This document shows, piece after piece, positions 1 to 37,220 of a DNA stretch of 37,220 nt (positions are counted from its first letter, which is position 1; every line of letters starts with the position of its first letter). The DNA is from a virus. Taxonomy: Duplodnaviria > Heunggongvirae > Uroviricota > Caudoviricetes. The notes beneath the pieces were generated by a model. It was not told the origin of the DNA. It searched no databases and worked only from the letters and a program-made list of their open reading frames with translations. The translations under genes were made by a program, and so were the position numbers. Where the stretch lies: the IMG/VR virus record IMGVR_UViG_2718218102_000005, positions 1 to 37,220 of that record. The stretch is one strand, 5' to 3'.

Positions 1-1
1 C

Positions 2-48
2 ACTGTTTATCCATACAGTTAAAAATAATACTGTATACAAACACAGTA
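2..48 (+). promoter_or_regulatory. Two tandem LexA (SOS) boxes upstream of the dinI-like gene
   Basis: Read directly: aCTGTttatccatACAGt (2-19) and TACTGTatacaaacACAGTA (29-48) both fit CTGT-N8-ACAG; the second is a near-consensus 20-bp box. They lie 14-60 bp upstream of the ATG at 62. Confidence 0.55.
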
Positions 49-61
49 TAGAGGGACTTTT

Positions 62-310
62 ATGCGTATTGAAATCTGCATAGCCAAAGAAAAAATGACT
101 AAAATGCCAACCGGTGCTGTGGATGCGTTAAAGGAAGAATTAACCCGACGCATCAGTAAACGTTATGACGATGTAGAGGTGCTCGTAAAAGCCACCAGCA
201 ACGATGGCCTTTCTGTTACACGCATCGCAGATAAGGATTCTGCAAAAACTTTTGTTCAGGAGACTCTGAAAGATACCTGGGAATCTGCTGACGAGTGGTT
301 TGTTCACTAA
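62..310 (+). CDS. dinI: DinI-like SOS damage-inducible protein
   Basis: 82-aa ORF; MRIEI... start and ...[11 protein letters not shown] end match the DinI family as I recall it; SD-like gaggga upstream; LexA boxes just 5'. Confidence 0.75.
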
Positions 311-378
311 TTAACACGTAAAATCGGTAACGGCTGGAAATCATTCAATACTCGCACTATCGAAAGTTCGCCAGCCAG

Positions 379-422
379 CCGCAGCACGTCCTGCATATGT
401 CGTGGCTGCGGTTTTTCTTTTT
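379..422 (+). terminator. Rho-independent terminator after dinI-like gene
   Basis: GC-rich inverted repeat ccgcagcacg (379-388) / cgtggctgcgg (401-411) followed by tttttcttttt (412-422). Confidence 0.5.
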
Positions 423-425
423 CGC

Positions 426-908
426 TTACATTGTGTCTGGTTCTTCCGGCCACTGAATATCCGGAGCGCCGGAAGTATCGACCATTTCCAGTGCGTCAAG
501 ATAATCCAGCCACAAATTATATTGAGACAGTTCCTCACCTTTCAGACGACCAATAGCCGCTTTACCAGGCCATTGTTTACTGTTCATATAATTGTTAGCC
601 TGATTAATCAATTGCTGCTTTTCCAGTTCGGCTGCAGCAATCTGTTCCTCATGTGTTGGTGGTGGTATATCCACCCAAGCAGGCATCCCGTCATCCCCCA
701 CACCAATAGTTTTTCCTTCCGGTGGCTGTCCGGTAAATTCGGCTGATACCTCATCAGAAACATCAATACCATTCTCAGGCCACATGCCACTTTCCTGATA
801 TTCAGTCTGGAGTGCATAAGCCAGCAGCCGCACATTATTTACATCCCAGATAAAACCATGAATGCGGGGCGGCTCCGGAAGAGTCTTGTCTTCATTTTTA
901 GTTGTCAT
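426..908 (-). CDS. Tail fibre assembly protein (Tfa-like chaperone)
   Basis: 160-aa ORF; C-terminal WPGKAAIGRLKGEELSQYNLWLDYLDALEMVDTSGAPDIQWPEEP is the conserved Tfa/gpG-type motif; directly downstream of the tail-fibre gene. Confidence 0.8.
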   Translation of the reverse strand: MTTKNEDKTLPEPPRIHGFIWDVNNVRLLAYALQTEYQESGMWPENGIDVSDEVSAEFTGQPPEGKTIGVGDDGMPAWVDIPPPTHEEQIAAAELEKQQLINQANNYMNSKQWPGKAAIGRLKGEELSQYNLWLDYLDALEMVDTSGAPDIQWPEEPDTM

Positions 909-910
909 AA

Positions 911-1591
911 TTAATATCCAATAGCAAAAAAATAAGCGTCAGAAAGATTAGAGTCGGGGCTCGTACCTGACGTTAAGCAAGTTACGGCATTGAAACCTGT
1001 TGCTGTGACTGATTCGCATGACGTCACAACTTGCGCATAAGTTGCCTTTGTGCAGAAAACACCCCAGATATTCGTCGGGAACGGTGTCGGATAGGTGACA
1101 GGGATTGTTGTCGGCATACCAATTGATGTTGAGTTGGCAAGCCTACGCCGAAAGACCTGGATGATTAAACCATTGGGAAGTTTAGCTAACAGATTGTCAG
1201 AGCCTTTCCCTGTAAGCTGGAAATAACTCATATCAGGTATTTCAAACGATTGAGTATTACCGACATTACGGCCAGATGCTGTCCCGAGATCTCCCAAACC
1301 AAGGTTTTCGAGAGCCGTTTGCACAGTGCCATCCGATTTGATATCGCCAAACGGATTCTTGCGGCTTAACAGCAGCGCACGAAGCGCGGTAAGCAGCTGG
1401 TCGTGCCGCGCCTTCTCCAGACTGGCACCGGATGCCTCAACAACGCTACAAAGTTCTTCCTGCAACATGTCAAAGTAGTCATCATCCAGATCGGTGGCAG
1501 GCGTGCCAGTCTGGGGGTTACCACGGGTAAAACCGTTTTTACCCGCGCCGAACTTATCCTTCTGCGCGGTTTTCGTGTCTATACGATGCAT
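911..1591 (-). CDS. Tail fibre protein (short, Mu/e14-type)
   Basis: 226-aa ORF between baseplate genes and Tfa; Gly/Thr/Ser-rich C-terminal half typical of fibre tips; family recalled from memory. Confidence 0.65.
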
Positions 1592-1594
1592 GGA

Positions 1595-2179
1595 TTACTC
1601 CGGATATTTAAAAATTACGTAGGTATGCGAAGGGCAGAGTTTGTTAAGCACGCACTCGACAACGGTGTCGCCCCAGATACGCAGTGCGGAATCACAGGGA
1701 TCGCCACATGTCATCCAGGTGGTGTTGGTGGCGGCTGGCATGTTGACCTGCCAGTAATACCGCCATTCCGGCGCATTCACTGCGTCAGTACAGGCCGATG
1801 AGCAGGTGAACGTGCTTTTATCGTATCGCGTGATAGTGGCGTCTGGTCTGCCCAGGGCAGCAAGCTGTGCAAGATAAAAATCCTCATTGATGCCGCCCGC
1901 CAGATTAACCTTCGCATCCAGCCGTTGCTGACGCTGGCGAAGGGTCTGTGTCCCTGCGGGAATACATTCATCCGGCAGACCGCACAGACGCTCCCAGCGG
2001 TTTATCAGTTCAGTGGTGGTGCGCGGATCCAGCTCCCGCATCAGGGCATCCGCACGCTGATGAACGCGGGTTAATGACGGTGCCGCACCGGCAATCGCCG
2101 GATCGCTGACTGACCACGCCGGACCGGGCGGCAACAGTGCCGACAACAGACGGATATAATCATCGTTTGTCACGTCCAT
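1595..2179 (-). CDS. Tail protein, DUF2313 / YmfQ / Mu gp48-like
   Basis: 194-aa ORF immediately downstream of the baseplate J-like gene, same length and position as e14 YmfQ and Mu gp48. Confidence 0.65.
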
Positions 2180-3228
2180 GAAATCGTCCCCAGAACCGCC
2201 AGCTCATTTTTTGCAATGGAGATATTGTCCGCCGGGGCAAGCAACTGATGGCTGTATTCCCCGTTCGCACCGGAAATCGCTTCACTGATACGTGACACCT
2301 TCAGTTCTCCCTGCGGATAACCATCACGCAGCAGGAACGAACGCAACTCGGCGGTGATGGCAGCCCGTATTTCCGGTGTGTCCGGCGTCACGCGGATATG
2401 AAAATCCACTTTATGCGCCACCGGCCTGAATACATACAAATCAGAGCCTGCCACCGGGGCCAGTGGCTCGATATGTTGTCTTGCCGCCGTTTCCGTTGAC
2501 TCTTCCGGAATGGGATTAATCAGGTCACTGCTGGCAATCATCACACCGACAGTCCCCGTTCCCATCCCGTGTCGGTATGTCCATGCGCGGGTAATGCCGG
2601 GCACTTCTTTAGCCCAGACGACATAGTCCCCGTCAGCCCCGCCCTGAGGCGTCCAGTAATACCGCTCAATGACGCGGGCGCGCCACGTTTCCAGCTCTTC
2701 AGTATCAAATCCGCCTGTCAGGGTGTCAGCCACACCGGAAGACGGCAGACCATTCACCGGCGTGACCAGGATTAATGCCGTACCGTCGTCAGCGTTACCG
2801 ACCGCGCCTGCACTTGAGCAGGCGATCGGCACACGCAGGACACCACCAGTGCTGGTTGCATCGGCAGTTGCCGTGTACTGAACCAGGTCATCGCGCTGAA
2901 TAACACTCCCGGCGGTCACCTTCAGGCCATCGCTGACACCTTCCCAGCGCATATACCCGCTGGCAGCCGTGGCCCCCTTGCGCGGACACCGTTTCATCGC
3001 AGCATGTCGCGCCAGCCAGGACTCATCGCACAGGTCAGGCAGCATGTTCATTGCCAGATAATCGATGTACCCGTAAACCGTATGCAGCGCCGCCGCATAC
3101 ACCTTTGCCCGCACGTCTTCATCCATGCGCCGGAGCGTGTCGCTGACGTCCAGCCTGGCGAATAAATCGTTACGGAGCATACTGATATTTTCTGCCAGCG
3201 TCGGGCGCTGAAATTCACTGTCCGCCAT
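2170..3228 (-). CDS. Baseplate J-like protein (Mu gp47-like)
   Basis: 352-aa ORF; position and size in a Mu-like baseplate cluster (gp44-gp48 order); overlaps neighbours by a few nt. Confidence 0.75.
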
Positions 3229-3643
3229 GCGTTATCGCACTCCACAGATCATCAAAAGAAATCATTACCGGTCCGTCACGACGCCAGAGAGTGATACTGT
3301 TACCCAGTTCATTAATCCCGGTGCGGCGGATATCCAGATCAATACGGGACACCACGCCATCATCAATCATCCATTGCAGGCATTCGCGGATATACCCCCT
3401 TACCGTCTGCACCAGCTGATTGGTCAGTTTGCTGCGCTGAAGCAGCCACAGTCGGGAGCCGTAACGGTCATTCTGTACCGCAGGCCAGGTATCCCCCCAC
3501 CATCCCATCGGGACGTCGGCGTTGTCATCAGGCTCCGCCCGCCGCCAGGTAAACAGGGAAATCACCACGGCGCGGGTCAGCGGATCCAGCGGTGCGCTGG
3601 CGCAGGTGCGTTTACCGTTCACCGTCAGCCACAGTTCCATCAT
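3215..3643 (-). CDS. Baseplate protein, Mu gp46-like
   Basis: 142-aa ORF between the V-like spike and J-like genes. Confidence 0.6.
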   Translation of the reverse strand: MMELWLTVNGKRTCASAPLDPLTRAVVISLFTWRRAEPDDNADVPMGWWGDTWPAVQNDRYGSRLWLLQRSKLTNQLVQTVRGYIRECLQWMIDDGVVSRIDLDIRRTGINELGNSITLWRRDGPVMISFDDLWSAITHGGQ

Positions 3644-4188
3644 GCCTCCATCGCTTTATCAGGTTTGTCGGTGTTACTGCCCTGACCGTTCTCTCTGTGA
3701 CGATGCCCGTTATAGGCAAGCCGCATCGCTGACATGGTGGTGCCGCTGGAGTCGCACAGGTCTTTCACCTGTCCTGTCACTTCCAGGTCCATTTCAAAAC
3801 GTGCTTTAGGTGAATTGCGAAACGTGATCGTTTTACCTGCACCGTCCACCACGATCCCCTCCCGGGTCAGCGTCACGGACTGCCCCTGATCGTCATAGAC
3901 AGCCACCTCCCCCGTCTGCAGCCCTTTCAGGCGGTAGCGCCGGTCCGACACCGTAACAACCACCGCATGAGAACGGTCGCCATCCGGAAACAACACCACC
4001 GCTTCCGCACCGCTGTTTGCCCTTGCGGTAAAACCGTAGGGTTCAAGATGTTCAACCCCAGCTTTGGGTTCACCGGCAATCAGGGACACATCCACGGTCT
4101 GACATTTCGTGGCGGCACTGATGCTTTTCACCACGGCCCGCCCAATCAGGCCGAGGAGTTGTCGCTGCATGGCTTCAATCGTCCTCAT
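3640..4188 (-). CDS. Baseplate assembly protein V-like (Mu gp45-like spike)
   Basis: 182-aa ORF; 4-nt overlap with neighbours; position in Mu-like baseplate cluster. Confidence 0.6.
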   Translation of the reverse strand: MRTIEAMQRQLLGLIGRAVVKSISAATKCQTVDVSLIAGEPKAGVEHLEPYGFTARANSGAEAVVLFPDGDRSHAVVVTVSDRRYRLKGLQTGEVAVYDDQGQSVTLTREGIVVDGAGKTITFRNSPKARFEMDLEVTGQVKDLCDSSGTTMSAMRLAYNGHRHRENGQGSNTDKPDKAMEA

Positions 4189-5267
4189 CAGAACGGGTCC
4201 TCCTGTACTCTGGCTTTTTTCTTTTTCCGCGCGCCGGGGGCTTCGGGTTCAGGCAGATAAGCATCAGGCGGGCCGACACGGATTTCCGTCAGGGTGCCGT
4301 TCTGGTCCTGAGTAAACGTGACTTCCGAAACAAGCAGTTCGGTATTGTCGAAACCACAGACCGGATCAAAGACAATCACCCGCTGGTTGGGCTGCCACAG
4401 CGTACCGTTACCCTGTCGCCAGCCCTGCACCACATAGGTGGTTTCATCCGTCCGCGCCGCCCGTTGTCTGGCTTCAAAGTCCGCACGGGCAATACAGCCT
4501 GCCCCCGTAGCCTGCCCTGTCTGCCTGATATACATCGGACGGTAACGGGCAATAAATGCGTCCTCTGTGCGGGCCCGCAGCGCGGTGGTGGTGGCCTCAC
4601 CGAAATCATCGTCGTTTCCGGCACGCTGCCCCGCCACCTGGTAAACAGAAAACCGCTCCCGGATACTCTTCTCCGTATCGCAGGAAAGGATGTTTTCCCC
4701 GAGTACCAGCGCAGTATGTGCCCGCGTTGAGCCAATACCGCCAATCACCAGCCTGCCGTGCGGGTCGTCGTAAGCCAGTGCCTGCTGCTGACCGAGTATT
4801 TTGTTGATTACCTCAATCACCGTTTCACCGTGATCAGGCTGAACATCAGGAATAACACCCGACGGCGCACCGCTGTTCACCACCTCAATGCCGAAAGGCG
4901 CAGCAAGCGCCTGCGCAATCTGCACCAGCGAGCGTCCGTTAAACTGTGTCGGTTCGGCTGCACAGTCAATCAGGTCAGCGGTCAGACTGCGTCCGGCAAT
5001 ACCGGTGCTGACCGAACGGGCATCGTAACGAACGGGCGTCGCCTCCACCCAGCCGGTGATCACCAGCTCATCACCAATCAGCACTTCCACTTTTGAACCG
5101 TTTTTAATGCGCGGCTGAAGCGTGGTGATACCCTCATCTCCCGGCCACTGGCGGGTGATCTCCACACTGAAATCCCGCGCCAGCCGTTCAATACCGGCAC
5201 CGATGCGCACCGATGTCCAGCCATTCCACTCCCGGCCATTTACCCGTAGCGTGACATTGTCGTTCAT
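4188..5267 (-). CDS. Tail/baseplate hub protein, late control D-like (Mu gp44-like)
   Basis: 359-aa ORF directly downstream of the circularisation protein N-like gene. Confidence 0.6.
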   Translation of the reverse strand: MNDNVTLRVNGREWNGWTSVRIGAGIERLARDFSVEITRQWPGDEGITTLQPRIKNGSKVEVLIGDELVITGWVEATPVRYDARSVSTGIAGRSLTADLIDCAAEPTQFNGRSLVQIAQALAAPFGIEVVNSGAPSGVIPDVQPDHGETVIEVINKILGQQQALAYDDPHGRLVIGGIGSTRAHTALVLGENILSCDTEKSIRERFSVYQVAGQRAGNDDDFGEATTTALRARTEDAFIARYRPMYIRQTGQATGAGCIARADFEARQRAARTDETTYVVQGWRQGNGTLWQPNQRVIVFDPVCGFDNTELLVSEVTFTQDQNGTLTEIRVGPPDAYLPEPEAPGARKKKKARVQEDPF

Positions 5268-6592
5268 TGCACTGGCACCTTCAGAGGGATCACCGGCACA
5301 AAGCCGGGATGCGTAATGGCATTACGCCGGATAATGTCCGCGTCACGCGCCGCGTTATCAAACCAGGTCGCCGCCAGCACCAGCGCGGGTAAAACCTCAT
5401 CCGGTGTGCGCTGAATGATCCGTGCAGACTGTTCAAGGCGCGTGTTGATATCCGCATTCAGATCTGCTTTCACCCGGCGCAGCGCCAGAAACAGCGCATC
5501 ACTGGTTGTACGGGACAACTCCTTATCAATTGCCGTATTCAGTGTGTCGCGAATGTCAGTCAGTTCTTCCCACGTCGGCAGGTCAACCGTGTTTTTCACC
5601 GCCGGTGCATTGTTCAGTGCCGGATGCGTGACGGAAGGCCAGCCAGTGCTCTGCGCAGGTGTTGTTGCCTGCCCCACTGCGGAATTCTGCATCACCGCGG
5701 AAGTTGTTGGCGCAGGCAATCGGGTGACGGCATACGCCGCTTCGCTGATTGCGGTCGTACGAAGGGTGCTGGCAACCACGTTACGCTGCTGCGTCGCCGT
5801 GGCGGTGGTTTTACTGTCCGTTTTCCAGACGCCGCGCGGTTGCAGATCGCTGCCGAGGCTGACACCGGAAAGCGTTTTGATCATGGTGACCAGGTCGCTG
5901 GCGTTACCATAAAGGCGTTTCCCGGTACGCCACATTTTCTGCACCTGCTCAACGAAATTTTTGCCTGACGATGGCGGCGGCAGAAGTACCGAGATATCCC
6001 CCTGCAACAGCCTGGCGGCATCCGATACGGCAGAATCCACCACTTTCATCGCATCAGAAACATACCCCAGCATTATGCTGGCATTACCGATAACGTCGTT
6101 CTGCACGAAATCCGCCACACCATCGATACTGAAACCGCTGAAGCTGTCACTGATGCAGTCATCCAGTGCAGAACAGGATGACATCAGCGTCTGCGCCGTC
6201 GCCGCACCTGATGTGGGGTAAGAGAGTTCTCCTGCTTCGACAAACTTCAGGTCAAAGCGGACAATACGCCCTTCACTTTTCGATGTGCTGACCCGAACTT
6301 CCCCGTCAACACAGACTTTCAGCTCACCATATGTCGGGTGGACAAGCGTGCCGGGACCGGGTTTATTCAGCGCGTCAATCAGGCGATCGCGCTGGTCAAA
6401 GCAGTCATCTCCCACCACATAAGCTGTGATGGACGGGCGGAAAGTGACTTTTCCCAGATCTTCGGTATAGGGCTTGTCGCGGTTCGGATATTCGTGTGTT
6501 TCCACACGGCGACCGGTTCCCGCACTTTCTTCTTCAACCTTAAACGGTACGCCGCGAAATGACGCATCCTGAAGCCTGTCTTTCCACGTCAT
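5264..6592 (-). CDS. DNA circularisation protein N-like (Mu gp43-like tail protein)
   Basis: 442-aa ORF, MTWKDRLQDASFRGVPFKVEEES... N-terminus; sits between tape measure and baseplate hub as in Mu-like tails. Confidence 0.65.
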   Translation of the reverse strand: MTWKDRLQDASFRGVPFKVEEESAGTGRRVETHEYPNRDKPYTEDLGKVTFRPSITAYVVGDDCFDQRDRLIDALNKPGPGTLVHPTYGELKVCVDGEVRVSTSKSEGRIVRFDLKFVEAGELSYPTSGAATAQTLMSSCSALDDCISDSFSGFSIDGVADFVQNDVIGNASIMLGYVSDAMKVVDSAVSDAARLLQGDISVLLPPPSSGKNFVEQVQKMWRTGKRLYGNASDLVTMIKTLSGVSLGSDLQPRGVWKTDSKTTATATQQRNVVASTLRTTAISEAAYAVTRLPAPTTSAVMQNSAVGQATTPAQSTGWPSVTHPALNNAPAVKNTVDLPTWEELTDIRDTLNTAIDKELSRTTSDALFLALRRVKADLNADINTRLEQSARIIQRTPDEVLPALVLAATWFDNAARDADIIRRNAITHPGFVPVIPLKVPVQ

Positions 6593-6607
6593 ATAAACTC
6601 CGGATAC

Positions 6608-6663
6608 AAAAAACCCGCCAAATCTGCTTTGTCAGTTATTTACATCGCAGAAGATGTGGCGGG
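6608..6663 (-). terminator. Rho-independent terminator (minus-strand sense) downstream of the tail moron
   Basis: Inverted repeat cccgcca (6614-6620) / tggcggg (6657-6663) with an inner ctgc/gcag pair; A-run 6608-6613 on the plus strand gives a U-run on the minus-strand transcript. Confidence 0.45.
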
Positions 6664-6682
6664 AACCTAATATTTTTAATTA

Positions 6683-7177
6683 CTATCTGAGTTGAACATC
6701 AATGGAATAAACATTACCACTCTTTATAAATTTAGAGTCCGTCCTTTCATCAAAGGATTCAAATGACTGTACCTTTGAAAACTTTTTCATTTTATTTTCA
6801 AAAATACTTTCATTAACACCAGTTAAATACTTGAATGCTCTACCAGCAAGGACCTCATTACTTAAAGTTTGTGTGTTTTTATTGTCTTTGAAAAACCAAA
6901 TAATAACCTTTTGTGGACATGATGGATTATAAACAGATATATAAAACTGCGGCTCATATTTTTCATCAGCATCATCGCCAAGCATTTCTTCAAAAGACAA
7001 TTCTCTCCTGAATTCATATTGACGCTTAGTTATTCCTTCATCCTTTACTATCTCTTGCTTAACTGGTGCAATACCTATAGAAGAGATTAATTCTGACTCA
7101 TTAAAGCTGAACTTACACTCTTCCGCTGCCAAGTTAAAAGATAAAAGTGCAGATATAAAAAACACAAAGATACGCAT
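6683..7177 (-). CDS. AT-rich moron: small secreted protein of unknown function
   Basis: ORF track 6683-7195; preferred start is the ATG at 7177 (MRIFVFFISALLSFNLAAEE..., SD-like gaaggg 6 nt upstream), giving a typical signal peptide with an A-A/E cleavage site; two Cys in the mature part; visibly AT-rich against GC-rich tail genes. Confidence 0.6.
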   Translation of the reverse strand: MRIFVFFISALLSFNLAAEECKFSFNESELISSIGIAPVKQEIVKDEGITKRQYEFRRELSFEEMLGDDADEKYEPQFYISVYNPSCPQKVIIWFFKDNKNTQTLSNEVLAGRAFKYLTGVNESIFENKMKKFSKVQSFESFDERTDSKFIKSGNVYSIDVQLR

Positions 7178-7276
7178 AATCATCCCTTCAATCATTTGTA
7201 AGGAGTGATTATATTAACTGCTTAAAGTTGAAAACCCAAATTATGCCAGACAAAAACACATTAATCATTTTGTACA

Positions 7277-9109
7277 CTACCTGAACCGCGTATAGCCAAC
7301 ATCATGGCTGACATCAATACCGCTGGATCGCGTTTCCATAACCCGCATACCTGGTGGCATATTCACAAAAGATACCTTGATCTCACCATCAACTTTTGGC
7401 GCAGAAGCTTTGTTTATCATGAAGGGATTCGGGCCTGTGGCACCGGAGGCGTTGTTTGACTGCGCCGGATCCACCGCCGGGTAAGGTGTGTATCCCCGCG
7501 CCGGTATTCCCGTCCCATAAGCATCATAGGCACCTGCGCCCCACTGCGCAGAGTTAATGGCATCGACCGTGTCACCGGAACTGTCAGTAAACCACTCAAT
7601 AATTGGCTTCAGCTTGTCCCACATATCCTGAAACCACTTAACAACCGGTCCCCAGTTATTGATCACCATCCCCAGCGGCGACCAGGCAAAAACTTTCTTG
7701 AGGAGTTCCCAGCCAACCTCAAAATAAGGACCAATGGTTTCCCAGAGCTTCTTGAAATAAGGTCCAACAACATCCCAGTTAGTGATAATTAATCCCGCAG
7801 CCAGGGCAATCGCCGTCGCAATCATGCCAATCGGCGTCATCGACATGATCCTGCTGACGATACTGATGGCACTGCCCACGCCCATCAATCCCAGTTTCAG
7901 AATCGCAAGACCGGCAGCAAGCCCGACGACGCCGCGAATAACCCGGGGATTTTGATCCGCAAACTTCGTGAATTTCTCCCCCAACTCCCCCAGCCATTGC
8001 GTGATATTTTTAGCGTCACCAGAAAATGCGCCGCCAATAGCTGCAAGGCCGTTAGTTGCGGTCCCCGTCATTGCCTCCCACAGGTTGGACAACGTACCAA
8101 GCTGTGCCTGAACACGTTTATTCAGGCTGGCCTGTTTATTCATCTTCTGCTGGATCTGATCGTAACCATCCTTTCCTTTATCGATCAGCGCATTGACCAC
8201 CTGAATGGTTTCGGCATCATCACCAAATATTGCCTTAAGTACATTAGTTCGCTTAACGTCAGTCAGTTTTCGCAACTTTGCCAGTTGCTTAAACATGTTA
8301 TCAAGACCGCCAAAACTTCCTTTGCCGTCAGTAAAATCGAGCTGTACCCCGAGTTTCTGGCGGGCCATGACTTTATTGACGTCCCTGATTTTCTTAACAC
8401 TTAATCCGGACTGGATAACTTTTCGCAGGGCATTACCTGCCGCCTCCCCGTTCATCCCCATCTGATCCATCATGACGCTGATGGGGGCAAGGCTCTGTGC
8501 AGCCTGAAGACCGTCCTTGTTCACCATCTTCAGAACAGAGCTGGTTTTAGTGAAGAAGGACAACATGTTGGTATCGTCAACGCCCAGATAAAACGCCTTC
8601 TGGATAGTGTCGAACAGCCCCATCATGTCTTCTGACGCCGTTCCGGTAGCATCCTGCATCTTTGCAGCAAACTCAGCAGCCGCTTCCGGTGTTTTTTTCA
8701 GTTGTACCGCAAGATAAGCTGTCGCTTTACCCACACCACCCAGAATGTTTTCTGCCGGGATCCCCTGACGCACCAGCATCTGCATCATGTTCTGGAAATC
8801 AGCCGTTGTACCGGGTAGCTGGTTACCCAGGCCAATAGCCAGTTTATTGATGTCCTGAAAGCTCTTTCCAACCTCGCCATTCGCATCCATCATGGCGACT
8901 TTCAGCCCGGTGGCGGCGTTTTCCTGATCGGCATAAGATTTCAGGGAAAGCGTCAGACCCGCTGCCAGTCCGCCACCAAGCGCCAGCCCACCCTGTGACG
9001 CTTCTTCCGCCTGGCGTTTAAATCCCCGGATTTTCTTTTGCATTTTCGACAGCGCGGGAGAAAGCCTGTCGACACCGGTGATCAACGCCTTAAGCTCAAA
9101 TTCAGCCAT
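7277..9109 (-). CDS. Tail tape measure protein
   Basis: 610-aa ORF downstream of the frameshifted chaperone pair; Ala/Gly/Leu-rich helical N-terminus, hydrophobic middle and W-rich C-terminal part as in tape measure proteins. Confidence 0.8.
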   Translation of the reverse strand: MAEFELKALITGVDRLSPALSKMQKKIRGFKRQAEEASQGGLALGGGLAAGLTLSLKSYADQENAATGLKVAMMDANGEVGKSFQDINKLAIGLGNQLPGTTADFQNMMQMLVRQGIPAENILGGVGKATAYLAVQLKKTPEAAAEFAAKMQDATGTASEDMMGLFDTIQKAFYLGVDDTNMLSFFTKTSSVLKMVNKDGLQAAQSLAPISVMMDQMGMNGEAAGNALRKVIQSGLSVKKIRDVNKVMARQKLGVQLDFTDGKGSFGGLDNMFKQLAKLRKLTDVKRTNVLKAIFGDDAETIQVVNALIDKGKDGYDQIQQKMNKQASLNKRVQAQLGTLSNLWEAMTGTATNGLAAIGGAFSGDAKNITQWLGELGEKFTKFADQNPRVIRGVVGLAAGLAILKLGLMGVGSAISIVSRIMSMTPIGMIATAIALAAGLIITNWDVVGPYFKKLWETIGPYFEVGWELLKKVFAWSPLGMVINNWGPVVKWFQDMWDKLKPIIEWFTDSSGDTVDAINSAQWGAGAYDAYGTGIPARGYTPYPAVDPAQSNNASGATGPNPFMINKASAPKVDGEIKVSFVNMPPGMRVMETRSSGIDVSHDVGYTRFR

Positions 9110-9284
9110 GTGTGCGTTTCTCCTGCTCTATCCTGTTTGCCTGACTGACCAGTAAGGGAATTTCACTGATCGGCATATTCAGCAATTCGAAAGGATTAAT
9201 GCGCCAGTAGCTGGCGCAGTCAAAGAAGCGATCAGTGAGGTATTCAGCCGTCAGGCCTGGAGGAAAAAACCAGCCACAAGCCAC
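9102..9284 (-). CDS. Frameshift extension of tail assembly chaperone (GT-like product, -1 frame)
   Basis: ORF in the -1 frame overlapping the 3' end of the chaperone gene; it has no ATG (track start is GTG), consistent with expression only by frameshifting; ends 8 nt into the tape measure gene. Confidence 0.55.
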   Translation of the reverse strand: MACGWFFPPGLTAEYLTDRFFDCASYWRINPFELLNMPISEIPLLVSQANRIEQEKRTHG

Positions 9285-9520
9285 GCCGCTGCATTCAGGT
9301 CTGCCGGAGACATCTGGTCGACAGAGCTTTGCGGCACTTTCGCCAGCCGCACAATGTATTTCGACACCACATGCGCCAGAAGTTTGACTGACTCATCCTG
9401 ATTCATCTGGTAGGGATACCCCAGCTCGCGGACATCCTTCCCGGTGGGCTCATCAAACTCCAGTACGGAGAGTGTCTCACCATGAGCGATAATCGGTTTC
9501 TTTAACTCAAGCTCTTTCAT
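9251..9520 (-). CDS. Tail assembly chaperone (G-like, Mu gp41-like)
   Basis: 89-aa ORF between tail tube and tape measure, the conserved chaperone position; contains a slippery heptamer near its 3' end. Confidence 0.65.
   Translation of the reverse strand: MKELELKKPIIAHGETLSVLEFDEPTGKDVRELGYPYQMNQDESVKLLAHVVSKYIVRLAKVPQSSVDQMSPADLNAAAWLVAGFFLQA
9263..9269 (-). other. Slippery heptamer T-TTT-TTC for programmed -1 ribosomal frameshift
   Basis: Plus-strand gaaaaaa (9263-9269) is ttttttc on the coding strand, within codons GGT TTT TTC of the chaperone frame; a -1 slip continues into the 9102-9284 ORF. Confidence 0.55.
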
Positions 9521-9876
9521 TACTGGTAATCCCCTTCTTCACCGTGGAACTCAAGATCAACCGTGCCTTCTTCGGCATTATGGTTCGCTTCGCCGTGCAG
9601 CCAGGCGGACGACAATACATAGACCTGACCGTTCGCCAGCTCGGCAGTGATGGTCATCTCATCAGACGAGGTGATTTTGCTCACCGGAAAATTCTTCGGC
9701 ACCTTGAAGGTCCCTTTGACATAAGGCGCACGGTGAGTTTCCTTGCGGTCCACTGAACCGTCCAGGCCGATGATGTCATCATTGACCGTCCTGTTCATGG
9801 GCACCTCAATGCCGCCGGTCAGCGATAGCTGTTGACCGTCAATTTTGAAATAACAGGTTCCCCCGATACGGGCCAT
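9520..9876 (-). CDS. Tail tube protein (contractile tail)
   Basis: 118-aa ORF immediately downstream of the sheath gene, abutting it. Confidence 0.7.
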   Translation of the reverse strand: MARIGGTCYFKIDGQQLSLTGGIEVPMNRTVNDDIIGLDGSVDRKETHRAPYVKGTFKVPKNFPVSKITSSDEMTITAELANGQVYVLSSAWLHGEANHNAEEGTVDLEFHGEEGDYQ

Positions 9877-11372
9877 TATGCAGACTCCTCTGAATACTGA
9901 AGACGGAACTGGTTAACCACGGCAAAAACACGCAACTGGTTAACATAGTCAGGCGGGAACAGCGTGTTCAGGCGGTTCGGATCGCTGGCATCACGCTCCA
10001 CAACCAGGTACTGCTTAAACAGTTCGTAGTTTTCCACGATCCCCGCACGCTCAAGCTGACGGTAGGTTGCCAGCAGTTCCCCTTTGATCACCGCCGGTGT
10101 GACAATCGCCTGACCGGGACCAAAGCGGGTACCGTCGCTGGCAAGCTTGTGACGCCCGTACTTACTGGTAATGACGGATTTCAGTTTGCGCAGCACATAC
10201 GCGCTGGTATGCAGCGTCTCGCTGTCGAGGTAGCTGTTATCCGCAACACCGTAAGCGTTTTTCCTGTACGTGGTGACATCACGCTGAATGCGCAGCACCC
10301 CGCTTTCGACATACGCCGTTGCCACGCCATGAGACAGCAGGGTCTGTTGTTCGGTCATCGTGAACCGTTTCCCCTTCGGCGCAGGCAGCATACCCACCAG
10401 CTCACCGGTCTGCGTGGGACGTGCCGGATCGTTGCGAATAAACACCGCTGCGCGGGCGGTACGGCTTGCCGCCAGCTCGTCGGCAGGCGTCTGGGTCTCT
10501 TTTTCGTACCCCGCCAGGGTAATGTGCTGCTGGTTAAACTGGTCACCTGCGGTCACCAGTTCTGACAGCGTACCGGTCTTTGCCGTATACACATGACCAT
10601 ACAGCTGACGCGCATAGCTCCAGCGACCGCTGGTATCGTTCATCTCTGTCACCAGCGTGTTAACGGAGGCCGTGTCGTTGAACGGCAGGCCGATATAATC
10701 AAACGGCTCATCCGCCATTGCAGCCACCGCGCCGGTGAGAACCGGAGCGCCCGTTCCGGCGGTCCCCGTCGCCACGGCAATCTGTACGCCCGCTGGCAGC
10801 ACTTCGCCCCCACCAAAGCCGTAGTAATTGAGGCTGACAGGAATTTCATTCCCGCAAAGCCCCTTATGACGCGCGGTCAGTGTGACCACGCCTGCCGAAG
10901 ATGAGGCAGTAAACGGCAGGGCCGGAACGGCATTGATGGCATCTTTGATACTGCTGGCAATCGTCGCGACGTTATCGCCGTTGGTCACCGGTGCCTGCAC
11001 GCGGGTACGTCCCACATAAACATTCACCGTGCCGGTTTCGGTTGCCGCGCCGGTCACCGTCAGCGTAACTGTTGCCGCCGCGCCCGTGGATTCAGGAACG
11101 GCAATCACATACAGTTCACCAAACGGGTCGGTCTGGCGATAAGCCTCGACCATACGCGCCAGCTGACTTCCCGCACCACAAATCTGACGTGCATAGTCTG
11201 CCGATGGCATCAGCACCAGACTGTTGGCAACAATCTCTGCACCGTTATTGGCATGACCAATCAGCAGCGATGCTCCGCTATCCTGTGCAGTATTCGCCGC
11301 CGAGTTATCCATTTCCGCATAAAAAATCGGAACCAGCGTATTCGACGGAATGGTGTTAAAGCTCATCGTCAT
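9876..11372 (-). CDS. Tail sheath protein (contractile tail)
   Basis: 498-aa ORF starting MTMSFNTIPSNTLVPIFYAEMD..., size and position typical of Mu/P2-type sheath proteins. Confidence 0.8.
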   Translation of the reverse strand: MTMSFNTIPSNTLVPIFYAEMDNSAANTAQDSGASLLIGHANNGAEIVANSLVLMPSADYARQICGAGSQLARMVEAYRQTDPFGELYVIAVPESTGAAATVTLTVTGAATETGTVNVYVGRTRVQAPVTNGDNVATIASSIKDAINAVPALPFTASSSAGVVTLTARHKGLCGNEIPVSLNYYGFGGGEVLPAGVQIAVATGTAGTGAPVLTGAVAAMADEPFDYIGLPFNDTASVNTLVTEMNDTSGRWSYARQLYGHVYTAKTGTLSELVTAGDQFNQQHITLAGYEKETQTPADELAASRTARAAVFIRNDPARPTQTGELVGMLPAPKGKRFTMTEQQTLLSHGVATAYVESGVLRIQRDVTTYRKNAYGVADNSYLDSETLHTSAYVLRKLKSVITSKYGRHKLASDGTRFGPGQAIVTPAVIKGELLATYRQLERAGIVENYELFKQYLVVERDASDPNRLNTLFPPDYVNQLRVFAVVNQFRLQYSEESA

Positions 11373-11526
11373 CGGTATTCACCTTTTTATTCACGCGCCG
11401 GATATCACCCGCTGCTTCACGGCGCAGCCAGTAGTTGTTCTCGTCAACATTTCGCCCTTCGGCGGGCAAAAGGTCGCCGCGGGCAGGGTCAGGAACTGAC
11501 CGCCCTTTAACAGGTTTGACAAACAT
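11356..11526 (-). CDS. Small protein upstream of sheath (Mu gp38-like, tentative)
   Basis: Own translation: 56-aa ORF MFVKPVKGRSVPDPARGDLLPAEGRNVDENNYWLRREAAGDIRRVNKKVNTDDDEL, ATG at 11526, stop overlapping the sheath start; not in the ORF track (under 60 aa); weak SD. Confidence 0.35.
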   Translation of the reverse strand: MFVKPVKGRSVPDPARGDLLPAEGRNVDENNYWLRREAAGDIRRVNKKVNTDDDEL

Positions 11527-11534
11527 GAAGATTC

Positions 11535-12095
11535 TCAGGAAGGAAGGGTTATTTCGGTGTGATGTTCGATATCGCCGTCAGGCCCGTTACCGGGATCGAG
11601 ATAATCAACATCAATCGCCAGCGTTCGCAGTTCATCCAGACTGTTCAGGTCATCCTGCTGGCGGGTATCGTCTTCGGTCAGCTCGCTGATGACCGAAAAA
11701 TCGAACTGATAAATCAGCTCATGACGATTCAGATCCAGCAGCGTGCCGCCGTCATAGGTAATCGGGTTACCGCACGCTTCCGGGTTCCAGCCCAGCAGAG
11801 CCTTAAAGAGCATCTGCCGGACATCGTCCACCACATCATACGAGGCAAACTGACCGCGCTCATCACGCCCGTTACTCAGTATGACAACCACGGAGAAGCC
11901 CTCTTTCAGCTCCTGCCAGTAGTCGGTCTGGCTTTTGTTTTCTCCCGGAGAGTCATCACCCGGTACCACATACGCCGCCGGGAGTCTCAGCTTTCCGACC
12001 TCCGGCAGATTTTTGAACTGTGCCGCGCCTGCCACCCGGTTTTCAAAATACGGGCAGCGGGCACGCAGCGCAGCAATAACAGGCGTCAGTTTCAT
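11535..12095 (-). CDS. Virion protein, Gp37-like (DUF1834-type, tail completion)
   Basis: 186-aa ORF between the neck genes and the sheath; family assignment from memory. Confidence 0.5.
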   Translation of the reverse strand: MKLTPVIAALRARCPYFENRVAGAAQFKNLPEVGKLRLPAAYVVPGDDSPGENKSQTDYWQELKEGFSVVVILSNGRDERGQFASYDVVDDVRQMLFKALLGWNPEACGNPITYDGGTLLDLNRHELIYQFDFSVISELTEDDTRQQDDLNSLDELRTLAIDVDYLDPGNGPDGDIEHHTEITLPS

Positions 12096-12598
12096 CTGTG
12101 TCGTCGCTCCGGCTTCAGTGATTTACGCAATTCCCGCGCCAGAAAATAGCGTGTCCAGCTGCGGTTCTTTTCAAGCGTTTCCACCATAAAGTTATTACGT
12201 GGAGCCAGCCGCCAGCCGCTGCCACCGGATGCACCACGATGATGACTACGACGACGTTTTGCTCCTCCCCGGACACCAAAAAACAGAAACGCCGGATAGA
12301 AGTCACCAGAGATCATCCGGTTCCCCTTCCCGTTGCGCTGGTTAGGGGCAATGCGTGTCATAAAACCGGCTCGCTTTTTACTGGCTCTCGGCACCATGTA
12401 ACCAATCGAACGAGCCAGGCGTCCGGTCTGATAACCGGGGTTTTCACCCGGTGCCGACCGCGCACGGCGCATCACCAGCCGACGGGCATCACGCATATGA
12501 CGCTGCCCAATCGTGACAAACGCCCGCCGGACACGGGCGCGGTTAAAGCGCATCTCCGCGGGCTGCTGAACATCAACGTGAAAAAAGGGAGTCGCCAT
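12092..12598 (-). CDS. Neck / virion morphogenesis protein (HK97 gp10-like or Mu G-like)
   Basis: 168-aa basic ORF with 4-nt overlaps to neighbours, in the head-tail joining region. Confidence 0.45.
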   Translation of the reverse strand: MATPFFHVDVQQPAEMRFNRARVRRAFVTIGQRHMRDARRLVMRRARSAPGENPGYQTGRLARSIGYMVPRASKKRAGFMTRIAPNQRNGKGNRMISGDFYPAFLFFGVRGGAKRRRSHHRGASGGSGWRLAPRNNFMVETLEKNRSWTRYFLARELRKSLKPERRHR

Positions 12599-12983
12599 TG
12601 CTGCCTCCGTGACTCTGCGTAAATTCGCCCAGTTCCGTACACTCCAGCAGCAGAAAGCGCCGCGCCCCGTTCAGATCGCGCTGACGTTTCACCCGGTACA
12701 CACTGTCATCACAGACCACCTCATAATCAGCAGTGATCCCCCGGCGGTAGCGAATGGTGATGTAATGGGTGATGGCGTCTCCGGTCTGCGCGGTTTCCTG
12801 CCAGGTGGTGGCACTGGTCTGGATAACCTTCGCCCATGCCCGGAACGCAACCGGGTATTGAGGCTCCACGCCAAAGTTATCCGCGGGCATATCCACCCGC
12901 TGGCGGATCAGGACGCGTTTATTCAGTTCGCCGGGGTCCGGCAGAATGTAGGTTGCGCTGGTCTGCGCCTGACGAATTTTCAT
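12573..12983 (-). CDS. Head-tail adaptor / head closure protein
   Basis: 136-aa ORF in the head-tail joining cluster downstream of the connector gene. Confidence 0.5.
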   Translation of the reverse strand: MKIRQAQTSATYILPDPGELNKRVLIRQRVDMPADNFGVEPQYPVAFRAWAKVIQTSATTWQETAQTGDAITHYITIRYRRGITADYEVVCDDSVYRVKRQRDLNGARRFLLLECTELGEFTQSHGGSNGDSLFSR

Positions 12984-13303
12984 AGTGGTATAAGGCGATA
13001 AGGAACAACCAACCAGTTAAAACTCATTGGCAACTCCATTTTCTCAACGTCTGTAACCGTTGAGCGGTTTTCGTAGAAATGGCTGACAAGTAGCAGAAGC
13101 GCCAGCTTCACATCATCAGATATCACAAGCCCATCAGGATCATCCGCAGGCCTGTCATCTGCGGTTGCATACAACTTACGGTTAAGGAAGTTTTCCGTAC
13201 GACTCTGAGCGGCCTTACCAAGCAGTTCAAGCAACTCATCTTCATCAGAGAAATCATCATCCAGACGGAGCTGAAGCTTAATCTCTTCCATTTTTAACAG
13301 CAT
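12980..13303 (-). CDS. Head-tail connector protein (gp6-like)
   Basis: ORF track 12980-13348 starts at a non-SD codon; the ATG at 13303 (MLLKMEEIKLQ...) has a GGAGG SD 4 nt upstream; acidic coiled N-terminus typical of gp6-like connectors. Confidence 0.55.
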   Translation of the reverse strand: MLLKMEEIKLQLRLDDDFSDEDELLELLGKAAQSRTENFLNRKLYATADDRPADDPDGLVISDDVKLALLLLVSHFYENRSTVTDVEKMELPMSFNWLVVPYRLIPL

Positions 13304-13381
13304 AAAACCTCCTGTGCCCGCCAGAACGCGGGCACAAAAAAACCGCATTACGCGGCGTGCTGTATTACGTAAAAAGACTAA

Positions 13382-14611
13382 TCAACCACCAACGCTACCT
13401 TTCCCCACCAGCGCTTTAATGGCAGAGGTGTCTTCCAGGATACAGTCAAAACGATGGAAGGCCAGAAAACCGGTCTGATCATATTCCGCGTAACGCTCAA
13501 CCAGACGTTTAAGAATCATGTATCGCACACGACGGATAATGAAGCGATCAAAGTCACCACAGAACATGAATTTTTTACCCGCCCCGATATCATCAATTTC
13601 CTGATCAATGACATACGGTACATTCAACACTGAAGCAGGTGCCACACCAACAATATCCGGCAACCATAAAGGGCGTCCCTGACCGTCTTCCATCTCACTG
13701 ATCAGTTTCAGCGTATTATCGTTAAACGCCAGGCGGAATTTCGGCCCGCGACGATATGCAGGATCAATGCTGTGTTTCAGAGCCAGAATTTCCTGCCACT
13801 TCACCGTATTTGCCGCGGCAGTCTGTGTTGTGCCGGTCACAGATGCGACCAGCCCTTTGGGTTGTTTAGGCGTACCAGCACCAGTTCCCTGAATCAGATA
13901 ACGGGCTTCACCACGACCAATACGTTCAGCAATGCGACGGGCAAGATAAGCTTCCATATCGATCGCGCTGTCCTGCAGCAACTCATTAGACACACGAATG
14001 ATTTTCGATGTCATTTTGAGCGCCCCAAGACTTCCCATACCGAAATCGGTGTCTTCTTCACCGGCTTCTTCATTTTCGCCCAGCAGAACACCAACTTCGG
14101 AAGTACCATCAGCTGTTGCCCACTCCATAGTGCGACCGTCAGAAGTGGTCAGAATCTGCGCCACACTGGCGATGCCACCGTAGGATTTCATCTTCTCAAC
14201 AACTTTCGCCAGGAATGTTTCTGGTACGGTATATCCGCCCTTTTCATCCTGAGCTACACCCTGGGCACGAAGTTCACGCAACGCCTTTCGTTCTTCTGAT
14301 GTCAGCTCACTGGCACCGTGACGCATCCACTTATCAAAAACCTGAGCTCGTTTCTCATCCTGTTGCGGATTGTTTTCCGGATCAAGATTCTGACGCTGCT
14401 CTTCCTCATTGCTTTCAATGTACGCCTGATCCTGACGACGCAGTTCTTCTTCGCGTGCAATTCGTTCATCAAGCGCTTCCAGTTCGGATTTTGCTTTGTT
14501 CCACTCAGTGCGCTGCTCTTCCGTCCATGCGTTATCACCAATTTTTTCATTCAGGGCGCGCATGTCAGTTGCGATAGTATTACGTTTCTGTTTCAGTTCA
14601 TGCAGTTTCAT
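13382..14611 (-). CDS. Major capsid protein, HK97 family
   Basis: 409-aa ORF with a long charged coiled-coil delta domain (MKLHELKQKRNTIATDMRALNEK...), directly downstream of the prohead protease. Confidence 0.85.
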   Translation of the reverse strand: MKLHELKQKRNTIATDMRALNEKIGDNAWTEEQRTEWNKAKSELEALDERIAREEELRRQDQAYIESNEEEQRQNLDPENNPQQDEKRAQVFDKWMRHGASELTSEERKALRELRAQGVAQDEKGGYTVPETFLAKVVEKMKSYGGIASVAQILTTSDGRTMEWATADGTSEVGVLLGENEEAGEEDTDFGMGSLGALKMTSKIIRVSNELLQDSAIDMEAYLARRIAERIGRGEARYLIQGTGAGTPKQPKGLVASVTGTTQTAAANTVKWQEILALKHSIDPAYRRGPKFRLAFNDNTLKLISEMEDGQGRPLWLPDIVGVAPASVLNVPYVIDQEIDDIGAGKKFMFCGDFDRFIIRRVRYMILKRLVERYAEYDQTGFLAFHRFDCILEDTSAIKALVGKGSVGG

Positions 14612-14621
14612 GATGTTTCCT

Positions 14622-15224
14622 TTACGCGTTAAGAAGGGTCAGGACGCGTTCACGCGCCATACGTTGATTAATGGCTTTCTGTAGCGCGCCACTGTTGCGC
14701 GCCTCCTTCCATGCTTTCATGGAGCGAACAGCCGAGTCAGCCTCCTGATAGGCAGGATATGTCACAGGACTGACATCCAGCAGACGGGAAAAGCGGGTTA
14801 TCTCGCGAATAACAACCCCGTCCTCATCCTGATACCACTCCTCACCGTCACGGGCGACACGGAAAGCGAAAGATGACTGGTTAATATCTCCACGTTGCAT
14901 CGGGGCCAGCACCAGATCACGAATGGTCTGTGTCTCCGGAGCCTGGATGTCATAGCGTAATCCGCGCTCATCAACTGAAAGATTCAGCGTGCCTGCTGCA
15001 CTACGCCCAAGAATAAAATTAGGATCGTGGTTAAACAGTGCGCGTACATCATCACCAAGCACATCGTCAAAAGCGCCGGGCCGGATGATTTCGCGGAATG
15101 AACCGAATATCAGCTCAGAACGACAGTCAAACACCGATCCATAACCGATAATGTGCGCCGGGTTATCGTCATGCCGCTCAGCACGCACCTCACCGCTGTA
15201 ACAACGGATTTCACGGTCATTCAT
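14622..15224 (-). CDS. Prohead protease, HK97 family
   Basis: ORF track 14622-15281; start refined to ATG at 15224 (MNDREIRCYSGEV..., SD gaggga upstream), just after the portal stop; placed between portal and capsid. Confidence 0.8.
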   Translation of the reverse strand: MNDREIRCYSGEVRAERHDDNPAHIIGYGSVFDCRSELIFGSFREIIRPGAFDDVLGDDVRALFNHDPNFILGRSAAGTLNLSVDERGLRYDIQAPETQTIRDLVLAPMQRGDINQSSFAFRVARDGEEWYQDEDGVVIREITRFSRLLDVSPVTYPAYQEADSAVRSMKAWKEARNSGALQKAINQRMARERVLTLLNA

Positions 15225-16491
15225 TGGTTTTTCCCTCATCGTTTTTTGGGGGCTTAAAATCTCCTGCCGGGTTAGCAGCATTCACGCTTACCAGCATCTC
15301 GTCCAGCCCTTCAACCGGATTCATATCCTCAAATGCGCGGGCCTCATTACGGCTCATCCATCCATCGGTAATAGCGAAGTGATAGAATTGCGCGCGCTCC
15401 TGCGGAGTTCCGCGTAAAAGCCCCGTCAGATTGAACCTGACGTAATACCCGGCGGCTAACTCAGCGCGGGTAAACAAGCGACGGTTAAGCTCCTGCTCCC
15501 AGTTCGTCACCCACGGCATCATCGTGTAGCGGACAAACTGAATCGCCTGCGCAGAAATATTGGAGAAGGTGGCTTTTTCGAGGTCATTAATCATGTGCGC
15601 AGGAATATTGAAAATACCGGCGATCATTGAACGGTTCAGCTTCATCATGTCAATGATCTGAGCGTCAACTGGCGACACAGTCAGTGCCTTGTAATCCAGA
15701 TCGGCTGGCAGCAGCATGGTTTTGTTTTCCTGGCGGCGTAACGCCTGCGATGCCTTCTGCCACTGATCTTTAAGCCAGCCCCAGCTTTCCTTATTGAGTC
15801 CGCTTTTAACGGATACTATCCCCGCCGGACGGGCATTACCGCTGAAGAAGCTTTCTGTGTATTTCTGACCGCTCATCCCCATGCCTATTGTTTCGGCATG
15901 TTGCATAATCGGACTCAGCCCCATCTTCTGATTATTACCCAGCGCTCGGATGTGGATCATATCGTCGGGGCTGATCGCAAACGCCCCATATTCGTTGTAC
16001 AAACCGTAGGTGTATCGGCCACCAGTATTCATAAGCGTCGTTTCCCACGGCATACAGCAATCCAGGGATATGACTTCACCGCGACGATTACGTTTCACCC
16101 AGGTATACCCATTCCCCCAGCCAAGGATGTGACGTTGCTTCAGTTCGCGCCATTTGTAGCTGGTTTGCCAGGTATTGGGCTCATCATGAACCAGATAAAA
16201 CGCAGGATGATCGCGTGCGGGTTCAACCTTCCCCTTGTACCTGCGCATAACATGCAACGGCATCTGGGCAAGGCTGGAAGACAGGACATAGATACAGGAA
16301 TACACCGCAGCCAGTTTCATCGCAGTCTCAGGACTGACATAAACGTCTGCCCGGAACAGCCCATCAGTATCAACGGCATCCCCGGTTATCGGGGTGGAAG
16401 GATTCTCCAGTGATTTACTTCTGAACAGAGCATCAAGCAGCACGCGTCCCCCTTCTGGCCATAGCCAGTGCGCCCACCAGCAGTAAAGCAC
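15217..16491 (-). CDS. Portal protein, HK97 family
   Basis: 424-aa ORF between terminase large subunit and protease. Track start is GTG at 16491, inside the upstream small ORF; an in-frame GTG at 16443 ([11 protein letters not shown]...) may be the true start. Confidence 0.8.
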   Translation of the reverse strand: MLYCWWAHWLWPEGGRVLLDALFRSKSLENPSTPITGDAVDTDGLFRADVYVSPETAMKLAAVYSCIYVLSSSLAQMPLHVMRRYKGKVEPARDHPAFYLVHDEPNTWQTSYKWRELKQRHILGWGNGYTWVKRNRRGEVISLDCCMPWETTLMNTGGRYTYGLYNEYGAFAISPDDMIHIRALGNNQKMGLSPIMQHAETIGMGMSGQKYTESFFSGNARPAGIVSVKSGLNKESWGWLKDQWQKASQALRRQENKTMLLPADLDYKALTVSPVDAQIIDMMKLNRSMIAGIFNIPAHMINDLEKATFSNISAQAIQFVRYTMMPWVTNWEQELNRRLFTRAELAAGYYVRFNLTGLLRGTPQERAQFYHFAITDGWMSRNEARAFEDMNPVEGLDEMLVSVNAANPAGDFKPPKNDEGKTNE

Positions 16492-16594
16492 CGGACAAAA
16501 TCAGAGCCGGAGCCATACCAAACTGCAGGTAAACCCCGCACGTAAGCAGGCCAAAACCAGCCAGCCCGATAACATCAGCAATTAGTGATTTCAT
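16433..16594 (-). CDS. Small hydrophobic protein between terminase and portal
   Basis: Own translation: 53 aa, [53 protein letters not shown] (two predicted TM helices); ATG overlaps the TerL stop as ATGA (16591-16594). Confidence 0.35.
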
Positions 16595-18324
16595 AGAATT
16601 AAGAGATCATCGTCCGGATCAAGAGATGAGAGGAAATCGTCAGGTTCTTTGAGCATTGCCCGACCGATCGTCATAATCAGTGCAACCGCACCATCGATTT
16701 TGTTTTCCGCCTGCTCCTTGACGGGCTTCACTAAATCATCGTTACCTGGCATGTTTTTGCCGACCACATTGCCGATACACCAGGTCATGATGGGATTGCC
16801 GTCATGATGAAAGCGTCCCGATTCAATCGCTGCTTCCAGCTCTTTCATAGGATCGGACATATTGGCGAAGTTCTGGACGATAGTGACGGGATTCAGATCT
16901 TCATCAGCAAGGTCATGTGACAGCCCGGTCGCCCCGAAGGGGTCGATGGGTGACTCACTGACCGGGCTGATTTTGTTCGCCGCTTTGGCCTCTTCGAGGA
17001 TGTAGCGATAATCCACCTCTGCACCATCGGTAACGGTCAGGACGCCCATTTCCACCCATTTCTGAAAGCGTTCGGCTGTCCGTCTATCTTCATTTTTCTC
17101 GACGCTGTACACCGTGTCATACGGTACCCAGAAGCGCGGGGCCACACTGTAGTAATGCGTTTTACCGTCAATCTCGCGGGTATAAAGTCGCGCCATGCTG
17201 TTCATATCCAGCTTACGCGCCAGGTCAAAGGCCAGAATGCACGGCTGCCCCTCGAACTGCTCAAGGGTCAGTGATTTATCCTCGCAGCTCTGCCAGCTCA
17301 CCAGGTTGAAATACGCCGAACGTGCCGACACCCAGATATTGAGGTGTTTTGTCTTAAAGACGTTTGCCAGACGGGCGTTATTTTTCGCACGCTGCTGCTG
17401 ACTTAACAAAAATTCGCGATAAACCGACACGCCAATATTTGGATTGGCTTTTTCCAGCACCTGCGGGTCGGTCCAGTCGTCACCTTCATCAACGGTATAG
17501 ATGATCCCGAACAGTTCATCGTTAGGCACCGAGCCGTTGAGCATCTCGATGACTTCCCGCCGCTTGTCGTAGCACGGCCCCTCAATGTTGTACCCGGCGG
17601 TGGTGATGGCCCACATCAGTGGCTGACGTCGCGCCCCCATCCCGGTAAGCATTGTGGTATAAAGCGCATCGGTGGCATGCTCGTGATATTCATCAACCAC
17701 GGCACAGTGGGGTGATGAACCATCACCGGGGTTGCCGATCAGCGGTTCAAACCGCGCGCCATCCTCCGGACGGTTCATGTTTGAGGCGTTAACCTCAATC
17801 CCGAACGCTTCCGTCAGCATGGGTGTGCGTTTACACATCAGTCGCGCCGGGCGAAAGACTTCCCACGCCTGTTTCTCTGTCGTGGCACCGGAATACACTT
17901 CCGCGCCAAACTCGTTATCACAGGCAAAACAATACAGGGCAACACCGGCAGAGATTGCTGATTTGCCGTTCTTACGGGGGATTTCGGTATACACCTCCCG
18001 GAAGCGGCGCAACCGGGTGCCTTTATTGACCCAGCCAAACGCACAGCAGATCACAAATAGCTGCCACGGCTCCAGCGTGATGGGCATCCGTTTGAATGCC
18101 CACTCACCCTTGGTGTGCGGCAACAGCTGAATAAATTTCGCGGCCCGTTCAGCCAGGTCCTTGTCGAAGCGGTAACGAAACGACTTACTTTTTTCCGCCA
18201 TCAGGTCATCAAGATGGCGCTGGCAGGCCTGAATCACAAACTGGCAGGCAACAATCTTTCCGCGCACGACATCCCGGGCATACTGATTGGCAGCATTTAC
18301 GTTGGGGTAAGATTTCCGGCTCAT
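16591..18324 (-). CDS. Terminase large subunit
   Basis: 577-aa ORF; [30 protein letters not shown]... and ...[14 protein letters not shown] (Walker A-like) typical of TerL; 4-nt overlap with TerS. Confidence 0.9.
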
Positions 18325-18824
18325 GACTCGATGATTTTCAGAAACGGGTTAGTGGCTTTCTTCTGCCCCGCCAGGCCAATCAGACGCTGGCGGCTGCTGG
18401 GGTCGAGTCCGAGCATTGCCCCCGTGCTGCTCATCTCGGACTCCTGTTCTTTCTTGGCGGTCAGCTCCGGGTTTTTGACCATACCGCCCATTGCACCGGT
18501 AATGGTGTTGCCCTGGCTGGCAATATTTTTCACGGCACGTCGCCAGAACTCATAGGCCACGCACCACCGCTCAAGCACCGCGAGGTCAGTCACGCACAGC
18601 AGGCCCTGACCGCAGAGTTCTTTGGTTGTCAGTTGCCACATGATCGTGGCGAGAGGGAGATCTTCTTCAGCGAACCACTCCGGTGGCTCAACACCTTTGA
18701 TGGGCGTAAAAACAGGTTCATCTTTATTCAGGGCTCGCTTGCCGGGGTTTCCGGCCAGCGCCTTGCGCGCCGTTGGCTTGGGGCGACGCCCGGAACGCCC
18801 CGCCGTTCCAGCCATATGCGGCAC
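18321..18824 (-). CDS. Terminase small subunit (P27-family-like)
   Basis: 167-aa ORF immediately upstream of TerL; track start is GTG, the ATG at 18815 ([15 protein letters not shown]...) has an AGGAG SD and is more likely. Confidence 0.75.
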
Positions 18825-18865
18825 TCCTGGTTAAATTTCATTTTTCGCGGGTATAAAAAAACGAT

Positions 18866-18914
18866 GGGGCGGGCAGTCCGGAAGACGTCAGGCTGCAGGG
18901 ATTTGACCCGCCCC
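18866..18914. other. Inverted repeat in the HNH-TerS intergenic region (possible cos / packaging site)
   Basis: ggggcggg (18866-18873) and cccgcccc (18907-18914) flank a 33-bp spacer containing the palindrome gacgtc; HK97-like phages typically place cos between HNH and TerS. Confidence 0.3.
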
Positions 18915-18940
18915 TCCCCTCAGACAGTTGAGAATTATTA

Positions 18941-19291
18941 TCACTTTAACCGTTCACGGGCCGTCTTCGCCTTATGACACGGCCAGCACAGACTCTGCAG
19001 ATTACTGTCAGCATCAGTGCCGCCATGCGCTTTAGGGATGATGTGGTCAACAGTTTTCGCCTCACGCACCACACCAGCACGCAGACATAACTGACACAGG
19101 CCTTTGTCACGCTTCAGAACACGCGCGCGGATACTGTCCCACTTCGAACCGTAGCCGCGCTGATGACGGGATTGTCCAGGTTTGTATTGCTTCCAGCCTT
19201 CGCTTTTGTGGCTTTCGCAGTAGCCTGAAGGGTCAGTAGTGGTATGGCGGCAGCCGCGAACACGGCAGGCTTTCGGGGTTCGTGGCGGCAT
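18941..19291 (-). CDS. HNH endonuclease (terminase-associated)
   Basis: 116-aa ORF with CxxC...H-N-H motif (CQLCLRAG...VDHIIPKAHGGTDADSNLQSLCWPCHKAKT), upstream of TerS. Confidence 0.85.
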   Translation of the reverse strand: MPPRTPKACRVRGCRHTTTDPSGYCESHKSEGWKQYKPGQSRHQRGYGSKWDSIRARVLKRDKGLCQLCLRAGVVREAKTVDHIIPKAHGGTDADSNLQSLCWPCHKAKTARERLK

Positions 19292-19342
19292 TAATGCTTC
19301 CCTTTAAGTTATTACGATGGAACAGACCATAGAAATGGCAAT

Positions 19343-19362
19343 AAAAAACCGCCCGGAGGCGG
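19343..19362 (-). terminator. Short intrinsic terminator between the 106-aa moron and HNH
   Basis: ccgcc-cgga-ggcgg hairpin (19349-19362) preceded on the plus strand by aaaaaa (19343-19348), i.e. a U-run on the minus-strand RNA. Confidence 0.4.
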
Positions 19363-19383
19363 TTCAATTATCATCTCGATAAA

Positions 19384-19704
19384 CTAAATCAGATCACCAA
19401 TGTATTTTGCACTAATTGAAATTTGCATCTGAGGCATTCCGACCACAGATCCATTTAACAGGTAATCACGTCCTCGTTCCTGCAAAGAAAGACTCAATTC
19501 AAAGTTCTTTACCCCAGGGAAAACCGAGGTGACATTTAAATCATGCTGCGATACGCGCAGAATAAGTTGGCTACCGTCAATTTTTCCCTGATACGTAAAA
19601 CCAAAATCTCCGCCGTTTACTGCATTGTTTTTGACAACTACGGTACCATTACCAAAATCACGTTGATTGCTTCTGAAAACAACAAAATAGATACCATCTT
19701 TCAT
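19384..19704 (-). CDS. AT-rich moron: hypothetical 106-aa protein
   Basis: ORF MKDGIYFVVFRSNQRDFGNGTVVVKNN... between the spanin genes and HNH; visibly lower GC than flanks; own terminator downstream; no family recognised. Confidence 0.5.
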   Translation of the reverse strand: MKDGIYFVVFRSNQRDFGNGTVVVKNNAVNGGDFGFTYQGKIDGSQLILRVSQHDLNVTSVFPGVKNFELSLSLQERGRDYLLNGSVVGMPQMQISISAKYIGDLI

Positions 19705-19796
19705 GTGTAAAGCCCTTTAAAAGAGTCACCAAAATCAGGTGCTTTGTATCTATTGGGCCATCACATATCAAATCAAGGAACAAAACAAAGTTAACA

Positions 19797-20066
19797 TCAT
19801 TTTTTTTGCATGATGTGACCACGCTCAACTTCAATCCTTCTGATGTCAGCTTTATCGGTATTACACTGCGCCAATGCAGACAACAAGGCGACATTCAGAT
19901 CTAAGCTCGAGCCCCACGTAAAATGATCAGGTAAATCAGGCTGAGGGGTTTCAGCCGTCAGGCTGGCTGGTAACGGAACTACCGGAACCTGGACGTAAAC
20001 TGTTCGCGTACTTCCGCAACCGGTCAGCAGCGGCAGCAGGCACAGGACGTGAAGCACAATCATCAT
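19797..20066 (-). CDS. Rz1-like o-spanin lipoprotein
   Basis: ORF track 19797-20132; likely start at ATG 20066 (MMIVLHVLCLLPLLTGC..., lipobox LLTGC); Pro-rich; overlaps the Rz-like gene in another frame. Confidence 0.6.
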   Translation of the reverse strand: MMIVLHVLCLLPLLTGCGSTRTVYVQVPVVPLPASLTAETPQPDLPDHFTWGSSLDLNVALLSALAQCNTDKADIRRIEVERGHIMQKK

Positions 20067-20343
20067 CCGCAACAGCCACTTTGATATCTTCCTGGGTTCT
20101 CTGTGACTCCAGTGCGATCTGCTGTTTTGCATGTTGATTCGCCTCCTGAATGATGTTCGTTATTGCCATAGTACGCAGAACATTCGCGGTGATAGCCTCA
20201 GTAGAATCAGCTCGCTGTTCCGCAGCATCAGCACGCTTCTGCTCCTTCAGAAACTTTCCATGATAGTGATTCGCTGACCAGACAAGACCACCAGCGACAC
20301 AAGCAATAAACGTTAAAATGAGCGCCCAATAACTCATCTTCAT
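19951..20343 (-). CDS. Rz-like i-spanin
   Basis: 130-aa ORF with N-terminal TM helix and charged coiled-coil; start overlaps the endolysin stop as ATGA. Confidence 0.7.
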   Translation of the reverse strand: MKMSYWALILTFIACVAGGLVWSANHYHGKFLKEQKRADAAEQRADSTEAITANVLRTMAITNIIQEANQHAKQQIALESQRTQEDIKVAVADDDCASRPVPAAAADRLRKYANSLRPGSGSSVTSQPDG

Positions 20344-20954
20344 ACCAGCAGCGCCGCCCGCGCCTTGTTGTATCGGACCTTACGATCCTCAATACCGTTC
20401 AAACCGCCGTTAATGATGCGCGTAACACGGTTAATATCGGCACCGTAGATCATGCAACCTTTAGAGGTGTAGAACCATGCAGCTGAGCGCGCAGCCTGTA
20501 GTTCCTGTTCCAGTTGTTCAGGTGAAGTCACCAGATCTAACTTCAGCGCCGCGCCACAGATGCGATAATTATGGAGGCCAGTGATTTGAATTAATCCTCT
20601 ACCACGATATTTCCAGCCATCACCTGGTGCTTTGTTACCCAGTCGGTTGCTATACACCAGATTGGCAATAGCATCCTGACGAGCTGCATGTCCGGATGTT
20701 CTGCCAAGGGCATCAGCCTGCTGCTGTGTGATCCTCTTTCCGAACGTCGCCACCAGCGCAGATGGTGTGTAGTTAAAATTTTCAACTACGGCTCTAAACC
20801 CCATCGACTCATGGCCTACCTGAGCGATAAACATTGCCTGATCCGCTGGTGCTGTAATGCCGAATTCCTTCATCGCCGCATCAATGTGCGGAAACCAGCG
20901 CGCAGCCAGCCCGGCGCTAATACCAGCCGCCTTTTGAAATAATTGTTGGTTCAT
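20340..20954 (-). CDS. Endolysin, glycoside hydrolase family 19 (chitinase-like lysozyme)
   Basis: 204-aa ORF with GH19-like motifs (FIAQVGHESMGF, YRGRGLIQITGLHNY). Confidence 0.8.
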   Translation of the reverse strand: MNQQLFQKAAGISAGLAARWFPHIDAAMKEFGITAPADQAMFIAQVGHESMGFRAVVENFNYTPSALVATFGKRITQQQADALGRTSGHAARQDAIANLVYSNRLGNKAPGDGWKYRGRGLIQITGLHNYRICGAALKLDLVTSPEQLEQELQAARSAAWFYTSKGCMIYGADINRVTRIINGGLNGIEDRKVRYNKARAALLV

Positions 20955-21235
20955 TAGTGCCTCAGATGATCAACCAGACGTGCAACGTTGCCTCTGACGG
21001 CCACCAGCACGGAAAGAAAAATAGTGTTCGCCACGATAATGGGCCATGAGGAATGGGGATAAATCCCACAGAGATAGGCCAACGGAACAGCACTGTATGT
21101 AACAGTAATCAGCCAGGCTAAACGTGAAACCCAAGGACGATGCCGCGAATCACCACGACGATAAAACATCAGAGTAATAACAACACAAGCACATAACAGC
21201 GCATTTATAGTTGCTGTCGGGTCATTTAGCTCCAC
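20954..21235 (-). CDS. Small membrane protein (putative holin/antiholin partner)
   Basis: 93-aa ORF with 2-3 hydrophobic segments, between the holin-like gene and endolysin. Confidence 0.45.
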   Translation of the reverse strand: MELNDPTATINALLCACVVITLMFYRRGDSRHRPWVSRLAWLITVTYSAVPLAYLCGIYPHSSWPIIVANTIFLSVLVAVRGNVARLVDHLRH

Positions 21236-21608
21236 CTGAACCTCCCCGGCGCGTTATGAGCGCCACCAGCGAGCCGATATCCTGATTATTCAGGAACGTC
21301 AGGATTTTAACGGCTAAAGCAGAGACGATTACGGCACCAATAGCATCCAGAGGTTTATCACTGTATCCGGTCAAGTTCGCCAGCTTGGAGCCAACCAACC
21401 CAGAGCAAAGAATCCCGGCAATATATGACACGATAAAATATGCCAGTCGGCGCGATGCACTCAGATCTGCTGCTGTTGCTATGTAGAATACAGCCCCTGC
21501 AAATGCGCCAAATACAACGCCGTAATCAGTTCCGGTCAGCAGTCCATAAACACTGGCACCCGTCAGGGCACCACCAGCCAGCCCAGTACCGGAAATCGGA
21601 TCGGACAT
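21222..21608 (-). CDS. Putative holin
   Basis: 128-aa Gly/Ala-rich ORF with several predicted TM helices, first gene of the lysis cassette. Confidence 0.55.
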   Translation of the reverse strand: MSDPISGTGLAGGALTGASVYGLLTGTDYGVVFGAFAGAVFYIATAADLSASRRLAYFIVSYIAGILCSGLVGSKLANLTGYSDKPLDAIGAVIVSALAVKILTFLNNQDIGSLVALITRRGGSGGAK

Positions 21609-21687
21609 TTAGCCCCCTCTTAATTGCTGTTGGTCCTCTCAGATATGAGGGGAAGGGATCTTAATGACAGTCTGTTTATTATTTCAG

Positions 21688-21945
21688 TCAAATACTACCC
21701 TGTTGATGATTTCTCAGAAGCGAACTTGACTCCCAGGGGAAACTCAACTTTCCGTTAAAACCACCAGCAGACATTCGTTCAATTTCCACAGAAATATCAC
21801 TGAGCCGTTCTTCAAGCTCTGCTTTTTCTTTTACCAGACGGTTATAGCGGCTTAGATGAAGCTTTTGCTGCTCCAGCCAGTCTTCAAGCTGTTCAACAGT
21901 CATACCAGGGTTAAAAAAATATGGCTGCTGCTTTTCGCCCTGCAT
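21688..21945 (-). CDS. Hypothetical protein, first ORF of the late operon
   Basis: ORF track 21688-22014; start refined to ATG 21945 (MQGEKQQPYFFNPGMTVEQLEDW..., GGAGG SD 7 nt upstream) because the track extension runs through the terminator hairpin. Confidence 0.4.
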   Translation of the reverse strand: MQGEKQQPYFFNPGMTVEQLEDWLEQQKLHLSRYNRLVKEKAELEERLSDISVEIERMSAGGFNGKLSFPWESSSLLRNHQQGSI

Positions 21946-21960
21946 TATTGACCTCCAGAA

Positions 21961-21985
21961 AAGCAAAAACCCCGCCGAAGCGAGG
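21961..21985 (-). terminator. tR'-like intrinsic terminator of the late leader
   Basis: On the minus-strand RNA: CCUCGC-UUCG-GCGGGG (6-bp stem with one G.U pair, UUCG loop) followed by UUUUUGCUU; about 8 nt upstream of the SD of the first late ORF. Confidence 0.45.
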
Positions 21986-22035
21986 TTTGTTATGATTTCG
22001 TTAACGGCAGACATACAAAGCCCATCGTTAGGAGA

Positions 22036-22064
22036 ATCCTAACCATATTTTTTGAAAAATGCAA
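22036..22064 (-). promoter_or_regulatory. Candidate late promoter PR'
   Basis: On the minus strand TTGCAT (22064-22059), 17-nt spacer, TAGGAT (22041-22036); about 30 bp downstream of the Q stop and 50 bp upstream of the tR'-like hairpin. Confidence 0.35.
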
Positions 22065-22095
22065 GCATCATGTCGCCATCTTCGGCGAAAATCAT

Positions 22096-22848
22096 TTATC
22101 TTGTCACTTTTCTCAATTGTGTCTCTGCATATGCTTCTTCCTGCCAGCACTTTGTAACCAGTTTATCAATGACATCTGCATATCCTTTGTACCACTGATA
22201 ATCCGTCAGGTCCGGTACCAGCTTCTGGACATGATGCCGCGCCAGTGTGGTTGGTAAACGGCTAAACCGGTTTCCATTGCAACGCCCACAAATCTTATAA
22301 ACAGGCGCACCATGAAGCCGGGTTCTTTTTTCATCCAGTACAATACCTTTCCCCTTACACCCTCTACACGCTGTGCTGACTTCTCCCTTACCATGACAAT
22401 GCTGACATAGTTCCTTCACCCACTCTTCCTTGATAACAGATTCCCCGCTTCTGGAGTGTTTCACCACTTCGCGCAATACATTATGAAATCCAGTACCAGC
22501 ACAATGCTCACAGCGAGCCTTACTTGCCGCAGACCTGGAATAATCAGCAAAGGCAAAATTCACAAGGTAAGGAATGATCTGTAGCCGGGTTTCTTCACTC
22601 AATTTATTCAATGTCGGGTTATCCAGTGCCATCGCGTAATTGAGCAGACCTTCAATCGCAAACTGAGGATCCTGAACACCAACTTTTGCCAGGAATAAGG
22701 CAAACCCAAGCGGTGCTTTCGACTGCACCATCCCCTGCGCAGCCATCACATCCGTAATTGTTAAACCACCAGAGCCTGTCGCCGGTGCGTCATCGCTCAG
22801 TTTTGGAGATTTCGGGGAGTAATATTTCGGTAAGGCTTCAAGGTTCAT
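22096..22848 (-). CDS. Late-gene antitermination protein Q (QuuQ-like)
   Basis: 250-aa ORF with several CxxC zinc-finger motifs (CEHCAGTG, CQHCHGKG, CRGCKGKG, CGRCNGN); sits immediately upstream of the late promoter and lysis cassette. Confidence 0.75.
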   Translation of the reverse strand: MNLEALPKYYSPKSPKLSDDAPATGSGGLTITDVMAAQGMVQSKAPLGFALFLAKVGVQDPQFAIEGLLNYAMALDNPTLNKLSEETRLQIIPYLVNFAFADYSRSAASKARCEHCAGTGFHNVLREVVKHSRSGESVIKEEWVKELCQHCHGKGEVSTACRGCKGKGIVLDEKRTRLHGAPVYKICGRCNGNRFSRLPTTLARHHVQKLVPDLTDYQWYKGYADVIDKLVTKCWQEEAYAETQLRKVTR

Positions 22849-22861
22849 GCTCGTTCTCCAC

Positions 22862-23857
22862 TTACGCCAGTACGCCTATTGCCAGCGCACGATCGATAAA
22901 ACGAAATATCAGCTCCAACTGGGAGCCATACTTCTCTTCAAATGCCACGGTATCCGCATGCAGCTCGTCGTGATGCTTTCTGCACAAAGGCAACACAAAG
23001 AGGTCATGCGCTTTTGTACCCATTCCACCCTGACCGTGACCTATCAGGTGGTGGGGATCATCAGCAGGCTTTCCACAACATGCACACGGCTGCGTCTTAA
23101 CCCAGCGCGTGTACTTTTCGTTAACCCAGCGGCGACGTTTAGGGCGTAACATAAAAGACTCCGGCGACTCCGGATCCACTTTCAGCTCCAGCACCTTTTT
23201 CGCTTTATCCTGGATAATGCTGGTGGCAGGAACCGAAGGAACAAGGTCACTCTCCCGGGTGACAGACGGCACAACAGGCTTTGGTAATCTCAGTGCCTTA
23301 CGGGCTGCACTTTCCGGTAAGGCATCCGCCAGGTCATTACGAATCAGCCACCAGCACAGTTCCGGCATTGTCACAACGTGACTATCATCAAAACCGAGAT
23401 CCCGACGCACAACAGACAACACCCAGCGGGCACAGTTATCCGTTGCCATTGATTCCAGCCGCTCCGTGAACTGATCGCGCAGCTGGTTATCACAGTGCCA
23501 GCACAGACGGATTGCGCCCGGAGCGTGTCGCATTGTGGTCATGTTCTCGCTGTGCCAGTCGGAATGAGGCCACTGGCAGCCTTTTTCACGAAGTAACCAG
23601 CTTTCAAGACATTCCACGCCACCAGCACGACGGATCACTGCCTCATTGCGGAACACGGCCCGAACAGCAGGATCATCCGCCAGCGGTTGTGATGCCGCGG
23701 GAACGGCACCACTGGCGAAAGATGAATAACGCTCCGGCTCAGGCTCCAGCAGGACACGCCCCTGCATAAACAGGGGCATCAGCTCTGAACCTGGCCTGAA
23801 CAATACGATCCCCATACGCGGGGCAATTTCAGGGGTCAGTAGTGCTCTCACGGTCAC
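22862..23857 (-). CDS. DUF968-family prophage protein with C-terminal HNH-like motif
   Basis: 331-aa ORF; C-terminus CACCGKPADDPHHLIGHG...LCRKHHDELH; positioned just upstream of Q, as in other E. coli lambdoid prophages. Confidence 0.55.
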   Translation of the reverse strand: MTVRALLTPEIAPRMGIVLFRPGSELMPLFMQGRVLLEPEPERYSSFASGAVPAASQPLADDPAVRAVFRNEAVIRRAGGVECLESWLLREKGCQWPHSDWHSENMTTMRHAPGAIRLCWHCDNQLRDQFTERLESMATDNCARWVLSVVRRDLGFDDSHVVTMPELCWWLIRNDLADALPESAARKALRLPKPVVPSVTRESDLVPSVPATSIIQDKAKKVLELKVDPESPESFMLRPKRRRWVNEKYTRWVKTQPCACCGKPADDPHHLIGHGQGGMGTKAHDLFVLPLCRKHHDELHADTVAFEEKYGSQLELIFRFIDRALAIGVLA

Positions 23858-23858
23858 C

Positions 23859-24701
23859 TCAATGAACGGTATCGAGCAGCTTTAACAGCTCAGGGAATCG
23901 GGATTCGAAGAAATGCGGCTGCGTCTCGCGCGGATTTGCGGGACTGGTGATGTTCTTGCCGAACATGCAGCCTTTCGCTGTCAGCGACCAGAATTTTTTG
24001 ATGTTGTTAATCGCGGTACGGCTGTATCGTTCGCGTTGTTCAACGATCCCCAGCTTCGCCATCTGGTGATATGCCTGATTAGCCGTCAGGCGGATACCAT
24101 ACTGTTTCAGCAGTGCACTCAGTGACAGCGTGGGGCGACTTGAGCCATCGTGTGCATCAGCAGGAGCATCAATGGCATAGCGCGGTGCCAGATTCGGTAA
24201 GCCAACAGCCTCCTGGAGTTTCTGACAGGCTCCAAGCACTGAAGAGTTAGACAGGTTTAATTCCCGGCGCATAAAGTCCAGCAGAATCACGCCAGCCTGC
24301 ATCTTGTCAGCAGCCTGCCCGGATAATTTTTCCGGTGCGCTGGTTACCATGTCGAAAGTGCGGATCACCTTCAGATGGAATGACGGGCTGATCCACATTG
24401 CATAGGCATACACCAGTTCCTTACAGACATATGTTCCGCCATTCCGCCCTTCTATTTTACTGACAGGTTTACTACCCAAATTTTGGGTAGTTTCATTGAA
24501 TGAACCGACACCCAGATTTTGGGTATCGATCAATTCCTGAACCAGCTCAGTAATCTGTTGGCTGGAAAGAAACTTTCCCGGCTCCTTGGTTCTGGCATTT
24601 GCACCAGATGCTACTGCTGCGCGATGCAGATCGTTCAGGCTGTAACGTCCATAAGCATCACGACGAACTTCAATACCATCAATGACCATCAGATTATTCA
24701 T
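23859..24701 (-). CDS. KilA-N domain protein (antirepressor-like)
   Basis: 280-aa ORF; N-terminus MNNLMVIDGIEVRRDAYGRYSLNDLHRAA matches the KilA-N DNA-binding domain as I recall it. Confidence 0.65.
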   Translation of the reverse strand: MNNLMVIDGIEVRRDAYGRYSLNDLHRAAVASGANARTKEPGKFLSSQQITELVQELIDTQNLGVGSFNETTQNLGSKPVSKIEGRNGGTYVCKELVYAYAMWISPSFHLKVIRTFDMVTSAPEKLSGQAADKMQAGVILLDFMRRELNLSNSSVLGACQKLQEAVGLPNLAPRYAIDAPADAHDGSSRPTLSLSALLKQYGIRLTANQAYHQMAKLGIVEQRERYSRTAINNIKKFWSLTAKGCMFGKNITSPANPRETQPHFFESRFPELLKLLDTVH

Positions 24702-24720
24702 ACTTCGTTTCTCCTCTTAA

Positions 24721-25110
24721 TCAGGCGGCTGCACCCGCCGTTTTCTCGTACTTACTGATAGTGATCTCGACCTTCCCTTCCGGGATAACCGGTCCCCACT
24801 CCACCAGCATTCTTTTCACCTGACTGTCGTCTTCCCACACACCCGCGTGGGTCAGGGCGTCAAACAGCGCCTTGTTATAGTTGTCCAGATCGCGGATCCG
24901 GTTATCCGGAGGAAACAACACGATCTCCACTGAAGCAGGTGCCGACGTTGGTTTTGGCAGACGACGTAACTGCTCAACTATTGCTGCACACGCCGCGCTC
25001 TGGAATTTGCGCCCCGCCGCGCTTATCAGGCTCTTACCTGCAAACGCCCCTTTGTTGGGGTGTCGCCAGTACGTGTTCACGCTGGGCGGAAAAGGCAGGA
25101 TCAGCTTCAT
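24721..25110 (-). CDS. rusA: Holliday junction resolvase RusA
   Basis: 129-aa ORF with RusA-type motifs (LPFPPSVNTYWR..., RDLDNYNKALFDALTHAGVWEDDSQV); start overlaps the upstream gene as ATGA. Confidence 0.8.
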   Translation of the reverse strand: MKLILPFPPSVNTYWRHPNKGAFAGKSLISAAGRKFQSAACAAIVEQLRRLPKPTSAPASVEIVLFPPDNRIRDLDNYNKALFDALTHAGVWEDDSQVKRMLVEWGPVIPEGKVEITISKYEKTAGAAA

Positions 25111-25433
25111 GCTTTCAGGCCCCTCTCATGTAACCAGTGGGTTGCACGCAGCCTTGCGTTTTCCTCACCGGCAAGCAGTGAGCGGATAATCCCGACCGCC
25201 TCGCTGTCGTCGTCCTTCACCGTGGTATGAAGCGTTATCCCCCGGGCCACGCCACGCTTTATCGTGATGACGCCTTTTTTCTCCAGTGCGCGAAGATGCT
25301 CCACCGCTGCATTCACTGAACGGTATCCCAGCATGGTTGCCACCTCCTGATTGGTTGGCGGGAAGCCACGTTCTTTCTGGTAAGAAATCAGCATATCCAG
25401 CACCTGCTGCTGGCATTGAGTTAATGTCGTCAT
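25107..25433 (-). CDS. LexA-like DNA-binding-domain-only protein (no S24 peptidase domain)
   Basis: 108 aa; the first ~70 aa (QCQQQVLDMLISYQKERGFPPTNQEVATMLGYRSVNAAVEHLRALEKKGVITIKRGVARGITL) align by eye with the LexA N-terminal winged helix; no Ala-Gly cleavage site or Ser/Lys dyad follows; ATGA-coupled to Dam upstream and RusA downstream. Confidence 0.65.
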   Translation of the reverse strand: MTTLTQCQQQVLDMLISYQKERGFPPTNQEVATMLGYRSVNAAVEHLRALEKKGVITIKRGVARGITLHTTVKDDDSEAVGIIRSLLAGEENARLRATHWLHERGLKA

Positions 25434-26083
25434 GCCGCCATCTCCCTGACCAGTTTTTCCGCCTGCTGGCGAACCTGCGCCAGAAAGGCCTCACCACATG
25501 CCTCAAGTTCATCGCGCCCGATGTAGCTGATTGCCGGTCCCTTCCAGGTCTTGTCGAAAACAGCAATAGCACCAGCGAAGAAAGCGCCTGTCGGCACCTG
25601 CTTCTCGTCCTTCGGGATAAACCAGGCTGGCAGTTCAAAACCAATACGCCCGCGAATAAAAGCAATATGGTCTGCATCTTCCGGCCACCAAACTTCGCTG
25701 GTGGCAGCTTTGATCAGGAAAACATAGCGCCCACCTTTATCACGCATGGCACTGGCATGTTTCATGATGTAACGCATGCCGGTGATGTATTGCCCCTCAT
25801 GCTGACTGGCGCGGCTGTACGGGGGATTACCAAAGGCAGCACCTTTAAGCTCCGCAAGACGTTCTGACCAGTCATGCGCCAGCGCGTTGTCTTCCGCCGT
25901 GTAATACGCGGCACATTTGGCGTTATCACCGTCAGTGAACAGATCCAGAACAAACGGACCAAACAAGGTGTTAATTCCCCAGAAAATGTTGTCCGGCGTG
26001 CGCCACTGATCGCCCACTTCCTTCAGTTCATGGGCTGGTTTGTTCCGCAGTTCTACCAGCGCCTGGCAATATTTATTACTCAT
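25430..26083 (-). CDS. Phage-type DNA N6-adenine methyltransferase (Dam-like, orphan)
   Basis: 217-aa ORF with the N6-MTase motif FGNPPYS; no adjacent restriction endonuclease. Confidence 0.8.
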   Translation of the reverse strand: MSNKYCQALVELRNKPAHELKEVGDQWRTPDNIFWGINTLFGPFVLDLFTDGDNAKCAAYYTAEDNALAHDWSERLAELKGAAFGNPPYSRASQHEGQYITGMRYIMKHASAMRDKGGRYVFLIKAATSEVWWPEDADHIAFIRGRIGFELPAWFIPKDEKQVPTGAFFAGAIAVFDKTWKGPAISYIGRDELEACGEAFLAQVRQQAEKLVREMAA

Positions 26084-26175
26084 TAAGCCCCCACGTAAAA
26101 AGCATCCGCAATGTCTCCGGAAGTACAGCCCGGATGGGCTTCAATGAATTTCTGAACGTCATTTAACAGACTCAT
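26083..26175 (-). CDS. 30-codon ORF filling the O-Dam gap (possible remnant of a helicase-loader gene)
   Basis: Own translation MSLLNDVQKFIEAHPGCTSGDIADAFYVGA; GGGGG SD 5 nt upstream; stop overlaps the Dam ATG as TAATG. Confidence 0.25.
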   Translation of the reverse strand: MSLLNDVQKFIEAHPGCTSGDIADAFYVGA

Positions 26176-26177
26176 GA

Positions 26178-27170
26178 TCACCCCCTGAATCCTGCCGGGA
26201 TCTGGCTGTAGTCCACGTTGTCGTAACTGGATTTGAAATACGGGTCTTCGCGTTTTTCTGTGTATGTGCTGACGGACGGCGATAAGCGCAGGGAAAGCTC
26301 ATCCCATTTTTCCCGCAGCTTCGACGGACTGAGCACGTTACGGCACCAGAACGGATCGCGGCTGACGCGGCTGTACATCTCGCAGATTTGTTTGTGAGTA
26401 CGACCATCCTGCACACACATCAGGCGAATTTCGTTTGCCCAGGCTGTCCAGTTAGGTTCTTTGGGACGAACCACCTCGCCGTCACATTCGGCGGCCTGCT
26501 CGTACAGGGCGATGATTTTTTTCCAGAGCCACTGTGCGCAGGTCAAATCATCCTGCGTTCCCCACTGGCGCTTTTTAGGACTGAATACAACCGCATCAGG
26601 ATGGCGAGTTAAAAACTCCTGTTCAGCCGTCTGCGTGTCCGGTTGCGAAGCGTCCGGACGAGAAGAGGTTTTATTCTCTGTAGTAATCTCTGTTGTATTC
26701 TCTGTAAGATCATTGGGCCATTTTGACCCGATGACAGCGTGTCGTTTTGAACCAATGGATCGTATCATTTTGCGCCCATCCATCAGGTCACTTTGACCCG
26801 ATGGAGAAGTGCATTTTGACCTGATGGATTCGTTCACTTTGACCTCTTCTAAAAGCTCACTTTCATAGTTGATCGTGTAGAAGTTGGTCATGTCACGCTT
26901 CGATTTATTGAGTTGCTCGCGACGCAAAACCCCAAGTGATTTCAGGCTTGCAAATGTGCGTTTCAGAGTGGACTCTGACCAGAACGGAAACTGCTCCAGC
27001 CACTGTTCTGTCGTGTTATAAACCCAGCGAATTCCGCCATGCTCAGTGCCTGAATTCGTTTCATTCAGCCAGTAATGAAGCTGCTGCAACACAATTGCCT
27101 CATTCAGACCAATACGGCATGCAAGATCACGATTTATCACAATGGGCTGGGATGTCATTAACAGGCTCAT
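26178..27170 (-). CDS. Replication initiation protein, lambda O-like, with internal origin
   Basis: 330-aa ORF downstream of the cro/cII-like genes; an iteron array lies inside the coding sequence in a low-complexity linker, as in lambda O / ori-lambda. Confidence 0.65.
   Translation of the reverse strand: MSLLMTSQPIVINRDLACRIGLNEAIVLQQLHYWLNETNSGTEHGGIRWVYNTTEQWLEQFPFWSESTLKRTFASLKSLGVLRREQLNKSKRDMTNFYTINYESELLEEVKVNESIRSKCTSPSGQSDLMDGRKMIRSIGSKRHAVIGSKWPNDLTENTTEITTENKTSSRPDASQPDTQTAEQEFLTRHPDAVVFSPKKRQWGTQDDLTCAQWLWKKIIALYEQAAECDGEVVRPKEPNWTAWANEIRLMCVQDGRTHKQICEMYSRVSRDPFWCRNVLSPSKLREKWDELSLRLSPSVSTYTEKREDPYFKSSYDNVDYSQIPAGFRG
26718..26850. repeat. Origin iterons: six direct repeats (~14 bp core TTTTGACCCGATGG, ~23-24 bp period) inside the O-like gene
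   Basis: Read directly: ttttgacccgatg (26721), ttttgaaccaatgg (26745), ttttgcgcccatcc (26768), ctttgacccgatgg (26791), ttttgacctgatgg (26815), ctttgacctc (26837), followed by an AT-richer stretch. Confidence 0.65.
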
Positions 27171-27518
27171 GACCGACCTCTATTTCCCTGAATTTACGAC
27201 GAAACTGTTCGAGCGGACTGAAGCATTCATGCTCATAGCCTTCGCGGAGGTAGATAACACGTTGTGTTTCCGGCTCCCAACGAATGACTCTGACGGGCAC
27301 TCCGTAGTGATCTTTGAACCAGCGGTTAACTTGTCGCAAAGGACTGTCTCCTTCTGCCGGTTGAAATCACCCACAGCCCACTCTGCAAAGCTGTGGGTTA
27401 CAATTTCCCTGTCACCTGGTACATTCACTGCATAGCAATACTCCACCTTCGCTTTTCCACCCGGTACAGGAAGCGCAATCAGTTGCGAGCGACGGTAGTG
27501 TGTTGTTAAACTGTTCAT
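27127..27518 (-). CDS. Hypothetical gene with interrupted reading frame (frameshift or indel)
   Basis: ATG at 27518 overlaps the upstream stop as ATGA, and its first ~55 codons look protein-like; the track ORF then degrades to low complexity, while a second frame (27339-27127, no ATG) encodes a protein-like C-terminal part. Confidence 0.4.
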
Positions 27519-28105
27519 GCGTTAGTTTCTCCACAACCAGAAGCAATCGACGCCACGACGCCCGGAGCTGCACACTCGCGGGCGTTACTCTTTTCTGGAG
27601 CGCAAAAGATTTTGTAGACCAGTGCTGCATGCTCCTGGAGCTTCGAAATTGACAGATACAACTCATCATTAATTGCTGTCTGCTCGTGTGGCTCCACTAC
27701 CCCATCTTCAATTGCCGAACGAATCTGCTTTGAGTAACTCCCGATCTGTTCGATGACTTCCAGCAGGCGCTGGTTTATATCGGCGTTGTCCACATCCTCG
27801 ACGTCAGGAAGAGACACAAAGACGCCATTTGCAGACTGCGCCACAGCGTCAGCAATGAAGTGAGTTCCACCAGCACGTTGCAAAATCATTGCCCATCCCA
27901 GCGGGAAAATCTGATCGCCATCGGCACGAAGGCGGTTAAATAATGCGTTCTCTGTTACATCCAGCCAGTCAGCTGCTTCAGCGTAACCACCCGGCAACGT
28001 TGCGATAGTTTTTCTGACAGCTTTCACGTACCACTCAGGCTGTTTTTCTACTTTCCAGTGATGCTTACCCACGGCTATCTCCTTAAAACTGTGGTTACTT
28101 TCCAT
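27515..28105 (-). CDS. CII-like / YdaT-family regulatory protein (tentative)
   Basis: 196-aa ORF immediately downstream of the Cro/YdaS-like gene, the position of ydaT/cII in Rac-type immunity regions; family assignment from memory only. Confidence 0.45.
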
Positions 28106-28343
28106 CTGATAAGTCTTTAATCTTTTGAAAAATATCTGGACGTAATTTTTCTTTTGATACGCCAGTGGTCATTTCAATAAATATCGAGAGTTTTGCAGGG
28201 GGACGCTTTTCTCTGTTCAACCAGTTCCAGACATGTTGTTGCTTTACTAAACGACCACTGCTGGCTGTGAGCTTCCGAGCCAATTCTGATTGACCACCAG
28301 CCAGAGCGATTGCCTCTGATAAGGCTAATTGCTCAGGTGTCAT
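28095..28343 (-). CDS. Cro-like HTH regulator (YdaS family)
   Basis: 82-aa ORF; GGQSELARKLTASSGRLVKQQHVWNWLN...LRPD fits the YdaS/Cro-like HTH pattern; divergent from the CI-like repressor; AGGAG SD 6 nt upstream of the ATG at 28343. Confidence 0.7.
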   Translation of the reverse strand: MTPEQLALSEAIALAGGQSELARKLTASSGRLVKQQHVWNWLNREKRPPAKLSIFIEMTTGVSKEKLRPDIFQKIKDLSDGK

Positions 28344-28480
28344 AGCTTTCTCCTATCTGTAAGTAGTAAAGTTGTTGATAACTTCGATTATACAACTACA
28401 ACAACTTTTATCACAACTTTTAGATGTTGGAAAGCTAAAACATAAAGTTGTAACCTCAATAAAAACGAGGGGGATATGTT
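28344..28480. promoter_or_regulatory. Immunity-region operator/promoter (OR-like; PR for cro, PRM for cI)
   Basis: Repeated half-site AAAGTTGT / ACAACTTT occurs at least five times; perfect TATAAT on the minus strand (28392-28387) with TTGTGA 18 nt upstream as a PR candidate. Confidence 0.55.
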
Positions 28481-29167
28481 GTGAAAACATTGGCAGAAAG
28501 ACTAAAAAGCGAAAGAGAAAAAGCAGGAATGAGTCAGGCGCAACTAGCTGAAAAAATTGGGCTTTCACAACAATCCGTAGCGAAAATCGAGAATGGAGAA
28601 ACTCAACAGCCTCGGAAAATTAAAGAGATTGCTAAAGTGTTAGGGGTTTCTCAAAAGTGGTTGCAATTGGGCATTGAGGATAACGCGTCTTTCCCAGACC
28701 TTGTTGTAAAGGAGGCTGAAAGTACAGCATTAGATCCTGACATTTTTGCAAACATTCCAGTCCTAGATGTCGAGTTATCAGCGGGTAATGGATGTTTGGC
28801 TGAAATAGTTGAATCAACTGTAGACTGGTTCCCGCTAAGAAGGATTGATTTAAGAAAAGCTGGTGTATGTGTCTCCAATGCAAAGATCGTAAAAATTTGG
28901 GGCAATAGTTTACTACCTGTACTTAACAATGGAGATTTTGTTGCTGTTGATGTTTCCCAAACGGTTCCTATTCGTGATGGGGATCTTTATGCCATACGTG
29001 ATGGCGTATTACTTAGAGTTAAAATATTGATCAATTTACCTGACGGTGGTCTGATTCTAAGAAGTTTCAATAAAGATGAGTATCCAGATGAAATACTCAC
29101 CTTCGAAGATAGGCGTTCCAGAATTCACGTTATAGGTAGAGTATTCTGGTCATCGCGCACTTGGTAA
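28481..29167 (+). CDS. CI-type repressor (HTH-XRE N-terminus + S24 LexA-like peptidase C-terminus)
   Basis: 228 aa, GTG start at 28481 with SD gaggggg; N-terminal HTH (MSQAQLAEKIGLSQQSVAKIENGE), candidate Ala-Gly cleavage site (ELSAGNG) and Ser/Lys dyad context (IWGNSLLP ... LRVKIL). Confidence 0.85.
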   Translation: MKTLAERLKSEREKAGMSQAQLAEKIGLSQQSVAKIENGETQQPRKIKEIAKVLGVSQKWLQLGIEDNASFPDLVVKEAESTALDPDIFANIPVLDVELSAGNGCLAEIVESTVDWFPLRRIDLRKAGVCVSNAKIVKIWGNSLLPVLNNGDFVAVDVSQTVPIRDGDLYAIRDGVLLRVKILINLPDGGLILRSFNKDEYPDEILTFEDRRSRIHVIGRVFWSSRTW

Positions 29168-29194
29168 TGCATCAAAAAACCTTCCTTCAGAAAT

Positions 29195-29299
29195 TTAGTT
29201 ACCATTATTACCCGCCTTTTCAATCTTCCTCCCGTGATTTGAGAGTTTCCAATCACGGAAGGAAAGTGTCCCTTGTGTAATTAAAAGCGCATCGTCCAT
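29195..29299 (-). CDS. 34-aa small ORF with strong SD, convergent with cI
   Basis: Own translation MDDALLITQGTLSFRDWKLSNHGRKIEKAGNNGN; AAGGAGG 4 nt upstream of the ATG at 29299; contains the perfect inverted repeat ccgtgatt/aatcacgg (29232-29258). Coding status uncertain. Confidence 0.25.
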   Translation of the reverse strand: MDDALLITQGTLSFRDWKLSNHGRKIEKAGNNGN

Positions 29300-29350
29300 A
29301 CAACCTCCTTTTTTGATAACCCTTGCCCTCATTTCACATCCGTCAAAACC

Positions 29351-29400
29351 ACATAAAGTTGTTGACAACAACCAAAACAACAACTAGATTACAACTTAAA
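29351..29400 (+). promoter_or_regulatory. PL/OL-like early-left promoter and operator
   Basis: TTGACA (29362-29367), 17-bp spacer, TAGATT (29385-29390); overlapped by the same AAAGTTGT/ACAAC half-sites as the OR-like region, including the near-palindrome gttgttgacaacaac. Confidence 0.5.
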
Positions 29401-29482
29401 GATGTTGCAGTAACGAACAGGCAGGACGCCCACGAAGTAGCCGCCGGTGGCGTATGAATGACCGGATGATTCGTTAAATACT

Positions 29483-29704
29483 ATGTGTAAGAGAGCGCAA
29501 ATGAACCGTTATTTCACATGCTCGTTTTGTGGCGCAAACGAGCTGCAGGCAAAAAAAATCATCGCCAAAGGCGGAAAAGATGAAGTTGCTATCTGCTCTG
29601 AGTGCGTAGTCTTGTGTGTCTGGGCATTAATCAATATCAGCACAACTATTCAGTTCACACCAAATGAGAATGCGCCTTTAGATGCGCGGAAATCTGGAGG
29701 TTAA
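29483..29704 (+). CDS. Standalone ClpX-type C4 zinc-finger (ZBD-like) mini-protein
   Basis: 73 aa (67 aa if started at ATG 29501); YFTCSFCGANELQAKKIIAKGGKDEVAICSECVVLC compares closely with the ClpX N-terminal zinc-binding domain ([33 protein letters not shown], from memory); no AAA+ module follows. First gene after PL. Confidence 0.6.
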   Translation: MCKRAQMNRYFTCSFCGANELQAKKIIAKGGKDEVAICSECVVLCVWALINISTTIQFTPNENAPLDARKSGG

Positions 29705-29793
29705 AGAACAAAATGAAAGTCCAGATTTTAAACAATAACTGTGAAGTCGTTTGGGCGTAAAACATGACCGCGCGTAGACCAAGGGAGGAAAAA

Positions 29794-29970
29794 GTGGGAA
29801 TAGTTAGAAATCAAGCAGATATATTGAAAATCAGCTCTGAATTGCTTGGAGTTTTGAAAAGTGAGCTCACCGCACATGGCATCGAGCCCACTGACGAAAA
29901 TTTAAGTTGGGTTTTGTCGATTATTCAACAATCACTCAAGCCCAGCCTCAGCAAACTTTTTATCGAGTAG
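29794..29970 (+). CDS. Hypothetical small protein (58 aa)
   Basis: ORF track 29764-29970; GTG at 29794 has a strong SD (agggagg, 5-nt spacer); 3' end overlaps the convergent minus-strand ORF by 39 nt. Confidence 0.4.
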   Translation: MGIVRNQADILKISSELLGVLKSELTAHGIEPTDENLSWVLSIIQQSLKPSLSKLFIE

Positions 29971-30123
29971 TGCTTCGAACTTATCGTAAAGCTTGCTTAT
30001 GTCGTCTATCGGGTTTTCTGACGTACTGTAATTTTTATCTGATGTCATGGCAGCAGTCTGATATGCAGTGTGAGTCTTAACCGATAGTTGGAATAAATAA
30101 AGAATTTTTTCTTCTTTGGTCAT
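29932..30123 (-). CDS. Hypothetical small protein (63 aa), antisense to the PL transcript
   Basis: ATG at 30123 with AAGGA SD 7 nt upstream (MTKEEKILYLFQLSVKTHTAYQ...); AT-rich; convergent with and overlapping the plus-strand 58-aa ORF. Confidence 0.4.
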   Translation of the reverse strand: MTKEEKILYLFQLSVKTHTAYQTAAMTSDKNYSTSENPIDDISKLYDKFEALLDKKFAEAGLE

Positions 30124-30381
30124 AACTATTTCCTTCTTGGCTATATGAAAACACCAAGATACCACCGAGCCTGAAGTGGTGAAAAGACAGGCACATAACA
30201 GCTAAGTATTTTCAACCAGAGAGAATCCTTAGCGTTGTGGTGAATGCGCAGGCTGATGCGCGAAAGACATTGCAGCTATTGCGGAAAAGAGCTGTTCGGC
30301 GGGGCAATTAAACGCCCGTGAGAGTCTGAAATAACCGCAAGCCGGAGATCAGCACCGGTCACCACAACAGCCACTGCTTTG

Positions 30382-30427
30382 GCGGTACCAGTTTGTACAC
30401 TTGCTTCCGGCTGGTACCGCTCTTTTT
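30382..30427 (+). terminator. Strong Rho-independent terminator (tL1-like) in the early-left operon
   Basis: Perfect 10-bp stem gcggtaccag (30382-30391) / ctggtaccgc (30411-30420) followed by tcttttt (30421-30427). Confidence 0.6.
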
Positions 30428-30564
30428 ACAAAACAGAGAAGAGCATCACCGGACGACGGGCTCATAACCCAATCCATCCGGGCGGCTGCCACCGCAGGTG
30501 TTCTTCTCTGTTTTGTGGAGAAACCAACCGACCTTGCAGGGTCGATATGATGAGGAGCAGCAAA

Positions 30565-30927
30565 ATGGCTAGCGAACGCAGTACTGATGTGCAGGCATTT
30601 ATCGGGGAGCTGGACGGCGGCGTATTTGAAACCAAAATCGGCGCAGTTCTCAGTGAAGTCGCTTCCGGTGTGATGAACACGAAAACCAAAGGGAAGGTCT
30701 CACTCAATCTGGAAATCGAACCGTTTGATGAGAACCGTGTGAAAATCAAACACAAACTCTCATATGTTCGCCCAACTAACCGCGGGAAAATTTCCGAAGA
30801 AGACACCACCGAAACGCCGATGTATGTCAATCGCGGTGGTCGCCTGACTATTCTGCAGGAAGACCAGGGACAATTACTGACTCTTGCCGGTGAACCTGAC
30901 GGAAAACTCCGCGCAGCAGGTCATTAA
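30565..30927 (+). CDS. Hypothetical protein, YfdP-like (tentative)
   Basis: ORF track 30379-30927 runs through the terminator; ATG at 30565 (MASERSTDVQAFIGELDGG...) has an AGGAG SD 7 nt upstream and gives 120 aa; sits upstream of yfdQ/R/S-like genes as in CPS-53. Confidence 0.55.
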   Translation: MASERSTDVQAFIGELDGGVFETKIGAVLSEVASGVMNTKTKGKVSLNLEIEPFDENRVKIKHKLSYVRPTNRGKISEEDTTETPMYVNRGGRLTILQEDQGQLLTLAGEPDGKLRAAGH

Positions 30928-30992
30928 TATCGTTCTTAATTAACTGATTATTTATCTCATCACTGAATATCTTAATATAGTGAGGACTTATT

Positions 30993-31817
30993 ATGTCTCA
31001 GAACTTAGACGCAACCGCAATTAATCAAATCCATGCCCTTATTTCTGCTCAGGGTGTTAATGAAATTATCAGTAAGATTGGTGCCGATGCTGTGGCATTG
31101 CCTGAGAATTTCCGCATTCATGATCTGGAAAAATTTAATTTAAATCGCTTCCGTTTCCGTGGTGCGCTTTCCACTGCCTGCATCGATGACTTTACCCGTT
31201 ATTCTAAAGATCTTGCAGATGAAGGCACCCGCTGCTTTATCGATGCCGATAATATGCGAGCCGTCAGTGTGCTTAACCTGGGTACTATTGATGAACCAGG
31301 TCACGCAGATAACACCGCCACTCTCAAACTGAAAAAGACAGCACCGTTTTCTGCTCTGTTGTCTGTTAATGGCGAGCGTAACTCCCAGAAGTCACTGGCA
31401 GAATGGATTGAAGACTGGGCCGACTACCTTGTGGGCTTTGATGCTAATGGTGACACCATTCAGGCAACCAAAGCGGCTGCGGCAGTCCGTAAAATCACGA
31501 TTGAAGCAAACCAGACCGCTGATTTTGAAGATAATGACTTCAGCGGCAAACGCTCCCTGATGGAATCTGTCGAAGCGAAGACCAAAGACATTATGCCAGT
31601 GGCATTTGAATTTAAATGCGTTCCGGTTGAAGGCCTGAAAGAACGTCCGTTTAAATTACGCCTCAGCATTATCACTGGCGATCGTCCTGTACTGGTTCTG
31701 CGCATTATTCAGCTGGAAGCAGTGCAGGAAGAAATGGCTAACGAATTTCGTGATCTGCTTGTTGAGAAATTCAAAGACAGCAAAGTAGAAACCTTTATTG
31801 GTACTTTCACCGCCTGA
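30993..31817 (+). CDS. yfdQ: YfdQ-like protein (DUF2303)
   Basis: 274-aa ORF, same length and gene order as yfdQ of E. coli prophage CPS-53 (from memory); SD gtgagga upstream. Confidence 0.65.
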
Positions 31818-31945
31818 TTTCATTACTGCAAATGCCCCTGCGGGGGCATTTATGGAAACGTAATTAACTCAATAATCGCCGGATGGTGCGGGATTCCTTT
31901 TACCCGAATTCAGCGCGGTGCAGCGCATATAACGTGGAGAACAAA

Positions 31946-32482
31946 ATGTCATTTATTAAAACTTTTTCCGGGAAGCATTTTTATTATGACAAGATAAATA
32001 AAGACGACATCGTGATTAACGATATCGCGGTTTCCCTTTCAAATATCTGTCGCTTTGCAGGACATCTTTCACACTTCTACAGTGTCGCCCAGCATGCGGT
32101 GCTTTGCAGCCAGCTGGTGCCGCAGGAATTTGCTTTTGAAGCGTTAATGCATGATGCAACAGAAGCGTATTGCCAGGATATTCCCGCTCCACTGAAACGC
32201 CTTCTTCCTGACTATAAACGGATGGAAGAAAAAATAGACGCCGTAATCCGTGAGAAATACGGGTTACCCCCGGTTATGAGCACGCCTGTGAAATATGCCG
32301 ATCTCATCATGCTGGCAACCGAACGCCGCGATCTCGGGCTTGATGATGGCTCTTTCTGGCCAGTACTGGAAGGTATCCCGGCAACAGAAATGTTCAAAGT
32401 TATTCCACTGGCTCCGAGCCATGCCTACGGGATGTTTATGGAGCGCTTTAACGAGTTATCGGAGTTACGCACATGCGCATGA
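31946..32482 (+). CDS. yfdR: HD-domain phosphohydrolase, YfdR-like (5'-deoxynucleotidase family)
   Basis: ORF track 31883-32482; ATG at 31946 (MSFIKTFSGKHFYYDK..., SD ggaga) gives 178 aa; HD motif residues present (...SVAQHAVL..., ...ALMHDATEAY...). Confidence 0.7.
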   Translation: MSFIKTFSGKHFYYDKINKDDIVINDIAVSLSNICRFAGHLSHFYSVAQHAVLCSQLVPQEFAFEALMHDATEAYCQDIPAPLKRLLPDYKRMEEKIDAVIREKYGLPPVMSTPVKYADLIMLATERRDLGLDDGSFWPVLEGIPATEMFKVIPLAPSHAYGMFMERFNELSELRTCA

Positions 32483-32835
32483 ATGTTTTCGAAATGGAAG
32501 GGTTTCTTCGCGGGAAATGTGTACCACGAGATCTGAAAGTGAATGAAACAAATGCTGAGTACCTGGTACGTAAATTCGATGCGCTTGAAGCTAAATGTGC
32601 GGCACTGGAAAACAAAATAATACCAGTGTCAGCTGAACTGCCGCCAGCAAATGAAAGTGTTCTGTTATTTGATGCTAACGGAGAAGGCTGGCTAATTGGC
32701 TGGCGTTCTCTCTGGTACACCTGGGGACAAAAAGAAACCGGAGAATGGCAGTGGACATTTCAGGTCGGGGACCTTGAAAACGTCAATATCACTCACTGGG
32801 CAGTAATGCCGAAAGCACCGGAGAATAAAAAATGA
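32473..32835 (+). CDS. yfdS: DUF551 protein, YfdS-like
   Basis: 120-aa ORF with Trp-rich C-terminal half (GWLIGWRSLWYTWGQKETGEWQWTF); overlaps the yfdR-like stop. Confidence 0.6.
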   Translation: MRMNVFEMEGFLRGKCVPRDLKVNETNAEYLVRKFDALEAKCAALENKIIPVSAELPPANESVLLFDANGEGWLIGWRSLWYTWGQKETGEWQWTFQVGDLENVNITHWAVMPKAPENKK

Positions 32836-33035
32836 GCGTGATAAAAACTCATACAGGAATTGTTATCACCCGAGACGGTCCGCAGGTAAAAAAACTGCAC
32901 CAGACAAAGCGGATGTGGGTCGTCGGAAAAAACGAGTTTTACCACAAAGAAACCGGACGCCGCCACTTTGCAGAAAATACTCGCCGCCGACTGCTGATCG
33001 ATACCATCAAGCCTATCGAGGTGAAGCATGTTTAA
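32832..33035 (+). CDS. Hypothetical small basic protein (67 aa)
   Basis: ORF starting with ATGA overlap to the DUF551 gene stop; no family recognised. Confidence 0.35.
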   Translation: MSVIKTHTGIVITRDGPQVKKLHQTKRMWVVGKNEFYHKETGRRHFAENTRRRLLIDTIKPIEVKHV

Positions 33036-33276
33036 ACAGAACGAAAAATCTATCGCTCAAATTGCTGAGTATATCCCGCGTGCGTGCCGGGGTATGCAGT
33101 TGCAGGAAGCCAAAGCGCGCCTGGAGAAAAAAATTGCGCTCTATATTGATGACGGCTGTGATGCCGCCGTTCTTAACGCGGCGTTCGCACCAGCTCTTAA
33201 CTGTCATACGCGAGAGTCTTTTTTTTCGTGCATCGCAGCGCAGATCCGTAAAGGAGGCACCAGTGAGCGAGATTGA
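33028..33276 (+). CDS. Hypothetical protein (82 aa)
   Basis: ORF MFKQNEKSIAQIAEYIPRACRGMQLQEAKARLEKKIALYIDDG...; its end overlaps the GTG start of the Ea22-like gene. Confidence 0.4.
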   Translation: MFKQNEKSIAQIAEYIPRACRGMQLQEAKARLEKKIALYIDDGCDAAVLNAAFAPALNCHTRESFFSCIAAQIRKGGTSERD

Positions 33277-34048
33277 CTATCAGGCGTTGCGTAAGGCAGC
33301 ACAAAACTATCAATCGACTCTGGCGTGGTATCAGGAAAAGCCAGACAGTCCAAACGCTGAACAGGATTGTGATGCAGCTTTAGCGGCGTTTAAGCGAGAA
33401 ATCCGTCATCGGGAAGTGGACATTATCGCCGGGCTGTTGGATGAGCTGGACGAAAAACAGCAATACATCAAACTCCGCGACCAGGAGAACGAGGATATTG
33501 CGCTAACGGTAGGGAAGCTGAGAGTTGAGCTTGAGGAGACAAAATCAAAACTCAACGAGCAGCGTGTGTATTACGAGGGAGTAATCGCGGATGGAAGTAA
33601 GCGCATAGCAGAGTTGCAGACAAAATCTGCACCAGATTCGTTTGGCATCATCGGTGAAAATATTCGAACACAGGACAATCATATAACGTCAGACCCTATG
33701 TTTTGTGTGTATCAAAAGCGCGAAATCGTTGTTGATGCTGATTATGACTATGACCGGATTGTCTGGGTTGATGAAGATGGCAATGAAGCCAATAAACTCC
33801 AAAGTCGTCGTCTCGAACTACTTCATGAAAACTTTCGGGAGCCACCAGAAAAATGGCGGCGCGTTGCTGTGAAAGATATTGATGAATTCGTTACCTGCTG
33901 TTTTACCGAACAGGGTTGTAAAGACTACCTGGCAGCCAATGGTCACAATCTTCGCTTGCCATTTATATATGTAAAAAGCGGTTTCAGGAACGCTGAATAT
34001 ATCGGCATAAGAAACTGGCTTGCTGGCATTCGCATCAAAGGAGAGTGA
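33263..34048 (+). CDS. Ea22-like early protein (coiled-coil N-terminus)
   Basis: ORF track 32915-34048; GTG at 33263 has a perfect AGGAGG SD upstream (261 aa from VSEIDYQALRKAAQNYQ...); the long coiled-coil region and C-terminal domain resemble lambda Ea22-family proteins as I recall them. Confidence 0.55.
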   Translation: MSEIDYQALRKAAQNYQSTLAWYQEKPDSPNAEQDCDAALAAFKREIRHREVDIIAGLLDELDEKQQYIKLRDQENEDIALTVGKLRVELEETKSKLNEQRVYYEGVIADGSKRIAELQTKSAPDSFGIIGENIRTQDNHITSDPMFCVYQKREIVVDADYDYDRIVWVDEDGNEANKLQSRRLELLHENFREPPEKWRRVAVKDIDEFVTCCFTEQGCKDYLAANGHNLRLPFIYVKSGFRNAEYIGIRNWLAGIRIKGE

Positions 34049-34049
34049 T

Positions 34050-34337
34050 ATGGCAACTTTGCAGGAATTAATCGACCTGACGCCAGAACAGGAAAAAGCG
34101 TGGAATCGCCTTGTGAAGGCTGTAAAGGATTTCAGGGCAGCCGGAGGAAAGTTTTATAGCGTCCTGGACACGCTGAGCGCATACAACGGCGAGCACGTTG
34201 CCAGCATTGATAACGATAAGGGCTACCACACTGCAAGCGTCTATATGCCTAGCATTGATGCGCCAGGGCTAACCAGTTGGGCTGATGATTGGCACGGCAT
34301 CACGCTGAAAGATGGCGTTGAAGTGGATGAGGACTAA
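34050..34337 (+). CDS. Hypothetical protein (95 aa)
   Basis: ATG at 34050 with SD aaaggagag (MATLQELIDLTPEQEKAWNRL...); the track ORF begins 30 nt earlier at a non-SD codon. Confidence 0.45.
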   Translation: MATLQELIDLTPEQEKAWNRLVKAVKDFRAAGGKFYSVLDTLSAYNGEHVASIDNDKGYHTASVYMPSIDAPGLTSWADDWHGITLKDGVEVDED

Positions 34338-34340
34338 CAC

Positions 34341-35081
34341 ATGACTACTTTTACCGACAAAGAACTGATTAAAGAAATCAGAGAGCGAATCGGCAGCCTG
34401 GACGTGCGAGACAATATTGAGCGCCTGGCTTATGAAATCGCACTGGCATCGCTGGCAGCAGTATCGGATGAACGAGCAGCCTATGAATTATTTATGGAGA
34501 AGCGTTTCGGGGAATCTGTAGATCGCCGTAGGGCAAAAAATGGCGATAGAGAATACATGGCATGGGATATGGCGCTTGGCTGGATTATCTGGTGTCACCG
34601 CGCCGCCATGCTTCAGGGTAGCCAACCTGTAAGCCAAACTTACAACTTGCCAGAATTAATCGAAGGCATGGAAGTTTCCATTGATGTAAGCACTTGTGAT
34701 GCTGATTTAGGTAATCGCTATTTCGGCACCGTCACCGAGGCGTTAGAACTTGATACAGCCAAGAATGGTTACATCCTCCTGGTTCAGGACGCAGAGCCAA
34801 ACTTCGATGTAAATGGCAACTCTCCGGGAACTCCGGATAGTTGGGTTATGGTGCCGAAGAGACTAACAGCAGAGAACGGCGCTAAGGGGGTGCTATCCGG
34901 TGAATTTTCAGAAACTACGTTTATAAGCTGCCTGGAATGCTTTGGCGATGATGATTGCGATACCTGTGACGGGAGCGGACGTATTGAAATTAAAGTGCCA
35001 GTCACGTGGTCGACCATAAAATCTATCTGGGATAAAGGTATCGAGTATTTTGCAGCAAAACCATCACAAGAGGTGAAGTGA
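34341..35081 (+). CDS. Hypothetical protein with C-terminal DnaJ-type CxxCxGxG zinc-finger motif
   Basis: 246-aa ORF; C-terminal CLECFGDDDCDTCDGSGRIE fits CxxCxG...CxxCxGxG. Confidence 0.5.
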   Translation: MTTFTDKELIKEIRERIGSLDVRDNIERLAYEIALASLAAVSDERAAYELFMEKRFGESVDRRRAKNGDREYMAWDMALGWIIWCHRAAMLQGSQPVSQTYNLPELIEGMEVSIDVSTCDADLGNRYFGTVTEALELDTAKNGYILLVQDAEPNFDVNGNSPGTPDSWVMVPKRLTAENGAKGVLSGEFSETTFISCLECFGDDDCDTCDGSGRIEIKVPVTWSTIKSIWDKGIEYFAAKPSQEVK

Positions 35082-35653
35082 TGAACAACTTAATGATCGA
35101 CCTTGAGACGATGGGGAAAAATAAGGATGCACCGATCGTTTCCATTGGCGCGGTGTTCTTCACTCCAGAAACCGGAGACATCGGACAAGAATTCTATACG
35201 GTTGTTAGCCTGGAAAGTGCTATGGGGCAAGGAGCTACACCTGACGGCGATACCATCCTGTGGTGGTTGAAACAAAGCCCTGAGGCACGAGCTGCAATCT
35301 GTATTGATGATACTTTGTCGATCAGCGATGCTCTCTCAGAACTAAATCATTTCATTAACCGGCACGCAGCCAATACGAAATATTTAAAAGTCTGGGGTAA
35401 CGGGGCCACCTTCGACAACGTAATTTTACGTGGAGCTTATGAGCGAGCAGGACAAATCTGCCCGTGGGCATACTGGAATGACCACGATGTACGCACGATC
35501 GTTACGCTTGGGCGTTCCATCGGATTCGACCCCAAAATAGACATGCCTTTCGATGGCGAACGGCACAACGCCCTGGCCGATGCCCGTCATCAGGCAAAAT
35601 ATGTTTCCGCTATCTGGCAGAAATTAATTCCTGCCACCAGCACAGAATTATGA
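35078..35653 (+). CDS. 3'-5' exonuclease, DnaQ-like (DEDD family)
   Basis: 191-aa ORF; MIDLETMG (Exo I D-x-E), WGNGATFDNV (Exo II) and H...D near the C-terminus (ERHNALADA); GTG start overlapping the upstream stop. Confidence 0.7.
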   Translation: MMNNLMIDLETMGKNKDAPIVSIGAVFFTPETGDIGQEFYTVVSLESAMGQGATPDGDTILWWLKQSPEARAAICIDDTLSISDALSELNHFINRHAANTKYLKVWGNGATFDNVILRGAYERAGQICPWAYWNDHDVRTIVTLGRSIGFDPKIDMPFDGERHNALADARHQAKYVSAIWQKLIPATSTEL

Positions 35654-35689
35654 TTTTCCCGGGTGCAGCCGGTTTTGATGGAGAAAATT

Positions 35690-35971
35690 ATGAACACCTT
35701 GTTTTTACTGATGGCTGAATTCAATACCCCTAACATTGAACTCTCAGCAGTTAGCCAAAAGTACTTTGGCATGAGTCCAGCCACGGCAGAAGCAAAAGCA
35801 AACGCTTGTAAGTTGCCCGTTCCAACATATCGCATCGGCACATCACAAAAAGCAAAACGTTGCATCAATATTCAGGATCTTGCGGAATACATAGACAAAA
35901 GACGAGAAGAAGGACGTATCGAGTGGGAACAGGTCAGAACAGGCAAACAGAAGGGCAAAGAACATCACTAA
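35690..35971 (+). CDS. PrtN-like / AlpA-type small DNA-binding protein (putative excisionase)
   Basis: ORF track 35663-35971; ATG at 35690 with SD ggaga 5 nt upstream (MNTLFLLMAEFNTPNIELSAVSQKYFGMS..., 93 aa); last gene of the early-left operon, where xis-type genes usually sit. Confidence 0.5.
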   Translation: MNTLFLLMAEFNTPNIELSAVSQKYFGMSPATAEAKANACKLPVPTYRIGTSQKAKRCINIQDLAEYIDKRREEGRIEWEQVRTGKQKGKEHH

Positions 35972-35973
35972 AG

Positions 35974-36000
35974 AAAAAACCCGCCTAAAGGCGGGTTTTC
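35974..36000. terminator. Bidirectional Rho-independent terminator
   Basis: aaaaaacccgcc-taaa-ggcgggtttt: 6-bp GC stem (35980-35985 / 35990-35995) flanked by an A-run 5' and a T-run 3'; terminates the plus-strand operon and the minus-strand three-gene unit. Confidence 0.6.
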
Positions 36001-36018
36001 AAAAAGCACCAGCTATGA

Positions 36019-36192
36019 TCATGCTACTTTGCGACGACGAAGCTTACCCTGCTGCTCTTTACCAGAGACAGTAGCGTGAGTGAACGCATTAGGAGCAGCC
36101 TTCATCAGAACTTCAACAGCAGCCCCCATACCTGCGAATGCTTTCATTGTGTCGAACTTAACCTGTGGCTTGGTTGCTTTTTGATCTTCCAT
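36019..36192 (-). CDS. Small hypothetical protein (57 aa), third gene of the minus-strand unit
   Basis: Own translation MEDQKATKPQVKFDTMKAFAGMGAAVEVLMKAAPNAFTHATVSGKEQQGKLRRRKVA; ATG at 36192 with GGAG SD 8 nt upstream; the overlapping 75-aa track ORF is low-complexity. Confidence 0.4.
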   Translation of the reverse strand: MEDQKATKPQVKFDTMKAFAGMGAAVEVLMKAAPNAFTHATVSGKEQQGKLRRRKVA

Positions 36193-36231
36193 AGAAAACT
36201 CCAGAAGCTATACCGAAAAAATTCCTGTTGT

Positions 36232-36651
36232 TTACTCATCATCAATAGATGATACGCAATATTTATTTTTAAATTTAAGGTTCTTTGGCGTAACTTCATC
36301 AGATATATCAAAACCGTCCAGAATTCTATTGAATGTAGCTTCTGGCATATCATCATGAACAGAAATCTCACCCGATCGCTGCTTTCTAACCATGTTATCC
36401 ACTCGCCAAATTATAGCTTCAGCGTAAACAACATAACTTGGATGCTTGATAAAGCGATGATCACCAGAATTCAAGACGCAAGACGGATCGTGGGGGACAC
36501 CATCCTTGATACTAGAAATATTAACAACTAAAACACAATAACAATCGTTAACGGGGTAATAAACAGGATCATTACAAATCACATGAAGATGATTGCATGG
36601 CCCTGTTGGGGCAAGCACAGTTCCTTTCCTGTATGGCTGATAATCCGTCAT
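36232..36651 (-). CDS. Unrecognised 139-aa protein, ATGA-coupled to the Panacea-domain gene (candidate toxin/effector)
   Basis: ATG at 36651 overlaps the upstream stop as ATGA; His/Cys/Asp-rich (CNHLH, DCYC, HDPSC, GDH); visibly AT-rich; no family recognised. Confidence 0.5.
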   Translation of the reverse strand: MTDYQPYRKGTVLAPTGPCNHLHVICNDPVYYPVNDCYCVLVVNISSIKDGVPHDPSCVLNSGDHRFIKHPSYVVYAEAIIWRVDNMVRKQRSGEISVHDDMPEATFNRILDGFDISDEVTPKNLKFKNKYCVSSIDDE

Positions 36652-37220
36652 GATAATTGCAAAGAAAATTCCTTAAGTTTCTGAGATTCTTCCATTTTGC
36701 CAATTATATGATTAGCCTCATCCTCGCTTTTACCCTCACTGATCAGCATTTCTTTCAGATCTATAGGCTTACGGGAATAGCCGGGATCGTGCCACTCTGG
36801 ACAAACGCTTTCTAAATGCGTCATGTTTGCGAGATCAAATCGGTTCATATGCCCATACAGAGAATAGATTTCATCTAAAATCCGGATATCTGCACGGCTC
36901 AACTCATCAAAGACCTCGTCTGCATCCATTTCCCTCGGATCTGAACGCAACAACACATCATGCCCGTTCGTCTCTATCAAGTTGTACCAGTAGTCACCAA
37001 TGCCTTCAGCCTTACCACGAATCAAGTTCAGCGTATTCGACATGACTGGTCCAAATTTCATAGAGTAAAGGCTATCTTCGCCGATCATCCTGCCATGCTT
37101 CAAAATCGACTTGCGGTTAGACAGATAGAGCAGCTTCATCAGTTTCAGATATGCCATGCGCCCACCTCGCTTAAGAAGTAGGTATGCAGCCATTTGAGCT
37201 ACTTTTTCTTCGCAAAACAT
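36648..37220 (-). CDS. Panacea-domain (DUF4065) antitoxin-like protein, possibly 5'-truncated by window edge
   Basis: 190 aa within the window; LKLMKLLYLSNRKSILKHGRMIGEDSLYSMKFGPVMSNT matches the DUF4065/Panacea signature as I recall it (SocA/PanA-like KLQKLLYY...GPV); the ATG at 37220 may or may not be the true start. Confidence 0.55.
   Translation of the reverse strand: MFCEEKVAQMAAYLLLKRGGRMAYLKLMKLLYLSNRKSILKHGRMIGEDSLYSMKFGPVMSNTLNLIRGKAEGIGDYWYNLIETNGHDVLLRSDPREMDADEVFDELSRADIRILDEIYSLYGHMNRFDLANMTHLESVCPEWHDPGYSRKPIDLKEMLISEGKSEDEANHIIGKMEESQKLKEFSLQLS

Follow-up and report, generated by a model that had tools for sequence, protein, structure and literature searches.

SfV-like temperate myoviruses of Enterobacterales have long had a slot for accessory genes at the junction of the tape-measure gene and the baseplate hub gene, and the AT-rich DNA lying there in the prophage analysed here is one of its alleles. 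The stop codon of the tape-measure gene marks the upstream limit of this slot, and a fixed hairpin-plus-T-run that abuts the ribosome-binding site of the hub gene marks the downstream limit. In the window, by which we mean the whole 37,220-nt stretch of DNA that was analysed, the slot holds a gene (hereafter the cargo gene) for a predicted periplasmic protein made as a 164-aa precursor, and this gene is real and selectively constrained. The initial annotation had taken the segment for a moron. That interpretation is largely right, and the element is an ordinary phage moron; such elements are well known, and this one is an uncharacterised member of their kind.

Position of the segment and alternative contents of the slot

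The prophage of the window is SfV-like and belongs to the SfV/SfI/SfII/SfIV group. It was 100% identical, over the stretches compared, to the prophage adjoining dusA in E. coli UPEC_U013. The early genes are lambdoid and include a Q-type antiterminator, the head is of the HK97 type and the contractile tail is Mu-like; all of these are encoded on the minus strand. The tape-measure gene (7277–9109, minus strand), which is the upstream neighbour of the cargo gene in the late tail operon, was assigned by its matches to PF10145 (E = 1.3e-26) and to the PHROG tape-measure families and by the RefSeq annotation in UPEC_U013. The downstream neighbour (5264–6592, minus strand) is the gene for a Mu gp43-like baseplate hub or “DNA circularisation” protein, which matched PF07157 DNA_circ_N (E = 2.9e-34) and the baseplate hub family PHROG 184. 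Direct reading of the sequence placed the Shine-Dalgarno (SD) motif of the hub gene, GGAG, at 6601–6598 on the minus strand.

The intergenic DNA between the tape-measure and hub genes is 684 nt long in the window. The break in homology against a relative with an empty site delimited a variable segment at approximately 6614–7285, which measures about 670 bp in the window and about 50 bp in that relative. In E. coli JNE170426, both tail genes were approximately 95% identical to those of the window and only 60 nt apart. The GC content across 6601–7200 was 0.31–0.34, the lowest value anywhere in the 37-kb window, and that of the adjoining tail genes was 0.53–0.62. By gene, the GC content was 32% for the cargo gene, 52% for the tape-measure gene and 56% for the hub gene, and the corresponding GC3 values were 0.27, 0.57 and 0.61. 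The initial annotation had described AT-rich extra DNA between the tape-measure and circularisation genes, and this description was borne out both by the composition and by the relatives, in which flanks of about 95% identity enclose an empty junction.

We surveyed the junction in other genomes and in isolated phages. The flanks were present in 1093 of 5426 complete E. coli genomes (about 20%), and the gene for the 164-aa protein was present in 83 of the 5426. The junction is empty in the isolated phages SfV, SfI, SfII and SfIV, and the distance from the tape-measure stop to the hub start was 24–60 nt across the empty-site relatives. These relatives, which include the isolates and many E. coli prophages, have flanks approximately 95% identical to those of the window. 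Among the sampled matches to both flanks, 26 of 49 were empty, which corresponds to about half of the sampled E. coli relatives. With the junction empty in four isolated phages and in about half of those relatives, the cargo is dispensable for tail assembly. An association of empty slots with the gtr serotype-conversion genes was considered and dropped; the empty-slot prophage of UTI89 has no gtr genes.

Four alternative cargo families were found. A 125-aa bPH_1 cargo was found in about 24 genomes, and Edwardsiella phage EPP-1 has it at this site as well. About 174 genomes had a 176-aa cargo that is membrane-anchored at its N-terminus, about 54 had a 225-aa lipoprotein cargo, and about 70 had an OB-fold cargo (PF12869, tRNA_anti-like) that lies on the opposite strand and has an N-terminal transmembrane (TM) helix; the counts refer to genomes with the cargo DNA, and the slot position was checked for example loci. 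All of these cargos are AT-rich (34–42% GC), and three of the four families have N-terminal membrane-targeting sequences. Comparison of the 164-aa family with the 176-aa and 225-aa cargos using hhalign indicated that they are unrelated. The OB-fold cargo matched PHROG 8545 (E = 1.5e-49), a family whose label, “superinfection exclusion Sie-like”, is an annotation and not the result of an assay. This cargo lies on the opposite strand and therefore must have its own promoter, and it is accompanied by its own promoter region and by a bidirectional GC hairpin.

The cargo gene, its product and its family

The cargo gene occupies 6683–7177 on the minus strand, stop codon included, and was identified from the list of open reading frames, from RefSeq (WP_001219113.1) and from a match to PHROG 8976 (unknown function; E = 1.5e-104). 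The open reading frame was listed as 6683–7195, and both the homologues and RefSeq back the ATG at 7177, which gives a product of 164 aa starting with MRIFVFF. The SD sequence AAGGGA lies at 7188–7183, 5 nt upstream of this ATG, in agreement with the claim that the gene has an SD sequence of its own.

In comparison with phage SKA5, the dN/dS values were 0.20 for the cargo gene, 0.12 for the tape-measure gene and 0.04 for the hub gene, and an alignment of the nine closest homologues of the cargo protein contained 49 invariant columns. The dN/dS value of 0.20 indicates that the cargo gene is a real gene. The AF2 model calculated from the nine-sequence alignment had a pLDDT of 86 and a pTM of 0.78 and showed an α+β structure in which the signal peptide is followed by seven strands and about six helices. 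A spurious or decaying open reading frame in AT-rich junk DNA would fit the odd composition and the lack of a known family. This explanation is scarcely credible in view of the dN/dS value, the confident AF2 model, the presence of the exact protein on 419 contigs, and the full-length conservation down to 27% identity with motifs and cysteines kept; the conservation data effectively refute it.

The first 18 codons (7124–7177, minus strand) encode MRIFVFFISALLSFNLAA, predicted to be a Sec/SPase I signal peptide that is cleaved before E19. The N-terminus, MR-IFVFFISALLSF-NLAA↓EE, has the n/h/c layout of such peptides, with Arg2 followed by the hydrophobic core IFVFFISALLSF, for which the 11-residue Kyte-Doolittle mean was 2.67. 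We based the call on rules, namely a charged n-region, a hydrophobic h-region of 10–15 residues, small residues at positions −3 and −1, and no lipobox. The alanine at −1 is invariant in the nine closest homologues, and the n-h-c signal peptide together with exactly two mature cysteines is kept in five lineages at 27–60% identity. No lipobox was present at the N-terminus; the cysteine is at +3, and the protein is therefore not a lipoprotein. The mature protein has only two cysteines, C21 and C87, and over 13 divergent members C87 is invariant and C21 nearly so. Thus, the signal peptide reported in the initial annotation shows every feature that the rules look for and is conserved in five lineages, and the two cysteines reported in the mature part are present and conserved as well. 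Judged by its N-terminus, the cargo protein is probably exported through Sec to the periplasm and cleaved after Ala18. We infer that the mature protein has a soluble α+β periplasmic fold of about 146 aa, in which C21 and C87 probably form a disulfide bond.

Searches over 5.8 billion and 1.84 billion proteins returned only about 15 clusters of homologues, all from Enterobacterales; the hosts are Escherichia, Shigella, Salmonella, Kluyvera, Atlantibacter, Yersinia (including Y. ruckeri) and Pantoea. An exhaustive profile search of the 1.84 billion representatives returned 13 proteins only, and no further member came from a second, word-indexed search in which the profile was broader. One of the 13, P0024, a eukaryote-type repeat protein of 1766 aa, was rejected as a spurious member whose score was the sum of 13 weak repeats. 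A tblastn search of 50,697 phage records with the cargo protein matched only SKA5 and AH07. All of the more than 50 phage-borne homologues examined, including loci L003–L006 and L019–L024 and phages AH07 and SKA5, sit between the tape-measure gene and the DNA_circ_N gene. The position was the same in 45 of 45 IMG/VR, Kluyvera and Atlantibacter loci, one of which was cut by the end of its contig before the hub side. The sole copy outside the slot, P0019, is a chromosomal paralogue just after a pertactin-type autotransporter, and it has neither a signal peptide nor C21. When an E. coli copy of P0019 was sought, only the neighbouring autotransporter was matched.

The cargo protein diverges together with its neighbours. 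Along a series of homologues in which the identity of the cargo protein was 95, 60, 40, 36 and 27%, that of the tape-measure protein was 98, 79, 62, 62 and 59%, and that of the hub protein was 100, 77, 56, 59 and 45%. The Spearman coefficients of cargo identity with tape-measure identity and with hub identity, calculated from pairs that are not independent, were 0.66 and 0.77, respectively. The low GC content persists among the homologues (31–40%), and their GC3 is always below that of the flanks. Because the low GC content persists throughout a diverging family, the AT-richness is a maintained property and not a sign of recent arrival. The cargo gene is not a recent foreign insert and is an old resident of the slot that co-diverges with its flanks. 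Spread among otherwise unrelated phages was not seen; the phage-borne copies are all in one slot of the same tail module. The description of the element as an AT-rich insert consequently stands in so far as it denotes extra DNA relative to other phages of the group, and has to be revised with respect to age, since the family is bound to the slot and has diverged in step with the genes on either side.

Transcription signals around the cargo gene

An intrinsic-terminator-like hairpin follows the cargo gene at 6663–6606 (minus strand). It has a 7-bp GC stem, CCCGCCA/UGGCGGG (6663–6614), followed by U6GU (6613–6606); read on the minus strand it is 5′-CCCGCCA...UGGCGGG-UUUUUUGU, and it ends 5 nt before the GGAG of the hub gene. 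The calculated folding energy was −22.3 kcal/mol, with a z-score of −1.9. Its loop of about 36 nt, part of which is self-paired, exceeds the usual length, and for this reason a simple terminator scanner gave no call. An Rfam scan of the region returned no match.

A GC hairpin with T6–7 lies directly 5′ of the hub SD sequence in all co-oriented cassettes and at the empty site. The form CCCAC-TTCG-GTGGG is common to the empty sites and the bPH cassette, and the form ACCCGC-TTCG-GCGGGT (T7) occurs in the lipoprotein cassette and throughout the rest of the 164-aa family. The hairpin of the window is the stem of the 164-aa family with a loop expansion of about 30 nt. The GenBank record of SfII also annotates a rho-independent terminator at its empty junction. 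Because empty junctions carry an equivalent hairpin and other cargos are followed by one as well, the terminator is a property of the slot and is not private to the cargo gene. The initial annotation had assigned the cargo gene a minus-strand terminator of its own; the hairpin and U-run do follow the gene physically, and it is the ownership that does not hold, as the same kind of structure occurs at empty junctions and in other cassettes.

In regards to initiation, the 99-nt spacer from the tape-measure stop to the ATG of the cargo gene (7178–7276, minus strand), read directly from the sequence, is AT-rich and is conserved in the 95% alleles. It holds a perfect TATAAT (7213–7208) preceded by a weak −35-like TTTTCA (7234–7229) at a spacing of 15 nt, with no TG extension. 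A promoter scanner found 0 sites in this spacer, against 3.2 expected in shuffled sequences. One homologue with 54% identity has TTGACA-16-AATATT upstream of the cargo gene, and the 176-aa alternative cargo has TTGTAA-16-TAGAAT with a TG extension, although such promoter-like matches in AT-rich DNA are not enriched over shuffles. Thus, as far as motifs can tell, no convincing private promoter of the cargo gene was found in the window. In Pantoea phage AH07, in the metagenomic locus L019 and in the Yersinia prophages, the ATG of the cargo gene, which has its own SD sequence, lies 15–16 nt past the tape-measure stop or overlaps it. With spacers of 15–16 nt, expression of the cargo gene in these phages must therefore come from the late operon.

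We applied the Juhala/Hendrix definition of a moron as summarised in PMC3594210. The claim of a classic moron architecture was upheld in part: the extra DNA, the deviant composition and the terminator downstream are all present, but the promoter scanner came back empty and the distant homologues have spacers of only 15–16 nt. Late expression in SfIV is reported to be Q-dependent (SfIV paper). The cargo gene has the orientation of the late operon, and during lytic growth its product would therefore come from read-through antiterminated by Q. The E. coli lineage has gained the 99-nt AT-rich spacer and a −10 element, and there some additional transcription in the lysogen may occur; the terminator would keep any such transcript out of the baseplate genes.

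Possible functions of the cargo protein

Searches of Pfam, NCBIfam, PADLOC and PDB sequences with the cargo protein or its profile returned no meaningful match, which agrees with the statement in the initial annotation that no family could be recognised. No annotated family was found for the protein; its sole PHROG match is 8976, and WP_001219113.1 was found in no paper. The structure prediction that the initial annotation had proposed gave a confident AF2 model, which matched no fold among solved structures. One BFVD structure is a distant relative of the cargo protein, and its name is unreliable. A match to a tail structural protein, which the initial annotation had named as evidence against its reading, was returned by neither the family searches nor the fold searches.

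P1 Sim, a protein of a temperate myovirus, is processed by Sec to the periplasm and blocks infection after adsorption, and T4 Sp is a functional analogue for periplasmic exclusion. With low confidence, we consider a periplasmic superinfection-exclusion factor acting at the envelope to be the most likely identity of the cargo protein. In the periplasm, the protein would interfere with the penetration of the tail tip or the delivery of DNA by incoming phages, in a manner analogous to P1 Sim, T4 Sp/Imm and HK97 gp15. The mechanism proposed here is the same as that of P1 Sim, whereas the two proteins have no detectable sequence similarity and their genes differ in genomic location. Indeed, no homology of the cargo protein was found to any described exclusion family searched (P1 Sim, T4 Sp/Imm, HK97 gp15, P22 SieA and the PHROG Sie families). 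The support comes from the other contents of the same slot, which carries a lipoprotein, a bPH_1 protein and two proteins with N-terminal membrane anchors, one of which, the OB-fold protein, matches a Sie-like PHROG; this is an argument of guilt by position. The OB-fold proteins of PHROG 8545 resemble the cargo protein in occupying the same slot in sister E. coli prophages, in being AT-rich and in being targeted to the envelope, but they are TM-anchored instead of secreted, are encoded on the opposite strand and have an unrelated sequence and fold class. Against self-exclusion, a second SfV-like junction was present in 20 of 60 genomes carrying the gene and in 4 of 55 other sampled genomes, a comparison confounded by strain relatedness or clonality and by the order of acquisition. 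These counts give no sign that the cargo excludes its own kind.

HK97 gp15, the first-described moron, adjoins the tape-measure gene; its product is an exclusion protein of the envelope, with a specificity that maps to the tail (PMC3594210). The cargo gene resembles gp15 (Cumby et al. 2012) in being an extra gene of the late tail operon beside the tape-measure gene, absent in close relatives, deviant in GC content, followed by a terminator and encoding an envelope product. However, gp15 is a small inner-membrane protein related to the host protein YebO, and its gene lies before the tape-measure gene and has a demonstrated prophage promoter. In contrast, the cargo protein is predicted to be soluble and periplasmic (146 aa), its gene lies after the tape-measure gene, and it has no homologue outside the slot apart from one chromosomal copy. 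In a stronger form of the exclusion proposal, the junction would serve specifically for the exchange of exclusion cassettes and would be fixed by its conserved terminator. The 164-aa proteins would then make up a new class of periplasmic exclusion proteins, soluble and with an unseen fold, that co-evolved with the tape-measure and hub proteins of their own phage by recognising these ejected tail-tip proteins in the periplasm and blocking the delivery of DNA by cognate and related tails; this form we consider doubtful. Two further comparisons were dropped: the moron described in the SfIV paper is a different locus, and the Tab/Tai tail-assembly blockers are cytoplasmic and located elsewhere.

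Several other functions were weighed against the preferred exclusion reading. The position in the tail module, which is conserved across genera, and a divergence in step with the neighbours would suit a tail structural or tail-assembly protein. Such a protein would not be absent from four isolated infectious relatives and about half of the sampled E. coli relatives, its predicted cleavable Sec signal would remove it from the cytoplasm, the site of tail assembly, and no structural family or fold was matched; the tail role is highly improbable and is excluded for practical purposes. The orientation with the late operon, the 15–16-nt spacing in AH07, L019 and Yersinia and the co-divergence with the tail genes, which fits a function coupled to the phage's own particle, also agree with a late periplasmic helper of its own lytic cycle, which would block ejection into the infected or lysing cell (T5 Llp-like) or tune lysis. 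We regard such a helper as unlikely, since SfV, SfI, SfII, SfIV and many prophages with about 95% identical tails have no cargo or an unrelated one, and since the 99-nt spacer with −10 elements gained by the E. coli-type alleles suggests additional, non-late expression.

The remaining alternatives place the benefit with the host. A lysogenic-conversion factor of the Bor/SodC kind, unrelated to phages and contributing to envelope robustness, stress or serum resistance or animal colonisation, is consistent with the predicted periplasmic product and with carriers that include UPEC and many poultry and APEC isolates, and morons with such roles are well documented (PMC3594210). Lambda Bor and Lom and Gifsy-2 SodC are likewise prophage accessory genes with periplasmic or outer-membrane products, but they have bacterial or phage homologues and known host-interaction phenotypes, Bor being a lipoprotein and Lom an outer-membrane protein, whereas the cargo protein has no lipobox, no β-barrel and no known relatives. 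The 164-aa family occurs in phages of Pantoea (from a tree leaf), Kluyvera, Atlantibacter and Yersinia, Y. ruckeri among them, and this wide spread of niches argues against a virulence role specific to a host niche. Moreover, the family is bound to a single slot in a single tail module, and its deep-branching members have no space for a lysogen promoter. The serum-resistance gene orf10 of APEC phage phiv142-3 is not the same gene; the arms of its knock-out primers are absent from the window. On this evidence a conversion factor seems rather improbable. A periplasmic immunity protein or inhibitor, directed against lysozyme or a colicin, T6SS or CDI toxin to the benefit of the lysogen, would match the general profile of inhibitors, as the cargo protein is a small, disulfide-type, predicted periplasmic orphan encoded by AT-rich DNA. 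No similarity in fold or sequence to the solved lysozyme inhibitors (Ivy, PliC/MliC and PliG) was found, and we hold this role to be distinctly unlikely.

Morons in tail operons are already known, and the architecture described here is unsurprising. The cargo protein itself is an orphan, a predicted secreted protein with a confident model and no known fold relative. Its gene keeps an AT-rich composition, synonymous sites included, down to 27% identity beside neighbours of normal GC content. This persistence argues against the rule that AT-rich means recently acquired and points to a maintained composition, for example through H-NS-type silencing or expression control. If the cargo protein is truly a periplasmic exclusion factor, it would represent a new family in a small group to which P1 Sim and T4 Sp belong. 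The slot mapped here belongs to a very common prophage type of E. coli, Shigella and Salmonella. Its AT-rich cargos fall into at least five unrelated families, four of them with export or membrane-anchor N-termini, and together they offer a small and testable group of candidate proteins for exclusion or for modification of the envelope.

Alternative cargos of the tape-measure/hub slot

The slot between the tape-measure and baseplate-hub genes, in which the window prophage carries the gene for the 164-aa precursor, holds four unrelated AT-rich cargo families in sister prophages (L007 857–1234, L008 855–1385, L009 847–1524, L010 904–1350, and L018 1256–1633). These cargos are a bPH_1 protein, a 176-aa membrane-anchored protein, a 225-aa lipoprotein (L009), and an OB-fold TM protein, which is encoded on the opposite strand and matches PHROG 8545 "Sie-like". 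A bPH_1 cargo was also found at the same site in the Edwardsiella phage EPP-1. In the lipoprotein cassette, an extra hairpin with a T-run (CCCG-CTTAAACA-CGGG-TTTT; L009 ~1525–1605) lies right behind the tape-measure stop codon, which indicates that the lipoprotein cargo has a terminator at either end.

Of the 60 listed E. coli genomes with the 164-aa gene, 20 had two or three SfV-like tape-measure/hub junctions, versus 4 of 55 genomes without it (an even sample); this comparison is uncorrected for strain kinship.

Chromosomal paralogue and further prophage genes

P0019, a chromosomal paralogue of the cargo protein (156 aa, ~33% identity; L025 6001–6471, also in L026), is encoded 60 nt downstream of a pertactin-type autotransporter gene on an Enterobacterales chromosome, and it possesses neither the signal peptide nor the first cysteine. 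A search for an E. coli counterpart of P0019 found none.

Elsewhere in the window prophage, the annotation of the identical record of E. coli UPEC_U013, whose prophage lies next to dusA, places a "GrlR family regulatory protein" gene at ~19384–19704. This gene is flanked by the HNH endonuclease gene and the lysis genes, the GC content falls locally to 0.42–0.45, and the gene may be another moron. At the dusA attachment site, a DinI-like gene (62–310, by offset from the UPEC_U013 annotation) adjoins the integrase end of the prophage. The gtr serotype-conversion genes that the Shigella SfV-type phages carry at this end are missing from the window prophage.

Cargo composition and the conserved terminator

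The GC3 values of the cargo gene (window 6683–7177, minus strand) and its homologues in L003, L014, L019, and L022 were 0.27–0.42, versus 0.46–0.61 in the flanks, and the AT-richness persisted down to 27% identity. These results indicate that the composition has been maintained over the long term with no convergence on the neighbouring genes; H-NS targeting and expression control are possible reasons.

Every SfV-like phage examined, whether its junction was occupied or empty, had a GC hairpin followed by a T-run directly 5′ of the SD of the hub gene (window 6598–6663, L002 2542–2601, L016 903–941, and the hub-proximal ends of L007, L008, and L009), and the SfII record annotates this terminator. 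The window-type terminator has the CCCGC/GCGGG stem of the other members of the 164-aa family, with a partly self-paired stretch of ~36 nt (6621–6656) in place of the 4-nt TTCG loop, and this expansion was kept in all 95–100% identical alleles. The terminator in the middle of the tail operon is retained whatever the cargo, and it could be an insulator of the baseplate genes, a 3′-end stabiliser of the upstream mRNA, or a relic of cargo turnover.

Follow-up and report, generated by a model that had tools for sequence, protein, structure and literature searches.

A GrlR-family beta-barrel protein encoded by a moron cassette at the Rz1-HNH junction of an SfV/SfI-like Escherichia coli prophage

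The 37,220-nucleotide stretch of viral DNA analysed here (hereafter, the window) carries a self-contained moron cassette that entered a temperate, SfV/SfI-like E. coli phage by recombination at the Rz1-HNH junction. It has three parts, namely a leader containing a weak promoter-like element, a gene for a 106-aa protein, and an intrinsic terminator. By sequence and by fold, the protein is a full-length member of the GrlR family, a cytoplasmic eight-stranded beta-barrel from a large clade that is carried by phages and set apart from the LEE regulator GrlR. The gene had already been catalogued in RefSeq and in PHROG 2483, and its fold was solved through GrlR. The point to retain is that the family label misleads, as the motif that binds GrlA is missing from the clade and no GrlA gene lies in the vicinity. 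The gene and its borders are as follows.

18941..19291, minus strand: HNH endonuclease gene, the downstream border of the slot (ORF; RefSeq annotation)
19384..19704, minus strand: coding sequence for the GrlR-family eight-stranded beta-barrel protein, 106 aa (ATG start; identical to WP_000651450.1; PHROG 2483)
19705..19796, minus strand: non-coding leader of 92 bp, from the Rz1 stop to the ATG (sequence)
19797..20132, minus strand: Rz1/LysC o-spanin gene, lipobox LLTGC (ORF translation; RefSeq annotation of the identical region)

The GrlR-like ORF lies on the same strand as the late genes. Rz1/LysC, which forms the upstream border of the slot, is the final gene of the lysis cassette and is embedded in Rz (19951..20343); further upstream are a GH19 endolysin, two holin-family genes, a 108-aa ORF, and a Q-type antiterminator. 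On the other side, the HNH gene begins at 19291 and is followed by a P27-family small terminase and then the large terminase. The GC content of 19343-19796 is 39.0%, which ranks at the 3.3rd percentile of windows of equal size, compared with 50.6% for the window, 57.4% for the terS-HNH flank, and 50.4% for the Rz1-endolysin flank, and GC3 is 0.35 in the ORF versus 0.56 to 0.68 in the HNH, terS, and terL genes. These values bear out the initial annotation, which had described an ORF of 106 aa, AT-rich relative to its flanks, with approximately 90 bp of non-coding DNA upstream. Because the protein has 91 homologues (best E = 6e-58) and the family comprises 489 clusters at 50% identity in a library of 1.8 billion proteins, a chance ORF is excluded and the gene is real.

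The initial annotation had assigned no family to this protein, and that statement proved wrong. A Pfam search returned GrlR (PF16518) over the full length at E = 6.6e-6, with a score of 26.7 bits that falls 0.1 bit under the gathering score of 26.8. The NCBIfam GrlR model (NF010652) matched at E = 2.4e-10 and 40.5 bits, far from its equivalog cut-off of 205, and PHROGs gave phrog_2483 (E = 6e-53), a group in the category 'unknown function'. A phmmer search against PDB sequences recovered GrlR (2ovs_A and 4kt5_A, E = 1.6e-10) across residues 1 to 105. RefSeq names the identical protein, WP_000651450.1, 'GrlR family regulatory protein'. Conversely, a profile built from the phage clade recovered the LEE-GrlR representative P0191, which is 84% identical to GrlR, at E = 3.5e-13 in the 1.8-billion-protein library.

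Structure prediction, which the initial annotation had put forward as a check, led to the same family. The AlphaFold2 model, computed with 23 homologues, has eight strands, a mean pLDDT of 93.5, and a pTM of 0.84. In Foldseek comparisons with the PDB, the top three matches were all GrlR chains (TM 0.90 to 0.91, rmsd 1.7 to 1.9 Å, 28% identity), the best being 4kt5_B, on which the model superposes with a TM of 0.91 and an rmsd of 1.7 Å. The next match after GrlR, at E = 6e-3, was five orders of magnitude behind, and the BFVD viral fold library held nothing below E = 9e-3. An N-terminal signature, MKDGIY..F...G.G....NGGD...Y.G, is common to the whole family and reads MKDGIY...F...G.G....(N/T)GGD...YQG in the comparison with LEE GrlR, and the most conserved residues are glycines and the inward-facing aromatics Tyr-6, Phe-10, and Tyr-38.

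Identical DNA is present in Escherichia phage SKA5 and in 53 of the 5426 complete E. coli genomes, including that of ETEC H10407, and it is in these genomes that RefSeq gives the protein its GrlR-family name; some of the carriers are STEC. Further homologues occur in Serratia, Pantoea, Kosakonia, and Arsenophonus. The closest described group, PHROG 2483 with its RefSeq counterparts (among them the 'negative regulator' of Klebsiella phage ST340-VIM1phi10.1 and the SKA5 protein), consists of proteins of 106 to 107 aa that are 50 to 100% identical. Their genes, too, are found between Rz1 and the terminase or in other slots of the late operon, with a terminator behind them, and there is no substantive difference from the gene of the window. 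One metagenomic representative (P0200, 211 aa) carries a STAS-like partner-switching domain, DUF4325 (PF14213, E = 3e-10), fused to the GrlR domain. No other fusion observed among family members was informative. We found no study of any phage GrlR homologue in the searchable literature, and homologues of GrlR are described as having no assigned function (PMC9979310).

The moron status of the cassette is evident from related phages in which it is missing. The Rz1 stop is followed after 26 bp by the HNH start in both SfV and an E. coli E423 prophage, representing the empty site, compared with 505 bp in the window. Alignment of the window with these two relatives delimited the inserted segment.

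19292..19828: block absent from the empty-site relatives SfV and E423

Its left edge is the HNH start codon, and its right edge lies approximately 10 codons inside the 3' end of Rz1. Other relatives are occupied at the same place by different genes: an unrelated 145-aa ORF in FORC_081, an unrelated 113-aa ORF on the opposite strand in RX24, an unrelated 62-aa ORF in ETEC1703, and an unrelated 168-aa ORF in phage vB_EcoM-689R6, while 2014C-3075 carries a GrlR-family allele that is strongly diverged and preceded by a nearly identical leader. Presence or absence and cargo polymorphism thus occur at precisely the junction between the lysis cassette and the HNH and terminase genes where the initial annotation had placed a moron.

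In E. coli prophages of this type, the Rz1-HNH junction is a hot spot for cargo, with at least four other unrelated small ORFs. None of these alternative cargos had a Pfam or a PADLOC match. Their positions in the respective loci are listed below.

L006, 3150-3656: other-cargo ORF at the Rz1-HNH junction
L008, 575-1012: other-cargo ORF at the Rz1-HNH junction
L009, 955-1296: other-cargo ORF at the Rz1-HNH junction
L010, 806-994: other-cargo ORF at the Rz1-HNH junction

The cassette resembles the classical lambdoid morons (bor and lom of lambda, gp15 of HK97, in the sense of the Hendrix/Juhala definition) in being an extra gene present in some members of a collinear group of phages, with a deviant base composition and a terminator of its own. 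It differs from them in that its product is a cytoplasmic barrel and not a lipoprotein or a protein of the outer membrane, and in having no demonstrable canonical promoter. Lambda bor occupies the same neighbourhood, just after Rz/Rz1, but on the strand opposite to the late genes, whereas the gene of the window is co-oriented with them, as had been pointed out from the sequence. Bor itself was considered and rejected: the N-terminus, MKDGIYFVVF, contains neither a lipobox nor a signal peptide, Pfam returned GrlR alone, and the gene is on the late strand. The earlier remark that the protein is not Bor-like therefore stands.

Since the gene lies within the late operon in the same orientation, and the family sits most often at the lysis-terminase junction, the protein could be conceived as a dispensable helper of lysis or packaging that acts on lysis timing or cos cleavage. 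We regard this as very improbable. Near relatives that share the Rz1, HNH, and terminase genes are entirely without the gene; in other phages it precedes the holin or lies within the tail region; some copies are found on chromosomes away from any phage genes; and its composition is foreign to the operon. The first two of these observations also exclude a conserved lysis or packaging accessory protein, the finding that the initial annotation had named as speaking against a moron.

The cassette ends in a small but strong terminator on the minus strand, whose presence the initial annotation had noted.

19340..19365, minus strand: intrinsic terminator, GAACCGCC-TCCG-GGCGGTTT followed by a T-run

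The GC-rich stem (19365..19346) has 8 pairs and a 4-nt loop, is followed by the T-run, and begins 18 nt after the stop codon. Folded as RNA, the 71-nt terminator region reached -24.2 kcal/mol (z = -4.17), and none of 200 shuffled sequences folded as well. A search of 18800-20400 against Rfam gave only a sub-threshold chance match over the terminator. In five of six other loci that were inspected, an intrinsic terminator on the same strand likewise follows the homologous gene.

A consensus scan found no canonical sigma-70 promoter in the 92-bp leader or upstream of six homologues. Aligning the leader of the window with five homologous leaders (from Escherichia, Scandinavium, Leclercia, and a MAG) revealed conservation in four blocks, namely TTGAwT, wATArn 16 nt downstream of it, a hairpin AGCAyC...GGTG, and the Shine-Dalgarno sequence. 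The corresponding elements of the window, as read from this alignment, are as follows.

19776-19771 and 19754-19749, minus strand: weak promoter-like pair, TTGATT and AATAGA, separated by 16 nt
19743-19724, minus strand: short hairpin, AGCACC/GGTGaCT
19717-19713, minus strand: Shine-Dalgarno sequence, AAGGG

Although its sequence is conserved, the hairpin shows no significant stability (z -1.7). In five other lineages (loci L002, L015, L020, L030, and L034), a perfect TATAAT precedes the ATG by approximately 35 to 45 nt. A different conserved hairpin, GCTGA-N4-TCAGC, precedes the Shine-Dalgarno sequence in six loci (L003, L004, L012, L018, L025, and L036). Judged by these alignments, the leaders of GrlR-like cassettes seem to be under constraint.

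Polymerase modified by Q ignores terminators. A terminator that travels with the gene would therefore be useful only for transcripts that are started independently, and, as far as sequence can indicate, autonomous transcription of the GrlR-like gene is plausible. As the gene is co-oriented with the late genes downstream of Q, its product would be made in lytic growth by read-through, and the conserved terminator suggests additional transcription of its own in the lysogen, presumably at a low or regulated level.

The family name invites the reading that the protein is a true GrlR, which would repress type III secretion through GrlA in LEE-positive hosts; besides the name, the shared fold and the STEC among the carrier strains agree with it. 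As a dimeric barrel, GrlR engages the HTH of GrlA; a surface EDED motif (Glu-46 to Asp-49) is needed for GrlA binding and repression, and GrlR is strongly acidic, with a pI of 4.83 that is complementary to basic GrlA (PMC1868957). The similarities extend to full-length homology at 28 to 30% identity, the same eight-stranded barrel, a small cytoplasmic protein with no DNA-binding motif, and a partly kept hydrophobic dimer core. The GrlR dimer-core positions Ile-7, Ile-23, Ile-25, Val-39, and Ile-107 correspond to Ile-5, Thr-21, Val-23, Thr-37, and Ile-102 in the protein of the window; three of the five (Ile-5, Val-23, and Ile-102) are thus kept as hydrophobic residues that are invariant or nearly so in the clade, while two are Thr.

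The features that connect GrlR with GrlA are, in contrast, missing. GrlR has 123 aa compared with 106 aa here, and its acidic EDED loop is absent, being aligned to '-GSQ' in the protein of the window with a one-residue deletion. This protein has a pI of 8.03, with 9 acidic and 10 basic residues, versus 4.73 for the aligned part of GrlR. Throughout the phage clade, the surface loop that binds GrlA in GrlR is variable and net charge is not conserved; only 12 of 219 family members, GrlR and its representative included, have at least three acidic residues at the EDED loop. A midpoint-rooted NJ tree, which separates the clades and cannot say which is ancestral, placed GrlR in a clade of approximately 10 representatives, apart from the clade of 77 that holds the protein of the window.

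Genomic location gave the same picture. GrlR is encoded with GrlA in the grlRA operon of the LEE, whereas the gene studied here lies in a prophage late operon, at the junction of Rz1 with the HNH and terminase genes and not in a LEE or T3SS gene cluster, and has no grlA partner gene. The CaiF_GrlA domain (PF07180) had no match in the 20 regulator-sized ORFs of the window, and the RefSeq annotation of the H10407 prophage contains no GrlA/CaiF gene. Searches with CaiF and with GrlA residues 18-76 (phmmer and hmmsearch) across 4338 reading frames from the window and 38 related loci gave nothing below E = 0.3, with a sensitivity for very distant HTH relatives that is limited because the CaiF query was validated solely by its match to the GrlA chain 4kt5_C (E = 0.001).

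On these comparisons, the protein is a member of the GrlR family and not an orthologue of GrlR, and a role as a true GrlR is scarcely credible, given the lost EDED motif, the basic rather than acidic pI, the NCBIfam score far under the equivalog cut-off, the separate clade, and the lack of a GrlA gene nearby. The carriers also include ETEC H10407 and genera such as Serratia, Pantoea, Kosakonia, and Arsenophonus, which are presumably LEE-negative, so that the hosts are apparently mostly without the LEE. A clade with neither the EDED motif nor a GrlA gene, in hosts that presumably for the most part have no LEE, gives reason not to take the annotation 'T3SS negative regulator' on these phages for a virulence function.

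As to what the protein does instead, the most likely mechanism by analogy with GrlR, which we hold tentatively and at somewhat less than an even chance, would be that of a barrel, probably dimeric, that sequesters or antagonises a regulator by stoichiometric protein binding, the partner being a host or phage protein other than GrlA. Sequestering is favoured because protein binding is the sole activity demonstrated for this fold and because the dimer core is partly kept. The fusion of the GrlR domain to a STAS-like partner-switching domain in P0200, a single case, counts for this model. Against it count the lack of a consistently co-located gene, the variability of the GrlA-type loop in the clade, and the fact that the conserved glycines and inward aromatics could represent either the core of the fold or a ligand pocket. 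In a K-12 background without the LEE, GrlR also acts as a repressor of LEE promoters with no need of GrlA or H-NS (PMC9979310), which implies that the GrlR fold has at least one further target.

The main rival to a protein-sequestering barrel is a ligand-binding role of its cavity, in which a small hydrophobic molecule or a nucleotide-type signal would be bound by a carrier, a sensor, or a 'sponge'. In the GrlR crystal, the internal hydrophobic cavity held Triton X-100, and the authors proposed a small hydrophobic ligand (PMC1868957). With the inward or outward register of the strands taken from the published GrlR interface residues, the most conserved side chains of the protein, Tyr-6, Val-8, Phe-10, and Tyr-38, fall on the inward side of strands 1 and 4. 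In a barrel of 106 aa, however, inward residues are simply the folding core too. Weak fold matches (TM 0.4 to 0.57) to lipocalins including siderocalin, to fatty-acid-binding proteins, and to the cyclic-dinucleotide receptor barrel of Cap15 point in the same direction as the cavity. These calycin-like barrels, the C-terminal barrel of Cap15 among them, share the eight-stranded antiparallel architecture with a potential internal pocket, but the structural similarity is slight, identity is 6 to 14%, and there is no sequence relationship. All structural matches other than GrlR were weak (E of at least 6e-3), neither BFVD nor PADLOC gave a match, and binding of a ligand is not the activity that experiments have shown for the fold. 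We therefore consider a ligand-binding barrel unlikely.

Homologues elsewhere show the same moron behaviour. The gene lies between Rz1 and the terminase in phages of Klebsiella, Serratia, and Pantoea, between Q and the holin in phage Pm34 and a Salmonella prophage, and among the tail genes in Acinetobacter phage qsb1. In all phage contexts that were examined, it is co-oriented with the late genes, and the AT content of the ORF exceeds that of its flanks at 18 of 19 homologous loci, by a mean of 6.6 points. In Pectobacterium, the homologue adjoins a lone Rz-type remnant and was retained after prophage decay, and some homologues are chromosomal with no phage genes nearby. A scan of genome contigs yielded 12 loci, too few for statistics. 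Among the 105 ORFs flanking GrlR-like genes in 12 species genomes, the recurrent neighbours within the best 25 of 69 families were phage late genes, and no specific partner gene stood consistently beside the GrlR-like genes in these 12 genomes and 25 of 69 families. The late-operon moron slots of unrelated temperate phages in many Enterobacterales are thus recurrently occupied by relatives of the gene. That the family is widespread in moron slots and was kept after prophage decay suggests a selectable benefit.

One chromosomal locus, in A. baumannii (L012, 6001-10933), has its GrlR-like gene convergent with a TetR regulator gene and adjoining VgrG and a Tli4-type T6SS immunity gene.

Such a benefit might lie in conflict, with the protein serving as an orphan immunity factor against an interbacterial toxin or in counter-defence or superinfection exclusion, thereby protecting the lysogen or the infecting phage. 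The slots in question are typical for cargo and are also home to other small genes without an assigned family, the A. baumannii homologue sits beside an immunity gene, two Rap1a immunity-domain proteins occur among the 105 neighbours in the 12 genomes, and the Pectobacterium copy outlasted its prophage. Yet none of the loci contains a toxin next to the gene, the Rap1a genes do not directly adjoin it, 0 families of PADLOC-DB matched at E <= 1, no link between GrlR and immunity proteins was found in the literature, and most copies lie in plain late operons. A conflict-system function is accordingly improbable in our estimation, and the narrower idea of an immunity protein was set aside as unsupported by immediate neighbours or by the literature.

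Returning to the sequestering barrel, a broader scheme can be outlined, which we offer as speculative and well short of likely. Phage GrlR-like barrels, with their hundreds of clusters, would form a large family of late-operon morons with a general activity, for which sequestering a DNA-binding protein of the host or of a rival phage and soaking up a small signalling molecule are candidates. LEE GrlR would be a specialised offshoot of this family that gained the EDED loop and the partner GrlA, and its GrlA-independent repression would be the shared ancestral activity. The gene on its own matters little and its interest is modest; the partner of its product, once found, could also explain the GrlA-independent repression by GrlR.

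Several other genes of the window deserve a brief description. A second AT-rich ORF (21688-22014, minus strand, 108 aa, 44% GC) lies between the Q antiterminator (22096-22848) and a holin gene (21222-21608), and it had no Pfam and no PADLOC match. In other phages, this Q-holin slot is where Stx and some GrlR-like genes sit. In H10407, RefSeq calls a shorter hypothetical protein of 85 aa at the corresponding place.

The H10407 prophage (L001), otherwise approximately 98% identical to the window, carries a PerC-family regulator gene at 26851-27345. The window is without this gene at the equivalent position (~26098), where L001 26866-27262 is left out of the blast alignment. In EPEC and EHEC, ler is activated by PerC/Pch proteins.

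Just downstream of a CI-like repressor gene (28481-29167), a plus-strand gene (29483-29704) encodes a protein of 73 aa that has a ClpX-type C4 zinc finger (PF06689, E = 6.7e-11) and nothing else, and that may modulate ClpX. GrlR itself is a ClpXP substrate (PMC9979310).

At the prophage end, the segment 36232-37220 contains two minus-strand genes, one for a SocA/Panacea antitoxin-domain protein (36648-37220; PF13274, E = 1.8e-18) and, after it, a 139-aa ORF without a family (36232-36651); the two likely constitute a toxin-antitoxin or defence pair.

What the first reader, a model, noticed from the sequence alone, without database searches (positions are those of the whole stretch)
29483..29704. 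Standalone ClpX zinc-binding-domain-like mini-protein as first gene of the PL operon
The 67-73-aa product has the C4 zinc-ribbon spacing and surrounding residues of the ClpX N-domain but no AAA+ module. That domain mediates ClpX dimerisation and recognition of substrates and adaptors (lambda O and MuA are ClpX substrates). A free copy made immediately after PL firing could act as a dominant-negative decoy protecting phage proteins from ClpXP, or as an adaptor mimic. It occupies the position where N would be, and I see no N-like protein. I do not know of a characterised phage protein of this kind.
Basis: partly seen in the sequence, partly recalled or inferred. Interest (0 to 1): 0.65.

Follow-up and report, generated by a model that had tools for sequence, protein, structure and literature searches.

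The report
Free-standing ClpX zinc-finger protein in prophage
A lambda-like E. coli prophage makes, as its very first early gene, a 67-residue copy of the substrate- and adaptor-docking zinc domain of the host unfoldase ClpX without the motor; it probably acts as a decoy that shields selected proteins from ClpXP, but nobody has tested this.

Summary
The ORF, whose real start is probably 29501 (67 aa), passes Pfam zf-C4_ClpX (42.3 bits against a cutoff of 27). Its model superposes on solved E. coli ClpX zinc-binding domains (ZBD) at 1.4-1.6 A. The core is under purifying selection (dN/dS 0.10-0.25). It has no AAA+ module.

It is the first gene behind a repressor-controlled PL. Relatives hold the same place behind at least eight different repressor types.

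The slot is a variable cargo position. Only 7 of 109 comparable loci carry a ZBD gene there, and about 40 other first genes occur. It follows a conserved, covariation-supported leader RNA and precedes a terminator-like hairpin. No N-like protein was detected.

NCBI already names the protein 'ClpX C4-type zinc finger protein', and PHROGs lists it as function unknown. I found no functional study.

The decoy idea is plausible, because isolated ClpX ZBD added in trans blocks adaptor-mediated ClpXP degradation in vitro. It remains inference: my confidence is about 0.4. The rivals are a ClpX-docking adaptor and a function unrelated to ClpX. Interest is moderate (0.5).

The parts
28481..29167 (+). 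cI-type repressor (HTH_3 plus Peptidase_S24). It defines the immunity region and faces cro (28095-28343, -) and a CP76-type cII (27515-28105, -).
   Evidence: Pfam. Annotated as an XRE family regulator in the identical prophage.
29354..29407 (+). PL promoter (-35 TTGACA at 29362-29367, -10 TAGATT at 29385-29390) with overlapping operator-like repeats.
   Evidence: Promoter scan, 10 of 12 matches with a 17-nt spacer. Repeats D2, D3, D4 and D6 are shared with the cI/cro intergenic region 28367-28451.
29411..29478 (+). Conserved structured leader RNA of the PL transcript: three helices of 5, 3 and 5 bp. It is independent of the ZBD gene.
   Evidence: 53 phage records at 83-98% identity. 119 distinct variants. 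97.7% of cells paired, 10 of 13 pairs with compensatory changes, covariation 0.651 against 0.160 shuffled. Covariance-model hit of 90.8 bits. No Rfam match.
29501..29704 (+). Gene for the 67-aa standalone ClpX-ZBD-like protein. An alternative upstream ATG at 29483 would give 73 aa. Zinc ligands are C7, C10, C32 and C35. The ZBD core is residues 1-45 and the variable tail is residues 46-67.
30381..30427 (+). Terminator-like hairpin (GGCGGTACCAG..CTGGTACCGC followed by TCTTTTT) that closes the promoter-proximal segment holding the ZBD gene.
   Evidence: Read from the sequence. The hairpin changes sequence while staying complementary in related loci, and keeps the T-run. The simple scan missed it because its loop is 19 nt.

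Best explanation
The protein is an immediate-early phage product that mimics the N-terminal docking domain of host ClpX. It folds as a ClpX-type zinc-binding domain and probably dimerises as that domain does. It would then bind the short hydrophobic motifs by which N-domain-dependent clients dock on ClpX. Those clients include the adaptors SspB and RssB and substrates of the lambda-O or MuA kind. As a free competitor it would keep these clients, and so selected phage or host proteins, away from ClpXP. Substrates recognised directly by the ClpX pore, such as ssrA tags, would be left alone. Shown here: domain and fold identity, purifying selection, and the promoter-proximal position behind a repressor-controlled PL. 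Taken from the literature: an isolated ZBD inhibits ClpXP in trans in vitro. Inferred: zinc binding, dimerisation, which ligands it binds, any effect in vivo, and which client matters to the phage.
For: Domain identity: Pfam 42.3 bits against a cutoff of 27, and a fold match to solved ClpX ZBDs at rmsd 1.4-1.6 A. The residue equivalent to ClpX F16 is invariant in 27 family members (F9). F16 lines the hydrophobic pocket used by lambda O, SspB, RssB and trigger factor (PMC7804408). Isolated ClpX ZBD added in trans inhibits RssB-mediated sigma-S degradation by ClpXP (PMC7226468). lambda O degradation needs the ZBD (PMC7804408), and this phage encodes an O-like initiator (PHROG 391). Expression context: the gene is first behind PL. 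In most relatives a terminator after cI insulates it from the repressor transcript. A small protease modulator at this position has a precedent in lambda CIII, an FtsH inhibitor encoded in the PL operon (my own knowledge). Related proteins usually carry the domain in even numbers: of the best 150 representatives, 73 have two copies, 10 have four and only 6 have three. That fits a module that works as a dimer.
Against: There is no interaction or functional evidence of any kind. The residue equivalent to ClpX I46, the other pocket residue, is not conserved: A, T, V, I, K or L. ClpX Y34 is replaced by an invariant Ala. A three-residue insertion (KGGKDE in place of GPS) sits next to the second zinc knuckle. 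Ligand specificity may therefore differ from ClpX. This phage's O-like protein has no lambda-O-like N-terminus. Only 7 of 109 comparable phages carry the gene, so it is dispensable for this phage type. Most representatives of the wider standalone and tandem ZBD class come from unnamed genomic and metagenomic sequences, so the domain may be a general peptide-binding module.
Confidence: 0.4

Rival explanations
1. ClpX-docking adaptor or anti-adaptor. The ZBD-like core pairs with or docks on ClpX's own N-domain, and the variable C-terminal tail (22 to about 80 residues, depending on subfamily) brings in or blocks a specific target. That target could be a host defence protein, an antitoxin or a phage regulator. 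The effect would be to redirect proteolysis, where the decoy model has the protein simply soak up clients.
For: The core (residues 1-45) is conserved. The tails are specific to each subfamily and differ in length: 67, 61-63, 75, 86-93, 112 and 121 aa. That is the pattern expected of a constant docking module joined to a variable specificity module. ClpX ZBD is a constitutive dimer (PMC7804408), so heterodimers are conceivable.
Against: Identity to E. coli ClpX ZBD is only 36-41%, and heterodimer formation is untested. Part of the tail conservation is confounded, because in three subfamilies a convergent minus-strand gene overlaps the 3' end of the ZBD gene. The 67-aa form in this window has a tail of only 22 residues, predicted to be disordered (pLDDT below 50).
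Confidence: 0.2
2. A function unrelated to ClpX. The treble-clef zinc ribbon would serve as a generic small protein- or nucleic-acid-binding module, for example a regulator touching RNA polymerase, DNA, RNA or another host protein. The resemblance to ClpX would then reflect shared ancestry only.
For: Standalone and tandem ZBD proteins form a large class of their own: 598 representatives at E <= 1e-3, nearly all short and very few of ClpX length. The phage family is closer to these than to ClpX. The pocket residues are only partly conserved. The slot it occupies holds about 40 unrelated cargo genes. A weak Elf1-type zinc-ribbon hit (E = 0.036) shows how generic the scaffold is.
Against: The specific ClpX-type signature (CSFCG, K-I-A, IC-x-EC-V-x-C) and the F16 equivalent are kept under purifying selection. 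No other Pfam, NCBIfam or PADLOC family explains the protein.
Confidence: 0.25
3. A functional replacement for N: a protein antiterminator that acts on the PL leader so that transcription passes the downstream terminator.
For: It holds the position of N. No N-like protein is detectable. A conserved leader RNA lies upstream and a terminator-like hairpin lies downstream.
Against: The same leader RNA is followed by about 40 different first genes, and by a ZBD gene in only 7 of 109 loci. ZBD genes also occur behind a different leader (L213, L214, L004). The protein has no arginine-rich motif. No leader copy exists on the PR side.
Confidence: 0.04
4. A decaying fragment of a captured host clpX 5' end with no function.
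For: It corresponds to the first 45 or so residues of ClpX only.
Against: dN/dS is 0.10-0.25 between subfamilies whose synonymous sites are saturated. The family is old and diverse, found in Escherichia, Salmonella, Enterobacter and Citrobacter prophages, with a conserved start and position. Identity to E. coli ClpX is only 36-41%.
Confidence: 0.02

Closest known systems
N-terminal zinc-binding domain of ClpX (Pfam PF06689; PDB 1OVX, 2DS5-2DS8)
   Same: C4 zinc-ribbon signature, the same fold (rmsd 1.4-1.6 A), and the conserved Phe of the client-binding pocket.
   Different: It is not attached to an AAA+ motor. It has a three-residue insertion before the second zinc knuckle, Ala in place of Y34, a variable residue in place of I46, and a subfamily-specific C-terminal tail.
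Lambda CIII, a small FtsH inhibitor encoded in the PL operon (my own knowledge)
   Same: A small early protein from the leftward operon of a lambdoid phage, proposed to modulate a host AAA+ protease.
   Different: No sequence relationship. CIII targets FtsH and acts as a competing substrate or inhibitor through an amphipathic helix. The protein here would act by copying the protease's own docking domain.
T4 PinA and T7 Gp4.5, phage inhibitors of Lon (my own knowledge)
   Same: Phage-encoded early proteins that neutralise a host ATP-dependent protease.
   Different: A different protease, no homology, and no domain mimicry.
Anti-adaptors IraD, IraM and IraP, and lambda RexB (RexB from my own knowledge)
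   Same: They selectively block one branch of ClpXP proteolysis without inhibiting the enzyme as a whole. rexB also lies next to cI.
   Different: The anti-adaptors bind RssB, not a generic docking motif. RexB is a membrane protein expressed in the lysogen.
HK022 Nun, a gene in the N position that is not an antiterminator for its own phage
   Same: It shows that the promoter-proximal PL slot can hold a gene with another job when antitermination does not depend on an N protein.
   Different: Nun is an arginine-rich RNA-binding protein that excludes lambda. HK022 put RNA does not match the leader found here.
Standalone and tandem 'ClpX C4-type zinc finger proteins' of bacteria (NCBI name; PHROG 5259 and 20296)
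   Same: The same domain without a motor. This protein is a member of that catalogued but uncharacterised class.
   Different: The phage subfamily has one copy and a fixed place behind cI and PL. Most others have two or four copies, in contexts I did not examine.

Membership tests
ClpX zinc-binding domain (Pfam zf-C4_ClpX, PF06689) | Profile score above the curated gathering threshold | tested here: met
   42.3 bits against 27, E = 6.7e-11.
ClpX zinc-binding domain (Pfam zf-C4_ClpX, PF06689) | Four Cys ligands as CxxC...CxxC | tested here: met
   C7, C10, C32 and C35 of the 67-aa form. C7, C10 and C35 are invariant and C32 is nearly invariant in 27 sequences.
ClpX zinc-binding domain (Pfam zf-C4_ClpX, PF06689) | Treble-clef fold with a C-terminal helix that superposes on solved ZBD structures | tested here: met
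   The top eight Foldseek PDB matches are ClpX entries, seven of them solved ZBD structures; TM 0.81-0.85, rmsd 1.4-1.6 A. The model's pLDDT is 70.7.
ClpX zinc-binding domain (Pfam zf-C4_ClpX, PF06689) | Hydrophobic client-binding pocket (F16 and I46 of E. coli ClpX) | tested here: inconclusive
   The F16 equivalent is invariant. The I46 equivalent varies (A, T, V, I, K, L).
ClpX zinc-binding domain (Pfam zf-C4_ClpX, PF06689) | Zinc binding and constitutive dimerisation | not testable with these tools
   Only monomer prediction is available. There is an indirect hint from the excess of 2- and 4-copy relatives.
ClpX unfoldase (NCBIfam NF003745, TIGR00382) | AAA+ ATPase module and a full-length match | tested here: not met
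   67 aa. Scores are 25.2 and 21.3 bits against cutoffs of 359 and 370.75, covering model positions 6-46 only.
Lambda N-type antiterminator | Promoter-proximal gene of the PL operon | tested here: met
Lambda N-type antiterminator | Arginine-rich RNA-binding motif, N family profile match, and a cognate site on both early transcripts | tested here: not met
   No arginine-rich motif in the sequence. No N family in Pfam or PHROGs. The leader RNA is present once only and is uncoupled from the gene.
Phage-encoded inhibitors of host AAA+ proteases (CIII, PinA, Gp4.5) | Sequence homology to a known member | tested here: not met
   Pfam found no family other than zf-C4_ClpX and a sub-threshold Elf1 zinc-ribbon hit; NCBIfam gave only partial N-terminal ClpX hits; PADLOC gave none; the named PHROG matches carry no inhibitor annotation.
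Phage-encoded inhibitors of host AAA+ proteases (CIII, PinA, Gp4.5) | Binds the protease or its clients and slows degradation | not testable with these tools
   This needs biochemistry. The only support is the published trans-inhibition by ClpX's own isolated ZBD.
put-type antiterminator RNA (HK022), considered for the leader at 29411-29478 | Structured RNA of about 70 nt directly downstream of PL | tested here: met
   68 nt, beginning about 20 nt after the -10 hexamer, with three covarying helices.
put-type antiterminator RNA (HK022), considered for the leader at 29411-29478 | Similarity to putL or putR, and a second copy downstream of PR | tested here: not met
   No blastn similarity. The covariance model finds no hit in the HK022 immunity region and no second copy in the window.

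The most novel reading that the evidence does not exclude
Temperate phages of Enterobacteriaceae deploy a free copy of the ClpX N-domain as an immediate-early molecular mimic. It would selectively shut down the adaptor- and N-domain-dependent branch of ClpXP proteolysis (RssB/sigma-S, SspB, lambda-O-type initiators, possibly ClpXP-labile antitoxins) and leave pore-recognised substrates untouched. This would be the first natural inhibitor of an AAA+ protease that works by copying the protease's own docking domain. It would also suggest a function for the hundreds of standalone and tandem ZBD proteins in bacteria.
Probability: 0.35. Interest if true: 0.7.

Novelty: new variant of a known kind. 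Interest (0 to 1): 0.5.

Why it matters
ClpXP controls the stability of phage replication initiators, transposases, stress sigma factor S, SOS proteins and several antitoxins. A phage protein that imitates the docking domain of ClpX would be a new way for a virus to rewire host proteolysis. It would be selective for adaptor-dependent clients and would not block the enzyme as a whole. It would also give a ready-made, genetically encoded tool for separating N-domain-dependent from pore-dependent ClpXP functions. And it would offer a first functional lead for a large uncharacterised protein class. The hypothesis can be tested directly with standard ClpXP degradation assays.

Tried and rejected
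1. N-like antiterminator. Rejected: the leader and the gene are uncoupled, and there is no arginine-rich motif and no N family hit.

2. The PL leader as HK022-type put RNA. There is no sequence or covariance-model similarity to putL or putR and no PR-side copy. King 2011 (PMC3187212), on further put-like RNAs, could not be read, and the put alignment in Hwang 2022 is an image. Membership in a distant put-like class is therefore not excluded.

3. Rfam. No family matched anywhere in the window or, at E <= 1, in 29150-30700.

4. Defence-system membership. No PADLOC hit.

5. A conserved C-terminal peptide motif (I-x-hydrophobic-x-F...AP) as a second functional site. I set this aside because in three subfamilies that stretch overlaps the 3' end of a conserved convergent gene. 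The conservation cannot be assigned to either frame.

6. Co-occurrence with a candidate client. A CP76-type cII gene is present in all ZBD loci inspected. It is also present in 21 of 51 ZBD-negative loci, and only 4 unbiased ZBD-positive loci were available, too few to conclude.

7. Residue-level comparison with the SspB-tail complex. Thibault 2006 was not held, so only F16 and I46 could be used.

8. Literature searches for a characterised standalone phage ZBD or a phage ClpX inhibitor found nothing. A search for the leader sequence in papers found only unrelated hits.

9. The genome-collection scan returned only one locus. The viral collection was far more productive.

Full report
**What is there.** The window is a lambdoid prophage of the SfII/SfV and CPS-53 kind.
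- Its immunity region has a cI-type repressor with HTH and S24 peptidase domains (28481-29167, +).
- Opposite lie a YdaS-type cro (28095-28343, -) and a CP76-type cII (27515-28105, -).
- Downstream of cI, on the same strand, is a near-consensus sigma-70 promoter: TTGACA, 17 nt, TAGATT, at 29362-29390.
- Sequence repeats around this promoter recur in the cI/cro intergenic region: 16-nt, 20-nt and 21-nt families at 71-94% identity and a 12-nt family at 100%.
- These repeats are what operators of one repressor at OR and OL should look like. I therefore accept the promoter as PL.
- The first ORF behind it is the one in the finding.

**The observation.**
- The ORF runs 29483-29704 (73 aa from the first ATG).
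- The real start is almost certainly the ATG at 29501 (67 aa). NCBI's pipeline uses it for the identical prophage gene (WP_033545897.1). Every relative starts MN.. there, with a Shine-Dalgarno-like sequence in front.
- The protein passes Pfam zf-C4_ClpX at 42.3 bits (cutoff 27, E = 6.7e-11).
- Its best solved-structure sequence matches are E. coli ClpX ZBD entries, sharing CSFCG, K-x-I-A and IC-x-EC-V-x-LC.
- An AlphaFold2 model (pLDDT 70.7; the tail after residue 50 is disordered) has ClpX ZBD entries as its top eight PDB matches. TM is 0.81-0.85 and rmsd 1.4-1.6 A. Nothing else exceeds probability 0.21.
- The ClpX NCBIfam models match only their first 46 or so positions, at 21-25 bits against cutoffs above 350. 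There is no motor.
- Between subfamilies, the 45-codon core has dN/dS of 0.10-0.25 with saturated synonymous sites. It is a real gene under selection and no decayed clpX fragment.

**The family and its place in the genome.**
- A full HMMER scan of 1.84 billion cluster representatives found 598 proteins at E <= 1e-3.
- Nearly all are short, and very few are of ClpX length.
- Of the best 150, 60 have one matched stretch, 73 two, 6 three and 10 four.
- Standalone ZBD proteins are therefore a large class, and they favour even copy numbers. That fits the known dimeric ZBD unit.
- The close phage subfamily is confined to Enterobacteriaceae prophages: Escherichia, Salmonella, Enterobacter and Citrobacter.
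- It has a constant core (residues 1-45) and subfamily-specific tails giving 61 to 121 aa.
- In 80 viral loci, one Enterobacter genome locus and four contigs holding more distant members, the gene always sits just downstream of an S24-type repressor on the same strand.
- The repressors belong to at least eight different types.
- In most loci a strong intrinsic terminator follows cI and a fresh promoter precedes the ZBD gene. Expression should therefore depend on PL, that is, on infection or induction.
- In this window the post-cI terminator is not evident, because the spacer holds the remnant of another gene. Some read-through in the lysogen cannot be excluded here.

**The slot, not the gene, is the conserved unit.**
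- Directly after PL lies a 68-nt element (29411-29478) that is 83-98% identical in 53 phage records. These range from Shigella SfV and Salmonella ST64B to Pectobacterium ZF40, Yersinia YeP1, Aeromonas pAEv1818 and Providencia phages.
- In related loci its conservation begins exactly where the many different promoter and operator sequences end.
- Thirty diverse variants support three helices. 97.7% of cells are paired and 10 of 13 pairs show compensatory changes. The covariation score is 0.651, against 0.160 for shuffles and at most 0.137 for slid controls.
- A few G-U pairs favour the + strand RNA.
- Rfam has no match.
- A covariance model finds one copy in the window, none on the PR side and none in HK022. 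The HK022 putL and putR regions share no blastn similarity with it.
- Behind this leader, a sample anchored on the leader alone shows about 40 different first genes. A ZBD gene follows in only 7 of 109 cases (examples).
- Conversely, some ZBD genes sit behind a different leader (L213, L214, L004).
- Downstream in the window, a hairpin with a T-run (30381-30427) closes the segment. In relatives the hairpin sequence changes while the pairing and the T-run stay.
- The ZBD gene is thus optional cargo in an immediate-early segment, laid out like lambda's PL-nutL-N-tL1.
- Neither Pfam nor PHROGs finds an N-like protein among the neighbouring ORFs.
- The leader is a candidate cis-acting element for read-through, but I have no evidence for that function.

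**How it most likely works.**
- The ZBD is the part of ClpX that docks adaptors (SspB, RssB) and substrates such as lambda O. Without it lambda O is not degraded (PMC7804408).
- The docking site is a hydrophobic pocket of the ZBD dimer that includes F16 and I46, and lambda O, SspB, RssB and trigger factor all use it (PMC7804408).
- A phage-made free ZBD would therefore be expected to compete for the same clients.
- In its favour: the F16 equivalent is invariant in the family, the phage has an O-like initiator, the gene is expressed first, and lambda CIII against FtsH gives a precedent for a small protease modulator in the PL operon (my own knowledge).
- Against it: the I46 equivalent varies, Y34 is an invariant Ala, a three-residue insertion flanks the second zinc knuckle, and the O-like protein lacks lambda O's N-terminal signal.
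- Also against it: the gene is absent from most sister phages, and nothing has been measured.

**Rivals.**
- A ClpX-docking adaptor whose variable tail supplies specificity (0.2). The constant core with variable tails fits this. The tail evidence is weakened by a convergent 72-74-aa gene that overlaps the 3' end of the ZBD gene in three subfamilies.
- A ClpX-unrelated use of a generic zinc ribbon (0.25). The large independent class of such proteins supports it.
- An N substitute (0.04) and a dead clpX fragment (0.02) are disfavoured by the uncoupling data and by the selection signal.

**Comparison with what is known.**
- The protein is a member of the ClpX-ZBD domain family. The profile, ligand and fold tests are met, the pocket test is inconclusive, and zinc binding and dimerisation could not be tested.
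- It is not a ClpX. It is not related to N, CIII, PinA or Gp4.5.
- Databases already label it: 'ClpX C4-type zinc finger protein' at NCBI and PHROG 5259 and 20296, 'unknown function'.
- No paper in the held library describes a standalone phage ZBD or a phage-encoded ClpX inhibitor.
- The gene's existence is therefore known. Its function is open, and the proposed mechanism would be a new variant within the known kind of phage modulators of host proteases.

**Verdict.** It is a good, cheaply testable hypothesis with no functional evidence yet. Interest is 0.5. The leader RNA found on the way is at least as unexplained as the protein and deserves its own follow-up.

Noticed in passing
window 29411-29478 (+): A 68-nt structured leader RNA lies directly downstream of PL. 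It is conserved in 53 phage records across Enterobacteriaceae, Pectobacterium, Yersinia, Providencia and Aeromonas phages. It has three covarying helices (10 of 13 pairs compensatory) and long invariant single-stranded stretches (GGCAGGACGCC, CACGAAGUAGC, GGCRUAYGAA, AUGA). It is not in Rfam, does not match HK022 put, and occurs once per phage. It may be a read-through or antitermination element, or a protein-binding site.
   Followed up: partly
window 30381-30520 (+): A terminator-like hairpin with a T-run (30381-30427) is followed at once by a roughly 100-nt long-stem three-way-junction RNA whose 5' strand starts in the T-run. The surrounding region 30225-30570 folds with z = -5.5. The stretch from about 30230 to 30600 is 99-100% identical in mEp460 and several Stx2-converting phages. 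Four pairs show compensatory changes in 12 variants. It sits just upstream of yfdP. Its function is unknown.
   Followed up: partly
window 29195-29330 (-): The spacer between cI and PL holds the 3' remnant of a minus-strand gene that is intact (293 aa) in locus L060 (3906-4787, -). The usual intrinsic terminator after cI, present in most related loci, is missing here.
   Followed up: partly
window 29714-29762 (+): A truncated copy of SfV orf33 (MKVQILNNNCEVVW, then a stop). The full 91-98-aa gene follows the ZBD gene in L005 and is the first PL gene in SfV.
   Followed up: no
window 29764-29970 (+) and 29932-30123 (-): Two overlapping candidate genes on opposite strands. Each matches its own PHROG family of unknown function (15476 and 2605). 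NCBI and the SfII record annotate only the minus-strand one. Which of them is real was not resolved.
   Followed up: no
L211 4245-4469 (-), L213 2337-2555 (-), L065 5302-5718 (-): In three other ZBD subfamilies a conserved convergent gene of 72-74 aa (38% identity between L211 and L213) overlaps the 3' end of the ZBD gene. It could be a paired module. It also confounds any reading of the ZBD tail motif. It is absent from this window.
   Followed up: partly
window 29621-29623 (codon 41 of the 67-aa protein): This window's allele has Trp where almost all E. coli copies have Gly (CVWALIN against CVGALIN). The position corresponds to ClpX D45, next to pocket residue I46.
   Followed up: no
proteins P0024-P0160: There is a large class of short proteins made of 1, 2 or 4 (rarely 3) ClpX-type zinc-binding domains with no AAA+ module. 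One has the domains fused to an aspartate/ornithine carbamoyltransferase (P0049). I found no functional literature.
   Followed up: partly
window 27515-28105 (-) and related loci: Every ZBD-carrying locus inspected has a CP76/YmfL-type cII gene. All but L005, where the gene is truncated, share the C-terminal motif ARECAAPG. The gene is in 4 of 4 unbiased ZBD-positive loci against 21 of 51 ZBD-negative loci. The sample is too small, and too confounded by relatedness, to call this a link.
   Followed up: partly
phage records MW057857.1 and KY363465.1 (hits H138-H141): The PL leader element also occurs in 109-118-kb Providencia phages. In vB_PreS_PR1 it lies inside an annotated repeat region and has two places in the record, far from any lambdoid immunity region.
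   Followed up: no

Follow-up and report, generated by a model that had tools for sequence, protein, structure and literature searches.

Downstream of the PL-type promoter of this tailed phage, two small genes run toward one another and overlap at their 3′ ends (Table 1; the window denotes the whole 37,220-nt stretch that was analyzed). An earlier note had described a 58-aa plus-strand ORF and a 63-aa minus-strand ORF with good SD sequences and a 39-nt 3′ overlap, and we find its coordinates and features to be accurate (the SDs being GGGAGG at 29783–29788, 5 nt before the plus start, and AAGGAA, the complement of 30130–30135, for the minus ORF). PL was located on the plus strand, hence the minus gene is antisense to PL transcription, as that note had also stated. 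The minus ORF is annotated both by PGAP and in SfII, and has homologs in Atlantibacter and Klebsiella. The plus ORF is not called by PGAP; it is the first gene behind the PL leader in most relatives, its homologs share 64–83% identity with it, and its domain also forms the C-terminus of proteins of 120–200 aa. A 68-aa reading from an ATG at 29764 is not conserved, relatives beginning at the 58/59-aa position.

Table 1. Features between the PL-type promoter and yfdP (window coordinates).
Feature	Position	Strand	Details
PL-type promoter	29362–29390	+	TTGACA-17-TAGATT; consensus scan
Structured 5′ leader of PL transcript	29412–29475	+	Outer helix AACGAA/UUCGUU; inner hairpin 29444–48/29461–65
Small ClpX-type zinc-finger protein gene	29501–29704	+	Pfam PF06689, E = 6e-11; PGAP annotation
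Plus ORF (PL-sense, 58 aa)	29794–29970	+	phrog_15476; GTG start at 29794, stop at 29970
Dual-coding 3′ overlap of both genes	29932–29970	both	39 nt
Minus ORF (anti-PL, 63 aa)	30123–29932	−	WP_000159356, SfII_36, phrog_2605; ATG start at 30123, stop at 29932
Promoter-like element and 5′ UTR of minus gene	30124–30193	−	Near-invariance in ten loci; promoter read by eye
Candidate promoter parts, minus gene	30185–30180; 30164–30163; 30161–30156	−	−35 TTTTCA; extended −10 TG; −10 TATCTT; inferred start near 30149
Small hairpin (x module)	30201–30233	+	GCUAAG/CUUAGC; from folding
Structured RNA domain D1, 135 nt	30234–30368	+	Closing helix GUUGUGGUG/CACCACAAC; 5′ hairpin 30246–30261; 3′ hairpin 30341–30359; hypervariable core
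Hairpin A and U-run, intrinsic-terminator-like	30381–30427	+	10–13 bp stem, then UCUUUUU; end of accessory region
Long stem B around Y-shaped two-arm junction	30423–30521	+	One arm with loop CUCAUAA; doubtful PGAP ORF “ymfH” overlies the region
Hairpin C	30529–30544	+	Just upstream of yfdP ribosome-binding site
yfdP	30565–30927	+	phrog_204; PGAP annotation; first gene of conserved early-left block yfdP-yfdQ-yfdR...

We compared ten diverged loci from Escherichia, Atlantibacter, Kluyvera, Klebsiella and metagenomes (E. coli CX04 plasmid unnamed3, whose genes are full of frameshifts, was excluded from the evolutionary analysis). Neither ORF carries a single stop or indel in these loci, whereas all remaining frames carry 11–43 stops each; dN/dS is 0.19 for the plus ORF and 0.10 for the minus ORF, and the variable columns at first, second and third codon positions number 30/17/40 and 23/13/44, respectively. 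Start positions and SDs of both ORFs are conserved in relatives. The overlap measures 39 nt in nine of the ten loci (27 nt in Klebsiella L018), with a mean pairwise identity of 86% as against 70% and 76% in the non-overlapping parts. Judged from these substitution patterns, both small ORFs are genuine protein-coding genes under purifying selection. That they arose by chance, in a region that is no more than untranslated spacer or that specifies an antisense sRNA, is hardly credible against such codon-position bias, low dN/dS, intact frames and conserved starts, even though both are short, one goes uncalled by PGAP and neither belongs to a Pfam family.

Both protein sequences are hydrophilic or amphipathic and devoid of any hydrophobic or transmembrane stretch, and AF2 models predict a soluble two-helix hairpin for each (pLDDT 73 in both cases). 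Searches with the two proteins returned no match in Pfam, NCBIfam or PADLOC, and matches solely to families of unknown function in PHROGs; against PDB sequence profiles, the plus ORF had no match and the minus ORF only noise at E > 0.2, and Foldseek found no match in the PDB for the minus-gene model. A profile of the plus-ORF family gave only 15 matches among 1.8 billion representatives, none of them with a Pfam domain. The plus ORF weakly matches phrog_2982 (E = 2e-4), a family also matched by the N-terminus of YmfJ.

The earlier note had raised a toxin–antitoxin-like pair, which could be of type I, with an antisense RNA paired to a small toxin, or of type II, with two proteins that interact. 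Genes that are small, tightly linked and inherited together in every case, and whose convergent transcripts overlap, would suit such a pair, and the conserved inverted repeat at the candidate promoter of the minus gene (see below) could be its autoregulatory operator. We nonetheless judge this reading very improbable: for type I, there is no membrane peptide, the products being predicted soluble helical hairpins, and each strand of the overlap specifies a conserved protein (dN/dS 0.19 on the strand opposite the minus gene) in place of an sRNA; for type II, the genes are convergent where co-directional members of an operon would be expected, and no known toxin, antitoxin or defense domain was matched in Pfam, NCBIfam, PADLOC or PDB sequences.

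The region is bounded on one side by PL, which is flanked by operator-like AAGTTGT/ACAACTT repeats (also present between cI and cro) and whose downstream transcript start is conserved in SfV and e14. Beginning ~15 nt past the inferred start, the structured leader is present in 53 phage records from Escherichia, Salmonella, Klebsiella, Yersinia, Pectobacterium, Providencia and Aeromonas, with at least six compensatory variants in its inner stem and one A-U to G-C change in its outer helix. A boxA/nut reading of CGCUCUUUUUACAA was rejected, given that relatives retain only the U-run. The zinc-finger gene that follows is an extra insert here; most relatives are without it, and it is absent between leader and plus ORF in L014, L017, L020 and L025.

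Upstream of the minus gene lies an element that is nearly invariant in all ten diverged loci, in a region where nearby coding DNA is only ~70–76% identical; its conservation continues upstream for about 9 nt past the proposed −35 and ends at GACAGGCA. All variants, e14 (TATGCT) and SfV (TATCCT) among them, retain the motif TGgTATnnT, and in SfV, 720R4, e14 and 2013C-3181 this element stands ahead of minus-strand genes that are unrelated. From its sequence, we consider the element likely to be an extended −10 promoter (TGgTATCTT) for the minus gene; the candidate −35 is weak (TTTTCA/TTTTAA) and set off by an 18-nt spacer, and a simple consensus scan did not pick the candidate up. An inverted repeat, CTTGG..CCAAG, spans the inferred start and covaries between cassette types, and may indicate that transcription actually starts at a more upstream site, or else represent an operator, or a hairpin in the plus-strand RNA. 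A LexA box in this promoter was rejected on reading the sequence, the spacing being CTG-N14-CAG and not CTG-N10-CAG.

The same slot is occupied by convergent pairs in other prophages. In SfV, orf33 (phrog_3195) faces an 81-aa gene (phrog_3311) across an 83-nt overlap; in the K-12 prophage e14, ymfJ (phrog_12693) faces ymfI (phrog_8894) across one of 63 nt. Like the 58/63-aa pair, these are situated between a cI-type repressor/PL and a ymfH-like leader, overlap tail to tail, and have the conserved promoter-like element at the minus gene and a structured leader downstream. They are non-homologous to it, however, belonging to different PHROG families and encoding proteins of 81–113 aa (vs 58/63 aa), with overlaps of 63 and 83 nt (vs 39 nt); the weak phrog_2982 match that the plus ORF has in common with YmfJ is the sole hint of kinship. 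A single slot behind PL that is common to enterobacterial prophages SfV, SfII, e14 and their relatives is new, and its occupation by different-family pairs beside the same element points to a general design for lysogeny/lytic switching.

We propose, with a probability of about 0.5, that the two genes make up a conserved accessory cassette, located directly behind PL in lambdoid prophages of the SfV/e14 type, and that their convergent transcription lets only one of them be active at a time, the one during lysogeny and the other from PL. In the lysogen, CI would hold PL shut and the extended −10 promoter would drive the minus gene. Upon induction, PL transcription would yield the plus-gene protein and then run on against the direction of the minus gene, across that gene and its promoter, such that transcriptional interference, together with a fully complementary antisense RNA from PL, would silence the minus gene. 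Two small helical proteins would consequently be expressed in opposite phases, most likely a lysogeny-phase factor and a lytic-phase counterpart or antagonist; these roles are guesses, since neither protein has a recognizable family, fold or partner. What supports the proposal is that the plus gene lies within the PL transcript, that the minus gene opposes PL, and that this layout recurs with unrelated pairs. Of the antisense-regulated switch put forward in the earlier note, the layout that such antisense or interference control predicts is thereby upheld (it is conserved across genera and recurs in SfV and e14), while the switch itself is something we infer.

A precedent for this arrangement is sieB, a gene antisense to PL in both P22 and lambda. 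It resides in the PL operon, is transcribed against PL and has its own promoter in the lysogen, and the PL transcript acts as an antisense regulator after induction or infection; in P22, control is exerted by the PL-derived antisense RNA sas. The minus gene described here likewise lies in the PL operon and opposes PL. There is, by contrast, no similarity of sequence or size: SieB has about 190 aa and is a membrane protein, as opposed to the 63-aa product, which is predicted to be a soluble helical hairpin, and no SieB homology was found for the latter (its PHROG matches being only to unknown-function families). The partner also differs, being a separate convergent gene here and an internal start within the same gene in the case of P22 esc.

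Published data on e14 bear on the proposed switch from both sides. Late in the SOS response, ymfJ mRNA rises by about 4.8 log2 and YmfJ protein is detected, ymfI rising by only about 2 (PMC11002266); the YmfT iModulon includes intE, xisE, ymfH and ymfJ, and not ymfI (PMC12133099). These observations imply that the PL-sense partner and the leader of e14 are co-induced and that the antisense partner is regulated differently. As a counterpoint, induction raises ymfI slightly and does not lower it. The proposed design also gives the K-12 y-genes ymfI and ymfJ testable roles.

The principal competitor for the gene pair holds that these are two independent “moron”-type accessory genes, uncoupled in function, with the 3′ overlap blocking recombination between them and convergence insulating a prophage-expressed gene from PL. 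Dual coding makes the overlap hard to break, and the physical overlap by itself could hold the pair together without any functional link. The slot is moreover a hotspot with differing cargo (L009 has one minus gene of 171 aa, L008 only a plus ORF, and 720R4 three annotated minus ORFs), and neither protein has a known function. The pair resembles lambdoid morons in being small cargo of unknown function, variable among related phages and placed at a recombination hotspot, and it has a candidate promoter of its own. Classic morons carry both promoter and terminator, and most of those described lie in the late region; here, the convergent pair sits inside the early-left operon, and no terminator was found downstream of either stop (none in a consensus scan, and no hairpin plus U-run in the overlap on reading the sequence). 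What makes uncoupled morons somewhat unlikely in our estimation is that three pairs of different PHROG families take the same tail-to-tail overlapping layout in the same place, and that the 58/63-aa pair co-occurs in 10/10 loci, down to a protein identity of 64% and across at least four genera, as both flanks change around it (yfdP, rdgC or others on the one hand, different repressors on the other).

We turn now to the interval between the minus gene and yfdP (30124–30564), where no ORF of at least 60 aa occurs apart from those running into yfdP, and only ORFs of 25–49 aa lie inside. The earlier note was therefore right to call it ORF-free; its label of 250 bp of non-coding DNA holds in that sense but overlooks the conserved promoter-like element, hairpin x and domain D1 within. 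An sRNA locus had been suggested as well, but one on the minus strand is not supported: the minus gene's promoter-like element takes up the first ~70 nt, and the structured RNA, both inside the interval and past it, belongs to the plus (PL-sense) strand, because its G·U pairs work only there. Hairpin x resembles the tRNA-like spacers ACAGGUAAGGG...CCCUUACC of P1-like plasmids (judged against plasmid p1493-4 and viral contigs).

D1 is found in at least 120 viral contigs, which provide 78 distinct copies in about 45 clusters; the interiors of these clusters have no detectable similarity to each other, yet the ends are conserved. Across the copies, 94.7% of cells are paired, and compensatory and G·U changes fit the plus strand only, with just three double-change pairs; covariation is thin because the ends are nearly invariant. 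Of 5426 complete E. coli genomes, 2580 carry the domain, but only 62 the gene pair. Thirteen copies lie 120–430 nt away from tRNA-Arg, tRNA-Ser or tRNA-Thr genes (and are co-oriented with them in four contigs and plasmid p1493-4, the only cases checked), and a copy 98% identical to ours adjoins the tRNA genes of P1-like plasmids. The covariance models of Rfam release 15 gave no match at gathering score over the whole window (at E ≤ 10 over 29100–30700, the sole match was a chance one to Hrs13, E = 7), a result that has no bearing on function, and a tRNA scan found none in the window. When contigs were scanned with the 3′ hairpin of D1 (GCCGGAGATCAGCRCCGG), the matches listed were high-G+C or other non-enterobacterial sequences, presumably chance, which makes the scan uninformative as to host range.

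These properties raise the possibility that the interval is chiefly a functional plus-strand RNA, with D1 a stable or processed species built from a constant scaffold (P1/P2/P3) and a hypervariable core, transcribed along with PL or, in other phages, along with tRNA genes, and acting in trans or serving in processing or insulation, and the neighboring ORFs incidental. Its wide distribution with some 45 dissimilar interiors between constant ends, its far greater frequency in E. coli than that of the gene pair, its copies near tRNA genes (the P1-like plasmid copy included) and its plus-strand pairing pattern all speak for this; the thin covariation speaks against it, as does the fact that conserved ends and variable middles could equally mark recombination junctions of mosaic modules. 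We give it less than even odds, as a tentative reading, and it is compatible with the proposed switch, because a different part of the interval is concerned. Two assignments for D1 were rejected. An integron attC-like reading of GTTGTG...CACAAC fails, on reading the sequence, in that the cores misfit GTTRRRY/RYYYAAC and the repeat order in D1 is wrong. An anti-sRNA of the AgvB/AsxR type fails on position, size and sequence, with only the CACAAC motif shared: the prophage anti-sRNAs are 51–60 nt long, have a conserved 3′ region and occur in convergent pairs downstream of PR′, whereas D1 is 135 nt long, lies in the PL leader and has other conserved ends (PMC4104026).

Beyond D1, whole-leader folding gives z = −6.3. 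The Y-junction architecture is the same in 13 variants, and its 53 pairs are 95% paired; double changes occur in 13 of these, where shuffles gave 7.4 (0/500) and slid controls 2–5. Hairpin A has the form of an intrinsic terminator, a G+C-rich stem (GGCGGUACCAG..CUGGUACCGC) directly before UCUUUUU, and is retained with its U-run in the same number of variants, with four compensatory pairs. The DNA overlaid by “ymfH” (a named CDS in K-12 and frameshifted pseudogenes elsewhere) has a reading frame that PGAP calls in other records and that is broken in this window. This DNA more probably specifies a structured RNA, backed by covariation and bearing a terminator-like hairpin, than a protein.

The Y-shaped module is also found inside phage tRNA operons, and its loop is anticodon-like. 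Small stable RNAs do accompany phage tRNA genes, as with the species 1 and 2 RNAs of T4 and the c4 RNA of P1, which is excised by RNase P. D1 and the Y-shaped RNA are like these in being structured non-tRNA modules in phage tRNA clusters, some with tRNA-like arms, and unlike them in that the modules here lie in an mRNA leader and have no Rfam match, C4 included; to our knowledge, nothing like a hypervariable core enclosed by fixed ends has been described. A domain carried by nearly half of complete E. coli genomes, beside phage tRNA genes and absent from Rfam, may be a new RNA class. A bolder conjecture, which we regard as distinctly doubtful, is that D1 and the Y-shaped RNA belong to an undescribed modular phage RNA family, excised from PL or tRNA precursors by a nuclease such as RNase P, E or III and acting in trans, with the core naming a host or competing-phage target, and that the adjacent slot would be a general site for “lysogeny factor versus lytic antagonist” cassettes in SfV-, e14- and SfII-type prophages.

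Unmodified PL transcripts would be expected to halt at hairpin A. The structured RNA at their 5′ end may render polymerase terminator-resistant, so that yfdP and the genes up to xis/int could be reached, and reading ymfH as RNA bears on how transcription passes from PL to xis/int in N-less lambdoid phages. The PL leader fits the outline of a put-type element, namely an RNA of about 70 nt with two stems immediately downstream of an early promoter. The put RNA of HK022, a cis-acting antiterminator, is similarly about 65–70 nt long, with two helices, within ~15 nt of the PL start; in keeping with the comparison, the phage studied here is without an N-like gene and has a terminator-like hairpin downstream, although HK022 putL and the leader share only short strings (ACGAAC, CAGGAUGA) at different structural positions. 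The last structured feature before yfdP, hairpin C, is formed in all variants despite their differing sequences, and double changes are seen in three of its five pairs.

The gene pair sits in a lambdoid E. coli prophage that resembles SfV and SfII; a 1.2-kb query from it (29400-30600) is matched at 100% identity in the ECE170 chromosome. After the CI-type repressor gene come, in order, a small ClpX-zinc-finger gene, the pair, yfdP-yfdQ-yfdR and more early-left genes, all on the plus strand except for the minus gene of the pair. AAGTTGT/ACAACTT repeats flank PL and also fill the cI/cro intergenic region, and the 5' sequence of the expected PL transcript is kept in phage SfV and the K-12 prophage e14, directly 3' of their own PL-like promoters. 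From the promoter match, the shared repeats and this conserved transcript start, we accept that PL reads rightward in window coordinates and that the minus-strand ORF faces it.

Features of the immunity and early-left region (window positions; empty cells, nothing reported)
Feature	Position	Strand	Details and basis
YdaS/Cro-like gene		-	
ymfL		-	CII-like
CI-type repressor	28481-29167	+	HTH + S24 peptidase
34-aa ORF	29195-29299	-	MDDALLITQG...; strong SD GGAGG; between cI end and PL
PL	29362-29390	+	sigma-70 match TTGACA-17-TAGATT; consensus scan
PL leader	29412-29475	+	structured, ~65 nt at 5' end of PL transcript; conservation and folding
Zinc-finger gene	29501-29704	+	67 aa, ClpX-type C4 zinc finger only; first PL gene of window prophage
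Mini-ORF	29713-29760	+	15 codons (MKVQILNNNCEVVWA)
Plus ORF	GTG 29794 to stop 29970	+	58 aa; SD GGGAGG 5 nt 5'
Minus ORF	ATG 30123 to stop 29932	-	63 aa; SD AAGGAA 6 nt 5'
Extended -10, TGgTATCTT	TG 30164-63, hexamer 30161-56	-	sequence reading
Weak -35, TTTTCA	30185-80		18 nt upstream of -10 on the minus strand; ~9 nt inside conserved block
Small hairpin	30201-30233	+	folding
D1	30234-30368	+	135-nt domain; folding
Hairpin A	30381-30427 with U-run	+	GGCGGUACCAG..CUGGUACCGC, then UCUUUUU
Stem B and two enclosed arms (Y-shaped RNA)	30423-30521	+	one loop CUCAUAA
Hairpin C	directly 5' of yfdP ribosome-binding site		

Re-reading of coordinates from the sequence bore out the earlier note's description of 58-aa and 63-aa ORFs, both with SDs, that overlap by 39 nt at their 3' ends. 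Both are real protein-coding genes, as is evident from their homologs, intact reading frames, codon-position pattern and dN/dS. Searches of 5.8 billion proteins returned, for each of the two, homologs of conserved length (64-84% identity) from Atlantibacter hermannii, Kluyvera, Klebsiella quasipneumoniae and metagenomes. Ten diverged loci were fetched and their DNA aligned; none of them disrupts either ORF or has an indel in it, and every other frame holds 11-43 stop codons across the set. Within the non-overlapping codons, variable columns at the three codon positions number 30/17/40 for the plus ORF (dN/dS 0.19) and 23/13/44 for the minus ORF (dN/dS 0.10). The overlap is the best-conserved coding part (86% mean pairwise identity versus 70% and 76% elsewhere), as expected from dual coding. 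PGAP calls the minus gene only (WP_000159356; SfII_36 in the SfII annotation). A 68-aa reading of the plus ORF from ATG 29764 was dropped as not conserved, relatives beginning at the 58/59-aa position.

The pair is inherited together, tail to tail, in all ten loci (the Atlantibacter partner gene is present, though overlooked by the gene caller), with a 39-nt overlap in nine and a 27-nt overlap in the Klebsiella locus. Its place is constant, with a CI-type repressor on one side and early-left genes on the other; the type of repressor changes from locus to locus, as does the gene that follows (yfdP, rdgC or others). In most relatives the first gene 3' of the PL leader is the 58-aa one; the zinc-finger gene, an extra insert in the window, is missing from most of them, and its product might disturb the binding of substrates or adaptors to ClpX. 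The mini-ORF matches SfV orf33 residues 8-21 and diverges beyond, and marks a mosaic recombination joint directly 5' of the pair. A family search with the 34-aa ORF gave no meaningful match. Within E. coli the pair is rare (62/5426 complete genomes). In the ~4.6 kb examined of CX04 plasmid unnamed3 (E. coli; 37.7 kb, circular, deposited as a plasmid), early-left phage genes homologous to the window are mostly annotated as frameshifted; this molecule may be a circular phage genome.

Neither protein was matched in Pfam, NCBIfam, PADLOC or PDB-sequence searches. AlphaFold2, using small family alignments, models each as a two-helix hairpin (pLDDT 73), and Foldseek found nothing with the minus-gene model. 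A profile search of 1.8 billion representatives identified the 58-aa protein as a free-standing copy of the C-terminal domain of 120-200 aa proteins, which carry no Pfam domain. A type I toxin was excluded, both proteins being devoid of a hydrophobic segment; taken with the convergent orientation, this makes a classical toxin/antitoxin pair, as raised in the earlier note, unlikely.

The interval 5' of the minus gene (30124-30380) is a gap between ORFs as previously described, but it is not empty, holding a promoter-like element, the small hairpin and D1. Positions 30124-30193 hardly change across the ten diverged loci, the neighbouring coding DNA having drifted to ~70-76% identity, and conservation ends sharply after GACAGGCA. 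The same element adjoins unrelated minus-strand genes in SfV, 720R4, e14 and strain 2013C-3181, with TATnnT present in every variant (TATGCT in e14, TATCCT in SfV). From these motifs we infer a candidate minus-gene promoter, predicted to start transcription near 30149 and to leave a 5' UTR of ~26 nt; this candidate was not among the matches of a simple consensus scan. An inverted repeat straddles this putative start (window 30137-30158, e14 L007:2499-2520, SfV L002:2944-2975), both arms of which change with cassette type (CTTGG..CCAAG in the window, GCTGG..CCAGC in e14, CCTTTTA..TAAAAGG in SfV); the repeat may serve as an operator particular to each cassette, or form a hairpin in one of the two transcripts.

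We propose that in the lysogen CI would shut PL, with the minus gene on from its own extended -10 promoter. Upon induction PL would fire and the 58-aa protein would be made early (its gene being the first of PL in most relatives); PL polymerases would next run head-on across the minus gene and its promoter, with transcriptional interference and an antisense RNA of full length as the outcome, and the two proteins would hence be made in opposite phases. P22 sieB/esc/sas offers a precedent for a lysogeny-phase factor with a lytic-phase antagonist; our main finding is a new variation on an already known design. The reading in the earlier note is partly supported, its antisense switch being plausible as an antisense-controlled pair. 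That the genes are real, are co-inherited and are oriented as described, and that the elements beside them are conserved, is shown by the data; the promoter, the interference and the roles of the two proteins are the parts that we infer.

The same layout is found with other genes: in SfV, orf33 (98 aa, plus) converges on an unannotated 81-aa minus ORF with an 83-nt overlap, and in e14 ymfJ (plus) converges on ymfI (minus) with a 63-nt overlap. The six proteins of the three pairs fall in six different PHROG families, the sole hint of kinship being phrog_2982, a family to which the 58-aa protein has a weak match (E = 2e-4) and the YmfJ N-terminus a match as well. The main rival explanation holds that the partners are unrelated cargo genes joined merely by overlap; recurrence of the layout with three unrelated pairs suggests instead that the products may be functionally opposed, as lysogeny-phase factor and lytic-phase antagonist. 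In e14, late in the SOS response, ymfJ mRNA has risen by ~4.8 log2, with YmfJ also detected as protein, and ymfI by only ~2 (PMC11002266); the YmfT iModulon has intE, xisE, ymfH and ymfJ as members, ymfI not among them (PMC12133099). Induction of the prophage therefore extends to the PL-sense partner, and the antisense partner is under separate control.

Novelty at this locus is greatest in the structured RNA modules within and beside the ORF-free interval, which merit separate study. Folding of 30124-30565 (z = -6.3) places the fold on the plus strand, and a minus-strand sRNA locus, also considered earlier, is unlikely given the strand indicated by G.U pairs in the structured RNA of the interval. 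D1 is closed by the helix GUUGUGGUG/CACCACAAC and has conserved hairpins at its 5' (GCGCAGGCUGAUGCGC) and 3' (CCGGAGAUCAGCACCGG) ends. A viral-contig scan with the D1 5' end found at least 120 contigs, the matches listed comprising 78 distinct copies in ~45 clusters, between which the interiors (~30-150 nt) share no detectable similarity and the ends are kept. Across 22 distinct copies, three helices are 94.7% paired with 3 pairs double-changed, and many G.U pairs are workable on the plus strand only; the near-invariance of the ends keeps covariation support modest. Of 5426 complete E. coli genomes, 2580 carry the D1/leader segment, and Rfam gave no match to D1 or the rest of the region.

Among 124 D1 copies in the matches listed, 68 are followed by stem B and 49 have other contexts; for 13, a tRNA-Arg, tRNA-Ser or tRNA-Thr gene is 120-430 nt away, the tRNAs being co-oriented with D1 in the four such contigs inspected and in a P1-like plasmid. 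In P1-like plasmids, a segment 98% identical to the window D1 stands directly 3' of tRNA-Asn and tRNA-Thr, within a row of comparable hairpin modules of which some carry T-arm-like sequences. Such rows directly beside phage tRNA genes (L012:2926-3260 of P1-like plasmid p1493-4, and loci L078, L029, L031 and L056) have closing stems GTTGTG../..CACAAC or ACAGGTAAGRG../..CYCTTWCC and finish at a strong terminator; they have the appearance of RNAs that lack annotation and share a transcript with the tRNAs.

Ahead of yfdP, hairpin A and its U-run look like an intrinsic terminator, the U-run also making the base of stem B (~25 bp). Folding recovers the shared architecture of hairpin A, stem B and hairpin C in 13/13 sequence variants. 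A consensus of 53 pairs on ten variants is paired in 95% of cells; both sides have changed in 13 of the pairs, versus 7.4 in shuffles (0/500 reach 13) and 2-5 in slid controls. The G.U pairs of this consensus point to the plus strand. One viral contig has, directly 3' of tRNA-Arg, a Y-shaped module that shares the arm sequence.

PL transcription in e14 evidently passes hairpin A, since xisE and intE are induced. The PL leader, present in 53 phage records of seven genera (including T5-like Providencia phages, there inside an annotated repeat region), folds as an outer helix and an inner hairpin, with at least 6 compensatory variants of the inner stem. In location, length and the presence of two stems the leader is reminiscent of HK022 put RNA, although it shares with putL only short strings in different structural positions, and the window phage has no N-like gene. 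We hypothesize that the leader may be a put-like antiterminator, which would explain the passage of hairpin A.

Over the yfdP leader, PGAP annotates a CDS 'ymfH' or frameshifted pseudogenes (K-12 e14 counterpart L007:2780-2890); because the reading frame is not conserved, we regard ymfH as a doubtful ORF over structured RNA. An e14 'ymfH' clone triggered the toxin of retron-Sen2 in a published screen (bioRxiv 10.1101/2020.06.22.160242), which may be an RNA effect. In a Klebsiella prophage (L018:2700-2790, minus orientation), sequence read by eye has a tRNA-like element where the window has stem B, with a 7-bp acceptor-like stem (GUGUCCG/CGGACAC) and a T-arm (GCGGG-UUCAACU-CCUGC).

Follow-up and report, generated by a model that had tools for sequence, protein, structure and literature searches.

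A probable PanAT toxin-antitoxin cassette with a predicted MazF-fold toxin as accessory cargo of an Escherichia coli prophage in dusA

The closest described relatives of the locus reported here are the PanAT systems, which were defined by Kurata et al. (2022, PNAS; PMC8832971) and comprise 88 toxin clusters. One of these clusters, T6, contains toxins that are MazF-like by HHpred (PMC8832971); in the part of that source drawn on here, its gene pairs are antitoxin-first with overlaps of mostly -1 or -4, and its toxins are mostly named "hypothetical protein". The T6 pair of Pseudomonas moraviensis (WP_083354365.1/WP_083201923.1) has been characterised experimentally: its PanT is toxic, its PanA rescues growth, the two proteins form a stable complex in pull-downs, and PanT specifically inhibits incorporation of 35S-Met, i.e., protein synthesis (PMC8832971). 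In the same study ten residues, MIFSEQKVAQ, were restored to the P. moraviensis PanA, and 8 of 25 candidate PanTs were found to be non-toxic in E. coli, including that of a T1 pair from an E. coli prophage (PMC8832971). Standalone Panacea domains neutralise directly according to Ernits et al. [quoted passage not shown]

The window analysed here, i.e., the whole stretch of 37,220 nucleotides of IMG/VR record IMGVR_UViG_2718218102_000005, ends with three minus-strand open reading frames that were noticed in an initial annotation made from the letters alone; they are present at 36648-37220 (190 aa), 36232-36651 (139 aa), and 36019-36192 (57 aa). The impression that these genes are AT-rich is borne out by their base composition, with a GC content of 0.435 for the first gene (panA), 0.383 for the second (panT), and 0.412 for the cassette of about 1.2 kb described below, compared to 0.506 for the window. 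The initial annotation had read the first two genes as a Panacea antitoxin with its toxin, and this reading gains support from a formal domain match, the strict conservation of the pair, and its placement in a cluster with a validated representative. We consider it likely that the two genes form a type II PanAT toxin-antitoxin cassette which is accessory cargo of a dusA-integrating temperate phage. The pair is a PanAT of the published kind and does not constitute a new type of system. The features of the pair are as follows.

panA, 36648..37220, minus strand: complete gene for a predicted antitoxin of 190 aa, with the Panacea/DUF4065 domain at residues 27-137
panT, 36232..36651, minus strand: gene for a putative toxin of 139 aa with a predicted MazF/Kid-like fold, placed in PanT cluster T6
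ATGA start/stop overlap (-4) of panA and panT, 36648..36651, minus strand: read from the sequence
alternative start region of panT, window positions 36618-36651 (6719-6752 of locus L001): upstream ATG overlapping panA versus downstream GTG

The PanA protein matches the Pfam family PF13274 (SocA_Panacea) with 67.9 bits (cutoff 25.7) and an E value of 1.8e-18, which places the DUF4065/Panacea-like signature recognised earlier above the gathering threshold of a formal HMM search. There is no extra N-terminal domain, and the protein ends in an acidic C-terminal tail of approximately 45 aa (pI 5.2). The ATG start codon of panA forms the final three bases of the window, and the unit had accordingly been described as cut by the window edge. 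For the gene itself, this description does not hold: panA is complete, because its ATG lies inside the window, its homologues share this methionine, and PGAP likewise gives 190 aa under the label "Panacea domain-containing protein". Specifically, N-terminus and length are kept in 23 homologues with the common methionine start MF[CS]E.K.AQMAAYLL, and a truncation of the first gene was therefore rejected. For the promoter region, the description stands, as this region is located outside the window.

The stop codon of panA and the start codon of panT overlap as ATGA at 36648-36651, as had been seen before, and this arrangement is consistent with translational coupling. The 139-aa protein is acidic (pI 5.6) and indeed rich in histidine, cysteine, and aspartate, with 6 His, 6 Cys, and 14 Asp residues. 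In RefSeq and PGAP, its start is set at a GTG (Val12), resulting in a protein of 128 aa (WP_014640052.1) that is 11 residues too short. The upstream residues MTxYxPYRKGT are kept even in homologues with as little as 47% identity, G10 being invariant, and this stretch covers the first two residues of the predicted strand β1 (residues 11-16). Because the N-terminal residues are conserved and form part of β1, the ATG start giving 139 aa is the better call.

The exact 139-aa sequence occurs on at least 1,000 contigs, and an exhaustive profile search yielded 2,682 representative clusters of the PanT family, 916 of them at E<=1e-10 and nearly all of about 130 aa. Across 106 diverse family members H21 is invariant, and D55, C58, G63, H65, F67, S72, Y76, G113, and S117 are each kept in at least 93%. 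PanT has no match in Pfam, NCBIfam, or PADLOC, a sequence search of the PDB returned nothing below E=0.3, and in PHROGs it falls into an unnamed family only; ten distant members of the PanT family likewise gave no match in Pfam or NCBIfam. The T6 toxin family, with thousands of distant relatives, is thus without a Pfam, NCBIfam, or PADLOC model.

AlphaFold was used to model PanT on 37 homologues, resulting in a structure with a pLDDT of 93.6 and a pTM of 0.87. The model features a five-stranded barrel followed by helices; it displays the SH3-like barrel of the MazF/CcdB type and has extra C-terminal helices formed by residues 104-116 and 122-131. When the model was compared to the PDB with Foldseek, the best 50 matches were all MazF or Kid, and the best viral structure matches are annotated as PemK-like or endoribonuclease. 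As modelled, PanT is a strongly diverged MazF-fold protein, and the earlier description of the partner of the Panacea protein as unrecognised is superseded both by this structural match and by the placement of the protein in T6, one of the PanT clusters defined by Kurata et al. (2022). At the level of sequence, no match to the PemK_toxin profile (PF02452) was found in Pfam, and hhalign of the PanT family profile against single sequences of E. coli MazF and Kid gave a probability of <1%. As this profile-to-sequence comparison was non-significant, the relationship of PanT to MazF is a structural one only.

To see how regularly the two genes occur together, species-representative genomes were scanned with the PanT-family alignment, which gave 26 loci, 25 of which were analysed. 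The 26 loci span Enterobacterales, Methylococcales, Sutterella, Sphingomonadales, Rhodobacterales, and others, so that the pair covers Gamma-, Alpha-, and Betaproteobacteria. Of the 25 loci, 24 have a PanA homologue directly upstream of the toxin gene and in the same orientation, and in the single exception the upstream side is cut by a contig end. The PanA homologues of the 24 loci have approximately 170-227 aa, mostly 184-195 aa, with one shorter ORF of 117 aa; their ends are no more than a few bases away from the start of the toxin gene, and the same 4-nt overlap as in the window is present in seven loci (e.g., L005, L006, L008, and L010). With the loci of phages and E. coli included, all 29 loci with room upstream have PanA alongside the toxin. 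The similarities of PanA and toxin drop in parallel across the loci, as expected from the sequences of a co-evolving pair. Neighbours of the pair at other loci include genes for a DNA methylase and a Uma2 nuclease.

Within E. coli, panAT was found in 208 of 5,426 complete genomes (about 4%), always on the chromosome, and the pair is intact in 206 E. coli genomes. Matches to the gene of the 139-aa toxin occur in nine phage records, namely, two of E. coli, three of Yersinia (YeP1-3), and one each of Klebsiella, Vibrio, a P2-like Pseudomonas phage, and a Helicobacter host. In every phage record inspected, a gene of the PanA type is located immediately upstream of the toxin gene. In the Yersinia phage YeP1 the toxin gene adjoins int and dinI, and in the P2-like Pseudomonas phage Sirocco the pair is located beside the portal gene. 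The Sirocco toxin homologue is 48% identical to PanT and represents its nearest relative in a Pseudomonas phage. In the Sirocco record (OR683410.1), the PanA-like gene occupies positions 929-1486 of locus L032, and the toxin homologue directly downstream (L032 1501-1863) is unannotated; an opposite-strand ORF of 135 nt is annotated instead. The comparison thus exposes two annotation errors, the shortened toxin start in RefSeq and the toxin gene missing from a phage record.

The assignment of the window toxin to cluster T6 was approached from two sides. The T6 rows of Dataset S1 considered here list Pantoea septica LMG 5345 (A|T, -4) and Yersiniaceae bacterium 2016Iso4 (A|T, -1) (PMC8832971), and homologues of the window toxin with 55-56% identity were found in these same two genomes (L010, Pantoea septica; L009, 2016-Iso4). 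Gene order and overlaps at both loci match the data set, in the consulted rows of which each genome is listed once, under T6. In addition, the Sirocco PanA, which precedes the 48%-identical toxin, begins with MIFSEQKVAQ, the very ten residues restored by Kurata et al. to the P. moraviensis PanA (PMC8832971). No named P. moraviensis member was present among the best 120 matches listed in the profile search. Overall, membership of the window toxin in PanT cluster T6 is strongly, though indirectly, indicated. Several T6 toxins of Pasteurellaceae in the consulted rows of Dataset S1 carry the name "terminase" in RefSeq, and these names are probably a propagated misannotation of the MazF-fold T6 family.

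Compared to the P. moraviensis T6 pair, the window pair shares a standalone Panacea antitoxin of about 190 aa with the N-terminus MF/IFSE.KVAQ, the antitoxin-first order with an overlap of -1 or -4, and a toxin of about 135 aa that lacks a CDD or Pfam match and is predicted to have a MazF-like structure; what sets the window copy apart is that it is the version of an E. coli prophage and forms a discrete cassette by the attP of a dusA-integrating phage. The MazEF/Kis-Kid/PemIK systems (PF02452) differ from the window pair in several respects. The window toxin has no sequence-level similarity to their toxins and carries the additional C-terminal helices, and the antitoxin is a Panacea protein and not a MazE or Kis of the AbrB/SpoVT fold. 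E. coli MazF uses Arg29 and Thr52 as catalytic pair, whereas the conserved set of the window toxin, H21/D55/C58/H65, is unlike the MazF catalytic residues.

The type VI system SocAB of Caulobacter has in common with the window pair the PF13274 domain of its antitoxin, SocA being the founding Panacea protein, whereas the window partner does not resemble SocB. As an adaptor of ClpXP, SocA promotes degradation of its toxin; unlike SocA, the PanA of T6 binds its toxin stably. A mechanism of the SocAB type was rejected for the window pair, as PanA reached only 13.4 bits with the NCBIfam SocA equivalog NF047745 (cutoff 190). Two further PanAT pairs of E. coli, both included by Kurata et al., share with the window pair the Panacea antitoxin and the host but belong to other clusters, i.e., that of STEC O31 (T3, with a validated membrane toxin) and that of the MOD1-EC5558 prophage (T1, not toxic), which has the prophage location in common as well. 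The window toxin is predicted to have a soluble MazF fold and is not a small membrane peptide.

The chromosome of E. coli K-15KW01 (NZ_CP016358.1) is identical to the region (100%), as are five other listed complete E. coli chromosomes, and it allowed the window to be placed in its genomic surroundings. Over its whole length, the window represents a prophage that encodes a contractile tail and is integrated in dusA. In K-15KW01 the cassette together with the 264 bp upstream of it occupies positions 2989729-2991007 of NZ_CP016358.1. In K-15KW01, a tyrosine integrase gene adjoining dusA is located just outside window position 1; beyond position 37220 (L001 7322-7794), 264 bp of phage DNA are followed by a displaced 5' fragment of dusA coding for ...RFSIAPMLD, which marks attR, and then by zur. 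On the maps of the excised or circular relatives Lys8385Vzw and mEp460, the exonuclease gene is followed in turn by xis (PrtN family), the 57-aa gene, a variable slot, attP, int, and dinI. The minus-strand genes had been placed between a putative excisionase and an expected integrase. This is correct for the phage map given by Lys8385Vzw and mEp460 but not for the prophage, in which the integrase is found at the opposite end because recombination at attP moved it there. Extension beyond 37220, which had been suggested as a check, placed attR and zur; the integrase expected on that side is absent. Both ends of the window coincide exactly with gene boundaries. Between zur and dusA, yjbL and yjbM, which occupy this interval in K-12, carry no annotation in K-15KW01.

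The surroundings of the pair comprise the following features.

cassette, in-window part, 36206..37220, minus strand: the pair with its upstream region, running approximately 196 bp past 37220
57-aa basic protein gene, 36019..36192, minus strand: phrog_2741 (E=2e-35), phage backbone, downstream of the cassette
GC-rich hairpin, 35975..36000, no strand assigned: at the point where the xis operon and the minus-strand genes converge, 11-bp stem with 6 GC pairs
xis, 35663-35971: the "putative excisionase" of the initial annotation, PrtN (pyocin activator) family PF11112 (E=4e-23), PHROG excisionase phrog_1300 (E=8e-40)

The homology to mEp460 breaks off at position 36205 of the window, in the interval separating panT from the Shine-Dalgarno (SD) sequence of the 57-aa gene, and resumes approximately 70 bp before attP. 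As the homology breaks at both sides, the pair and about 196 bp of upstream DNA can be regarded as a discrete cassette of 1.2 kb in a variable slot. In mEp460, the slot contains a gene (gp23, L003 3487-4020) for a 177-aa protein that is unrelated and lacks a Pfam match, while xis, the terminator, and the 57-aa gene are present at 96% identity without panAT; approximately 360 further E. coli genomes possess the flank of xis and 57-aa gene and lack panAT. The unrelated mEp460 gene suggests that the slot between the 57-aa gene and attP is a cargo hotspot in dusA-integrating phages. The reading of the pair as mobile cargo follows from the AT-rich cassette being swapped in mEp460, its presence in 208 of 5,426 E. 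coli genomes, and its accessory positions in phages.

For this cargo, a mechanism can be proposed on the basis of the T6 homologue. Both genes would be expressed from one transcript that starts in the approximately 260 bp of phage DNA past 37220 and reads from the prophage end into its interior. Such a transcript is opposite to the early-left/xis operon and would thus probably be made in the lysogen, independently of the lytic operons. A promoter scan upstream of panA gave -35/-10 matches no better than chance. PanA, a standalone Panacea domain with an acidic tail, would bind PanT and keep it inactive, as is the case for the T6 homologue, and neutralisation may proceed via the Panacea core or via the acidic C-terminal tail. 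Freed PanT would block protein synthesis, again as in the homologue, and judging from its modelled fold the toxic act is most likely RNA cleavage. The position and mobility of the cassette point to stabilisation of the prophage, defence against other phages by abortive infection, or both, as its likely role.

With respect to these two roles, we tentatively put forward as a real possibility that the cassette serves mainly as an abortive-infection defence of the lysogen, in which Panacea would sense a phage component and free the MazF-fold toxin; this would be compatible with the toxin-antitoxin mechanism. The location of the cassette in a variable accessory slot by attP, where it appears to be transcribed against the lytic operons, argues for such a role, as do the homologous pairs at accessory positions of unrelated temperate phages, that by the Sirocco portal gene included, and the sensor function hypothesised by Ernits et al. 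2023 (PMC10440598). On the other hand, a search of the three proteins against PADLOC-DB 2.0 gave no family match at E<=1, and the literature found holds no published phage-challenge data for cluster T6. Somewhat more doubtful is a main role in addiction, i.e., stabilisation by post-segregational killing upon loss of the prophage, with no role against other phages. The classic type II toxin-antitoxin behaviour, the location of the cassette at the extreme prophage end adjoining attR, and its exclusively chromosomal and intact occurrence in the 206 E. coli genomes would fit this role; however, the same cassette is also located away from prophage ends in other genomes.

A further reading concerns the chemistry of the toxin. 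It is conceivable, but we regard it as rather unlikely, that the T6 family uses the MazF scaffold with a different chemistry, the prophage cassette acting in abortive infection with Panacea sensing a phage trigger. In that case an active site that is His-based or metal-dependent, or else a Cys-His-Asp triad, could be built from the invariant His21 and the near-invariant Asp55, Cys58, and His65, and the target in translation could be something other than bulk mRNA.

It also appears improbable that the pair represents a relative that is non-toxic or has decayed, in which the 139-aa protein would have some other phage function and merely travel with PanA. Although the finding of Kurata et al. that 8 of 25 predicted PanTs were non-toxic in E. 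coli (PMC8832971) and the "terminase" label of some T6 proteins in the RefSeq entries considered could be taken in this direction, the core residues are near-invariant in the 106 diverse members, the linkage to PanA is strict, and the exact protein sequence is carried by at least 1,000 contigs. That PanT, on the MazF/CcdB scaffold, the barrel of which it has in the model, acts as a gyrase poison like CcdB or as some other binder without nuclease activity is very improbable.

Returning to the two-gene toxin-antitoxin reading, the window pair can be considered a native E. coli, prophage-borne, and experimentally convenient representative of a widespread toxin family. This copy is suited to studying the neutralisation of a MazF-fold toxin by a standalone Panacea domain, the role of the conserved His/Asp/Cys/His residues, and a possible protection of lysogens against other phages by PanAT cassettes in prophage accessory slots.

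The 57-aa gene, which the initial annotation had counted as a third member of the module, does have the good Shine-Dalgarno sequence ascribed to it (GGAG, 7 nt before the ATG), and its product matches phrog_2741. It is located on the same strand 39 nt downstream of panT with no terminator in between, and is probably co-transcribed with the cassette. Its membership in the module was not upheld, however, as the gene is present in mEp460 without panAT and with a different upstream gene and is absent from all 28 other fetched loci carrying the toxin. Since the cassette boundary separates panT from the 57-aa gene, which lacks linkage to the pair, a three-gene operon as the functional unit was rejected, and a system with the 57-aa protein as functional third component is scarcely credible. 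The protein itself has a pI of 10.2 and a C-terminal KLRRRK motif and is encoded on at least 1,000 contigs.

The hairpin at 35975-36000 had been designated a bidirectional terminator. On the minus strand this designation is supported by a T-run and by the call of a terminator scan, and the hairpin is convincing as the terminator of the minus-strand transcript; on the plus strand, where only TTTT follows, the designation was not sustained. A search of the region with Rfam gave only sub-threshold chance matches, to hairpin-containing families at the terminator. On the other side of the hairpin, PGAP places the start of xis later, which results in a protein of 93 aa. Further upstream, positions 34341-35081 represent a single ORF of 246 aa in the window, featuring a zinc-finger-like CxxC...CxxCxGxG motif; in K-15KW01, this stretch is divided by PGAP between a pseudogene labelled "partial" and a CDS named "molecular chaperone DnaJ" (L001 4442-4711 and 4685-5182).
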